From positions 33,170,001 through 33,234,000 of the forward strand of contig NC_043015.1 in the NCBI RefSeq assembly GCF_006345805.1: a stretch of 64,000 nucleotides of DNA. Direction: 5' to 3'. Positions 1-64,000 of the stretch are shown here, piece by piece (position 1 is the stretch's first letter; every line of letters starts with the position of its first letter). The notes beneath the pieces were generated by a model. That model saw nothing but the letters and a program-made list of their open reading frames with translations. It had not been told where the DNA came from and searched no databases. This DNA comes from Octopus sinensis (lineage: Eukaryota). Position numbers and translations under genes: made by a program.

Positions 1-2055
1 ACCTAAACGGATAAAGCTAGTATTTTTTTTTCGGTTTTGGATTAGTGCCGTTCCATCAACATGAGTGCACGGCTTGTGTAACTAGAAACCCTACCTTCTT
101 GAGCAAGCACTGTACTAACTCTCGAGGAAAGTTCCTGTCAGTATTTCTTGAAATTTATCGACAGCCAGCTACTCGATCTCGATCCATTTCCAGGGAGAGA
201 TGCCTTGTAAAAAGTCGAAGGTGCTCGCTGGTACTTGCATAGTGGGGTTTCAATCAGGAAAAACACTGAGCTACAACTCCCAAACAAACGCAATTCTCAA
301 ACAGATTTTGGTAGGATGCTGCTAAAGATGGTTTGAATCTTTTGAGGATCGGTGAGATCCCAATCTCACTGAAAACATGACAAAACAAGATAAGCTCTTT
401 GACATGTAACAAGCATTTAAAAAATTTTTTCTTCGACTTGGTTCCAGAATCTTGGAGACGTTTCGGTGTTGTTTTAAGTTTGCATCGTATTTAGCTTGAC
501 TCCTCTCGTGGATTGTGCTGTCATCGGAAACATTCTTATCGGTGAAATCTGTGATTGCTTTGAACGCTTTCTCAAAGATCTCGGATGCTAAGTTGTCGCA
601 AAAGAGCAATCTTTTGTGCTGATACATCCCTTTGTGTGTGCAAATGTGTTTAAGTATCGACCTGCTTCTCCCAGCACGAGCTGATGGCACGCATTTTATA
701 GATCTAACTTGTTGAAAATTGTACAGGAGTTGAGGCTGGCAACGAAGCCGTCGACGGTCGGCATGAGATATTTCTTCCTATGGATGGATTGATTCGCTTT
801 TCTCATGTTGAGACAAATACTTATTTCGCTTGTTTTCTTGGGAACCATCATCGCACAATTTTTTTTTCAATGACACAATTTCTGCGTACATGGAACAGTA
901 TACACCGATATCCCTGTGTTACAGGAGAAACAGATAAATCAATAAGCAGCTTCACTTTTAACATAGAGAACATACAGGATGAAAAGGCAAAAATCAACAA
1001 TGTTCGATGCTTGAAAAGTCATCTCTCAGGTTTTCGACGTTTGCATAGAAGCCCACTGCGTATGTTTATGCTTCTACTCAATGTTTGTTTTAAAAGATCC
1101 ATGAATAGCAACAGGCTTATATAGAACCATAAGCATTAGTCTGAGCGGAATTTCCCCACTACTTGAGCTTGTTATGTATATTGTCATAGTAATCCTCTGT
1201 TAAAATGTTCACATTGGCACCAGTATCAACTGAGATTGTTGCTGGAGAGTCGCTGATGTAAGCGGTAGTCATAGAAGTCCTTGAAGTGTTTGTATGTATA
1301 TTGTCTATTACGAAGCTGATCCCTTATCGGATCTCATTCTCAGAGATGTGAGAAAAAAAAATTTGCCTTACGTTGGATATGGTGGACTGATAGATACGAG
1401 TAAAATGATTAATCTTGTAGCAGTTTTTAGATTCTTTTTTCTTGGGTGGACAAAAGACATGGGGCCATGGACCACCGCGGTAACGACAAATAACTGAGTC
1501 ACTACCCTCCAAAAGATCAACTGTGGCGATGTTGTGGTAAAGACTTGCAACTAGTAACACCACTGCAATCACCTCTAGAGCTGGCGTGCTACTCCCCATA
1601 AAACAAGAAACTTATGAAGAGTTGTCGCTCCTTCCTCTCTTGATACCGTTGTCACAACTGGAGTCAACTCCATTGTATAGAAAATTGATAACAGCAGACT
1701 CCATGACCGCAGTTCTTGCATCCGCCAATTCAAGTACTTTTTGTTTCATCAAGAAATTCGGACAGTAAGCATTCGGACAATGCTTATTTTTCAGAGCTCT
1801 ACGTCAAACAATAGCTTACAAAATTTGTGCCCAAATTTCTCTATTACCATCTTGAAATTCGCATGTTTCTTCTTAAGTGGCATTTTTTCTATGGCGTACT
1901 GACGTACTCATCAGCAGCATCAACAATATTCACACTGTGTACAATGTCTTCGTCTGTGAAACTATCAAGGATGTAAATATCTCTTTAAGAACATGATTAA
2001 GCTTTTCCCTTGCTTTTGCTAGTCACATCACAGATTTTCAAAACGTTTTGACCAT
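1..2055 (-). mobile_element. Decayed Ty3/Gypsy LTR-retrotransposon gag-pol, running off the window start
   Basis: Frameshifted and stop-ridden minus-strand pieces: gag knuckle-like ICRYRGGPWPH..CP..., protease-like VDTGANVNIL, RT-like KKYLMPTVDGFVASLNSCTIFNKLDL and HKGMYQHKRLLFCDNLASEIFEKAF..KNVSDD. No LTR or PBS confidently found. Confidence 0.8.
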
Positions 2056-2519
2056 TTTCGCGACTGCAGTCACTAAATTATTTATCACTGTGCGTAGGGC
2101 GGTAGAAAGGAAAACGAGGGGACTGTCATGTCACTAGATCATGCACGGACAATTTTTTTCAAGAGGTTGGTCACATGAGACAGGGAGCATCATCAGGCAG
2201 GCCGCACTATTAAAATAAAAATCAAAGGTAAGTTTTCGTTGGCGTGCCATTCAGAATGTCTCGAGGGCTACATTTCCTCCATGTCTATTCTAGATCGTCG
2301 TCGACAAAATAAATATGGTGGGAAGTTCTCTCAATCTTATTGTTCTTTGCAATCCTCGTTGCCAAATAAATGTAGAATACCTCAGCTCGAAACAAATATA
2401 TACAGATTCTTCCATTATGTTTAATAAAGAAAGAAAAAAAAACAACACACTGTCCGGGATTTTTCTCTTTTCACACTCTTTATTATAACTTCCGCTTCCA
2501 GTAAAATTATATTGTAAAC

Positions 2520-2930
2520 AATACTATACTATACTATATACTATATAATACTGTACTATACTATACTATACTATACTATACTATACTATACTATACTATA
2601 CTATACTCGTCGTAGCTCGGCTTCGCGACCGAAGATTTACCGAGTGTGGAAATGCACGTCTGCTGAAGACTTACTGATGCCTGACGAGTCCGATTCGAGA
2701 GAAACAAGCATAAACACAGAGGCCACATAGGATGATGGACTGACCAGGCATGGTTGGAGTGGCCCTGCGTTTACTCCTCTCTCCCTTTCTCATATTTGCA
2801 AGGATGGTCCTGCGGGTGTCTTCAAAGGAAGCTGTTGTTCGGTGGACAGTGAGATGCCAAGCTTGACGGTCACTGTGGTAGAAATTAAGGGATTTCATTG
2901 GGGAGTCCTTGTACCTCTTTTTTGTGTGTG
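2520..2930 (-). mobile_element. RTE-clade LINE 3' end with (ATAGT)n tail
   Basis: KRYKDSPMKSLN..DRQAWHLTVHRTTASFEDTRR..CGLCVYACFSRIGLVRHQ matches the RTE C-terminal C-x2-C..SRIGL.SH finger. The pentanucleotide repeat 2520-2607 is the tail. Confidence 0.8.
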
Positions 2931-2939
2931 TGTGCTCCT

Positions 2940-3290
2940 GTATACAATACTGCATCTCGATAATAATTTGCCGACGAAATAACTCTCGATTCACGATAAC
3001 GACCCCAAACACATTCAGTCAAGTAGTTCATTCAATAATAAATACTGTGGCCCATTCACTAATAGATACCGTGATCTCATTTCTAATCCAAAACATCTGG
3101 AACTATATTAATATTAACATGAAATCTCGGAAACCTTTAAATCTCCACAGTTTATTGTGTGTTATCGAAGCATCTTGGAGACAAATTCCCATTTCTAATT
3201 ACCATCGCCTTATGAAATCTGTGCAACAAACTAATTGAGAAAAAGAGTTTATCACACGGTTTATTAAGCTGCAAATGTATTTTGTTCAAC
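2940..3290 (+). mobile_element. Tc1-family transposase C-terminal remnant
   Basis: HDNDPKH (2992-3012) and, after a frameshift, LIQNIWNYININMKSRKPLNLHSLLCVIEASWRQIP, resembling the Tc1 QDNDPKH / DLNPIENLW motifs. Confidence 0.65.
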
Positions 3291-3587
3291 AGGAGAAGCT
3301 TTGTTTCTGTGAAAAGACAATGCTTTTAATTCTGGTTCCAAATGTATGGTGCCTTCGATTCTACGTATAAATGGAAGGAATATTAAAGTACATAAGAATA
3401 CAAGAAAGATATTTTAGCATACAACTTATTGTCTTTCTCTTTTTATCTGTTTGTGGAGTGTTTTACGTAAAAATGAATATTACAGGTTTAATTCCTCCAT
3501 TTATAAGCTATAAAATTATAGTAAACAAAATCTATGCACTGGCTGCAAACCCATGGCAACCATTGAGCGTGTGTGTGTATGTATGTA

Positions 3588-3717
3588 CACTAGACGTAGC
3601 TAGAGTGTGAGCCACCTCCGGACTCCACAAAAGACACATAGTGCCAACAGCAGGCCCAAAAGAGGTGCCCCTTTAAAAGTGCCGCACGAGGCGGACCGCC
3701 CCTTAGCTACGCTAGTG
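3588..3717. mobile_element. Short MITE-like element
   Basis: Terminal inverted repeats cactagacgtagcta ... tagctacgctagtg (one indel) around a GC-rich interior. Confidence 0.5.
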
Positions 3718-3769
3718 TGTATGTATGTATGTATGTTATGATTACGAGCACGAGCAAGCCAGACAGGAA

Positions 3770-3781
3770 AAGATAGGTAGA

Positions 3782-3831
<50 letters not shown>

Positions 3832-3964
3832 GGCAGACAGGCAGACAGACAGACAGGCAGACAAATAGACAGACAGACATACAGACAGACAGATAGACAG
3901 ACAGATAGATAGATAGATAGATAGATAGATACATAGATAGATAGATAGATAGATAGACAGATAG

Positions 3965-4003
<39 letters not shown>

Positions 4004-4032
4004 TAAATAGACAGACAGACAGACAGGCAGGC

Positions 4033-4067
<35 letters not shown>

Positions 4068-4098
4068 TATAGATATATATATATATAGATAGATAGAT
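3770..4098. repeat. Compound (GATA)n/(GACA)n/(GA)n microsatellite
   Basis: Direct inspection; the ORFs called across it are artefacts. Confidence 0.95.
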
Positions 4099-4355
4099 GC
4101 ATTTTCCAGACAAACAGACAGCTATGTTTGATGTCTTTGCCCTCTGCTACCACCTCTACAGATGTTGTAACTGCAGTTAATGGACTCCGTAAGGCTGGAA
4201 CTAACAACCGCTTTTATCAGGAAATGTCGGCACGGAGAACTCCAAAAAAGGCATCGGCGACGTGTCATTGCTAATAAATATACAAGCCTTGGGTGTATAT
4301 ATGTGTGTGTTTGTGTATAACTGACTATAAATGTTTGCATGTCGATATGTTGGAT

Positions 4356-4398
<43 letters not shown>

Positions 4399-4498
4399 TG
4401 TGTGTGTGTGCGTGTGTGTGCGTGTGTGTGTGTGTGTGTGTGTAATTCCTATGCATGTCCATACAGAAGGTGTTACGTGAAAAGAGCGACGACTGTGC

Positions 4499-4555
4499 GT
4501 TACCATGACAACGGTCAGTCGCTTCGTGACGCTATTGTTGGTTGCTACGGAGGAC
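4499..4555. promoter_or_regulatory. RFX X-box-like motif GTTACCATGACAAC plus a GTTGCTACGG half-site in a CpG-rich island
   Basis: 14-bp near-palindrome at 4499-4512 and half-site at 4541, in ~180 bp of unique CpG-rich DNA between two (GT)n tracts. Confidence 0.4.
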
Positions 4556-4865
4556 ATGTAACCAGCACGAGATGCCATATGTCGTATTTACTGGACACTG
4601 TGAGCCGAGGTGGGGGTGTGCGGGTTTGCGTGAGTGTGTGTGAGTGGATGTGTGTGTGTGTGTGTGTGTAATTGTGTCGATATGTATGTATGTATATGAA
4701 TATTGCATGTGGCAATGAATAAATTGTTAGATACATGATGTTCTTGTTGTCAGTCCTAATCCGAAATGAAAAGAATTCTTGCCATGACCACCCCGTCTTC
4801 TATTTAGACATAGAATGTATGTCCAACACTACATTATCTAATGTAGCCTGCCTTTTCATAATACC

Positions 4866-5103
4866 AATTTCTATTTCTTTACTATCCACAAAGGGGACAA
4901 ACACAGAGGGAACAAACAAGGACAGACAAACCGATTAAGTCGATTACATCGACCCAGTGTGTAACTGGTACTTATTTAATCGACCCCGAAAGGATGAAAG
5001 GCAAAGTCGACCTCGGCGGAATTTGAACTCAGAATGTAGCAACGGGCGAAATACCGCTAAGCATTTCGCCCGGCGTGCTAACGATTCTGCCAGCTCGCCG
5101 CCT
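4866..5103 (-). mobile_element. tRNA-derived SINE (family A) with 17-bp TSD
   Basis: A/B-box-like head (tggcagaatcgttag, gagttcaaattcc). TGCCTTTTCATAATACC is duplicated at 4849-4865 and 5104-5120. Confidence 0.9.
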
Positions 5104-5589
5104 TGCCTTTTCATAATACCGTTGAGTGTTCTATGAGGGAGATTTGGCTGCTATTTCTAAGTGGCTGAATGACCACTTTGAGGATTCCATTGTTGGTTAG
5201 TGGGCAAGATTTGTATCATTTACTTGTTTCAGAGACTACGGCCATGATGGAGCACCACCTTGAAGGTTTAGTCCAATGTTTCTCAATCATTTTTAATCTG
5301 TGAATCCCTTTGGTTCCAATTTTACTCTCTTGGACTCCCAGACCCATTCAATGTTAAAAGTTCTATTATATTTTTATAACTAATAAATTTTAACAGCAAA
5401 ATCTTATATGAACCCCCTTGGACCATGTGGACCACAGTCCAGAACAACTGGTTTACGAAAACAAATTCACCCCTGTATTTGTTTTACATTTTGTAAGCCT
5501 GGTATTTACTTATTCTATCGGGGTCTCTTTGCCGAACAGCATGTGTGTGTGTGTTGTGTGTGTGTGTGTGTGTGGTGTGTGTGTGTGTG

Positions 5590-6200
5590 GAAGGGGCCAC
5601 TCAACAACTGCGCGGGTTCACCGATTATCGGTGAGCCGGGCGACGTGTCCAGCCCATCTAAACTTGCTGCGTGTATACTCTGCGATGACATCTCTCACGC
5701 CGGACTTCTTTCTGATGACCTCGCTACTGATGTGCTCTCTCTACGAGATACCAAGCATTGACCTTTCCATGGCTCTTTGAGCCGTTACCAGTCTCTGCTC
5801 TTCTCTCTTTGTGGTAGCCCATGTTTCACTCCCATATAACATTGCAGGTAGAACTGTACTGTTGATGAGGTCAGCGATAAGAGCGAGATGGAAAACGTTT
5901 GCGAAGACTTCTACACCAAGTTCTTTAAGTACCAGAAATGTCCAGCCATTACCATCACTCCAACAAGAAGAAAATGTGCCACCTATCCTTGTCAGTGAGG
6001 CTGAAAGAGCCATCGGCTTGATGAAAAACGGAAAGGCGCCAAGGAACGACAGTATAACATCGGAGGTGCTAAAGTCAAGCAGAGAGCAGCTCTGGAAAAT
6101 CCTCGCTGAGCGATTTACGCACTATCTAGACGAGGGAAGAATTCCCTCGCTGTGGAAAGAGTCAAATACCATCCTGCCATATAAGAAGGGCGATAGAGAA
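5590..6200. mobile_element. RTE LINE ORF2 fragments joined back-to-back
   Basis: Minus 5590-5935: STVLPAMLYGSETWATTKREEQRLVTAQRAMERSMLGIS. Plus 5940-6200: VPPILVSEAERAIGLMKNGKAPRNDSITSEVLK..WKESNTILPYKKGDRE. Confidence 0.85.
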
Positions 6201-6254
6201 CATATATATATAATTTTGACGGATTCGGTCAGCGGAGCAGAAACGTCAGATGCG

Positions 6255-6432
6255 TAAAGCTAGAGCCGCCTGCATCAGTAGCACGGCCCCTACCCACTTC
6301 TGCCCCACCTGTGGGAGGGGCTTCCTTGCCCGGATTGGCCTCACCAGCCACCTCAGGTCTCATGGCGGCAGTTCCATCAGATGATGTCAGTTGGTCATCT
6401 TCGAACCGAAGGACGAACATTATTATTATATA
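6255..6432 (+). mobile_element. RTE LINE 3' end with (ATT)n tail
   Basis: HFCPTCGRGFLARIGLTSHLRSH followed by an attattattat tail. Confidence 0.8.
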
Positions 6433-6597
6433 ATTTTGTATGTAACACAATTTTTAATCTTCGGATTTTTTTAAATATGCTAAGCCACTTGTTTTAATTG
6501 ATTAATATCAATTTCTACTCTTATTATTTAATTTTAAATAAATAAAAATTATCTCTAACCAGTAAATTGATTGCTGAAATTTATTAACTGCAGAGCA

Positions 6598-6620
6598 ATT
6601 TCCGGTCTCAGCGCGCCAAA
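6598..6620 (+). promoter_or_regulatory. Promoter-like cluster: ETS-like ATTTCCGGT and E2F-like GCGCGCCAAA directly before an ATG
   Basis: Motifs at 6598-6606 and 6611-6620; CpG-rich tract continues to ~6880. Confidence 0.4.
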
Positions 6621-6705
6621 ATGAAGACATTTGAAGAATACACCCAAAGAGAATTTCTTCGATTTCGGTTGAGCTTTCTGTATCTAGTTCTGGAAATTGA
6701 GTTTT
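6621..6705 (+). CDS. Candidate first coding exon of an unknown plus-strand gene
   Basis: aaaATG context, MKTFEEYTQREFLRFRLSFLYLVLEIEF plus 1 nt, donor T|gtaagc (phase 1), in frame with 13043-13156. Confidence 0.35.
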
Positions 6706-7625
6706 GTAAGCGACAGACTACGCGGACGACCTTGCGGATATCTGGTACGTAGATAATGCTTTTTTTATTTCGTATATTTTCATTTGTCTTGACCATTTTT
6801 ACATTTTGCTGAGATTCTTCTTGAGAAATCATTCTTCCTGGTAATGGCGATTCGGACGTCTGTTTCGCATATTAGGTGTCATTCCTCTTCAAGCATTTTT
6901 TTTTCTTTTCACTTCCTATCCTGGGTTGTGTTTTATTGCAATACCCACGGTTAGTTTTTAAGACACACAGTTCATGCATTAAAAAACTGACTTAGCTTTC
7001 AACACTTCTGGACATTTTGGCGAATGTACGATTATGTGTGTCTCTGTGTGGGCGGACGTGTTTCAGTTTCCCTAAGCGTCAAACTAACACACCTTGTTTG
7101 TTGTTCTCTCACCTGTCTCTATCTTCTGGGGTTTTTCTTGTGTACAATTCTGACCTATATATTACAGCACCATATTGTTGCAGGATGCTGCAATATTCCC
7201 AGAAACTTTTTTTTCTTTGTTTTCCAATTGATTTTAGTGGAGAGATGGGAAGAGTTGGTTGACTGGCAATTCGTTGGGTCTAATAATTCTATTCCTGTTT
7301 GATTAGAATTGGTCCCATAGTGTCGGAGATTCATGATAGATGAGCCGAACCTCCTTAATATCCATATTATACTGTTTACACGGGCCATCATTTTATTCGT
7401 GTACCTTAGTTTTCATACGAGACCCTATTTCATAGTGTGTAATCGTGATTTCATACTCTATGAGCAATACCTTTTTTTATTAAATACAATTTGAAAATAT
7501 TTTATTTGAACTTAAATTTTAGAAAATATTAAGCTTCGTCTACAAAGAGGTTTTAGTGGATGGACACCAAAATAATGGACTGACAGGAAGAGTGGTGTTC
7601 CTACAAGATCTTTGGTCTCTGCTAT

Positions 7626-7868
7626 GGCGGCGAGCTGGCAGAAACGTTAGTGCACCGGGCGAAATGCTTAGAGATATTTCGTCTGTCGTTACGTTCTGAG
7701 TTCAAATTCTGCCGAGGTCGACTTTGCCTCGGCGGAATTTGAACTCATCCTCTCGGGGTCGATAAATAAAGTACCAGTTTCGCACTGGGTCGATGTAATC
7801 GACTTAATCCCTTTGTCTGTCCTTGTTTGTCCCCTCTATGTTTAGCCCCTTGTGGGTAGTAAAGAAAT
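7626..7868 (+). mobile_element. SINE family A copy carrying an internal inverted insertion
   Basis: Same sequence as the other family-A copies plus 15 extra nt forming a 20-bp hairpin (7698-7746). Confidence 0.9.
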
Positions 7869-8237
7869 ATATTCTTGTTTGTGTGTCACCTGCTGAACAA
7901 TGAAGCCTAAGCCATTTGTGTATACCAGTGGTTCCATAGGGGACGGTGGATATTCTATTCATCGTAGTTTCAGCCCGGCTTGAAGTACACAGGAGACAGT
8001 GATCCTGAACAGCCAAAGAAAAAAACAAAACAAAACAAAGTAAATTGAAGGGATCTTTAAGTTACAAGGAGCATTACGAAATATTTGAGTCGCTTTCCTA
8101 CGCGATCTATGGCGACAAGAGTTTTATTCCAACATCCAAAACAAATCCAAGAAATTAGGAGTCAAAATTCCATTCAGAACCTGCCCGACTTTTAACTCCT
8201 GAAATTAAGATGCTTTGCAAAAGCTTCAGTATCGTAT

Positions 8238-8909
8238 CGAAATTTTCGGTTAATGTTTACATCTTCACCCGGAAATGAAAATCAAAAAAAAAAAAAATAC
8301 TGGAATGGGTGTAAAATAATGTGTGGGAAGCGAATTTGAAAGGAAAGCAACGGGTGGAGGGTGAGGAGAGGACTTCGGAAAATTCACAAGATCCAAGCTT
8401 TTCCCTCGTGACTTTTAGGAAAATTTCAATGAAATTTTATAGAAATACCTTTCAAACTGCATACATTACAATTATAAAGAAATTTATGGGGAAAATCTTT
8501 TCCAAGAGGGTGGGGGAGAGGACATCGGAAAATTCACAAAATCTGAGTTTTCCCTCATAACTTTTGGAAAATGTTTTTTTTTTTTCGATGAAATTTTATA
8601 TAAATACCTTTGAATCGGCATACATTACGGTTATAAAGAAACTTGCGGGGGAGAGGACATCGGAAAATTCACAAAATCTGAATTTTTCCCTCATAACTTT
8701 TGGAAAATGGGGGGGGGGGGGTCGATGAAATTTTATATATATAACTTTGAATCGGCATAAATTTCGGTTATAACGAAATTTGTGGGGGAAATCTTTTTTC
8801 CTAATGGGGTGGGGAGAGGACTTCTGAAAATTCACAAGATCCAAGTTTTTCCCTCATAACTGTATATATATATAATGTGTGTGTATATATATATATATAT
8901 ATATAATAA

Positions 8910-8943
<34 letters not shown>

Positions 8944-8997
8944 GTGTGTGTGTGTGTATATATATATAATGTGTGTGTGTGTATATATATTATATAA

Positions 8998-9029
<32 letters not shown>

Positions 9030-9180
9030 ATGTGTGTGTGTATATATATATATATATATAATGTGTGTGTGTATATATATATATAATGTGTGTGTGTGTA
9101 TATAATATATATATATATATATATGTGTGTGTGGTATATATATATATATTATATATATATAATGTGTGTGTGTGTGTATG

Positions 9181-9216
<36 letters not shown>

Positions 9217-9998
9217 ATGTGTGTGTATATATATTATATATATGTATATATATATGTGTATCTATCTCTCTCTAATGATCATAATATAGGGGAGGTATAT
9301 TTAAGAGAGAGAGAGAAAGTAATAACGAGTGAATGAGAATAACGATGAAAGGTTAAAAAAGCGTAAAATAATTGAAAATGAAACAAAATTGAAGGCAAAA
9401 CACTAAAAATTATTGAAAGTGGGTAGAAATAAACACTACGTAGTGTAGTAGTAGTTGTAGTAGTACTAGGCTAGGGTATCTGTAGAAAGATAAATGTGAT
9501 TTCGGAATATAACGAGGAAAAATTCGAATCTTTGGAATTTTCCCCACAATCTCAAAAATCTCAAGATTTTCCCCACAAATTACTTTATAGTCATAATGTA
9601 TGCCGTTTCAAAAAATATATAAAATTTCATTGAAAAAAACCCCCATTTTCCTAAATGTTATGGGGGAAAAACTCAGATTTTGTGAATTTTCCGATGTCCT
9701 CTCCCCACCCTCTTGGAAAAGATTTTCCCCACAAATTTCTTTATAATTGAAATGTATGCTGGTTGAAAGTTATTATTATTAAATTTCATTGAAAAAAAAA
9801 ACCCCATTTTCCTAAAAGTTACGAGGGAAAAGTTCGGATCTTGTGAATTTTCCGAAGACCTCTCCCCACCCTCCAGCTACTTTGTGCGCATTTTTTTTTT
9901 TCATATTCGTTTCCTACATGTTGTTTTTACACCCATTCCAGTACATCTTTTAAATGTTCATTTCCGGGTCAAGATGTAAACATTAGCCAAATATTCCT
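8238..9998. mobile_element. Foldback-like element: long inverted arms built of ~135-165 bp subrepeats
   Basis: Left arm ~8238-8860 (units at 8365, 8515, 8650, 8813) is the reverse complement of right arm ~9540-9998, e.g. aatgtttacatcttcacccggaaatga versus tcatttccgggtcaagatgtaaacatt. No ORF; TSD not found. Confidence 0.75.
8862..9270. repeat. Higher-order (TA)nA(TG)n compound minisatellite
   Basis: Repeating tatatatataatgtgtgtgtg units inside the foldback element. Confidence 0.9.
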
Positions 9999-10010
9999 GA
10001 ACTGGTTTAA

Positions 10011-10172
10011 CCCCTTACCCAACAATTATTTTGAAAATAAATGTATTTTTTAATTGTTTTATTTTTTAATTGTTGATTTTGGCGAGTCTATCTTTTGACG
10101 AGTTAACTCGCCAGAGATAGAAAAAAACGATTTAGGTCAAAACACATATATTCGTTTCTGCCGGGTAAGGGG
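10011..10172. mobile_element. piggyBac-type MITE (162 bp) with TTAA TSD
   Basis: TTAA|CCCCTTACCC ... GGGTAAGGGG|TTAA: perfect 10-bp TIRs, TTAA at 10007-10010 and 10173-10176. Confidence 0.8.
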
Positions 10173-10831
10173 TTAACGGTCCTCTCTGTCCATAATCAAA
10201 TTCAGATTTACCGTTTTTTGCACAGCATCATTTAACTTTTGCCAGCAGAGAGCATTCAGTAGAAAAACGAATAAAATGAACAAATATCACCAAAAAAAAA
10301 AAGGGAAAAAAGTCTGTTATCAATGCATTTATGGTTAGCAGCACTCATTGCTTCTAAACTAAGAGAATGATTTCAACAGTTTACAAAAATAAACTTGGCA
10401 ATTCTTTTATTAATCCTGTGTTGGACACCATTTTCCTAATCAGGCGTGTCCATTGCATTGTCGTTGTATTGTAATCGGCAGTTTTATAATAGCATTTAGC
10501 CTTTACAAGTTGATCCAAAATTACTTTCATCGTGTTTCCAGCATCCTTTCATTTTAATTGCATAAATTCCAAGAAAAGACTCTTTCATCATTTCGTTTTG
10601 AAATAATTGTTGTCTCCTTAAAATCAATATCAATAAACCGAATTGCTGTTTCTGCCTTCTGCTCTCGATAAACAGGATGTTGGTGTCACCTGGGCCAGCC
10701 CTTATTGCTTTACTGTCCACAAGGGGTTACACAGAGACGGGGCAAACATAAGGAGCAGCCCTTATGTTTGCCGTTATACTCCTCCACCCCTCCACTGGAC
10801 CCCTCCCTCCAAACCTATACTGGCTTATATA

Positions 10832-11061
10832 TATTTCTTTATTACCCACAAGGGGCTAAACACAGAGGGGACGAACAAGGACAGACAAACGGATTAAGTC
10901 GATTATATTGACCTCCAGTGCGTAACTGGTACTTAATTTATCGACCCCGAAAGGATGAAAGGCAAAGTCGACCTCAGCGGAATTTGAACTCAGAACGTAA
11001 CGGCAGATGAAATACTGCTAAGCATTTCGTCCGGCGCGCTAACGTTTCTGCCAGCTCGCCG
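10832..11061 (-). mobile_element. SINE family A, near-consensus copy
   Basis: Matches 4866-5103; possible TSD cttatata. Further family-A or related copies at about 12596-12800(+), 22520-22720(+), 23300-23490(-), 31610-31790(+), 36299-36512(-), 37478-37709(+), 38845-39245(-, two in tandem), 49560-49720(-), 50310-50490(-), 55395-55610(-), 57340-57460(-). Confidence 0.9.
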
Positions 11062-11358
11062 CTTATATAGCAAACCTAATATGCCGGCCCCATCCTCATA
11101 AAAGTGTTGTTAACCCTTTCGTTACTGTATTTATTTTGAGATGTTCTGTGTTTCTTTCAATTACTTTAAATATAACAAAGAATTTAGTAAAATAACTTAG
11201 TTATCATTCAGCTAGTGTTAGGAACATAAATTGTGACTAAGGTTTGGTGGAAGATTTTAATTGAAACCTTAAGAAAACAAGACATATGTACAACAGAGCC
11301 AGATTCAGCGTGCTGTCCTTATTACTAGCTACGCATTTGTTCTGATCGCAGTTTATAG

Positions 11359-11436
11359 GGAAATCATAGAAGCCAAGCAAGTTGTCAAGATCGAACCCGA
11401 GTGATGAGGCAGATTCTGGATCGACATGGACAGCAG
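11359..11436 (+). other. Candidate 78-nt exon
   Basis: ctgatcgcagtttatag| ... CAG|gtacat. Phase-0 frame fully open (GNHRSQASCQDRTRVMRQILDRHGQQ); phase-1 frame has one TAG at 11367-11369. Confidence 0.3.
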
Positions 11437-13042
11437 GTACATACGTATACATATACAAACACGCACACACACAACCATAAATATACGTATTCAGTCAGTG
11501 CATCCCACCTGTCACTTGTTGAAACATGTCGCTTTTGATATCATTAAACATGCAGCGGCACTTTGAAACTGAAAACGTTTATGCTTGGGTGGTTTTGTGT
11601 AAGAGAGTGTCCAAGTGTGTGTGTGTGTCCGTGTGTGTTCATGAGAGAGAGAGAGAGAGAGAGAAAGAGGTGATTGTTTCACATACATAACGATACACTT
11701 ACATTTATGAATCTGGTTATATCTGGGAACAAAAAAACATTGAGAAAGTGAAAGAGACCAATACCGAAAGATTACTTTCTGAATTGAAATTGAAAAGAGG
11801 AAACCTTAAAAGTAAAGCTGTATAATGCAGCCAAGACATTATGCTTTCTACTTTATAAGAAAGTATATTCTCAATGGACCAACCAAGCTAAAAAAAGACT
11901 TGAAACAGTCTTTGTGACTTTTCTCATTTTTTATTTACGTCTTGAAATCAAAAGTTTCATTGGAGAGTATTAAGTTTTGATATATTTGAAAAAGTAAGGG
12001 AACGCCCTTCTCATGGGTCCTTACAGCACAACACGTGTGGTGGGGTGGGGGGGCTAGGCGCTGTTGTGGTTGTGTGGTAAGAAGCTTGCGTCCCAGCCTC
12101 ATGTTTCCGGGTTCGGTTCCACTGTGGGATACACTGGGTAAATGTCTTTTACTATAGCCTCGAGCTGACCAAAGACTTGCAAGTAGATTTTGTAGAAGGA
12201 AACAGAAAAGATAGACATTCCAACCATGACCATCACATTTTTTCCTGTAACTGTATAGCTCGGACAGCATTATCCAATGTGGACTTTCATTTTTTTAAGC
12301 AGTAAAGTATGTTTAAATGTGAACTTAGTTGTTATTTCTTGCATATTAAGGGACTACATAAAGCCTTCATTGATGGCCTTCGTGGTGGTGGTGGTGGCAG
12401 CAGCAGCGATGGCAGCGATGGTGCTGGTTGTTGTTGATTAACCGTCGTCAACTTGGTTCCATTTGTGAACATCTCATGCATTTTTAATGCAATTAAGAGT
12501 TAACTTATATTTCATGCAGATGGCGCCTCTGAATTATTTATTAAATAGCATGATGTTTGGTCTCTTGTGTTTATTATGATTATTATTATTGTTAAGGCAA
12601 CAAGCTGGCAGACTCGTTAGCAGGCTGGACAAAATGCTTGGCAGCATTTCGTCCATCCTTGTGTTCTCAGTTCAAATTCCACCAAGGTTGGCTTGGCCAT
12701 TCATATTTTCTGGGTCAATAAATTGAGTACCAGTCAAGTACTGGGGTCACTGTGATCAACTTTCCCCGTCTTCCAAGATTTCTGGCTTTGTGCTTATAGC
12801 AAAAAAGGATTGTTAATATTGTTAACGTGGCAAGTTGGCAGAATCGTTAAAAGAAAGGATTATTATTATTATTATTATTTTATTTCTAATAGTGTTCTAC
12901 TAGTGTCTCAGATTTCAGAGACTAAGCTATCGATTTTGATGTTGTGTAAGCCATCCTGTCTTGTAGCAATCTGTAGAATAGTAATACAATTAGTTTAATG
13001 GAAACCCAATTGAAAATGGTTTTGTTTCATTGGTCCTTTCAG

Positions 13043-13156
13043 CTAACGGTCATTGCAATGACCAGTTGCGTACAATGAACAAAATTCGGTATAAAATCGA
13101 AGAAAACCTTAAATCAAAAATAACTTTTAAAGAAGGACAAAGTCAAAATACTCAGG
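13043..13156 (+). CDS. Candidate 114-nt phase 1-1 exon of the unknown plus-strand gene
   Basis: Acceptor ttttgtttcattggtcctttcag|, donor AGG|gtaaat, open frame NGHCNDQLRTMNKIRYKIEENLKSKITFKEGQSQNTQ. No recognisable domain. Confidence 0.45.
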
Positions 13157-13327
13157 GTAAATAATTATTTGTAAAAGTTGGCTTCACAGTAATGTTTATA
13201 TGCATCCACTACTGGCTGCACACTCTGCCAACATTACATAATTCTGAGCCCACAGAAACGGCTGTCGGGCTTAAAATACCATGCCTGCTCCCCTTAGTTT
13301 TCTGTATTTTTTAAATTCTACGTAAAT

Positions 13328-13735
13328 CTGTACTGTAACTCTTTTACTTGTTTCAGTCATGTGATTGTGGCCATGCTGGAGCACCGCATTTAGTCGAGCC
13401 AATCAACCCCAGGACTTATTCTTTGTAAGCCTAGTACTTATTCTATCGGTCTCTTTTGCTGAACCGCTAAGTTACTGGGGCGTAAATGCATCAGCATTGG
13501 TTGTCAAGCGATGTTGGGGAGACAAACAGACACACAAACATATACACACACACATATATATATACATATATATGACAGGCTTCTTTCAGTTTCCATCTAC
13601 CAAATCCACTCACAAGGCTTTGGTCGGACCGAGGCTATAGTAGAAGGCACTTGTCCAAGTTGCCACGCAGTGGGACTGAACCCAGAACCATGTGGTTTGT
13701 AAGCAAGCTACTTACCACACAGCCACTCCTACGCC
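13328..13735 (-). mobile_element. tRNA-derived SINE (family B), full length, TSD CGTAAAT
   Basis: Head ggctgtgtggtaagtagcttgc..ggttctgggttcagtcccactg, tail ..ggtgctccagcatggcc..actgaaacaagtaaaagag. Other copies or fragments at about 12060-12210(+), 17440-17790(-), 19440-19860(-), 21050-21270(-), 29085-29430(-), 29510-29900(+), 30820-31110(+), 33135-33390(+), 57470-57820(+), 62064-62415(+). Confidence 0.9.
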
Positions 13736-14039
13736 CGTAAATATATAAATATCTACATCTATATGCTTATACATCTGAACATTTTCAGTTTTTTCTCTCT
13801 CTCTCTGTATATATATCCCTATTGATATTTACATGTGTATTTGCATGTATGTATATTTTATATATCAAGCCTAAGTGTGTTTATTTCCATCTCTATCTCC
13901 ATATGTATATATAAATATATGTACATAATAAAAGTACCAGTTTTGTACTGGGGTTGATGTAATCAACTAGACTCCCTCCTCCAAGATTTCATGCTTTATG
14001 CTTACAGCAGAAAGAATATATATGATACCTCTCTCTCTT

Positions 14040-14074
<35 letters not shown>

Positions 14075-15549
14075 GCATGTGTGTGTGTGTGTGTCTGTTA
14101 GCTGACCAGATTCAGATAATCTAAGATTTTATCCTGTACGTGCAAGTTTTTACGAGATATTATCAAAAAGCAGATATGAATAGATTGATGTATCTTTCCT
14201 ATCTACTTGGTTATCAGAGTAGATAAAAACGTGCTGGAGAATATTGCTGATAAATAGGTTCTATAGATTGTGTGTGCGTTGCGTGGGTTGCATTGTAGTG
14301 TTAATGGAGGTGATTGTTTAGAATATGTGTTGTGTAGGCTGTGTTATAATACAAGATGTAGTGAATGTATAAAGTATGGTGATGGCATTGAATATGTGCT
14401 GTGTAAGTTGGGTTACATGTCTTGTACAGAATGCTTCTTGTGAATGTACAGTGGGGCTTCTACGTGGTCGTGCAACCTGCCCTGAAATCACAACATATTG
14501 GTCTTAATAGACAAAAGACACAATTGGGAATAAATATATACTAGCGACAGAGGCAGTATTGATACTGAGAAGTAATATTCATCCGACACTTAAATGTGGA
14601 TGTTCTGTTAGAACAAACTATACTGCAGTAGAAACCACAAGAGAGACTCTCATATTTTGTCTTTTGGTGCAAAATGCACTCTTGTTTATATTGCTAGCAG
14701 GGAGATAAAAGCCTACCATCTCCAGCACCAAGACAACCAGTTCACATGATTTTGGCCTTAGTTGGGTCTTGCCACACACATGCAGAGCTCTCTCCAAAAT
14801 TGCATGGTTTCAGGTTCAATACCATGGTACACTTCTTTTACCAAATGTTTTCTACCATAATTTTAGGTCAACTAAAAAGGTACAAGAACAACTTTATGGT
14901 TGAGAACATTTATTTTAAAACCATGTTGTTTCAATTTCAATCTCGCTATGAAATATATTGGACAGGTGTCTTTTGCCATTACCTTGAGTTGACCAGAGGT
15001 GCAAGCATGGCTGTGTGACTGAGAATTTTTCTTCACTGCTATGTGGTTTTAGGTTCAATCCCATTGTTGGGCATCTCAGACTAAAGCTTTGTAAGAGAAA
15101 TTTGGTAAATGGAAACTGCATGGAAGCTTGTCAATGGGACTGTTCCTATTCTTGGATGGTAGATTTAATCTGTCCCCAGTTTTAAGCCCACCACCAAGTC
15201 CTCAACCTTTTAGTGGAATCTGTTCTATTGGAAGCAGAGAGATTTGAACCCCAAATGCAAAATTACAAGTCCACTCTCATGAATGAATCACATTCTTTTC
15301 ATGGAAACAACCTAAAAATTAACCAATTATCTTGAATGCTCCTAAGAATAGCTCCCTTTTTGCACTCGTTAAGCAGTCCTGGGGCCTAAGTCACAGCAGA
15401 GCACTGTTGGCATTTCAAGCAAAACAGGGACTCGTATCTCTGTCTCTCAAATTCCAGATAACAAATGACCAAGCAAACATTTTAAAGTCAATCCCTACTT
15501 CCTAGTTTTGTTACCAGTAAGGATTTAACAATTTATGTATGTATACAAG

Positions 15550-15853
15550 CTTGTTGTTTTGTTGTTTGTTCCTTCTCCAGCCACGCCTGGCTCATAAGGG
15601 CCGGTTTCCCAGTTTCCTTGGCGTATAGGTTCCCTACCTGGACGGGACGCCAGTCCGTCGCAGGTGAGCTACAAGAGGCAGGAGGAAAGTTGTGGCAAAA
15701 GAGTCAACAGAAGTTTACCATTACCTTCTGCTGGAGACACGTGGAGCTTAGTTGTTTCGCTCATAAACACGCACATCACCAGGTCTGAGATTCGAACACG
15801 TGATCCCTCGACTGCGAGTCCACTGCTCTAATCACTAGGCCATGTGCCTCCAC
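15550..15853 (-). mobile_element. SINE with tRNA-like head and V-domain-like core, 9-bp TSD GTATACAAG
   Basis: Minus strand contains cctgcgacggactggcgtcccgtccagg, which I recall as the V-SINE core (unverified). TSD at 15541-15549 and 15854-15862. Elements with a similar head but different tails at about 17918-18216(-), 27590-27923(-), 35330-35590(-); head fragments at 18555-18660(+) and 31880-32010(+). Confidence 0.7.
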
Positions 15854-15924
15854 GTATACAAGTTAGCCTTCCCTTATTGAAATCTGCAGCTAAATGTTTG
15901 TGGGTTTGTTTTCGTTGTATGCAG

Positions 15925-16179
15925 CCAGCGTTCTCTTAACTAATACAGCAACAACAACAACTTTGACAATGAAACCATCCACTTCACTATCCAAACTGAG
16001 ACAAAAGTGCTTGGGTGGGATGTCTTGTTTCATAACTTGCCCCCAACTGGACGACAATGATGGAAGTTCTGAACAACGGTCATAGATACTGCCCCCTCCT
16101 CCTTTAAGCTATAAAAATATAGAGATCAGTTGCTACCATATCCACTTGGCCACCAGTAACCCCCTCATCAAACAAAAAG
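15925..16179 (+). other. Candidate phase 1-1 exon containing one in-frame TAG (16083-16085)
   Basis: Two in-frame acceptors (15924, 15948; the second has a CTTAAC branch-like motif), donor AAG|gtaaaa. Reads ..ATTTTLTMKPSTSLSKLRQKCLGGMSCFITCPQLDDNDGSSEQRS*ILPPPPLSYKNIEISCYHIHLATSNPLIKQK. Confidence 0.35.
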
Positions 16180-17875
16180 GTAAAAAGCACAATTTATTCA
16201 AAAGAGTAAAGGTGCAATATTAAATATTATTGATATATATGGGGAATGGAGGGGGGTGTACTAGTGTGTATACATACATACATACATGATGGCCGCCCCC
16301 TCGCTATCGAGTATGGCCATTGCACGAAGCTTAACTGTTATCGGTGCTGTGATCGAATGTGACTTTTTAGCCCAGCTAAAGATCTACAATGTCTTGTACA
16401 GAATTGGCAGCTAAAACCTTTACACACACACACACACACATACTCTGAAGTAACTTGTTGTAGTTATATCAACCACTCGGTGGTAATATTGTTTGACCAT
16501 TTATCGGAGTCTGTCTGTAATATGTCTTAGTGTTTTAGCATGTGTGTATGTGTATTAGTTTGAATGTGTATCTCTTAGTGTGTGTTAGTGTATTAGCGTG
16601 TGTGTATAAGTGTGTGTATGTGTGCTTGTTTGAGTGAAAGTGTGTGTGTGTGTGTATGACCATATATGTATGAATGCGTGTCTATACCGCAGTTTATGCA
16701 TATGTGAACATATATTTTGTGTGTGTGTTGCTGTGTGTGTGTGTGTGCATATGTCGCTATGTGACTGTGTGTGTATATGTTGCTATGTGAGAGTGTGTGT
16801 GTATGTTGCTATGTGAGTGTATGTATGTATTATACACGTATATATATGTGTCCGCAACGGCCTACATATCCGAGACAAAGAATAAATATTTTTGTGCCTA
16901 TGTGTGTATACATGTGTATATATTGTAGTTGACATAAAAGAGAAATATTTTTTTTTGTCTTTGTTATAAATTTTTTTTATCTCTTAATCAATAACCTATT
17001 GATTATATGATATTGATTACATCACTCTGACCTTATTCCATATTTGTGTCCACCTTCATCCCTTTATCCGTTTGTTTCCATATTGATTTCTTTACCGAGG
17101 TGTCTGAGTAAACAACAAGGATTAGGATTGGTCTTACTGGACAAATGGTCAAACAAATTTACCACTGAGTGGTTGGTATAACTACAAGAAGTTACTGCAG
17201 AGTGTGTGTGTGTATGTAGGTATGTATTTGTGTATGTATGTGTGTACAGAGATGTCTATGTATACATAGATGTGTGTGAACAGGTGCATGCATATGTGTA
17301 TATGTTTGTGAGTGTGTGTGTATTAATTAAAACAAGGAAGTGGCAAAACGCCTCCCTCTGTGCTGAAAATAGATGCCAAATGATGCTAAACCCACCTTAA
17401 AAACTCTAAGAATGCGAGTTGTAGTCAAGCAAAAGTAAAACATTAAATTAAACTTTTGGTTAGTCCTGTAGTCATTAGACTGTAGCCATGCTGGGGCACC
17501 ACCTTGCAGAGTTTTCACTTCAATGAATCAATCCCCGTACTTGAGTTTTGTTAAAACTGGTACTTACTTTATTAGTGTCTTTTTGTCAAACTGCTAAGTT
17601 ATGGGGACATAAACACACCAACATGAAGACACATGCACATGGATATACATACATATACACCAAATCTACTGACAAGGCTTTGGTCAGTCCAAGGCTATAG
17701 TGGAAGACATTTGCCCAAGGTGCCATGCAGTGGGACTGAACCCAGAATCATGTGGTTGGGAAGCAAGCTTCTTACCACACAACCATGTCTGTGCCTAACT
17801 CCTGGCTTGCCAGTTCTCAGTCAAACCGTCCAACCCATTCCAGCATTGAAAGGGGACATTAAACAATGGTGACGA

Positions 17876-17920
<45 letters not shown>

Positions 17921-18240
17921 ACCGTGACCAACCTGGCTATCAGATGTTGCTACACATCGCTGGTCACAATGCGCTTCGCATTGTTTTAGCCTTTAAATGA
18001 TGCCACCCCACTGGCTAAGCGAGCAGGCCAGCAGAAGAAAGAGTGAGAGAAAGTTGTAGCGAAAGAGTACAGCAGGGATCGCCACCACCCCCTGCTGAGC
18101 CTCGTGGAGCTTTGGGTGCTTTTGCTCAATAAACACAACACCCGGTCTGGGAATCGAAACTGCGATCCTACAACCGTGAGTCCGCTGCCCTATCCACTGG
18201 GCCATTGTGCCTCTACACACACACATATATATACATACAT

Positions 18241-18287
<47 letters not shown>

Positions 18288-18365
18288 CACACACACACAT
18301 ACACACACACACACACTCATGAATTCCTCTACCCTTTGATGGGTTTTATTTTTTGTGTCCCACAG

Positions 18366-18496
18366 GTTGTCCAACAGTCACCCTCCTCATCAAGCAAGCT
18401 TGGTGGGATTGCCAGGTTAATCACCTGTGACTTGACCATGCAACAACTTGTTCGGGGTTACACATTACCAATAGCACTCAAGAGTGACCAACATAT
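18366..18496 (+). other. Candidate exon
   Basis: Strong acceptor ttttattttttgtgtcccacag|. Phase-0 frame open to AT|gtatgt (VVQQSPSSSSKLGGIARLITCDLTMQQLVRGYTLPIALKSDQH); phase-1 frame open to CAG|gttaat at 18415 (GCPTVTLLIKQAWWDCQ). Confidence 0.3.
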
Positions 18497-18659
18497 GTAT
18501 GTGCGCATATGCATATATTGTTTTTATATATTTTGATTTTTTATATATATATAAGGTAAATGGCTTAGTGGTTAGAATGTCGGAATTACAATCATGAGGT
18601 TGTAAGTTCGATTCCTAGATCGGGCCGTGTGTTGTGTTCTTGAGCAAGACACTTTAGCC

Positions 18660-19450
18660 AGATGACAAAAATTCATCCTCAAAATTGTGTGCCAATAAGA
18701 AATGCAAAAAGTGAATTGCAAAGGGATCTCAGGGAGATAGAAGATTTATGGTGGTCAAAAAAAGCAGCAGACCCAAGGATTCCAAGACATTCTATGCGGG
18801 TTTAAAACAAGGTTTTGGTCCTGTGGAATGTGGGTCCTCACTGGTTCTGTCATCTGATGGCCAGACACTGTTCACTGATAAAACTGATATCCCCCCTCAG
18901 TGGAAAGAACATTTCATGTCTGTTTTGAACTCCAATGCTGACTTTGATCACAATACTATCAATTCAATTCCACCACATCCCAAAATACTAGAACTCTCTC
19001 TTGTACCTATCATATCAGAAGTGAAATCAGTCATTAAAAAAACATCCTCAAATATGATGCCAGGCAAAGATAGAATTCCTTTGGAAATATATATAAGCAT
19101 GGTGGCCAAAAGCTTGTCTCTAAACTCCATGAGTTATTTCTTGTCATCTGGAAGCACGGACAAGTCCCCTAGGACTTCAAGGATGCCACCATTCAGCATC
19201 TCTACATGAGGAAAGGAAAGAGAACCGTGTGTGACGATTCCCATGGTATATCCCTTTTCTGTATTGCTGGGAAGATCTTGGCAAGGATCTTCTTGAACAG
19301 ACCGATCATGCGTGTTATTGATGAGATATACCCTGAGTCCCAGAGTGACTTTTGCTCAGGGTGTGGAACTGCTGACATGGTATTTTCTCTCCAACAAGTT
19401 GCTGAAAAAACACGGGAGGGAAAAAGTGATGTGTATATGGCATTCATTGT
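18660..19450 (+). mobile_element. RTE (BovB-like) LINE ORF2 fragment, frameshifted
   Basis: SSDGQTLFTDKTDIPPQWKEHF..SEVKSVIKKTSSNMMPGKDRIPLEIY / GISLFCIAGKILARIFLNR..PESQSDFCSGCGTADMVFSLQQVAEKTRE. Confidence 0.88.
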
Positions 19451-19939
19451 TTTATTTGTTACAGTCCTTGTCTGCAGCTTTGTTGGGGCCCCACTTAGAA
19501 GGGTTTAGTCAAACAAACAGACCCCAGGACTTTTTTTTTTCTTGTAAGACTTGTACTTATTCTATCCATCTCTTTCACTGTACCATTAAGTTACAGGGAT
19601 GTAAACAAACCAACACTAAATGCTAAGTGGTGGGTGGGTGGGTGAGGGGACAAATACAAACATAAAGACACATCCATACATGAAACATATTTTTTATGAC
19701 TGCGACCATGCTGGGGCACCACCTTGAAGAATTTTAGTTGAACAAATTGACCCCAGCACTTATTGTTTTTTTGTAAAAGCCTGGAATTTATTCTATCAGT
19801 TTTCTTTTTCCAAACTGCTAAGTTACAGGAATGTAAACGCACCAACAACGGTTGTTAAGCAGTGGTGGGGTCAAACACAGATCTATCTATCTGTCTTTCT
19901 GTCTGTTTGTCTGCCTGTCTATCTTTCTTTCTTTCTTTC

Positions 19940-20760
19940 TGGTCGACCTTGAGCGACTTCAATACAACCAAAGTATTCTGTATAGGATTAGTGGAGGGGA
20001 GGTACGACAACGAGCTCGGGAAGAACCTGGGTGTCGATGAGGAATACCTGACCCACCTGTTCAAGATGACTTTCGGGCTGGGACCTATGGACAACTTCCA
20101 GAGATCCCTGGCCTGGCAGTGCTATTGAGAAGTCCTACCCACCCGGGATAAGCTCTGCAGGCATAGCTCAAGAAACACGGGGCTGACCTGTCCAAGATTC
20201 GGTCAGAGTGATGAAATCATCCTGTATGCACTCATACAGTGTCCAATCATTTCCGATCTGTGGGCCTATATCGAATGACTGCTATCGCGTGTGAGACAAG
20301 TTGGTTTATCAACCGAGTCTATTGTGAATATTGTCGTGCCTCCTTCCTTGAAACGGGAAGTAAGAGCCATTTTCATCGTACTTGTGGCTATGGTGAAAGA
20401 ATGTGTATGGTGGACGCGTCTGAAAGGTCTAGAGACAAAACACTTTCTTCTCTGGTCAATATCTCATCAACTTCTTCAAGTACCAGTTGAAGAGGAAAGT
20501 GAGAGTAGAGAGGGAAGTTTTGTCCAGTGAATGTTTCAAACAAAGATGGGTGAATGTAGCAAGGATGGCACGTGTGAATGACGGAGCCAGCTCAAGCATA
20601 ATCCTATGAACCAGAAAGGAAAAGGAAAAAGAGACCCACTTACTGTAATGTGTCTTTTTTTATTTTTGCGTGACACTATTGCCCAAGGTTCTTGTGGTCT
20701 TTTCTGTAGGCTTTTCTTTCCACGGATAAACCTAATCAGTTTTCCCATTTTACATTGACA
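19940..20760 (+). mobile_element. Tx1/L1-clade LINE 3' fragment
   Basis: FQRSLAWQCY*EVLPTRDKLCRH..CPRFGQSDEIILYALIQCP..LW resembles the L1/Tx1 C-terminal CCHC knuckle region; then AIFIVLVAMVKECVWWTR. Confidence 0.7.
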
Positions 20761-20942
20761 TTTCTGTGATACACGAACCCTATTGATCGCCCCCACCACA
20801 CACATTTTTTCATGATCCCTTTTGATTGGAATTTGATCCACTTTTTCTTTCTTTCTTCTTTTTCCTTCTCTTCTTCCCAAAAAAGAAAAGCTCTACTTTG
20901 TATTTTGTCCCTTCTGTGTTCAGCCCTGCGTGGCAAATAAAC

Positions 20943-20943
20943 A

Positions 20944-21018
<75 letters not shown>

Positions 21019-21020
21019 AT
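20943..21020. repeat. (TATC)n microsatellite
   Basis: Direct inspection. Other large simple repeats: (GT)n 4360-4440, (TATG)n 21510-21700, (GATA/GGTA) 21950-22115, (GTA)n 34091-34195, (CAT/CAC)n 34625-34880, and many (TA)n tracts. Confidence 0.95.
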
Positions 21021-22744
21021 CTACCTACACACAGACAGGCTTATCTTTTTAAAGCCTGGTACTTATTTTATTGGTCTCTTTTGCAAAACTGCTAAATTAC
21101 AGGAACGTAAACATACTGACGCCAGTTGTGAAGCGGTGGTGGGGAACAAACCCCCACCCACCCACACACATGATGGGCTTCTTTCAATTTCTATCTACCA
21201 AATTTATTTACAAGCCTTTGGTCGGCCCAAGGCTATATAGTAGAAGACATCTGCCACAAGGTGCCTGCGCCTATATATATCTACCTGTGTGTGTGTGTGT
21301 GAAAAGGTTGAATTATATTTCATCCTTTAATTTGGATGGTTCCAAAAAACTGATTTCTAATAAAGATTCTTCATATTTTGCTGGTAGCTTACTGACGTAC
21401 GTTTTGCGAATATGAAAATAATACTTGTATATGATGCGTTATGAGAATTTATGGAAAGGAATCCTATAGAACTCGACAAATTTGTTAAAATTGGAGGAGG
21501 GAAGATGTTAATATGTATGTGTATGTATATGTGTGTGTGTATATATATATGTATGTATTTATGTATGTATGTATGGATATGTATGTATGTATATGTATGT
21601 ATGTATATGTATGTATGTATGTATATATATATATGTATGTATATGTATGTATATATATATATGTATGTATGTATAGACACACTGACATACACATACACAC
21701 CTGGAGATTCAACCATGCCTCCCCCACCTGTATAATCCTGACAAGGAGGTTTCAGTGGTATATAAATATATTGATGTGTCACAAACCGATAAGTCATATA
21801 CAATGGGCCTGATCAAAGAGCTTTTGCTCATCTGATGTCATGGTTAACATGTCTTGAATGGTTTCGTACGATTATTGAACTGATCGCTGCTAAATCAATG
21901 ATCAATAGAAGCAGAGAGAGAGAGACAGTAGTTTGTCAATGGGAGATAAGTAGATGGATAGATGCAAGAGAGAGAGGGAGATAGATAGATAGGTAGGTAG
22001 GTAGGAGGATAGATAGATGCGAGGGAGAGAGAGAGATAGATAGGTAGGTAGGTAGGCAGGTAGGTAGGCAGGTAGATAGATAGATGAGAGAGAGAGAAAC
22101 AGACAGACAGATAGATTGGCAAATAGATAAAGAGAAAGACAGATTATTGTTGAGAGGAATTAAAAAGAGACAATGTGCTTGTGTGTGTGTGGATTGATAG
22201 AGAGAGTGAGCTAATGTACGGCACATACATTTGATCATCATCATCATCATTTAACGTCCGCTTTCCATGCTGGCATGGGTTGGACAGTTTGACTGAGCAC
22301 TGGCGAACCAGATGGCTGCACCAGGCTCCAATCTTGATCTGGCAGAGTTTCTACAGCTCGATGCCCTTCCTAATGCCAACCACTCTGAGAGTGTAGAGGG
22401 TGCTTTAACGTGCCAATGCCATGAGGGCCATAAATAAGTCATTTGTGCGGGTCGTTAGGCAAAAGATGAACGCTCATAAGCCATCTTCGACAAGAGAGTC
22501 CATCATTGTTATTATTAAGGCAGTGAACTGGATGAATTGTTAGCAAGCTGTACAAAATGCTTAGCAGCATCCATCATTATGTTCCGAGTTCAAATTCTGC
22601 CGAGGTTGACTTTCATCCTTTCAGGGTTGATGAAATAAGCACTAGTCAAGCACTGGGGTCAATGTAATCAACTTGCCTATTCCCACCATAAAATTTCAGG
22701 TCTTATGCTTATAGTAGAAAGAATTATGATTATTAATAATAATA

Positions 22745-23210
22745 ATGCAGTATCCGGCAGTGGCTCTCATGGCTTCTCATCTTAACTGATTGGAAGTGTT
22801 ATCATGTACATTGTTTTGTCTTGGTATCAAACATAGGCTACAGCAAATATTCTGCTCAATACCATAGATTTGCTTGTCTGTTGTTTGACCTTAAACAGTT
22901 GAGCATGTCCCTTAGTGGCTGACGATATGTGCATCTCTGATCACAAGCAGAAGTAGTGGGGGAACATCATAGCCATGTGTTGAAAGGAATTCTTTGGGAT
23001 TTGAATAATTTACATCTGGAAACAGGAGTGTTTTGTTCATCATCCTCAAACAAACCTTATTCAGGGACTTTTTGAGTGGGATGGGCTACTCGACCTGATG
23101 GTAATTCTAACTGGACCCCACCTGCTAGGTCATATGCTGTTTATCTTGAAAAGAGATCATCGTGTCATGCACACATATGGGTTTGATGCATGTGTCAGAT
23201 GGGTAGTCAT
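22745..23210. repeat. Unclassified interspersed-repeat-like segment
   Basis: Non-coding, preceded by an (AAT)n tail. Resembles a cephalopod repeat I recall, unverified; no second copy seen in the window. Confidence 0.3.
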
Positions 23211-23498
23211 GATGGGTTTATTGGGCTTTGTTTGTTTGTACCCCAGTGAGAAAGCAATGGCATGCATTACTCTCTCACACAATAATAATAATAATGGTTT
23301 CAATTTTTGGCACAGTAACTTTGCCCCCAAATTACAGAAGGTAAGCTAATTACCTCAACTCTGGTACTTGCTGGTGCTTATTTCATTGACCCTGACAGGA
23401 TGAAAGGCAAAGTTGACCCCAATGGTATTTGAAGACTGATGAAATGCTGCTAAGCATTTTGCTTAGTGTGCTAACGATTCTGTCAGCTCACTACCTTG

Positions 23499-23529
<31 letters not shown>

Positions 23530-24910
23530 GTAGGAAGGCAGGCAAACCACAAATACCTTCAGGTAGATGGCCCTGCTCAAACTGTAGAAAAGGTGTAGGT
23601 AGAAACTCTATAAGATGTACCCAGTGTAAGCTATGGACACATAAGAGGTGCAGCAATATCAAAGGAAGGCTAAATGGGAAGATAGTTTTTGAATGTAGCT
23701 GATACTCAGGAGCAATAAACACTGAAAATGTGCAGAGAACAACTTCCGCCACATTCCAGGGAGAAAAACTACAAGTAGTTGATAGCTTCTGTTACCTAGG
23801 TGACCAAGTCAGTAGCAGGGGAGAGTGTGTTGAAAGTGTAGCTGCTAGAATAAGAATAGCCTGGGCAAAGTTCAGAGAGCTCTTACCTCTGCCGGTGACA
23901 AAAGGCCTCTCACTCAGAGTAAAAGGTAGACTGTATGATGCATGTGTACGAACAGCCATGCTACATGGCAGTGAAACATGGGCCGTGACTGCTGAGGACA
24001 TGTGTAAGCTCACAAGGAATGAAGCCGATGGATGTGTGCATACTCGACAGAGTCTCAGTACCTTGAGGGAAAAGTTGGATCTAAGAAGCATCAGATATGG
24101 TGTGCAAGAGAGACAACTACGCTAGTATGGCCATATGGTGAGAATGGATGTGGATAGTTGTGGGAAAAAGTGCCACACCCTGGCGGTTGAGGTAAACCCA
24201 GGAAGACCTGGGATGAGGTGGTGAAGCATGACCTTCGAATATCGGGCCTCACCGAGGCAATGACTAGTGGCCAAGACCTTTGGAAATATGCTGTGTTTGA
24301 GAAGACTCGGCAAGCCCAAGTGAGACCATAACCTCGTGGCCTATGCCAGGGGTGTAACCAGCCCACTTATGCGTACCTTTTCCTTCTTTGGACACTAAAC
24401 TCTGCTTGTGAAGACCTGTTGAGGCAAGTGAAATTGAAATTGAAATCAAATTCAATTACTGGCATCTGTGCTAGTGGAGTGCTAAGAGTACCATCCGAGC
24501 ATGATCGTTGCCAGAGCAACAAACTGGCCTCCATGAAAGTGGCACATAAAAAGCACCATTCGAGCATGATCGTTGCCTTACTGGCACTTGTGCCAGTAGC
24601 ACGTGAAAAAACATCCAAGCGAGGTCGTTGCCAGTGCCGCTGGACTGGCTCCTGTGCAGGTGGCACATAAAAAGCACCATTTGAGTGTGGCTGTTGCCAG
24701 TACTGCCTGACTGACCCACGTGCCGGTGGCACATGAAAAGCACCCACTACACTCTTGGAGTGGTTAGTGTTAGGAAGGGCATCCAGCTGTAGAAACTCTG
24801 CCACATCAAGATTGGAGCCTGGTGCAGCCATCTGGTTCGCCAGCCCTCAGTCAAATCGTCCAACCCATGCCAGCATGGAAGGCGGGCGTTACACGATGAT
24901 GATGATGATG
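23530..24910 (+). mobile_element. 5'-truncated RTE-like LINE with a PHD-type finger in ORF2, long repeat-containing 3'UTR and (ATG)n tail
   Basis: WPCSNCRKGVGRNSIRCTQCKLWTHKRC.. then EKLQVVDSFCYLGDQV..RIRIAWAKFRELLP..KGRLYDACVRTAMLHGSETW. The 3'UTR has ~60-bp repeats (gtggcacataaaaagcacc) and ends gatgatgatg. Related copies: about 32110-33133(-), 43880-44330(-), 28325-28745(-); UTR-only at about 22235-22430, 25480-25910, 33500-33780, 36700-36810, 40610-40830, 44500-44690, 63670-63800. Confidence 0.85.
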
Positions 24911-27900
24911 AATATCATTATTATTATTATATGTACATTTTATATTTCATATCAATAAAAGAAATTATTATCAATTTCTTTTCCAATATTATTATTTTCA
25001 CAATTCAAATGGCTCCAAGGTCAGCATTGTTTTTCAAACTTCCCTCAAAAACAGTCAATAAAATCAGTACCACATGAATGCTAGAATCAATATATTGATT
25101 TATACCCGGACCCTTTAAAGTTTGGCCTTGCCATTACAATTAGAGAGAACATCTATTGTTGTTCTCCACCAGTCTTATGTTTATTGCATGCTTTGACTGC
25201 ACACCTCAGTGCACGTCTATGCGCTGCAGCTCTGTGCATTACTTTGATACGGTTTTATTCTCTTTTATTTTTCAAAGCAATCTACGTAACATGTTTAGTG
25301 TCCAACGGTACTGTTTCTTGTACTTGGTAGGTATTACTCTCTGCAATATCTATTTTGTGCTTGGGTTATTTTGCTGTTACGTAATATCAGAACAGCTAAC
25401 GGGCTGAGGTAGTTTGAAAGATTCTAGTTTCATATTTGGTCATCAGGTTGGCAATGGAGGCAGCAGAGGTAGCCTCAAGGTAGCAGTAGATCAGGATGTG
25501 TGAGCCATGCACCAGCTTCACAGCCCCAGCCCTTCCAAAATGCCTTGGATCACAGGACGGCCTGCTGTACTTACCTTGGATCATGGGGCAAACTGCTGTG
25601 TTTGAGGAGACCTGTTGAGTCAAGTACATCAACATCAAAAGATCAAATGGAAATTGTAGTTGTGATACCTGTGCCAGTGGCACGTAAAATGCACCATCCG
25701 TACGTGGCTGATGCCAGTGCCACCAGACTGGCTCCTGTGCCGGTGGCACGTAAAATGCACCCACTACACTCACAGAGTGGTTGGCGTTAGGAAGGGCATC
25801 CAGCTGTAGAAATCATGTCAGATCAGACTGGAGCCTGGTGCAGCCTCCTGGCTTCCCAGAACCGTCCAACCCACGCTAGCATGGAAAACGGACGTTAAAT
25901 GATGATAATGATGAAGATGAAAGCATGAAAAGCAAAGTCAACCATGGCGACATTTGAACATAGAGCCAGAAAAAATGCGCTAAGTATTTCGTCTGACATG
26001 CCAACCATTCTTCCGGTTTACCATTCTTTATCGGTATAATTAATAGATTTATAAACAAACTTACAAAGTATTGAATTGAGATGCCTTATTATCCTCTTTC
26101 TATTTTTTGGAATAATGTACATTTTATATTGCTTAATATAGTCGGGTGGGACAGAATGAGTAAGATTTACTGCATTTTTGACTTTGGAAAAAAAAACATT
26201 GTTTTACAAATGTTCATTATCTTATAAAAACTATGTCACATAAAAACTAAGCAAATGGCCTTCTATTTAATGCATTAAAAACACTATAACATAATCTGAC
26301 CACTATTTCACAAAATGATTGCTATTCTCTTTGAGCATATAAAAGACAAATTTAGCTGGGGAAAAATGAATAAGACAAGATAAGGCATATTTGCCTCTCT
26401 GATTCTCCAGGATTACATTTGAGAGAAAACTCATGCCCATCAATATCCATCCTTAGACATCAGAAGGATCAGAAATGCAACAAATACGGAAAAAGATCAT
26501 GGCAAAATGGCACATAATACGAAATAAACGGAACTCAACTAAATATACAAACCCACCATAAAATAGTCTTTACAGCTTCTTCACAATCTGCCACACACCA
26601 TGCAGTTAAAGAGAAAGAATCATTAAAATTAATCGTTACTCATTTTGCCCCAGTTTTGGAAATTGTTTAAGGTATTGAAAATTACTAAATTGGACATTAG
26701 TGTGGGGGAAAATTGAATATGAGAAAAGAATATTGATTGTTAAACACGAAAAATTATCCAGATATTTTATTAGCAGCCTTAATTACAAGCAGGTCAAAGT
26801 CGAAGAAAAAAAAACCCCAAAAAACTTGACACCTGAATACGTTTTGGACTTTCCCAACTTCATCAACAACAACAACTATTGTGACCCATTTTTACTTTTA
26901 AGATGATGCAACAGTACGAAATGAAGGCGCAATATTTGCAAAGTAATGGTTTCAAATAGGAAGAAAAGAAAACAGAAATTACTCATTCTACCCCAGTTAC
27001 CAATTCTTCCCTACTTTTTCCTTCTTACAGATTCTGAATAACAAATAAAATCTGAGGACAATTTTTCTTCAGATAAAGATTTTAGGAAAAACAAAGTAAA
27101 GTAGAGGGAAGAGTAAATAAAAAAAACTCCTCACTGAACCAAGTGATTATCGTTGCTAATGAAGTGAGCAAATTTTATTTGATTGAGTTGAATGGCTATG
27201 CGAATAAGTGTGACAAGAGTTATTTCCCTTCGATCAGATATTTCCCCCACCAAGGAAAATTCAAGGGACATAACTCCGTGTGAAATAATAGTTTTGCATG
27301 GATGAGAATTGCTTTGTGGTCGGTTATTCGATGTGTTTGAAGTAGCAGCCAGATATCCCTCAAATGATATCCTAATGTGTTATGTATAGGACATATTTAA
27401 CAATTTTGTCCTGATACACAAAGTGGTATAATGCTCGCGACAAAAATGGCCTCTGATTACAGGTTTTTTAAGTATAATTGAGAGGGAGACAGACATATAC
27501 ACACAGCAAAAAAGAAGGGTCACAGTAAAGAGGCATTAGATACGGACAGACACAATGCAATGTCTTTCTGTTTTTTATATTATATTGTAAAAGAGCCCCT
27601 TCGATCATGAATGACCATGGAATTGCACCCAGAAAGTTACCCTCCGAGACACAAGTCCGGACAGGGTTGTTTTTTTATGGCAGACCAGCAGTCCTCGTGC
27701 ATGACAACATCTCCTCTCCACGCCATTGATGTTATCCAAGAGAAAGGCCGATACAGCTTGGCACCAGTAACGTTGCAACTCATTTCTACAGCTGAGTGAA
27801 CTGGAACAATGTGAAATAAATTGCTCTGCTCAAGAACGCAACACACAGCCCAGTCCAGGAAGCGAACCCGCAACCACATGGTTGTGAGCCAGACACTCTA

Positions 27901-30024
27901 ACCACTAAGCCATGCACCTTCACTTATTGTATTGTATGTTAATGATATTGTATTATATTATATATATCATCATCATCACTAACGTTTAACTTTCGTTTCC
28001 AATACTGGCGTAGTCTGGGCAATTTGATATGAGTTGGTGTTTGTATGGCTGGATGCCCTTCCTAACGCCAACCATTCAACAGAGTGTACTGAGGGCTTTG
28101 TACATGGCACCAACACTTGTGAGGTCACCAAGTAATTTGCAAAGCAAAGACTCCTCAATTGAGATGGGGAGTAATATTGGAAGGTGGCCTTGTTTCAAGT
28201 GATAAGAGTTTAAACTATGATGGAGGAACAGAAACAAGTGTCTTGCTGAAGAAAATATATATGATTGCCCCAGTCAGAGAGAGAGAAGATGGTAGTGATG
28301 TACCAGGGCGTATCCTCAAGGTATAAGGAAGTCATCATCATCATTTAACCTCTGTTTTCCATGCTGGCATGGGATAGACGGTTTGAATCAAGCTGATAAG
28401 CCAGAGAATAGCACCAGACTCCAGTCTGTTTTGGCTTGGTTTCTATGACTGTGTGCCCTTCCTAACACCACCACTCCACAGAGTATACTGGGTGTCTTTT
28501 ACATATCACTGGCACAGGTGCCTTCTATGAGTCACTGGCACAGGTGCCTTTCATGTGTCACCAGTCCTGGCTACAATCACGGTTTATTTAGCTTGATGTC
28601 TTCTCAAGCACAGCAATTCTCCAGGAGTCTCGGTCACTTGTCATCTCCTCTGTGAGACTCAACATCCGAAGATCCCATTTCACCATCTTGTCTCACGTCT
28701 TCCTGGGTCCACTTCTTCCACAAGTTCTCTCCATTCCATAAAAGCTTTGGAAGCAGAGGTTCTGGAAAATCGTTGTTGGAGCCACAGGTCAACCTTGATG
28801 TAGTAGACCTATGAAAAGGTAATTCAGCCATGACTGTCCTGTCTTTCAAATTATCAAAGGCTACAGTATATAAGCATTTTTTTCTTTTGATGCTGGAATG
28901 TCATTTGAAAATGTATGTGGCTGTTATGTCTAGCAGATCTAGAGACCATGCAGAAATTTCTTCATGGGTTCATTTCAGTATTGATTCAACAGATCATTAA
29001 CCAAAGACATTCCTGCTATAACCATCCTATCTTTTATTCAGACATAATGTATCTAGAACTACATTGTTTTATCTGTCATCTTTCACTTGTTTCGGTCACT
29101 AGACTGTGGCCATGCTGGAGCACTGCCTTGGAGAATTTGTTTAGTTGAATGAATCGACCCCAGTACTTTTTTTAAATAACCTGGTATTTATTCCATCACT
29201 CTCTTTTGCCAAACCACTAAGCTGCGGGGACATAAACACACTAACACCAGCTGTCAAGTGGTGGTGGGGCGCACACACACACACACGATGGGCTTCTTCC
29301 AGTTTCTGTCTACCATATCCATTCACAAGGCTTTGGTTGGCCCAAGGCTGTAGTAGAAGGCACTTGCCCCTGGTGCCATGCAGTTGGAAGGAACCTGAAA
29401 CCATTGTGGTTGGAAAGCAAGCTTCTTACCATGCCTGCACTATGTCTGTACTTACAAATTACAAATACAGTAGAACCTTGCAAATTGAAGGAATTTATTT
29501 GAGATGATACACAGGCATGGTTGTGTGGTTAAGGAGTTTGCTTTGCAACCACACCTTTTCAGGTTCAATCCCACTGTACAGTATTTGTTTTCTGCTATGG
29601 CCCCTGCTTGACCAATGCTTTGTGCATAAATCTGGTAGATGCAAACTGTGTTGGAACCCATCGTGTATATGTATATATATATCTGTGTGTGTGTATTTGT
29701 GTTTGTTTCTCCCCCCCACCCCACCACCACCACTTGACAACCAGTGTTGATATATTCTACATTCGCGTAACTTAGCAGTTTGGCCAAAGGGACCAATGGG
29801 AGAAGTACCAGATTAAAAAATAAGTCCTGGGATCGATTTATTTGACTAAACCCTTTCAGGCGATGCCCCACAGTAGCCACAATCCAGTGATGGAAGCAAA
29901 TAATTGATAAAAAATTATCTAATTACTGTCAGACACTGGCAACGATTTTTAAAACGCAAGAATGACAACCAAGGGACACAACTCTGAAATGTTCAACCGA
30001 GTGAATCTTCTGTACGCTATAAAC

Positions 30025-30355
30025 CAATGACTCTCAACCTTTTTTTTCACCTGTGGACCCACTCGTTTACTATTTTATTCTGGTGGACCCCCACGGCCAT
30101 TCGATGCTTAAAAACTAGTTTTATAGAAACTTCTTTCAAAATTCCTATTTTGTTTTTCACACATTCCCTTTTGTAGGCTGAACTGTGTAAAATGTTGGGG
30201 GAAAAAAACCTAACTGTTTCGTGTAATACATACCAATCCATACATCTAAATCAAAAATTTTTTCAAGGACCCTTAATATACAACTGTGACTCCCCAGTTT
30301 ACTATTTTGCTCGCATAGACCCACAATGAACCCCTAGGGTCATATAGACCCATTG
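30025..30355. mobile_element. hAT-type MITE with 8-bp TSD CTATAAAC
   Basis: TSD at 30017-30024 and 30356-30363; termini caatg..cattg; interior shared with the 57031-57309 copy. Confidence 0.8.
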
Positions 30356-33260
30356 CTATAAACAAAACCGTGTGGAGTGGGTTTGGTCTCAAAACCCAAC
30401 AACTGAAAGCAATAAACATGTTGAAAAGCCGACAGGAATAAACGGACTATTTTTATAAACCATCTTTTGAACGATTAATCGTCTTTTACCAACTTCTACG
30501 ATGTTGTTTATGCTCTCAGGCATTAGTTTTGTTCAATCAAAAACAGGCCATTTTTTTTTTCAGACAAAGTATATTTTACACACAACATGTATTGTTAAAG
30601 GTTACCTGTGGGCCAGCTGAGGTCAGCTGGGGTTAGCTGCTGTCACAGAAGGGTTGTTTCTAAAACCGCCGGCACCACCAAATCAGTGAATACTGCTAAC
30701 AATATAAATGGCTGGTTTGTCTTTGAACAACACCAGAAATCTTAATATTTGTATTAAAAAAAAACAAAAAAACTTATAGAGGCAGAAGGGAAAAAGGAAG
30801 AAAGATGTATTTAGATATAGGTGCAGGCAACTTGCTTCCCAACCACATTTGGATTTGATAGATAGAAACCCCCAAAAAGCTCATCGTATATGTGTTTGTG
30901 TGTGTGTCTTTGTGCTTGTGTTTGTTCCCCCTTACAGCTTGACAATCAATGTTGGTTTGTTTATGTCCCTTTAATGTAGCAGTTTTGCAAAAGAGACCAA
31001 TAGAATAAGTACTAGGCTTTAAAAAATAAATCTTGGGGTCAATTTGTTCAACTAAAACCCTTCAAGGCAGTGCTCCAACATGGCCACAGTAAACTGACTG
31101 AAACAGATAAAATAATATATGGATGATAATGGTGATGATGATTTATATACGTATAACATTATAGATTGATGGAGGTGATGAAAAGTGGTAAGAAAGAAAT
31201 GTGGAAGGGAAAAGTGAATTTCAGAAAGAAGCAATGAAGGAAAGAAAAGAAAAAGGGAGGAATGCTATGAAGAAAATGAATGAATGAAAGAAATACATTA
31301 TTATTAATCCATTCCGTGAAAGATAATCTCCCACCACCACTCCTCACGTCTGTCTGTCTGTCTTTCTCTCTGTTTTGTTTCTCTCTCTCACACACACTAG
31401 CTGCCATCCTCTTATAATCTGTCCCATAATCTCAACTAATTCCAATATGAAGAAATATTGGTTATTGAAGAAGAATTCAGTGTCATTTATTGACCAGAAC
31501 TTGGTATATTCCTACTGTTAAATCAATAATAAAGCCAATTGGTTGTCAATTTTTACTGAGTATTGATCATTATTGATCTGAATATAAAGTAGAAAGCTCA
31601 CAGAATAACAGATTATGCCGGACAAGATACTTCGTAGCATTTCTTCTGGTTTTGCATTCTGAGTTCAAATTCTGCCCATCATCATTTTGGTGTCAATGAG
31701 GTAAGTACCAGTTGCATACTGGGGTTGATGTAATTGGCTAGCCTCCTCCCCTGGAGATTTCAAGCCTTGTGCTTATAGCAGAAAGGATTACTGGTCTGAC
31801 TATTTTGGATACAGCTCAAACCAGTTCTTGTGGAAGGTACAGGGTGTTTATAGAGCTGATTAAAAGGTATCTGTGAAGGTGCATGGCTCAGTGGTTAGAG
31901 CATTCGGCTCACAATCATGAGGTTGTAAGATCAGTTCGTGGACTGGGCCGTGTGTTGTTCTTGAGCAAGACACTTTATTTTGCATTGCTCCTATTCACTC
32001 AGCTGTAGAAACGAGTTACCTTAGGTAAGAATAGCTTGAATGGACCAACCCCAAGTTTGAGTTTCTCTGTAGGAGGAAAGAACAGGGGAAAGGCCATTTT
32101 GATGCCTTAGATGTGACAGTGTGGCATGGGTTGGAAGGTTTGACAGGGGTTGGCCAGGTAGGAGCCTGCAGCAGACTTCTGAGTGTTTTGGCAGGGTTTT
32201 TTTATGGCTGGATGCTCTTCCTAACACCAACCACCCACCAGAATGGACTGAATGCTTTTTACGTTTCACAAGCATAGGTGAGGTCAGTTTGGGCAAGGTG
32301 CTTACAGCTAGATGCCTTTCCAAATGCCAACCACTTTAAAGTGTGGCATCAGCACTGACAGGGTCTCTTGCAAGACAAAAATCCATTTAGAGGGGAGGGG
32401 GCATTGGAGGAGGTGATCTTGTGTCAGCTGATGAAAGGTTATAGTGAGACAGAAACAGGTGCCTTGCTGTAGGGGAGGTACATGGTTACCTGGCTGGAGA
32501 GAGAGAGATGGTGGGAGTGGAGGAGAGCTACCGGATAACGATGATACAGTGAACAAGGCCATGAGGACAGGATTGAGGAGTGAGAGGTAAGCATGGTGCA
32601 TGGAGGAAGAGAAGGGATATAGGTTGGTTTGTTGTGGTAGGGTGTGTGAAAAGTTTTCTTGTTACAGGTGGGTGGGATACGCGGTGCTTGTGGAACTCAG
32701 TTTCACTGGCATGGGTGGGTCTTCTCAAGAACCTCATATTGCCAGACATCTCGTTCCATTGTCATCTCCTTGAGGCCCAACATTCTGAGATCAGTCCTCA
32801 CCACTTCATCCCATGTCTTCCTGGTTCCCCGTCTTCCATGGGTACCATCCACTCTCAGTAATCAGCACTTCTTTATACAACTGTCCTCATTCATACACAT
32901 CACATGTCCAACCCAACTTTTACCTCTTGCATACAGCATTTGATTCCTCCTCTGCCCAACCTTTTCTCTCTATACATTTGCACTTTGTGATACATGTGCA
33001 CTCATGTAGCACATCCAATGGAACTTGCTACTTTCATTTCTCTCCAGTGTCTTCTGCATTCAGATCCCATGTCTCACTACCATGGAGTATAAGCCGTTCA
33101 CACACAAGCATCATACAGTCTACCTTTCACTCTGATGCAGGCATGGCTGTGTGGTAAGAAGCTTGCTTCTTGACCACATGGTTCTGGGTTCAGTTCCACA
33201 GTGTGGCATCTTGGGAAAACGTCTTGTTATAGCCTCAGGCCAACCAAAGCCTGTTGTATT

Positions 33261-33295
<35 letters not shown>

Positions 33296-34117
33296 TTTTG
33301 TGTTTGTCACCCCACCCCCAAAACCACTACTACCACCACCACTTGACTACTGGTGTTGGTGTGTTTGAGTCCCCATAACTTAGTGGCTTGTTTTATCCTT
33401 GACCATTCCATCTTACATTTGGGCCTCACCGAGGAAAGGGGACAAGGGACAGGGAGTTGTGGGGGATTTGTTGTACTTGAAAAAAATGTGCCAAGCTAAG
33501 TAAAATTGCAGTCGTCCATACATACAGGTGTGTCCTTCGCTTGTGCTGGTGCCATGTCAAATGCACTCATGTCAGTGGCACTGCATAAATGCATTTGTGC
33601 TGGTGGCACATAAAATGCACCCAGTACACTCTGTTAAGTGGTTGGAATTAAGAAGGGCATCCAGCCATAGAAACCATGCTATAACAGACAATTGGAGCTT
33701 GGACAGCTTTCGGGTTGGCCAGCTCCTGTCAAAGCATCCAACCCATGCTAGCATGGAAAATGGACATTAAATGATGATGATGAATATACATTCTGGCTGA
33801 GTAATCCTAGCATTTTTATTAGGTTTCCCTTCATATTGCCTTAGGGAGTCTTGCTCCCTCTCTCTATTGGGGAACTTTTATTGGTAAAGAACTGCTATAT
33901 ACAAGTTATCCAGTAGAGTGTAATTTGAAGGCAGTAAGCCTGTTATTTCTAGCAGATCAACTGTCTACATTGCATCTCCTTCATCCAACTCTTTCATTTG
34001 CATCAAGAGAAGTTCTTGTCTGTCTGAAATCTGCAAACATCATGATAAGAAACAATTATTTTCCTCATCCAGTATCAAAACCTATGCTGCTTGTAGTAGT
34101 AGTAGTAGCAGCAGTAT

Positions 34118-34173
<56 letters not shown>

Positions 34174-37100
34174 GTAGCAGCAGGAGCAGTAGTAGAAGGA
34201 GAATGTGCTTGAGGTGGAAGGAATGAGGTAAAACAAAAAGTAAGAAGAGGTGTAATTTAAATGTCAAAGTTATATAATGAGTCTGATGTGGAGCTAATTT
34301 TAGTCTGGAATTATCCAAACAGGCGATTTAGTGTGGCTGTAGGTCAGACATTAACAATTAATGAAGTAAATTAACTGGGGGAAAGATTAATTCTCATATT
34401 TGTCACATGTTTCTCATTAATGAAAAGTTTAGCGATATCTATTCAGTGTTGCACTGTAATTTCGTAAATGTATCTCACCCCCGACCTCACATTTTATCCG
34501 AATTTCTTCTTCAGTCGACAACTAAATGAATGGCGTCTGTTTGAAAGTCTTATTAAATTGAAACTGAGGAATTAATGGGTCTTTCTTTGAGATTTTTGAT
34601 GCAATGATAAATGGTGTTTTATTGCTGTACATTTCCGCTAAACATCACCCACCACCACCACCACTGCCGCTATCTTCCTCCTCTTTATCATCATCATCAT
34701 CATCATCGATGTTGTCATTATCATCATCGTTTCTCCTCTACCCCTTCATCGTATCCACCATTGCCATCATGCTACTCCTAATCATCATCATTATTATCAT
34801 CATCATCATTATCCTCTTCTTCATTGTCATCATCATAATCAGTGTTATCATCATCCTCATCACCACCACCCTCATTTTCAAGGTATTCCAGCGATGACCA
34901 TCCTGTCATTGGTCCTGTCAGCACTAATCCAACAGACCCCAAAATGAAAGGCATCCCATCTTTTCAAACCACTGCACAGAATGTGCTCCTTCTCTTTTTA
35001 AGACAGTAGGGTGTGTATTTTGAGAGAGGTGTGGCTGTTATTTCCTGCAGGTTGAGTGATCAAGTAGTTGGTAGCAGTGATGGCAGTAATAACAGTAGGG
35101 TGATGACAGCAAAGTGATGACAGTGTAATGATGACAATGGAGAGAGCTTTATGATGACAGCATGTGGATGGCAGTGAGCTGCTGACCATGGTGATGACAA
35201 GTGGGGTGACAGCAATGTAGGGATGTGTCCATGTTTGTGTTTGTTTCCCCTACTTTTTGGCAACCAACGTTGGTTTGTTTCGCTCCGTTGATAACGAGGG
35301 TTCCAGTTGATCCGATCAACAAAACAGGAAGCTTGTAAAATTAACATGCAAGTGGCTGAGCGCTCCACAGACATGCATACCTTTAACGTAGTTCTTGGGT
35401 AGATTCAGCATAACACAGAATGTGACAAGGTTGGCCCTTTCAAATACAGGTACAACTCATTTTTGCTAGCTGAGTGGACTGGAGTAATGTGAAATAAAAT
35501 GTCTTACTCAAGGACACAACGCATCACCGAGAATTGAACCCATGACACTGCAATCATGAGCAGAATACCCTAACCACTAGGCCACATACCATCGCATTGA
35601 TTTGCTTATGTCCCCCATAACTTAGCAGTTCAGAAAAAAGAGATTAATAGAATAAATACCAGACTTTAAAATAAGTCCTGGGGTTGATTTTTTTTTTTTT
35701 TACTAGATCCTTCAAGAGGGCGCCCCTGTATAGCTGCAGTCTAATGAGGGAAACAAGTAAAAGATAAAAATTGCTAATTAAACTTCTGACTCCACAATTG
35801 TTAATGAGAAGGAGTTAATATCTACATTGTATTTGTTAATTAGCAGTGATTATAGACCAATGGCTTTAAAAAGGAGAATCTGTTGGTCATTGACCTTCAT
35901 AAACTGTTAATTAGTATATGTTAATTACTGACATTTAAGGTGATTACTTTGTTATTATTGACCACAGAAGTGAACTTAAGTAAGTAATCAACGCAATATG
36001 GCTAATGAATTGTCACAGTGAATACTTAATCAGTGAGCTTGACCACTAAGCAGCAAGGAGCAGTTAATGAATGGCATGCGGGAGTGGGTGGTTAATTAGA
36101 GAAGCTTATTTACAAAGTTTTAATAATTTGTTGATTGAATCAGTTTTTATGTATCAATAATGACCAGCAGAACATTTGACTGGTCAGTGGTTCTGTGGAC
36201 ATGAACGACTGTTAAGTAGATGACCATGAGCAATTTAGTTTCTGTCACTGATTTCATTAAGATGCATCATCACCATCATCACCACCACTACCACCACCTA
36301 TTTCTTTACTACCCACAAGGGGCTAAACACAGAGGGGACAAACAAGGACAGACAAACGGATTAAGTCGATTATATCGACCCCAGTGCATAACTGGTACTT
36401 AATTTATCAACCCCGAAAGGATGATAGGTAAACTCGACCTCGGCGGAATTTGAACTCAGAACGTAACGGCAGACGAAACACCCGGCATGCTAACAATTCT
36501 GCCAGCTCGCCACCCTACAATTACCACCACCAATACCACCACCATTAACAACAACATCACCACTAGCACCGTTACCACCAGCACTGTGTTGTTATGGACT
36601 TGTAGTGGATATGGATGATGACAGTTGAGGAAAGAGATTGGCAGGAGATCCGAGTTGAAGACATAAGCAAAGGTGATGGAAGCTGATCTCATGGCTGTTG
36701 GACTTCCCAAAGGAGATGATAAAAGAAGTGCCAAGATGCTGAGTTGGAGAAGACCTGTCCAACCCATGCAAGCATGAAAAATGCATGGATAAATGAAGAT
36801 GATTAATGATGATGACGACAATGACGGTCACAGTGATGTATTTAAGAAAATCTGACTCGAGCGTGAAAAACATAATCTCACTTAATCCAAGCAAAATGCT
36901 TAATCCGAAAAGGCTTCAGAAACTCAGATACTTGCTCACTTGACCAGGTATGTATGGTCAGCTCAGTCACCCAGTAACCTTTTAGCATTTAAACCAGCTA
37001 CATTAGGCTAAAATATTCTGTTTTATGTTCAGATTAGCCAGATCTGGCCTTTCACACCTACTCTACAATGTCATTCAAAAAATAAACAATCACGCGCGTG

Positions 37101-39954
37101 CGTGTGTGTGTGTGAGAGAGAGATAGATATAAATATAGTTTCAAAGAACCTGAAAGCAGATTCTTGATATTTCAATTATTCCATTATGTTCGTTTCATTT
37201 AATCAATTCTCAGTAATCCGTAATTACTACACATTATTGTGATAATGAACCACCTTAGCAGTTGGCCTATTGAAATATCGTGCTATTATACAATGCCATC
37301 TGATGAGGTGGTTGATTATAAATATATGTTCTAATTATTGATTATTGATTTTTGCTACTGAAACGATCATAATAAGATAAGGAAAACACTAATAATCTAC
37401 TTTCTGATTATTCTTTTAAACAATTTGTAGCTCCTCCCACTCAGTAAAGGCCCGAACAGCATTGAAACTTTTACTAAGGTGATGAGCTGGCAGAAGCGTT
37501 AGCACGCCGGGCGAAATGCTGAGCGGTATTTCGTCTGCCGTTACGTTTTGAGTTCAAATTCCGCCGAGGTCGACTTTGCCTTTCATCCTTTCTGAGTCGA
37601 TAGATTAAGTACCAGTTATGCACTGGGGTCGATGTAATTGATTTAATCCCTTTGTCTGTCCTTGTTTGTCCCCTCTGTGTTTCCTTATTGTGTGGGCAAT
37701 GAAGAAATATGAAACTTTTAGCAGCGGGAAATTTGTCTCTTGTGTTTCCTTTGCTGATTTGTTGTTGTAACTGTTGCTGGTGAGGATCAGTTTGCAGTCT
37801 GTAGTCATGGTAATGGTAACACTGGTGACGGTGGTGGTGGTGATGATGGCGTTGAGGTTATTCACTTTTGATTTCTGGCTGTTATTCACAGAAATTTGCA
37901 TATTTTCTTCATGTGGATTTTTGCTTTCATTCTTCCGTTCTCTGAAAGGGGAGTGGGGTGGGGGTGCTGTTTGCCTCCTTTCTTCTTTTCTTTTTTAGGA
38001 TTTTTTTTGGGGTGAACTTTGAAAATAGAATTGCAGTATTTGGGCCTATGGTCCAAACAGGCACATCGCCAGACTTTTGGTACTTGGGAGTATTTCAGAA
38101 CATTCTGGATGGGCACTAATTTGTAATAATATTCAAGTGAAGTTTAAAAAAAAGTATCACTGAAAAATTATGTAACAATTTCATCAATTGGTAGACTTCT
38201 GATTGAAGCACGCCAATTTTGTCATGTTTTAGTATTTTCAGAAAATTTTTGCCAATTTGTGTTCTCCATGCTGTATCTCGTATAATTATGCAAAAAATAT
38301 TTTTTAATTAATTCACATGCGCACCCCCACCAACACCCCTAAATCCTAAAAATTTTGGCTTTTTAAAAAAAATTTTTTAATTTTAATTTTAGAATACAGT
38401 CTGAATCTGCCATTTGTTTCTGTTTATAATTTCCAAATAATTTTTTTCTTTCATTCAGCATCACTTCTTCCTCCATTTTATAATTTCCCTGGAGAATTTT
38501 TGACCAATCTCTTTGGTTCATTGTTTTGAAATTAATTTTTGCTCTGGTTTGAGAAGAAATGTCTTGCAGGAAGATTTTTGTAAACTGTATCTTCTAAAAC
38601 TAAGGGTGCACCATTTAATAGTGAGGGTGCAGTGCTGTCCAGTGCACCCACTTTGTTATGGGCATGGTCACCTTTTCAGTGGGCAGTGTATGGCACTCTG
38701 TTTACAGTTTGTAACAAAAAATTTTAACGAATGTTATGCAAACAAGTGAAAATCAACAAAATTTACAGAGCAAAAGCTACATGATGACGACTTGAGATAC
38801 CAATAATAATAATAATAATAATAATGATGATAATAATGATTCTTTCTATTAAAGGCACAAGGCCTGAAATTTTGCAGGGAGGGACTAAGTTGATTACATT
38901 GATCCCAGTGCATAACTGGTACTTACTTCATCGGCTCTGAAAGGATAAAAGGCAAAGTCGACCCCAGCGGAATTTGAACTCAGAATGTAAAGACGGATGA
39001 AAGTGTTTTGCCTGGTGTGCTAACAATTCTGTCAATGATTTCAAATTTTGGCACAAGGCCAGCAATTTTAGGGGAGAGGATAAGTTGATTACATTGATCC
39101 CAGTGCTTTACTGGTAATTATTTCATCAGCCCCAAGTGGATAAAAGCTAAAGTCAACCATGGTGGAATTTGAACTCAGAACATAAAATTAGATGAAACGC
39201 CACTAAGCATTTTGCCTGGTGTGCTAATGATTCTGCCAGCTTGCTACCTTACTACTACTACTGCTAATAATAATAATAATAACAACTGTTCATTTGTTAT
39301 ATGTATGGTAACTTCCTTTGTTTGATTGTTTTTTAAATCAGAAAAAAACGGTGAAATTTTGTTTTGAAAGTATTTGCAAAACTTATCATCCACATTAACA
39401 TTTATATTTTCATCTTGTGAACAGATGTTTAGTTTAACATTATTACCACATCTGTTACAAAATTACATCTAATAACTAGTTTATATCATTAATTTCCCCA
39501 CTTGCTATCACCTCTTTCAGTCAATAAAGATTTGATTACAGGTAAAGAATCTTTCTAACACCTTTCCTATATTTAATTACAACCTTCAGTATGTTGTAGA
39601 GAAATTCCATTAGAGCTGGCTTTTTCTAGAAAAATGTCTTACTAAGCAGCATTTGAAAGGCTTGATCTGATCAAATTTACACTTTTTAATACTAGATTAA
39701 TTACCTATTTTGCATTTTAGTTGGCTTTTCACAGAACATTACAGACATTACAATGATATGAATTAAATCTGGGAAACTTGAGACCCCTTCTTTGCAAAGC
39801 TTAATAAATTTTCTATTACCATCTACTTTGGATCCTGTTTGGCATGTTGTCTAGAAAATAATACAAGTTCTTAAATGGTAAACTGTCAACATTTTTTTTC
39901 TTTTGTTTTTATAATTTAGAAATATTTTTCTTTCTGGGTTTTATGTTGTAATAG

Positions 39955-40035
39955 CAACATTTTAAACATGGTTTTATCGAAGCAACCACTAAACACAATT
40001 GCAATATAGAAACGTGTGTACTGTGCTGTTATAAG
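39955..40035 (+). other. Candidate 81-nt phase 0-0 exon or transposase remnant
   Basis: ttttatgttgtaatag| ... AAG|gtatgg, QHFKHGFIEATTKHNCNIETCVLCCYK. The frame stays open 30 more codons past the donor. Confidence 0.25.
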
Positions 40036-41964
40036 GTATGGGTGCACCAAGCAGTTGCCAAGAGGCTGCATGAGTTAAGGGACTCGATTGTAATCGATGT
40101 ATATTGTGGCTTGCTATACAGTATGTAAACACTGTAAGTCATACCCAGATATAATTTTAAACAACATCCAGCCAGGAGTGGGGGAAGGGGGTGGCTCAGG
40201 AATTTCAGGGTTTTGACAAGTGTGAATCTTTGTGATTATTGTTCTCAGGTCAACTCTGACCGAGAGAAATAGCATCTGTCAGTGTCCCAGTTATGGAAGA
40301 GACTCCCTGCACAAAGCCTCACTGCCTTGTGAGTACCTTACGAAAGGAAACGAGTGAGGGGAGTCAAGGAGTGGCGTACCTCAGGTGCCCTCTTTGACTC
40401 AGTTCTGGCAACTCCAGGGTAGGTAGAGCTCTCCAGCTTTGTAAGCCAAATCACCAAAGAGACAGCCATGTTGGCTTGCTGGTTGGTCATCACAACGATC
40501 TTAGCCCACCGATGGAATTGTGGATGGTGTTTAGTGGTCACCTTGCATGAAGAAATATGACCTATTTTGGAAACAGGTGAAGAGTGCTGACAGGAAGGGT
40601 ACACAGCAAGCATGGAAAATCATCATCATCACTTAACATCTGCTTTTCTATGCTGGCATGGGTTAGATGGTTTGACTGAAACTGGTAAGCTGGAGAGCTG
40701 CATCAAGTTCCCATCTGATTTTGCATGGTTTCTACAGCTGGATGTCCTTCCTAATGCCAACCACTCCAAGAGTGTAATGGGTGCCTTTTATGTGCTACCA
40801 GCACAGGTACCAGTTATGTGGCATGGATAATGTTGATTACTGAATTGTAAAGAAACTCTGATGTGATGTTTTACTCATAGGATTAATAATCTTCTCTCCC
40901 ACTGTGTCAAGCTTTGGTGGTACAGTGATGTTTGCTTCACAAATTGTGTGTTCTTGTCTTATCAGGGTTCTTTCCATTTTTTTGTCGTAATTGCATGTCT
41001 TGAAGTTGTTGATTATCTGTTTTTAACAATATATTCTGAAAATGAAATGGATTCTGAGTTTTGCTTTTTATAATGTTTGCATAAAGGATCTAACGGTGAA
41101 GTACCTAATTAGATTTTCTCTTCCTGTTCAATAGAAATGTTCACTCACAAAATATTAGAAGATTATGGTTTGTGGGGTGTGCACAAACAATGTTCTCTGG
41201 AAAATGTAAAAACCGATTAACTACGTTCTTATTTTAAATCAGATCTCTTTGGGTTTATTTAAAGTAATTATTTTAGTTGCTGCTCACTAGAAATATTTCC
41301 TAAATTTGTTGATATAATTAAAGTTTCTCTGTTTCAAAATAATTATTCTCCTTGTAACAAAATATTGATTTTGAAAATTTTTTTTCCGTAGAATTATATT
41401 TTCTTATATTCTAAACAGAATTTAGAAAAACCAATACAAAACAAGGTCAAAATCAAAGATGTTACTCTTGGTTGTGTACTCTAAAATGGAGAAAGTATGT
41501 GTATGTGTGTGTGAGGGGTGAGTGTTAAAAAATTGAATTTGTGATTTTTTTTTTTTTTTTTTTTTTGCAAAATTGTAATCTCCAACGTTTAAAACAAACA
41601 AATCCAAAGAAATTTTCAGGTAGTGATGGTGGTGAAGTAACAATACATGTGCTTGCATTTGTGCAGTCTGAAAATCCAACTTAAGCTTTCAATTAGGGGT
41701 CTTTATTAAGAAAAGAAATTTAAAAGATATTTTTAAAAAGTTTATTTTTTTTTTTTTTAATTCACTTTGGTTTCCATTTCTATACTCTAACCAAAATCTA
41801 ATTGCTTGGAGTCTTAAATTCTTTTCTGCTTCGATAAGCCATTGTTTCCTTTAAACTCAGCTATAAGAATGATTCTTATGGCTGCCTGTTGAATACAGAC
41901 GTTTTTAGCAATTCACTTGTATAGACATATGTACATCTCTTTGTTGGTCTGTATGCTTCCGCAG

Positions 41965-42009
41965 GCAACCGGCAGCCTCGAGTGCTGCTTTCGGCATATT
42001 TGGTCATAT
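41965..42009 (+). other. Candidate 45-nt CpG-rich exon
   Basis: tctttgttggtctgtatgcttccgcag| ... TAT|gtatgc; all three frames are open. Confidence 0.3.
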
Positions 42010-42300
42010 GTATGCATGCTTTTGTTTGAGATTTATTTAAGTTCTTAATGGAGTTCAAGCTGGTCACTAGCAAAGTAACCAGACTTTTTGAGATAAAACA
42101 GTTCCTGGGGGGTTTGTAAATGTGTGGTTGAGTGAGTGTGTGTATATTTGTAGATGTATATACCAGCACTTGTGTTCTATGTGAATGTGTCTCTTTGGTG
42201 CTAAGCTGTTAGTGTATGAGTGTGTGTGTGTGTGCTTTTATACATTTAAAGAATCTCAGATGGAGAATCTTTGGAATGTCTCACAAATTACATAATTATA

Positions 42301-43552
42301 TCCAGTCTGAGTGAAAAGTAAGCAGTGTTTTGAAACATGAAATTCATCATAATATATTTTGACAATGCGGAAATTCTATTTATCTAAGTATCATTACAAT
42401 CATCACATTTTTGCCAATGAGTTACAAGTTTGTTTGTTCTGGTAACATAAAAATCTGGAGTTCTGAAACTGATGAACTCTTTGAACGCACTTTCAGCATT
42501 GGTTTGATTTTTGAACTCCTTCTCTTGCAGGAAACCATCAAGGTGCTTGAATATGTGATAGTCAGTAGGTGAAAGGTCTGGGGAATAATCTGGGTGGGGA
42601 AGGACTTTGTAGCCAAGTTCCCTCAACTTCTGGAATGTCATTAGTGAAACATGTGGTTGAGCATTGTCATGAAGAATGATTGGTCCTCTTCTGTTGACCA
42701 GTCTGGGATGGAGGAAGAGCAGTTTTTTGTTCATTTTGGTAATTTTATGGCAATAGGTTTCTGCAGTAATAGTTTTTCCAGGTTTTAAGGAGTTATAGTG
42801 GATGAGTCCAGCAGTACACCACCAAACAGTCACCATAACCTTCTTTTTGAAGAGTTCGGGTTTAGGGAAAGTTTCCAGTGCTTCATTTTGGTCCAATCAC
42901 TGCGAAGAACATTTTTATTATTGCACAGAATCCACTTTTCATTGCAAGTTACAATACAGTCGAGAAATGGATGAGCCTGGTTACAGAGAAGAAGTGACAA
43001 GCAGATTTCATGTCTGTGCATTTTCTGATTTTCATTCAAATCGTGTGGTACCCCTTTGTTGAGATTTTTTGATTTTTCAATTGCACGCAAATGGTTGCAG
43101 GCAGTTTTCTAGCTAACCTGAAGATTTTTGCCAGTTCTTGAGTGGTTTTATGTGGATCTTTCTCAATGACGGTCTTTAATTGACCGTCATTGATGACAGA
43201 TGAACATCCACTCTGCTCACAGTCTTCAAGGCTCGGGTCTCCACTGCAAAATCATTTAAACCATTTTTGAGTGGAACACTCACTGGCCATTTCCTCACCA
43301 AACATTTCGTTGACATCGCAAGCAGTTTCAGCTGCTTTACGTCCTTTTTTTGAAGTTGATTAGCAAAATTGCTCAGATTATTATAACAATGGTGTAAAAA
43401 ATATGAATTTTAATTTATTGATGCTGTTGGGCAAGTCTATGTCTATTATCAGACAATTGCAAAAAAAATGTTTAAAAAAATTCAAAACTCTGCAAAAATC
43501 TGGTACAAATTCTGCATGGTTCAAAATGTTGCTTACTTTTTACTTAATCTGA
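42301..43552 (-). mobile_element. Near full-length mariner (DD34D) element, inactive
   Basis: About 1.25 kb, TA flanks, degenerate ~30-bp TIRs (tccagtctgagtgaaaagtaagcagtgtttt versus reverse complement tcagattaagtaaaaagtaagcaacatttt). Transposase pieces GVPHDL..IVTCNEKWI, ILHDNAQPH, HPDYSPDLSPTDYHIF are split by a frameshift, and the first catalytic D reads N. Confidence 0.93.
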
Positions 43553-45707
43553 TATTTATGTATGCGTATGTATGTGTATGTAATGTATGGATGCAAATTT
43601 TGGTGAAATTTATTTAAGTTTATCTTTGCCAAATTCAGGCTGGTCACTAACAACACAGTGACAAAACTCTTTTGTTTATGAGAAGACCATTGGTTGATGT
43701 ATTCCTATATGTGAGATAATGCATGTGTGTGTGTGTTTGTGGATAATATGGATATGTTGTGAGAGTGTATATCACTTTAGTACCTAGGTGTATGTACTTC
43801 ATTACTGCTTATGTGAGTGTGTATTTTGCATGTACTTGTGGCTGTTTTTGGTGTTCCTTAAATGGAGAACATTTACTGTCTCTTTTCCATTCTAGTATGG
43901 GTTAGATAGCTTGACAGGAACTAGCGGTCCAGGGGTTGTACCAGGTTCCTTGGTCTGTTTTGGCTTCCTTTTTGCAGCTGGATGTCCTTCCTAACACCAA
44001 CCACTTTACAGAGTGTACAGGGTGCTTCTTAGGTGGCACCAGCATCAGTGTTTCACCTACACCAATTCCAATTCTGGTGTGGTGGGCAGGCCTTCTCGAG
44101 TACAGCAATGCATCACATGTCTCCGTCCTCTGTCATCTCCTTTGTAAAGCTCACCGTTTTGAGAGCAGCCTCCAATACTTCATCTCATATCTTCCTGGGT
44201 CTTCCACAACTTCTCTCCACTCTAAGTGATTATTACTTCTTCATGCAACCATCTTCATCCATGACCAAAACAGTGCAGTCTCCTCTCTCGCACACTGCAT
44301 ATCATTCCTCACATGCTCAACATCTTTAATGAAATTCTAAGATATATTCATTGTTTATCATATCTATATTTACTTTATGAACATATATCTGTAGTCATCT
44401 TATAGACATATATCAGTAATTACTTTATAGATGTATACCACATTTAATTGCTTTATATATATACACACACATATGAAATTGGTTCTTTGTGAAATCTTAT
44501 CTGCATAGGTTGGACGGTTCGACCAGGGTCTGGGAAGCCAGGAGGCTGCACCAAGCTCTTGCCAACCACTCCGTGAGTGTAGTGGGTGCTTTTTATGTGC
44601 CACCGGCACAGGTGCCAGGGAAGCTGGCAACGGCCACGATCGGTTGGTGCTTTTTACATGCCACCAGCACGGAAGCCAGTCAAGGCGTATGACTATGAAT
44701 ATACTTCTCAGTAAATCAAGGAACTCATTGAACCAACAAGAGACTCTATGTATGATCACTTGGTGTGCTAGCAACTCAACCAAATCTTCCTCAATTTACA
44801 CCCTAATGTCTTGAAAAGAAAGGGACATCTTTGCTGATAAATATGCAATGTGTGAGACAAGGATGAGATGATCCTAGTTTTAAAAAGACAAAGCTGACCT
44901 GAGGGCAAACTACTCATCGAATCAGTTACGAGATATTCATATCCTCCTTACTATTCATTCAGGATTTCGTTAACTTAATATTATCTCAAGAACAAAAACT
45001 AGACGGAAGGAACTAATAATGATCTGTGTCACCTAAAAACCAGTTGATAGAATTCCAAATGAAAAGGAATATTTTTTTCTGGTGATTTGATGAAGTCTTC
45101 ACTTATTTATGAATTAAAATAATGCCTCCAAGCTAAATGCTATAAATATAGCAAGGATCTGTCTTATAAATCATCAATAAACTGCAGCTGTTTGTCAACA
45201 AATTTGTACCAAAAGTGGAATGGTTATGAATATTAGTTTTCAAAATAATCAGGAATTTAGAGTAATTTAGAAAATGAATTTTATTTGTTGGTTGTTGTTG
45301 TTATTGCTTCTGTTTCCAATGCGTAATGTTGAGGTAGACTCAACATTAGCCGGTCAACTTTCACTGCAGGTTCCTATTTATGGAAGACCAGTAATTTCAT
45401 AAAATATAGTACTGTGTGTGATTAGATCCTTGTTAACAAGTTGAATAACCCCAGTCAAGCTTGATCCTGTGATTAGAAATCTTCCAGCAATGAACATTCT
45501 GTCTTATGTATATCAAGAACATCTTTCAATGTAACTTTCCAATTTTAAGACAAGAAGGTACGATTTGAAGGAGATTTGGCTGCTATTTCTAGCAGATTGA
45601 GTGGCTTGATAGAAGCTTACTCATTAGTTTTTATGGTATATGGATTTGGTTTTGGGATCTCTTATAAATATCATGTTTCCTACAAATAGAGGAAAGACTC
45701 TTTTGTC

Positions 45708-45730
45708 ATTGCCATGGCAACACTTCCTGT
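45708..45730. promoter_or_regulatory. X-box-like ATTGCCATGGCAAC abutting ETS-like ACTTCCTGT
   Basis: 13/14 match to the palindromic RFX site GTTGCCATGGCAAC. Confidence 0.35.
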
Positions 45731-46084
45731 AATTAGCCTTGCTTCATCTCCACAGACTCTTCTTACACAAAGCTGCATTTCTCTGTTACAGAATCACACT
45801 CAAATACTTAGCAACATCACAGTTTCTGCTTCTTAAATTTCCACGTTTATGGTTAGCGCCTTCGATATAACTTCAATAAGAAGAAAATATCTTCCATAAT
45901 ACCCACTCCAAATCAAATCTGTAGATTTAGGTTTAGCCAACTTGGACAGAACATTAAAGATATTCTTAATCCAAAGAATTTGTTACACGGAAGAAGTTTA
46001 CAAAGGATTCAGCACAACAAGAATCACAACAAAAACATCCAACGCATCCAGCAATACATGAACACTTGCACACCTTTATGTGCA

Positions 46085-46120
<36 letters not shown>

Positions 46121-47305
46121 TGCACAGGTAGAGAAGAAAGATATTTCAATACATTAGAACAATTTCTTAAATAATCTGCAAAATTCTTCCAAACATGCAA
46201 CAGATGAAACAAAATACAGCAAATACCTTATTAAAAAAAAGATGATTCTTTTTCTTCTTATCATTGTTTTTATTTGTTTTTCTTCCTTTTTAAATCATGT
46301 ACATGTTGGTTTTTCTGTATACAAAGGCGTCATATTAGCCTGAAGATGACTCAACCATGGGAATAACAACAATTTGAAAAGTTTGTTACGCTTCGCTTAT
46401 CATTACAATATTTGTTGCAGAATTGATTAGAAATGAAACCCATTGTTTATATAAAGCTTGGACAGTTGGAAATGTTCCATGAAGATTAGGAAAATACGTC
46501 ATTTTTGTAGAGTTCTTAATAATAATTATTCTTGCTTCCAAGATTGTAGTTTTGTGGATGTGCATAAGCATTACATAAACATATATACCTACACACATTA
46601 TACATACATATACCTGCACATACATATACATACATAGATATGCACGCATGTCTGTGTAAGTGTGTGTGTGTATGTATGTATATATATATGTATGTATGTG
46701 TGTGTGAGAAAATGAGTGCATACGTACAAGCATGCATGAATAAGATCAGTAGCTAACATCTAACATTCTACTAAATGTTTTTCAAAGACCCATTTACAGA
46801 AGAGATCAGTGATTTGGAACTTCAGCGCTTCACCAAATTAATAAATACAGTTTTTTTAAAGGCTTCCATTCGGTAACTGACCATTTTCTAAATGTACTAA
46901 AGTAAAGAAGAAATAATTAAATAAATAAATAAAATAGTTAATAAAATAATTAAAGCATCCACTCCTTTCATCTCCACTAGTAAGGCATATTATTATTATT
47001 ATTATTATTATTAAGTATTATTATTATTATTAATTATAATTATTATAATATTATTATTATTATCAATATAATTATTTTTAATATTTTTTAGTAAATTTTT
47101 ATTTTTTTAAATTTTTATTTTATATAATTTCACTTTCACTGATAAAAAGATAAAAACAAAGACCAAAAAAAGATGATTAAGAAGAGTAAAATTGTCCTAC
47201 GAAGCAATTTACTACGGCAGATGTAAGAGGAGAAGACGAGAGAAGAGAGATTGCAACACGTCTCTCTTTCTCTCTCTCTCTCTCACTCTCTTTCTCTATC
47301 ACCAG

Positions 47306-47327
47306 GTGTGAAGTTCTGTTGCACCAG
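47306..47327 (+). other. Candidate 22-nt microexon
   Basis: (CT)n tract ..ctctatcaccag|GTGTGAAGTTCTGTTGCACCAG|gtaaga. Confidence 0.3.
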
Positions 47328-47421
47328 GTAAGAAGTTGTAGAAGAAAGCAAACCAGGGATTTTATTTCTTTCTCATTTTTTTCCTTCTTCTTCTTGAATA
47401 TAGTTATGGATGCGGTTGAAG

Positions 47422-47461
<40 letters not shown>

Positions 47462-48831
47462 CACATATGTGCAGGCATGACATGTGTATAGAAACGTGTG
47501 TGTGTGTATATATATGTATACACACACACACACACGTCATGTCTGTATACATTTGTGCAAATATATATGTGTGTGTATAAACATATACGCACACACACAC
47601 ATGCGCGCATACACACACACACACACATGGGTGTATGTAGGATTCCATATAATTGGGGAGAGGATTATATAAATCTGCAGATTAGGCAAAGATAAAATAA
47701 ATTCTAGCAAGATGAGAATTGAGCAGAGTCGGGAAGGAGAATAAATATCTCTGTATTTCATTTCAAAAAAGTCTTTTAAATTTTCATTCGATTGCTAGAA
47801 ATAAACCTTCATGGTATACCACTCTATAAAACCAGATGTACATCATTAATCGTCTAATAACTCTGTATACTATTATATTAAACTGATAGTCCATACCACC
47901 TCTGCACACATTTAAACCATTGTTCCATACCATCTTTACATACTTAAACTGTTATTTCATATCAGATGCATACGGCTAGACTGTTCTTCCATTCCAGCTA
48001 CCGATGGCCAAACTGGTCTGCCATCAAGTGGCTATTCTCTGCCATTCCTATTCTGTTAAACCAAAATTAATTTATTCCATTCTCATTTTTTTATAAACCA
48101 TCATTCCTATTAATTCTTCCATTCATTTATTTTGACAGTTTTGGTGAATCCAGTCTAAAATGTATAACAGAATGGGTGAAGAAAATGGGAAGATGCGCAT
48201 ACACACAGCCTTATAGCTGTATGCTCTCACTGTGTGTATAACACACATACGCACAGCTCTACGGCTGTATGCTCACACTCTGAACAGGTGCCATGGACTT
48301 CAACATATTTTCACCTTAACATTTACGGTGGCCATCTTTAGCCGACCCTAGTGACTAACATCAGCATTTAAAACATTGGTCCTTGTTTTCCCTAAGGTGG
48401 CGGCGGTAGGGGTGAAGGAAGGGGGGTAGACAAGGGAAACCCCTCTCTCGTTCAGTCACAAACACATATTTATAGACAGACACAAGATAGAAACAGAGAG
48501 AGAGAGAGAGAGAGAAAAGGAGAGAAAAAGAGAAAGTGAAAGACAGAGAGAGAGAGGTGAGACAGCTTCAGTTTGATAACAAGAACAAACAATGCACCCA
48601 AAAACAGTTTACAAACAAATTAAAAATCTGAAGGACATTTTTTTTTTTTCCTTCTATAATTGTTTTTTTTTTTTTAAATAAAGTTCATTCTTTTCTCTTT
48701 CAATATTTCAGAAGTATTTATCGTTGTGCAACAATTTTTTTGTTTTGTTTATATTTTTACAAAAGGATGAAATAGACTGGAAAAGAAAAAAAAAAAGAAA
48801 AAGCAACTTTTTTGTTTTATATATATAATTT

Positions 48832-48868
<37 letters not shown>

Positions 48869-51185
48869 TTTATATATATATATACATACACATGTTTTTG
48901 TTTGTTTTGTGTTACAAAAACAAAACACTTTACAATACACCCTTGTGTTAGAAGTGTGTAGAATGTCATATATATATATATATATATGTATATATTTGTA
49001 ATGTAAACAGGGTTTATATATTTGGACTTAAATATTTTGTCCAATTGATACGGCTGACCAATTCATCTGTGGATGTTTAATTCTCAACACAATCGACCGA
49101 CCGAGCGGTTGATTGTACAGAACATCTCAGTCAGGATATATAAATCTTGTTTATCTTTAAATATAATAAACTTTTGTATGTATTTAAGTGTGTATGTGTG
49201 TGTGTGAGCGCTTATAAGTATTAATATATAAAAAGTATGAAAGGTGGCCAAAATAGGGAGTAAAAGAAGAGGAAAATGATAGAAAAAGATGAAGAATCAA
49301 TAAATAGATGGTGTTTAATGGCCAAAATAATGGAAAAGTGAGTGAGAGAAAAAGATAGGTGGATAGACTGATAGATAGATAAATAGGTATTGAGGGATAG
49401 GTTGATAGATAAAGAGTAATAGAATGAAGATTAAGGGTTTTTTCAAAAGTGTAAATATTACCTTGAGGCAAGTTAATATTCTCATGGAAAGATCAATAAT
49501 AATAATAATAATAATAATCAGGATAATGATTTGTTTTTATTTGCCACTGGATGAAGGGGAACAGTTTCTAACTTTGGTGCTGGGCCAGAAGTTTGTAGGT
49601 GAAGGGTTTAATAACAGATTAAACCAACTGCCAGTACTTCAATGGTACTTATTTTATCAACCCCCAGAAAGATGAAAGGCAAATTTGACCCCTAAATATT
49701 GCAAGGCATTTTGTCTAACATTCTCAATTCTGCTATTCACTGCACTTAATAAGAATAATAATGGTTTATTTCTTACATAATTGTTTGTGGAAACTCATAA
49801 TCATTTGAAATGTTTCAGGTTCTCGAGTTATGAGAAGCAATATTCCTTGCTTTTCAGAGATCTCGGGTTACTGCTTTGTCAATGACTTGAACTCGGATTG
49901 CTGACTTTGCTTCTTAACATCTGATCAGCTTTTCCCCACCACAACAATTGTGAGGATTTCCTAGATAGACCACAAACATACTTTTAGTAGGACAGGGGAA
50001 CTGGGAATGTGTGAGGTTCATGCCTTATCTGAAAGTATTAAATGACACAAGCAATTCGAATAAAAACCTTGATTTCCCACAGCCACAGTGAGAGGAAACT
50101 GAAAATGGTCAAATTAATCTGAAGTTGTTACTGAGAGCAGCAGCATTTGGGTTTCTCAGTCAATGTGACAATCATTTATCACATTGCACAAATTTATAGT
50201 GGTGTGGTATTTACCTCAATATATAAATTTCTTCAGCCTCAGAAGGTTGAAAGGCAAAGTCTACCTTGGCAGGATTTGAACTTAGAAAGTAAGAAGTCAA
50301 AGCTAAATAATGGTTTCAAATTTTGGCATAAGGCCAGCAATTTTTGGGGAGGAGGGAGTAAGTTGATTACATCAACCCCAGTTCTTGACTGGTATTTATT
50401 TATTTTTACCTCAAGCTAACCTCAGTGGAATTTGAACTCAGAACGAAATGCTGCTAAACATTTTATCCAGCATGCTAACGATTCTGCCTTAAAGTGATAA
50501 CTAAATAATGTTAGGCATTTCTCTGGTATCTACTCTCACATCTTAACAATCAACATTTTGAAGTCACCTTTTTTCCAAACTGGACAAGACTTCCTACAAC
50601 TGGTTGCTCTTCCTGTTGCTAACTCTTATCTGCTTTTAAAGTAAGGAACTTTTTTTTCCAATGGGCTTCACATTTTGAAACCAGAGTCACATGACGTATT
50701 GTTTACAAAGATATAAACATGACATCATTATTCAAGAGATTTCAAAAGAAAACTGAAAATAAACATCCCTACTAACACCTTTGATGGGCTTCTGTATAGT
50801 TTCCATCCATCCACCAATTTCACTCGCAACATTGGTTGGGCCAAGGCTATCTTAGAACACACTTGCCCAAGGTGCCAATTAAATTGACCTGTGTATTTCA
50901 AGTGGCTGAATGTAGTAAGATGAAAGGCAAAATTGACCTTTACTGGATCTGTATCAAAAACGAAAAAGGGACATAACTGAACACACCCTTTAGCTTTCTC
51001 TATCTGAAACTCTGCCGTCCTTCTCCCGTAATTTCCAATGTTTAACTTGGAAATTTGGTTGGAATTGGTACCAGAAGTTATTCCAGTCATGTTTCCATTA
51101 TTTTGTCATTGAAAATGAAATTGTCTGAACTAAATAATAATAATTGCAGCCTAAATAATAATAATAATAATTTGTTATTTTCCAG

Positions 51186-51291
51186 CCTGAATCTCAAATG
51201 GAATGAAGAATTCTTGTTGATATGTTTCAAAGTGGTGGATAACAAAGCAAATGCAGATCCACTGGGCCCGGTGCAGCACACACAAGACACA
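51186..51291 (+). CDS. Candidate 106-nt exon (phase 2 to 0)
   Basis: tttgttattttccag| ... ACA|gtgagt; the only open frame is LNLKWNEEFLLICFKVVDNKANADPLGPVQHTQDT. Confidence 0.4.
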
Positions 51292-52048
51292 GTGAGTAAT
51301 TGTTGCTGACAATTTATTACTTAACCTAATTCCACAGATTTTTAGGATGGCATGGAATTGTATGATGAGGGACTCAAGTGAAATCATTTCAGCTAGGAAT
51401 TAAAATCCTCATGCCACTGATCTGAAACCCCGCTTGCTCGGAGATCCATAATAATAGGATGACAAGGGGAAGACGATAAGAGATTAGTATTATAAAACAA
51501 AAAGGTTGATGCCACATGTTAAAACACTTAACTCTCACTGGCTCAATATGTGTAGGTGTAGATAGGTACAATGAAGAGGTAAATATTGTTGTGAGTTTTT
51601 ATTCTAGAACTTTTATTACTAGGTTCAAATCCTGCCAAGATTTACTGGAATCTCGCAAGATTTAAACAACGGTAATATAGTCAAGTGTCACAATGTCAAC
51701 ATGGGTTGTTTCCACTGGGCAAATAACTTTTCATGCAGCTGAACAAAGTATAGACATTGTGATAACCCTTATGTCATTATTAAACACTGCCTAGAGAAGG
51801 CAACAAGAAACCATTCTTGTAAGTCTTCTCCAGAGACACCATGATAATTCAGCAGATTTGACACTGGAGAATGTTATCATAAGAAACCTTTCGAAACCTC
51901 TCCAACAGAAGGAAAATGTTCCAGCTGCAGACATTCCTCTGGGAGATTCTGTTAATTTAATTTGTAATCACTATTAGTTTGGTTTTGGAATAATTCTCAA
52001 GTAATTCAAACCCTGGAATTGGTATTTTAGAAAACAATAAGAGGAAGG

Positions 52049-52079
<31 letters not shown>

Positions 52080-53710
52080 GTGTGTGTGTATTTACAGTGT
52101 TTTCACATCAACTTCACTGGAATAAGTTGTGTAATTCTTTGGGCAAAATGTCTTTCAAGAAACAATTAGGGATGTTTTCTTTTTATGACAAATTCTTCAA
52201 CCATAGAACTGTTTATCAGGTAAAGTAAGATAGGTCTGACAATACGCACCCCAGTGGAGAGGCCTGGAAGTATGTAAGGTTGACCCATATCAACCCATTA
52301 CCAGCCATAACTTGTGAAAGTATTCTCTGAAGATGAAGGTTTGGACAATATACTTCTTTAGGATCAAAATTTTGAATTCATCAACATTGACAACAACAGT
52401 AATTTTGTATCCAGTTTCCATGTTGGCATGGATTAGATAGGTTTCCATAGCAACATTACAGTGAACACACTAAAGTAGAGGCAAAATTTAATTGATCTAA
52501 GACCATACATTGGTTTTAATTCCCATTTAGATCACCTTTTTTGTCCCCTTATATATACCTCTTGTACTCCTGAGAAAAGCATGAATGTAGCAAATTCATA
52601 TTCCTCTCAGCAGCTTTTAGATATCTGGAAATGTACCAAAGTAAGCAATCAACTCTGATGACTTTTTGGGGATGTAAATCTCCAGTTGACCTAGTAGACT
52701 GGTGATGCTTATGTCACTAACACTTTAGGAAAGGCATGAATGATACAACTTCCAGTTTCTCCCTTCCTAGATTTTCCAGGCTTCGTTTCTAATTAAATCA
52801 TAACATAGACCATATATCATCTTGGCAGTGAAATAATTAAAACAAAGCAGAATTATTTATTGATTAATATAGTTTATATTGTAGGGGGGTAGGTGTGTGT
52901 GTGTGTGTGAAAAGATTTACCCATTGGGTAAATATTCTTCAATGCAGATGGAAGTGTTAAGCCTCCACTGGTTTTCTTTTTAAGATAAAACAAAGTGTGT
53001 TAAGGCAGTTAGTTCATCAGGGGCAGAAAGTAGTTAGGTTCCAGTGGTTACCCCTAATTCTTATATGTTTCAATAGAAACACACATATGTCTATTTAATG
53101 CCAATGTCACACATCATCTATTGAATTTTTGTTTGTTGCTTTCTTAATATTTTGTAGAGTTTATTTTTGCTGCTCTTTCTACCCCCAACTATTGTTCAAG
53201 TACTTTTGTTTTAAGTAGATTATTAAATTTTTATAAAAGCAAATATTTACTAACATAAACAACCACCATGATCACTTGTCCCTTTCCGTGTTTATTTTTA
53301 CATACCTTCTTTCCATTTTGGTAAAATATCGATGCACCATATAACTATTAACCCTTTAGCATTCAAACTGGCCATTTCGGGGCCCAAATATATTCTCCCA
53401 GTTTTGTGTTCAAACTGGCTTGATCCAGCCTCTCATGCCTACCCAACAATATCATTCTAAATATAAACTAGTACATCATCAAAATCTCAAAAGCTATGTG
53501 ATAACACTTGATTAATTTAAAGCAAGATGAATATATAAAACCTAACATCTGACCAAGTAATCTGAAGACTGAAGGGTCAAACAAGACACTTCAGGCCATT
53601 GAATGTTGGCTGTTTTGATTCTCTGCCATGGCCTTCTTTTAATTGCAGTTATACTTAGTTGGGTAAAAAAAAAAAAAAAGAAATCACAGGGTATTTTCTC
53701 ACCCGCTTAG

Positions 53711-53817
53711 GATCTGAAGAAGACACAAATAAGGGATCCCAACTGTCTCAAGTGGCTTATCGCATCCTAGTGCTTCCACCAGTGTTGGTGATACTGTTGA
53801 CAACAGGTACCAGTTAA
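53711..53817 (+). CDS. Candidate phase-1 exon with hydrophobic, GPI-signal-like C-terminus
   Basis: tattttctcacccgcttag|; the only open frame is (G)SEEDTNKGSQLSQVAYRILVLPPVLVILLTT, then either donor CAG|gtacca (53806) or GTS*. Confidence 0.4.
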
Positions 53818-56800
53818 ACCACCACTGGAAGGACATGAAAGAACCTGTCCTTTTAGATGCATCGTATCTAAAAAGAAGAATAAAGTGATCATGGCTGGTA
53901 TGGCCCTTCGTTATGAAACAACATGGACCTGCAGTTCCATTGTAACAGAAGGGTAAAAGCTTCAGTTCCATGTTTCATAATTTGTCTTGACTGAATGTAT
54001 GTATATCTCTTGTCAAAGTACAGTGGAGTACCTTGTTGAAGAACTCAATGTCTGTTGTGTGGTATACTAAAATTATGGATCCTATACAAACAAACCACTG
54101 ACCCCTCACGCAAGTTGAAAGAAATATTTATATATAAGAACGAAAAAAAAAACACAATTTAAATTATGATTAAAATGAACAAGTAACAAAAATATAACAA
54201 CACAAAAAGAAAGGTTCATTGAATATTTCTCCAAATTTATTTGGATTTATGAGGAAACACTGAGACAAAACATGAAGACAACCACCAGCCATGGTATATG
54301 AAAAGAAATATTAAAGGTTCTAGTGGGAGCGCTGTTCCATGGGGGGGGGAGGAATGCTTATAAAACAAATCAACCAGTATACATGGATATTAAACCGAGT
54401 AAGTTATGAGAGAACTGATGGTGGTGGTTGTAGAAATGACAGTAGTTGTGACAGTATAATGAGCAGGGGACATAAATATATGCTGTCTTAGCTTGGTACT
54501 TCAGAGTGGGAAGTTGTTGAAAGAGAAATCTTCATCCTGGGTAGGACACCAGTTTATTACTGGTTAACATTTGAGAATCAATTGTTGTGCCTCAGATGGA
54601 CAGAAGACCAGTATTGGGAGAATGATCAACGAAAGGGCCAGGAGTCAAAAGTGTAAAAAAAGCAGTTTGACCGTTTGTTTACTCAGTCAACTCAGCTGGA
54701 CCTTGGCAATAGCAGAGTTATTTTCAACAGCTTCTACATGGGGGGGGGGGGGAGGGAAAACATGGTGGCATGTTTGGGAAAAGATAACTTCCTTCTCATT
54801 TCTCCCTAGAATTGATGAAGCAATGAGCAAACAGGTGGCGTTGAGGTGGGGGTGAATAGAACATTCCGGTCTTCTCTGTCCCTCACCTCACTTGTAAAGA
54901 AAGAGAAAGATATGGGAAGATCTTATTCAGGATGAAGGCTCATCCATGCAAAGGGCAGACAATCATAGTTGTAGAAAATAGCAGTGTACAGTAATTTGGA
55001 GTCAGCAGTAGAGGCGGGATAGATATATATATATATAGAAACATTAGAACATTTCTCTCAAATTTTGGTACAAGATCAGTAATTTGAAGGTAGGGGTTAG
55101 TCAATAGTATTCACTCCAGTACTTGACTGGTACAATATTTTGCGAACCTCACCCTAATTTGAACTCAGAATGTAATGAGTCAGAAGAAATACTGCAAAGC
55201 CTTTTTCCGCCTGACACTCTAATGGGTCTCCCAGCTCAAGGCAGAACTGTTGTGGCAAACGCAGTGGAACGCTTGACTGAATGTAATACACATGCCAGTT
55301 TAATCAATTCACGTCCTTGAGGGTATCAGTTACGTTCTGAGGTAAAGAAAATAGACTACAGCCACCCAGCCCTTAAGACATTGCAGATATTGGTTTCACA
55401 TTTTGACACAAGGCCAGCAATTTCATAGGAGGGGGGGTAAGTCAATTACATTGACCTCAGTGTTCAACTGGTGCTTAATTTATTGAGCCCAAAAGGATGA
55501 AAGGCAAAGTCGACCTCAGCAGAATTTGAACTTAAAACATAAAGATGGGTGAAACGCTAAACCCTTTGCCAGGTGGGCCAACGATTCTCACAGCTCTCCA
55601 CCTTCATTATTGCAGATATCAATAATTATTCTGTTTCCTTTCCTAGTTTTAAAACATTCTTTATTTTCAAGATAGAGTTTTAGGGACTCAGGGTTTTTAC
55701 TCATTAACAGGTTCCAGTCATGTCAGGGCAGCATTATCTAAAATATCAACATTTGTAATGTTTGGAGTTATTCCATATATAATTCACCAAGTTGGATATA
55801 AATTATTATGATAACCTTTTTCTTTACAAAATTTTTCAAAATCTTACTTTTAACAGAGATAACTTTGTTGGAAATTTGAATGCCATAAAAAACATGAAAA
55901 ATTAAGAAAATCAGTTGAATGAGGTGTGAGATGACAAATTTATAACAGAGACAAATACAGGTAAGAAGCATTCATTTTAAATATTGGCATAACATCTAAC
56001 TCAGATTTCTACAGCATGGGCATAGACAATCTAACTGACCCTCACTACATTACTTGTTTTAATTATACTCACTTCAGAAGGTTGAAAGGTTAGATCAACT
56101 CCAAAATAATGTTATATTTAAATGGTTGATAACCAAACCAGTCACTTCAGTATTAACACAAGACAATCCCCATCTAAGAAGCCTGGTTCCAAGTATTGCT
56201 TGAGAAATAAATTCAACACTATTATTAATTCTAGATAGAAAAGCAGAAACCATTTCTCTGGAGTTATGTTAAAACCCACTGAAATAAACAGTCAATCAGA
56301 GTAAGGGTTTGATGGTTATGTTGGGAATTTAAACCATTATAGGCCTTCCTGTATTCAGCAGAGTGGGGGGTTAACGCCCAGCATGAAATGATGATGTCAG
56401 ATAACACTACGAAGAGTAGATAATTCTAAAGATATCACACCCACATTGAGTTCATGGAAAAATACTAAGAAGCAGAAATGGGTTTTCACTGTTTGCTGTT
56501 TCATAGAACTAAAATAGAACAGTGATGTGTAGATGGGAGACATGTTTGCTTCACAAGAATGAAGATAATGGTAGGCTTTCCTGTCATATAACTTCACCTG
56601 GGTACATCTGTTGTCTCATAAATTCAATTGGTTATATTTATTTTCACTGCTCTTACTCGGTCTCATTTTCACCAGGTGTTCTATCTACCCTGTCATGAAA
56701 CTTCACCAGGGTACATCATCGCATCAATAAACACTGCTGTATCCATAGGTTTACTCCTGGATACATTGATTCAATACTTTTTTCTCCACTGCTCTATCCT

Positions 56801-57030
56801 AGGTTAACCCCCAAACCAGGAATCCTAATCTCTCCTCCTTATCTAATGATACAAACAGTCCTTACCATAAAGAAATAAATGCAATGGAACAGATTCCAGT
56901 CCAGAAATTACTTAAAGAACTAACCATCCGCTCCTTAATTTGAAATTCTGTTTACAAACATTTTTATCAATGTCAGAAGTCAAAAATATGATCGTTCTAG
57001 AGAATTAGTTGAGATTTTTTTCATGTAAAC

Positions 57031-57309
57031 TAGTGGTTCTTAACCATTTTTTACTTGGACCATAGCAATTCAGTTTAAGAACTAATTTTATAGATACTTC
57101 TTTCAAAATTCCTATTTTGCTATTCACTCATTCACTTGTATAGGTTGAACTATGTAAAATAGAGAAAGAAACCTGTTTCTTGCAGTACCTACAATTAAAC
57201 TAAAACTTTTCCTGGACCTTTAAAATAACTGTGGATCTCAAGTTTACTATTTTGCAAGCATGGACAACCCTACCCCAAATCTTATAGGGATCCCAGTTGA
57301 GAACCACTA
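57031..57309. mobile_element. hAT-type MITE (same family as 30025-30355)
   Basis: TIRs TAGTGGTTCTTAAC / GTTGAGAACCACTA (1 mismatch); TSD not recognisable. A more decayed relative may lie at ~5274-5450. Confidence 0.75.
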
Positions 57310-57959
57310 AACTATCGAAGATAATTGTTTTTAACATAGGCAGAAGGTTTGAAATTTGGGCAAAGGGATTAGTTAATACTGTTGACTAACACTTGACTGG
57401 TACTTATCTTATTGACCCTGAAAGAACGAAAGGCCAGGCTGACTTGGTGGGATTTGAACTCAGAGCATAAACAGCATGGCCTGGTCTCAGGTTCAGTCCC
57501 ACTACATAACACCTTGGGCAAATGTCTTCTACTACAATCTCAGGCTGACAAAAGCCTTGTGGGTGAATTTGGTAGACAGAAACTGAAAGAAGCCTGTCGT
57601 ATATACGTGTGTGTATGTTTGTGTTTGCTCCCAATCACCACTTGATAACCAGTGTTGGTTTATTTATATCCCTGTAGCTTAGCAGTTCAGCCAAAGAACT
57701 GATAGAATAAGTACCAGGTATATAATAAAATAAAAAAAAAAGTACTAGGGTTGATTCATTCAGCTAAAAATTCTTCAAGGCAGTGCCCCAGCATGGCCAC
57801 AGTCTTTTGACAGAAACAAGCTGGAAAACTGCAAGGCATTTTCTGCAGTGCCTTAACGATTCTGCCAATTGCCCACCTTCCAAACAAAACAAAGCTCCAA
57901 ATGCCCCACCCCTCTAAATTGGCAGAAAGTAGACATGAAGTAAAAGAATACAAATTTTT

Positions 57960-59988
57960 AAAGTAAATTCTTTTAATTTTTTATTTCAAAGATAAGGTTT
58001 ACGAAATAATTTTAAGAAATAATTAATAAACAATATTCTTTACAAATATATGCAAAATAAAAATAATAAAATAAAAGGTTAAAAAAAAACATTCTATATT
58101 CAGATGACAAAAAAAAATTACCCCAAGAAATAAAAAAAGTTCTATATCCTTAAACAAATAATAATAAACAAAAACATCCCCGCCCCTCCCTCACAATGGA
58201 TGCTACAGTAAACGGGTTTTCTTCTTCCTCATTCACAGAAATATCGAGTAAAGGCAATGAACCCCATGGATATCAACCATGGAGATTGAACCTCTCAACT
58301 CTGATTGAAGGGAACAATGATGGTGGGGATTATTTCGGGGGGGTCAGCTAGCAGCCAGCCACCACAGATCTCAGCAGTAAATTAACAAGAGAAGAAAAAG
58401 TATGAGGTGTCAACATAAGAGAGGAGGAGGGCGAAGAGAGAGAGAGAGAGAGAAATGGTGAACAAATGATGAGACACAATGATGATGATGATGATGATGA
58501 AGTGAAAAAATGAGAAGTAACACTCCTCCCTATTTCTCTCACACTCTCTAAGAGCAACACTTCCCACCCACTCTGGTGGTAGAACTGGACATCCCAGTGG
58601 TGCTGGTGGCACACTGGGACATCACAAACTAGAAATGTGCACTTGAGGGCAGGGTGGAGAAAGAAAGGTGGCAGTGGTGGTTGAGAGAGATGGTGAGTGA
58701 GCAAGAGATGCGGTAGGGGTGGTGGCACACTTAGAATACGAAAACACTAAAGAAAGCCGAATGAAAGGAAAAAAAAAAAAAATCTTGGCAAATTAGGTGT
58801 GAAATGATTAGGGGGTGGGGATAGGAGGAGGAGCAGAAAAGGAAAGGTGTGTGTGAATACATACATACATATACACACTCACTTATTTATTTTGGTGAGT
58901 CTCTTGCTACTCGTGGGTACACAAGGTCTTCAAGTAAGTGTTTTTGAGTTGTAACTTGCCTGATGACCCCCCCCCCCTCCCGTGTACCCAAACATGAAAC
59001 TCAGGGTAGCAAGAGAGTGTCACGCATAAAATAAAATGTTATTAATCTCTTACTATGGTATCAAGTACTTTTTCTCCTGACAGTCAACACTAAGCGGTTG
59101 TGTGTGTGTGTTGTGAGAATCTACATCAAAGTGGGGAGTGGGGGGTGTGCTGAGAAACACAGGGGTGGGGAGATAATAGTTTGTTTTTTTTTAATTAAAA
59201 AAAAGAAGAGAGTTGGTAGTGTTGAAGTTAGAGGTGTAGCATTTATGACCCCCAAACATGTAGCGTATTAGTGCAGCAAACCCTTTCTGATTGTTTATTG
59301 TCATTAGGTGTTTTGAGATGATGTTGAGGAGGGGGGTGGGGTAGTGACAGTGTAATGATTAAATTTGGCTTTTTTTTTTATCAAATTTCCTTGTCCTCCT
59401 CCCCTCCTCCTCATCATCATCATGAAGGTTGTCTTAATTATTAAGCAGATGCAAGAAGAGGGTAGGAGAAAAGAGGAAACAGCTACAACAAGGCGCTTCC
59501 GATTCTGACTCTAAACTGCTGGCCCTTCGACCCCCGCCCACACTAACAATTGCCTGTGACGACCCCCACCTTCCATTCAAGTACTGGGGGTTGCAGTAAA
59601 AAGTAGCTGAACTGGACATTTTAAGTTGAGATAAAGGTGTTTTTTTTTATTTTCCTACAGACATGATAGCCCCACCCACAAGTACATAGGCTAGATTATC
59701 AAATATTCACATACACACACACATGTATATACATAGTACGTACATGTGTGCATGTATGTGCAAGAGTATTATATATATATATTTATACATGTATATATAT
59801 ATATATATATAGTGATAGAGAAATAGATAGAGAGATTTGTAGATCTGGTGGGTATTATTTTTATCAAACATGCCACACTCAAATTGTAATTTTAAATTCT
59901 TTCATTTTTAAAACTTTGTACCAGGTACAGGTAAGTTTAATTTCCCTTTTTTTAATTATATATTTCCCCTTTATTATATATATATGTG

Positions 59989-60031
<43 letters not shown>

Positions 60032-60406
60032 GTATATATATATATATATATATATTTATACATGTATATATATATATATATAGTGATAGAGAAATAGATA
60101 GAGAGATTTGTAGATCTGGTGGGTATTATTTTTATCAAACATGCCACACTCAAATTGTAATTTTAAATTCTTTCATTTTTAAAACTTTGTACCAGGTACA
60201 GGTAAGTTTAATTTCCCTTTTTTTAATTATATATTTCCCCTTTATTATATATATATGTGTGTGTGTGTCTATATATATATATATATATGTATGTATGTGT
60301 ATATATATATATATATATATGCATGTATATTGTTATTGAAAATTTTGCTTTGCTTTGCATGTTGTTTTCAATCTTTTCCAATTTAGATAATCATAAAAGA
60401 TGAATT
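57960..60406 (-). other. dlg1: Probable dlg1 3'UTR with AATAAA at 57980-57985
   Basis: SINE-free unique sequence following the stop, U-rich on the minus strand, with AATAAA just before SINE-rich DNA resumes (~57900). Other AATAAA hexamers occur more proximally, so the end is inferred. Confidence 0.5.
59770..60320. repeat. ~270-bp tandem duplication in the dlg1 3'UTR
   Basis: Unique core agtgatagag..gtgtcta occurs at 59811 and 60082 (offset 271); the copies appear to differ only in (TA)n lengths. Confidence 0.95.
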
Positions 60407-60513
60407 TCAGAGTTTTTCCTTGGCTGGCACCCATATTGTTGGTCCTGACTGGTCACGGATCACTTCTTTGACCTTTGCATAGATTTCATCAGCTGTGTCC
60501 CCTTGTACGACAG
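60407..60513 (-). CDS. dlg1: dlg1 last coding exon
   Basis: (S)[34 protein letters not shown], the typical DLG1 C-terminus ending WVPAKEKL. Acceptor ctctcccttctctttcag|, stop TGA ending at 60407. Confidence 0.97.
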
Positions 60514-61463
60514 CTGAAAGAGAAGGGAGAGAGAAGTTGACATAAAGTGACAGCAAACAGTGGAGAGACGGAGCTAAGGTTAGCAGGAATTGATCCGAAC
60601 AGAGTCCCTGAAGAATGAAACTCTCCAGGGATAAGACACTGGGGGAAAATACGAACAATAAGGTAGGTGTGATGACAGTTTTGTAGCTAGACACAGTGAT
60701 CGAATGGGAGAAGAAAGAGGGTATAGCTCAATGTTGGATCACAAGGATAGTCTAATGCTGTATATAAGACAATAGATTCTTGGATGGTGGACTTAATAGG
60801 CTGTCCAGTTTCACTCTACAATGTGGTTTTTGGGTAGCTTCAGCAGAGCTCATTGATGCAAATATCAGGGCCAGATCTTCAATGCCATCCACTTTTAGAG
60901 GTCCAGGTAGTGAATCAAGCTACATCAATTTCATCAACCTGAAAGAAAAGCCTGAAAATGTGACGACCACTCTCCCTTCTGTTCTAAGTTATTTAACAAG
61001 AATGATAGGAAAAAACCCTTCCTTCCCAAAATTTGGTCATAAATCTGAGGTGGTGTAAAAACAAACACACACTTCACTGACCACATCTAAGTAAAAACTG
61101 CCCGTCTGCAGTGGGAGGCAAGCAGCTGAACCATGTCTATACTAATGTTACCACACAGAATGTCATGATATGGAAATGATCAGAAGTTCAGAAATGGCAA
61201 CTCCATTGTAGATATGGAACGAAATGCAGAATTTATAAATTCGTTTAAGAAGACAACTAATTGCAAATAAATTATAGCTCTAGGAAAAAAAATGCCCTGA
61301 CAATCCCAAGTTTACTTGGTTTTCCAGACCACTGAGAGCCCTGGTCATTTTGGCCACTACCATTCGTGGTAGTGATTCTTGATTTTCCTGGGAAAGAGAA
61401 CCTTACAGTGAAATAATGTGGCAAACCAGTCGGGAAGTCGAGGCAGCAACAGTTAAACAACGT

Positions 61464-61583
61464 AGGAGACGACGACTACTTACATGTGAAATAAGGAGAC
61501 GACGACTACTTACATGTGAAATAAGGAGACGATGACTACTTACATGTGAAATAAGGAGACGACGACTACTTACATGTGAAATA
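61464..61583 (-). repeat. 4 x 30-bp tandem repeat of the dlg1 exon/intron donor junction
   Basis: Minus-strand unit TATTTCACAT|GTAAGTAGTCGTCGTCTCCT; GT donors at 61573, 61543, 61513, 61483; one substitution at 61533. Confidence 0.97.
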
Positions 61584-61665
61584 CTCTCCAAATTCTTGTT
61601 CAAGTTTCATTGCTCTTTCATGAGTTTTTCTAGCCTGGTCCTCTGTGATCCTTTTATTCATCTCC
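61574..61665 (-). CDS. dlg1: dlg1 penultimate coding exon, 92 nt
   Basis: (M)[30 protein letters not shown]. Acceptor ttttcattgcag|, donor ACAT|gtaagt. Phase 2 to 1. Confidence 0.97.
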
Positions 61666-62688
61666 CTGCAATGAAAATAGACAGCATCTGTTGACTACAA
61701 CTGGGGGACTAGCGTCATGTAGATGGTTACATATAGGGAAGAGGAAGAGGAAGTAAATTCATGTAGAGATAACTAAGGACATGATGACATCCAACGAAAC
61801 AGACTCAACTGTTTATATCCAGTTTAACACAACTGCCTGGGTACCTGAGGTGACTTTAGCAGAGTCCACTCTGTTGCAAGTATTCAGGCTGGATTTCCAG
61901 TTTGAGGAGACCATTCTCCCTCCCTGCAGTCTTGAAGGCCCTGAAACAGGTCATGGGTGTTGCCATACCTACTGACTATGGAAAAAAACAAACTTCCTTT
62001 GGTTGTGAAGTGAAGCTCTCACATCCAACCTATTTTGTAAAAGTAATATTAAAATAACTTGGGTATGGCTGTGTGGTAAGAAGTTAGCTTCCCAACCACA
62101 TCATTTCGGGCTCAGTTCCACTGCATGGCACCTTGGGCATGTGTCTCCAATTATAGTCTTGGGCTGACCAAAGCTTTGTGAGTGGATTTGTTAGACAGAA
62201 ACTGAAAGAAGGCCATCGTATGTGTGCCTTTGACCTCCACCACAGCTTAACAAATGGTGTTTATGTCCCCATAACTTGGTTTGACAAAAGAGACTGATGG
62301 AATAAGTACCAAGCTTAAAAAAAAAAATTACTGGGGTTGATTCATTCAACTAAAGAATCTTCAGGTTGGTGACCCAGCATGGTAGCAATCTAATGACTGA
62401 TGCAAGTAAAAGACAAAAAAAAAAAAAGGGAAACCTCACATCTTTCACTGGATCCAGTCTTAATTTGTTAGACATTTGGTAGAAATTACACCAATTATAA
62501 GCTTATCAATTAAGCTCTATTAATTAACATGATTAGATGATGTAGTATTGTCTGTGGCAAGAATTGAACTGAGCGTCTCAGGCAAAGTGCCTTACTTTGC
62601 ATCTTTACTTCCACTTCACAGCTGAGTGATTAGCACAAAGAAGGACTTCTAATTCTCAAAGGAAAAAAAAAAAAGAAGTTCAACTTAC

Positions 62689-62798
62689 ATTATAGATTCC
62701 ACGGATTTGGGTTTGATGAAAACTGCGATTGGATATAATCCTGCTACTTGTAGCCGCTTGATTGCGTTACCACTGACGTCCAAAATGCAGTGTTTGCC
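62689..62798 (-). CDS. dlg1: dlg1 GUK exon, 110 nt
   Basis: [36 protein letters not shown](M). Acceptor ctttgttcag|, donor AT|gtaagt. Phase 0 to 2, in frame with neighbours. Confidence 0.97.
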
Positions 62799-63294
62799 CT
62801 GAACAAAGAACATTTTAAAACAGAAGATTAAACATAGTTTCATTTTAATCAAGCTGAAGATGTGTTTGTGTATGTGTAGGTAACTAATACTTAAATTTCA
62901 AGTTGTTCAACCATCTTCCCAAGTATTAAAGACAGGTAGTGTCTCCAATCTAAACATCAGACGTTTATGATTTTTAGTCAACAGAGCTCAAGTCTTTTTG
63001 TTATGTGTAGTCCTAAGGTCTGTCCACTGTTCAACAATGACTGGAGATATTTTGGTCATCTGACTCATGGATCTAAACCTTTGAAGGAGTCTATACAGTG
63101 ACTATTTTCATAAGATTAAGCATGGTCTTATTAAATTTAAAGACATAGGCACAACATTTTAATCATACCCATCTTATAATAAAATATGGTAACTGGGGTA
63201 TATCGGCAAACATCCAGTTGGGAAGAATAGGGTTGAGCAGAAATACGCATCATAGAAGGAAAAGTGTAAATAAATGTGGAGAGTGGGCGCCTAC

Positions 63295-63467
63295 CTTTTC
63301 TGCAACTTCCTTCACTGACGCAACACTAGTTCCGTAAAGATTGTCATTGTACTGGCCAGCTTCAATGAAAAGATGGTTTTGAATGTCTCGCTCCATTTGC
63401 TCTCGAGATGCAACAAAATGGTAGTCACGGGCATCAACTTCGTTCTCTCTCCGTTGTCGGGTAGTAT
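63295..63467 (-). CDS. dlg1: Discs large 1 (MAGUK) guanylate-kinase-domain exon, 173 nt
   Basis: Translates (H)[57 protein letters not shown], recognisable DLG GUK sequence. Acceptor cttacag|, donor AAG|gtaggc. Upstream exons lie beyond the window end. Confidence 0.97.
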
Positions 63468-64000
63468 CTGTAAGTACAGATGAGAAGATGGTAGTGAAAT
63501 AAGGGTGGCCTTGTACTAATAGACCTTCAGCAAAGAGTAACTGACTGATTAATATTATAATATCTGCTGTAAGTCTGAGATGGAAGAGATTATGTGTTTG
63601 TTATATGAGAATTAGAAAGAGTGTTTGAGGAAAATATCATCGGGTGGACAGTTTCACATGAATTGGCCAGCTGGAGGGGTGCCCTGGTTCCATTTGTCTG
63701 GTTTTTACAGATGGATGCCCTTCTTAATGCCAACCATTTTGGAGAGTGTACCAGGTGCTTCTATGTGACACTGGCGTGAGTTCTTTTACATGGCACCGTC
63801 ACAACAATATCTATATTATAACGCAGAAAGCCGCTTATTAATTAGGTATGTAACAATTACTAAAAGAAAGCAATTATCAAAGGCTTGACTGTCTGGAAAT
63901 CTTTAATAAATTCATGTTCTAAGAAATTTCCTATAATTTCTATTTCCAAACTTTATTGAATTTTTGAACTCCAATTTTTCACAAATTTAAATATTCATTG

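What the first reader, a model, noticed from the sequence alone, without database searches (positions are those of the whole stretch)
61464..61583. Quadruplicated 5' splice site: a tandem donor array that can truncate Dlg1
Seen: the last 10 nt of the penultimate coding exon plus 20 intronic nt are repeated 4 times, giving four identical ACAT|GTAAGTAG donors 30 nt apart; one unit carries a substitution, arguing against simple stutter. Any distal donor reads ...EFGEYFT-C-K-stop (TAG at 61568-61566), deleting the last 35 residues. Known: the strand after GUK folds back to complete the MAGUK SH3-GUK module, and small C-terminal truncations impair Drosophila Dlg. The stop would lie 22, 52 or 82 nt upstream of the final junction for donors 2, 3 and 4, straddling the 50-55 nt NMD boundary (a mammalian rule, untested in molluscs). 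Inference: a VNTR acting as a splice and dosage rheostat, with decoy U1 sites, on an essential synaptic/polarity scaffold.
Basis: partly seen in the sequence, partly recalled or inferred. Interest (0 to 1): 0.75.

Follow-up and report, generated by a model that had tools for sequence, protein, structure and literature searches.

The report
Repeated splice donor in octopus Dlg1
A 30-base stretch spanning the end of the second-to-last coding exon of the octopus Dlg1 gene has been copied four times in a row, leaving three spare splice signals in the intron. The same arrangement is known in several human genes and is most likely a young, largely silent accident, not a regulatory device.

Summary
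Window 61464-61583 (minus strand) holds exactly four head-to-tail copies of TATTTCACAT|GTAAGTAGTCGTCGTCTCCT. Each copy contains the last 10 nt of the penultimate coding exon of Octopus sinensis Dlg1 plus 20 intron nt, giving four identical donors 30 nt apart. One CpG-to-CpA change lies in unit 2.

Splicing from any downstream donor adds in-frame 30-nt blocks reading CK*SSSPYFT, so the last 35 residues would be lost.

The "rheostat" reading is not supported:
- A related octopod has a single unit at the same site, so the array is recent and not conserved.
- All 11 annotated O. sinensis isoforms, and all orthologues retrieved, carry the product of the first donor.
- The unit occurs nowhere else in the genome.
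- Minisatellites of this size are common in this genome.
- The arrangement is already described in human F7, IFI6, CBS, LMNB2 and PDGF, where only the first one to three donors are used.

Most likely this is a young, near-neutral minisatellite whose extra donors are silent or leaky pseudo-sites. Actual donor usage, copy-number polymorphism and confirmation from raw reads could not be tested here.

It is a new member of a known kind, of low to moderate interest.

The parts
61464..61583 (-). 30-nt x 4.0 minisatellite. The unit is TATTTCACAT|GTAAGTAGTCGTCGTCTCCT: 10 exon nt plus 20 intron nt.
   Evidence: TRF result. Sequence. Unique in the genome.
61574..61665 (-). Penultimate coding exon of Dlg1 (92 nt). 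It encodes (M)[30 protein letters not shown] and ends ACAT before the authentic donor GT at 61573-61572.
   Evidence: The spliced translation equals the annotated proteins.
61542..61543 (-). GT of pseudo-donor 2 (exon end would be 61544). Identical from -10 to +20 to the authentic donor, except for the unit 2 substitution at +11.
61512..61513 (-). GT of pseudo-donor 3 (exon end would be 61514).
61482..61483 (-). GT of pseudo-donor 4 (exon end would be 61484).
61566..61568 (-). First in-frame TAG met if any downstream donor is used (...YFT-C-K-stop). Further in-frame TAGs lie at 61538-61536 and 61508-61506.
61533..61533 (-). The only difference between units: A in unit 2 where the others have G (CpG to CpA).
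60407..60513 (-). Last coding exon, (S)[34 protein letters not shown] plus TGA. The acceptor is ttctctttcag|CTGTCG.
62689..62798 (-). Dlg1 GUK exon (GKHCILDV...SVESI-).
63295..63467 (-). Dlg1 GUK exon ([10 protein letters not shown]...VAEK).

Best explanation
This is a young, lineage-specific minisatellite. A 30-bp segment straddling the exon/intron boundary of the penultimate coding exon of Octopus sinensis Dlg1 was duplicated in tandem, probably by replication slippage or unequal exchange, and expanded to four units. One CpG transition has arisen since.

The first unit carries the authentic 5' splice site. Units 2 to 4 are intronic pseudo-donors of identical sequence.

The splicing machinery most likely uses the most upstream donor for the great majority of transcripts. 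That donor is the only one directly preceded by the purine-rich exon. This is the outcome documented for the same arrangement in human F7, LMNB2 and PDGF.

At most there is a minor leak to donor 2 or 3, as seen in CBS and IFI6. Such a leak would give transcripts with a premature TAG.

The array is therefore a near-neutral or slightly deleterious by-product of a repeat-rich genome, not an evolved regulator.

Shown: the anatomy, uniqueness in the genome, a single copy in a related octopod, the reading-frame consequences, and canonical annotated products.

Inferred: which donors are actually used, and neutrality.
For: - Exact 4.0-copy array.
- The unit is found only here in the 2.72 Gb assembly, and there is only one copy of the locus.
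- Logan genomic contigs of a related octopod (SRR11869390, SRR11869391, SRR11869384) have a 100% identical penultimate exon and about 80-85% identical intron. They span exon, intron and last exon with a single unit, TATTTCACAT|GTAAGTAGTAGTCATCTCCT.
- All 11 RefSeq isoforms of O. sinensis end ...EYFTSVVQGD...KEKL, as do the O. bimaculoides, O. vulgaris and Argonauta hians proteins and the decapod mRNA contigs. This shows strong constraint on the 35 residues that a downstream donor would delete.
- Precedent from PMC1557585. In F7, five to nine identical donors 37 bp apart are present and only the most upstream is used, even when pseudo-sites are improved to a consensus value of 91. In LMNB2 and PDGF only the authentic site is used. 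In IFI6 and CBS the authentic site plus two pseudo-sites are used.
- Base rate. About 10% of 264 kb sampled is tandem repeat. Three complex short-period minisatellites were found in a random 200 kb, covering 0.11% of bases. Occasional overlap with a donor is therefore expected by chance.
- Predicted RNA structure does not distinguish the four donors: unpaired probability is 0.30-0.44.
Against: - No RNA-seq junction counts could be obtained. Annotation pipelines favour frame-preserving junctions, so canonical protein models do not exclude substantial use of downstream donors.
- These donors are strong. CAT|GTAAGTAG matches 8 of 9 consensus positions and is contiguously complementary to U1 from +1 to +7 (established U1 pairing rules).
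[quoted passage not shown] This is the opposite prediction.
- CBS, whose 31-bp spacing is nearly the same, does use pseudo-sites.
- All the precedents are mammalian.
- Copy number in the assembly was not checked against reads.
Confidence: 0.68

Rival explanations
1. One reading: the array is a functional VNTR. Downstream donors compete appreciably with the authentic one. Copy number then sets the fraction of unproductive or truncated Dlg1 transcripts, some removed by NMD, so the array tunes Dlg1 dosage.
For: - Four identical, strong donors 30 nt apart.
- CBS and IFI6 minisatellites do yield use of two pseudo-sites.
- Identical consensus sites can be bound by several U1 snRNPs, and the intron-proximal site wins in vitro.
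Against: - The array is absent from a related octopod, so it is not a conserved regulatory feature.
- No truncated isoform is annotated.
- Polymorphism has not been shown.
- The deleted 35 residues are identical across all cephalopods retrieved, so a truncated protein is unlikely to be a selected product.
- Downstream-donor transcripts would lengthen the 3' UTR by only about 130-190 nt. NMD efficiency in molluscs is unknown.
Confidence: 0.1
2. Hypomorphic or null haplotype: the downstream-most donor dominates, following the intron-proximal rule for strong identical sites. The assembled haplotype would then be a damaged Dlg1 allele, carried heterozygously by the sequenced animal.
For: Hodson et al. 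2012. Also, the assembly is a single collapsed haplotype with no alternative copy of the locus.
Against: - The substitution in unit 2 implies that the array has persisted for some time.
- The F7-type natural arrays behave the opposite way.
- The gene models built on this very assembly give the canonical product.
Confidence: 0.07
3. Assembly artefact: the true genome has fewer units, and the long-read consensus over-expanded the repeat.
For: Raw reads were not available to check, and a related species has one unit.
Against: - Whole 30-nt units without indels, with one unit marked by a CpG transition, are not the usual long-read error pattern.
- There are no Ns in the window.
- Clean minisatellites of similar size are common elsewhere in the same assembly.
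Confidence: 0.07
4. Editing-rescued insertion: cephalopod A-to-I editing of the UAG in each unit (UAG to UIG, read as Trp) would turn use of a downstream donor into an in-frame 10-residue insertion (CKWSSSPYFT) instead of a truncation.
For: The unit is exactly 10 codons and stays in frame. UAG is a favoured ADAR context, and cephalopods edit neural mRNAs heavily (general knowledge, not tested here).
Against: There is no evidence of editing or of a convincing double-stranded structure; the predicted pairing across the array is weak and interrupted. The model also first requires use of a downstream donor. The array is not conserved.
Confidence: 0.02

Closest known systems
Human F7 intron 7 37-bp VNTR (Borensztajn et al. 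2006, PMC1557585)
   Same: - A minisatellite whose first monomer spans the exon/intron boundary.
- The authentic donor is followed by several pseudo-donors of identical sequence at a fixed spacing of about 30-37 nt.
- Use of most pseudo-sites would give a premature stop.
   Different: - The F7 unit holds 4 exon nt plus 33 intron nt, in 5-9 copies, and is proven polymorphic.
- The F7 donor is weak (TGG|gtgggt, consensus value 74).
- Exclusive use of the upstream site was shown experimentally in F7.
- Here the donor is strong (CAT|GTAAGTAG), the unit length is a multiple of three, and usage and polymorphism are untested. The host is an octopus.
Human IFI6 (6-16) and CBS intron 13 31-bp minisatellites, as summarised in PMC1557585
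   Same: - Reiterated donors are supplied by a minisatellite that starts at an exon/intron boundary.
- The CBS unit length (31 bp) is nearly the same as here.
- Both show that the first two pseudo-sites can be used alongside the authentic one.
   Different: They have many more copies (15-26). Use of the pseudo-sites is documented in humans and not here.
Human LMNB2 (100-bp) and PDGF (81-bp) boundary minisatellites (PMC1557585)
   Same: The boundary is duplicated in tandem, and only the authentic upstream donor is used.
   Different: The units are much longer and there are more copies.
Variable internal tandem repeats at exon-intron boundaries in human segmental duplications (De Grassi and Ciccarelli 2009, PMC2812944)
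   Same: Minisatellites averaging 30-bp units repeated about four times alter exon/intron structure and create alternative transcripts.
   Different: That was a survey of young primate paralogues. Here the host is a single-copy, highly conserved gene.
Artificial duplicated 5' splice sites (Hodson et al. 2012, PMC3413131)
   Same: Identical strong donors compete for one acceptor, and several U1 snRNPs can bind.
   Different: The constructs have two sites about 174 nt apart and were tested in vitro. The outcome was use of the downstream site, which is the opposite of the natural minisatellite cases.

Membership tests
Boundary-spanning minisatellite with reiterated 5' pseudo-sites (F7 IVS7 type) | Head-to-tail tandem array of a 10-100 bp unit | tested here: met
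   Period 30, 4.0 copies, 97% match, no indels.
Boundary-spanning minisatellite with reiterated 5' pseudo-sites (F7 IVS7 type) | The first unit contains the last exon bases and the authentic GT donor | tested here: met
   Splicing at 61574|61573 to 60513 reproduces the annotated C-terminus exactly. Unit 1 is 61583-61554.
Boundary-spanning minisatellite with reiterated 5' pseudo-sites (F7 IVS7 type) | [quoted passage not shown] | tested here: met
   CACAT|GTAAGTAG is present in all four units.
Boundary-spanning minisatellite with reiterated 5' pseudo-sites (F7 IVS7 type) | Only the most upstream donor (or the first two or three) is used in vivo | not testable with these tools
   No RNA-seq was accessible. 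Annotated isoforms are all canonical, which is consistent but not decisive.
Boundary-spanning minisatellite with reiterated 5' pseudo-sites (F7 IVS7 type) | Copy number varies between individuals (a VNTR in the strict sense) | not testable with these tools
   Only a between-species difference was seen: four units in O. sinensis against one in a related octopod. There is no second haplotype in the assembly.
Dlg subfamily of MAGUK scaffolds | L27, three PDZ, SH3 and GUK architecture, with the C-terminal strand completing the SH3-GUK unit | tested here: met
   The annotated proteins that contain the window's exons carry PF09058, PF00595, PF00018/PF07653 and PF00625. The C-terminal 159 aa align end to end with 3tvt, 3uat, 1kjw and 1jxm.
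Regulated unproductive splicing (alternative splicing coupled to NMD) | The alternative site is evolutionarily conserved | tested here: not met
   A related octopod has a single unit and hence no alternative donors.
Regulated unproductive splicing (alternative splicing coupled to NMD) | PTC-containing isoform is detectably produced and stabilised when NMD is blocked | not testable with these tools
   No transcript data.
Short-range tandem donors (GYNGYN type) | Alternative donors 3-12 nt apart, giving small in-frame changes | tested here: not met
   The spacing is 30 nt and each unit carries an in-frame TAG.

The most novel reading that the evidence does not exclude
The array is a polymorphic VNTR in Octopus sinensis or O. 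vulgaris populations. Its strong, identical donors leak in proportion to copy number. The leak either lowers Dlg1 dosage or produces a Dlg lacking the last GK helix and the SH3-completing strand. This would be a natural splice-site rheostat on a synaptic and polarity scaffold in a cephalopod, and a natural test of upstream-scanning versus intron-proximal rules for 5' splice-site choice outside mammals.
Probability: 0.1. Interest if true: 0.55.

Novelty: new member of a known kind. Interest (0 to 1): 0.25.

Why it matters
If the pseudo-donors are silent, this is an ordinary young minisatellite, and its main value is as an annotation caveat: a read aligned across this junction can be placed at four equivalent donors.

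It is also a ready-made natural experiment. The donors are identical and strong, sit 30 nt apart, and face a single acceptor in a highly constrained gene. Published mammalian work predicts opposite outcomes for this situation: oriented scanning to the first site (F7) versus preference for the intron-proximal site (Eperon laboratory). Junction counts from existing octopus RNA-seq would show which rule holds in a mollusc.

Only if the downstream donors are used in a copy-number-dependent way would the array bear on Dlg1 function.

Tried and rejected
- **Orthologous DNA from other cephalopods.** The gene models for O. bimaculoides, O. vulgaris and Argonauta hians span 300-700 kb, so no DNA was returned. 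The short O. bimaculoides model P0243 is not on record. The Sepia pharaonis model P0262 covers only the PDZ region.
- **Exact look-up of the genomic ORF MNKRIT...EYFTCK.** It is not on record.
- **Search with the last-exon stop-to-stop ORF.** It found one useful related octopod, P0268. Two further cephalopod contigs, L010 and L011, hold only about 190 nt upstream of the last exon and do not reach the boundary.
- **Species of the SRR11869390 runs.** It could not be identified.
- **RNA structure as a discriminator between donors.** It showed no clear difference.
- **Dispersed repeat or transposon origin of the unit.** Rejected, because the unit is unique to this locus.
- **An RNA gene in the intron.** Rejected, because there were no Rfam matches in the window.
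- **Redundancy from a second Dlg copy.** The only other near-identical match is a 1.2-kb gene fragment on C1 that lacks the last two exons.

Full report
**Observation**

Tandem Repeats Finder reports one array at 61464-61583 with period 30, 4.0 copies, 97% matches and no indels. On the minus strand the sequence runs ...GAATTTGGAGAG, then four copies of TATTTCACATGTAAGTAGTCGTCGTCTCCT, then ACGTTGTTTAAC.... Units 1, 3 and 4 are identical. Unit 2 has A for G at window 61533, a CpG-to-CpA transition. No partial fifth copy is present, and there is no microhomology at the array edges.

**The gene**

The window is G000:C19:33170001-33234000 of a 2.72 Gb assembly. A search with the spliced C-terminal peptide returned 100% identical RefSeq proteins named disks large homolog 1 or 2 of Octopus sinensis, on a 53,884,001-bp contig. 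That length equals the length of C19. Hits also came from O. bimaculoides, O. vulgaris and Argonauta hians.

Splicing minus-strand exons 63467-63295, 62798-62689, 61665-61574 and 60513-60407 gives exactly the annotated C-terminus ...[37 protein letters not shown]|[35 protein letters not shown]. So the array's first unit holds the last 10 nt of the 92-nt penultimate coding exon plus the authentic donor (CACAT|GTAAGTAG). Units 2 to 4 repeat that donor at 61544, 61514 and 61484.

One addition: the unit is exactly 10 codons long and stays in frame, so each extra unit would insert CK*SSSPYFT.

**Is it more than chance?**

The repeat itself clearly is. The 30-mer, allowing up to three mismatches, occurs four times in the whole genome, all inside the array, and a reversed control gave none. 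The locus has no second copy or haplotig.

The coincidence of a minisatellite with a splice donor is less remarkable. In the window plus a random 200-kb sample (20 chromosomes, 10 kb each), about 10% of bases are in tandem repeats. The random sample held three complex-sequence arrays with period 10-60, at least three copies and at least 90% match, covering 0.11% of bases. That extrapolates to tens of thousands of such arrays genome-wide. With an assumed 10^5 or so donor sites, roughly a hundred overlaps would be expected if placement were neutral. This is an order-of-magnitude estimate only.

**Evolutionary state**

A search with the stop-to-stop ORF around the last exon found a Logan genomic ORF at 79% identity. 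Its contigs come from SRA runs SRR11869390, SRR11869391 and SRR11869384 and are identical to each other. They span the penultimate exon (100% identical over 92 nt), the roughly 1-kb intron (about 80-85% identical) and the last exon.

At the boundary these contigs read GGAGAG TATTTCACAT|GTAAGTAGTAGTCATCTCCT ACATTGTTTAATTG, which is a single unit. All four O. sinensis units align to that one stretch.

Logan contigs are built from 31-mers (general knowledge of the method). A perfect 30-nt tandem repeat would make the graph branch there, not collapse silently. A contig passing straight through therefore argues for one copy in that species. The array is thus derived on the O. sinensis side and is not a conserved feature. 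The species behind those runs could not be identified. O. vulgaris and O. bimaculoides DNA could not be reached because their gene models span 335-700 kb.

**Constraint on what would be lost**

All 11 O. sinensis isoforms (X1-X11) end in the same 35 residues. So do the O. bimaculoides, O. vulgaris and Argonauta proteins and six decapod-like mRNA contigs.

The C-terminal 159 aa align end to end with solved SH3-GUK structures of Drosophila Dlg (3tvt), SAP97 (3uat) and PSD-95 (1kjw, 1jxm). GK-only constructs end at query residue 148. This fits the established view that the very last residues belong to the split SH3 fold.

In Drosophila, dlg18 (dlg1P20) removes the last 43 aa, disrupts the GUK domain and randomises spindle orientation. 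The allele dlg-sw removes the last 14 aa (PMC3770898).

**Mechanism and comparison with known systems**

The arrangement is a described one. Borensztajn et al. 2006 (PMC1557585) list genes with minisatellites whose first monomer spans an exon-intron boundary:
- F7 intron 7: 37 bp, 5-9 copies, only the most upstream donor used. Pseudo-sites are functional but silent, even when improved to a consensus value of 91.
- LMNB2 and PDGF: only the authentic site is used.
- IFI6 and CBS (CBS has a 31-bp unit): the authentic site plus the two nearest pseudo-sites are used.

De Grassi and Ciccarelli 2009 (PMC2812944) found that boundary repeats averaging 30 bp and four copies remodel human genes.

Against this, Hodson et al. 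[quoted passage not shown] The octopus donors are strong: 8 of 9 consensus positions, with contiguous U1 complementarity from +1 to +7. The outcome therefore cannot be deduced with certainty.

Predicted RNA structure does not distinguish the four sites, with unpaired probability 0.30-0.44. The only contextual difference is that donor 1 is directly preceded by the purine-rich exon (GAACAAGAATTTGGAGAG), while donors 2 to 4 are preceded by GTCGTCGTCTCCT.

**Verdict**

The most likely reading (about 0.68) is a young, near-neutral or mildly deleterious minisatellite. Its first donor does essentially all productive splicing, and its other donors are silent or weakly leaky pseudo-sites.

The rheostat model (about 0.1) has no support. 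The array is not conserved, polymorphism has not been shown and no truncated isoform is annotated. It is not excluded either, because no transcript data were accessible.

The other rivals are:
- a damaged haplotype in which the downstream donor dominates (about 0.07);
- an over-expanded assembly (about 0.07), which the unit-specific substitution and the clean 30-nt register argue against;
- rescue of the TAG by RNA editing (about 0.02).

This is a new member of a known kind. It is useful mainly as a natural test of 5' splice-site choice rules in a mollusc, and existing RNA-seq could settle the matter within hours.

Noticed in passing
window 59770-60320: A 271-bp unit is duplicated in tandem (2.0 copies, 97% match). 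It ends about 90 nt 3' of the Dlg1 stop codon, presumably inside the 3' UTR. It is TA-rich, and the copy nearest the stop contains an AATAAA at 60246-60241 on the minus strand. This is a second recent tandem duplication at the same gene end.
   Followed up: no
window 62633-63810; L033 1501-2684 (G000:C1:161420118-161421301): A 1,184-bp piece of Dlg1 holding the two GUK exons 63467-63295 and 62798-62689 plus the intron between them is present a second time. The copy is 99.2% identical, lies on chromosome C1 and sits in unrelated flanking sequence. It has one coding difference (CGA to CAA, Arg to Gln). It lacks the penultimate exon, the array and the last exon. It is either a very recent gene-fragment duplication or an assembly chimera.
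   Followed up: partly
window 63809-64000 and 62053-62428: Two dispersed repeat families lie in Dlg1 introns. One is a roughly 190-nt element with 88-90% identical copies on many chromosomes. The other is a roughly 360-nt element with 75-79% identical copies. The first one lies next to one end of the fragment duplicated on C1.
   Followed up: no
window 42384-42896 (minus strand): A 170-aa open frame matches the mariner-type transposase DDE domain (PF01359, E = 1.3e-18). It is a transposon remnant in the gene-poor 60 kb downstream of Dlg1. No other convincing coding exon was seen in 1-60400.
   Followed up: partly
L013 3091-3458 and 7022-7769; L020 3265-3999 and 8908-9699; L023 4894-5443: A 184-188-bp tandemly repeated family appears in 3 of 20 random 10-kb samples of the genome, with 2-4 copies per array at 91-95% match. 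It dominates the minisatellite fraction.
   Followed up: no
L009 (starts at L007 position 615): In one of the three runs of the related octopod, the contig begins inside the single 30-nt unit, just after the donor. The position does not fit what a two-copy allele would produce in a 31-mer graph, so it is probably a coverage break or a SNP. It was not resolved.
   Followed up: no
window 1-64000: No Rfam family reaches its gathering score anywhere in the window, and the window contains no Ns.
   Followed up: yes
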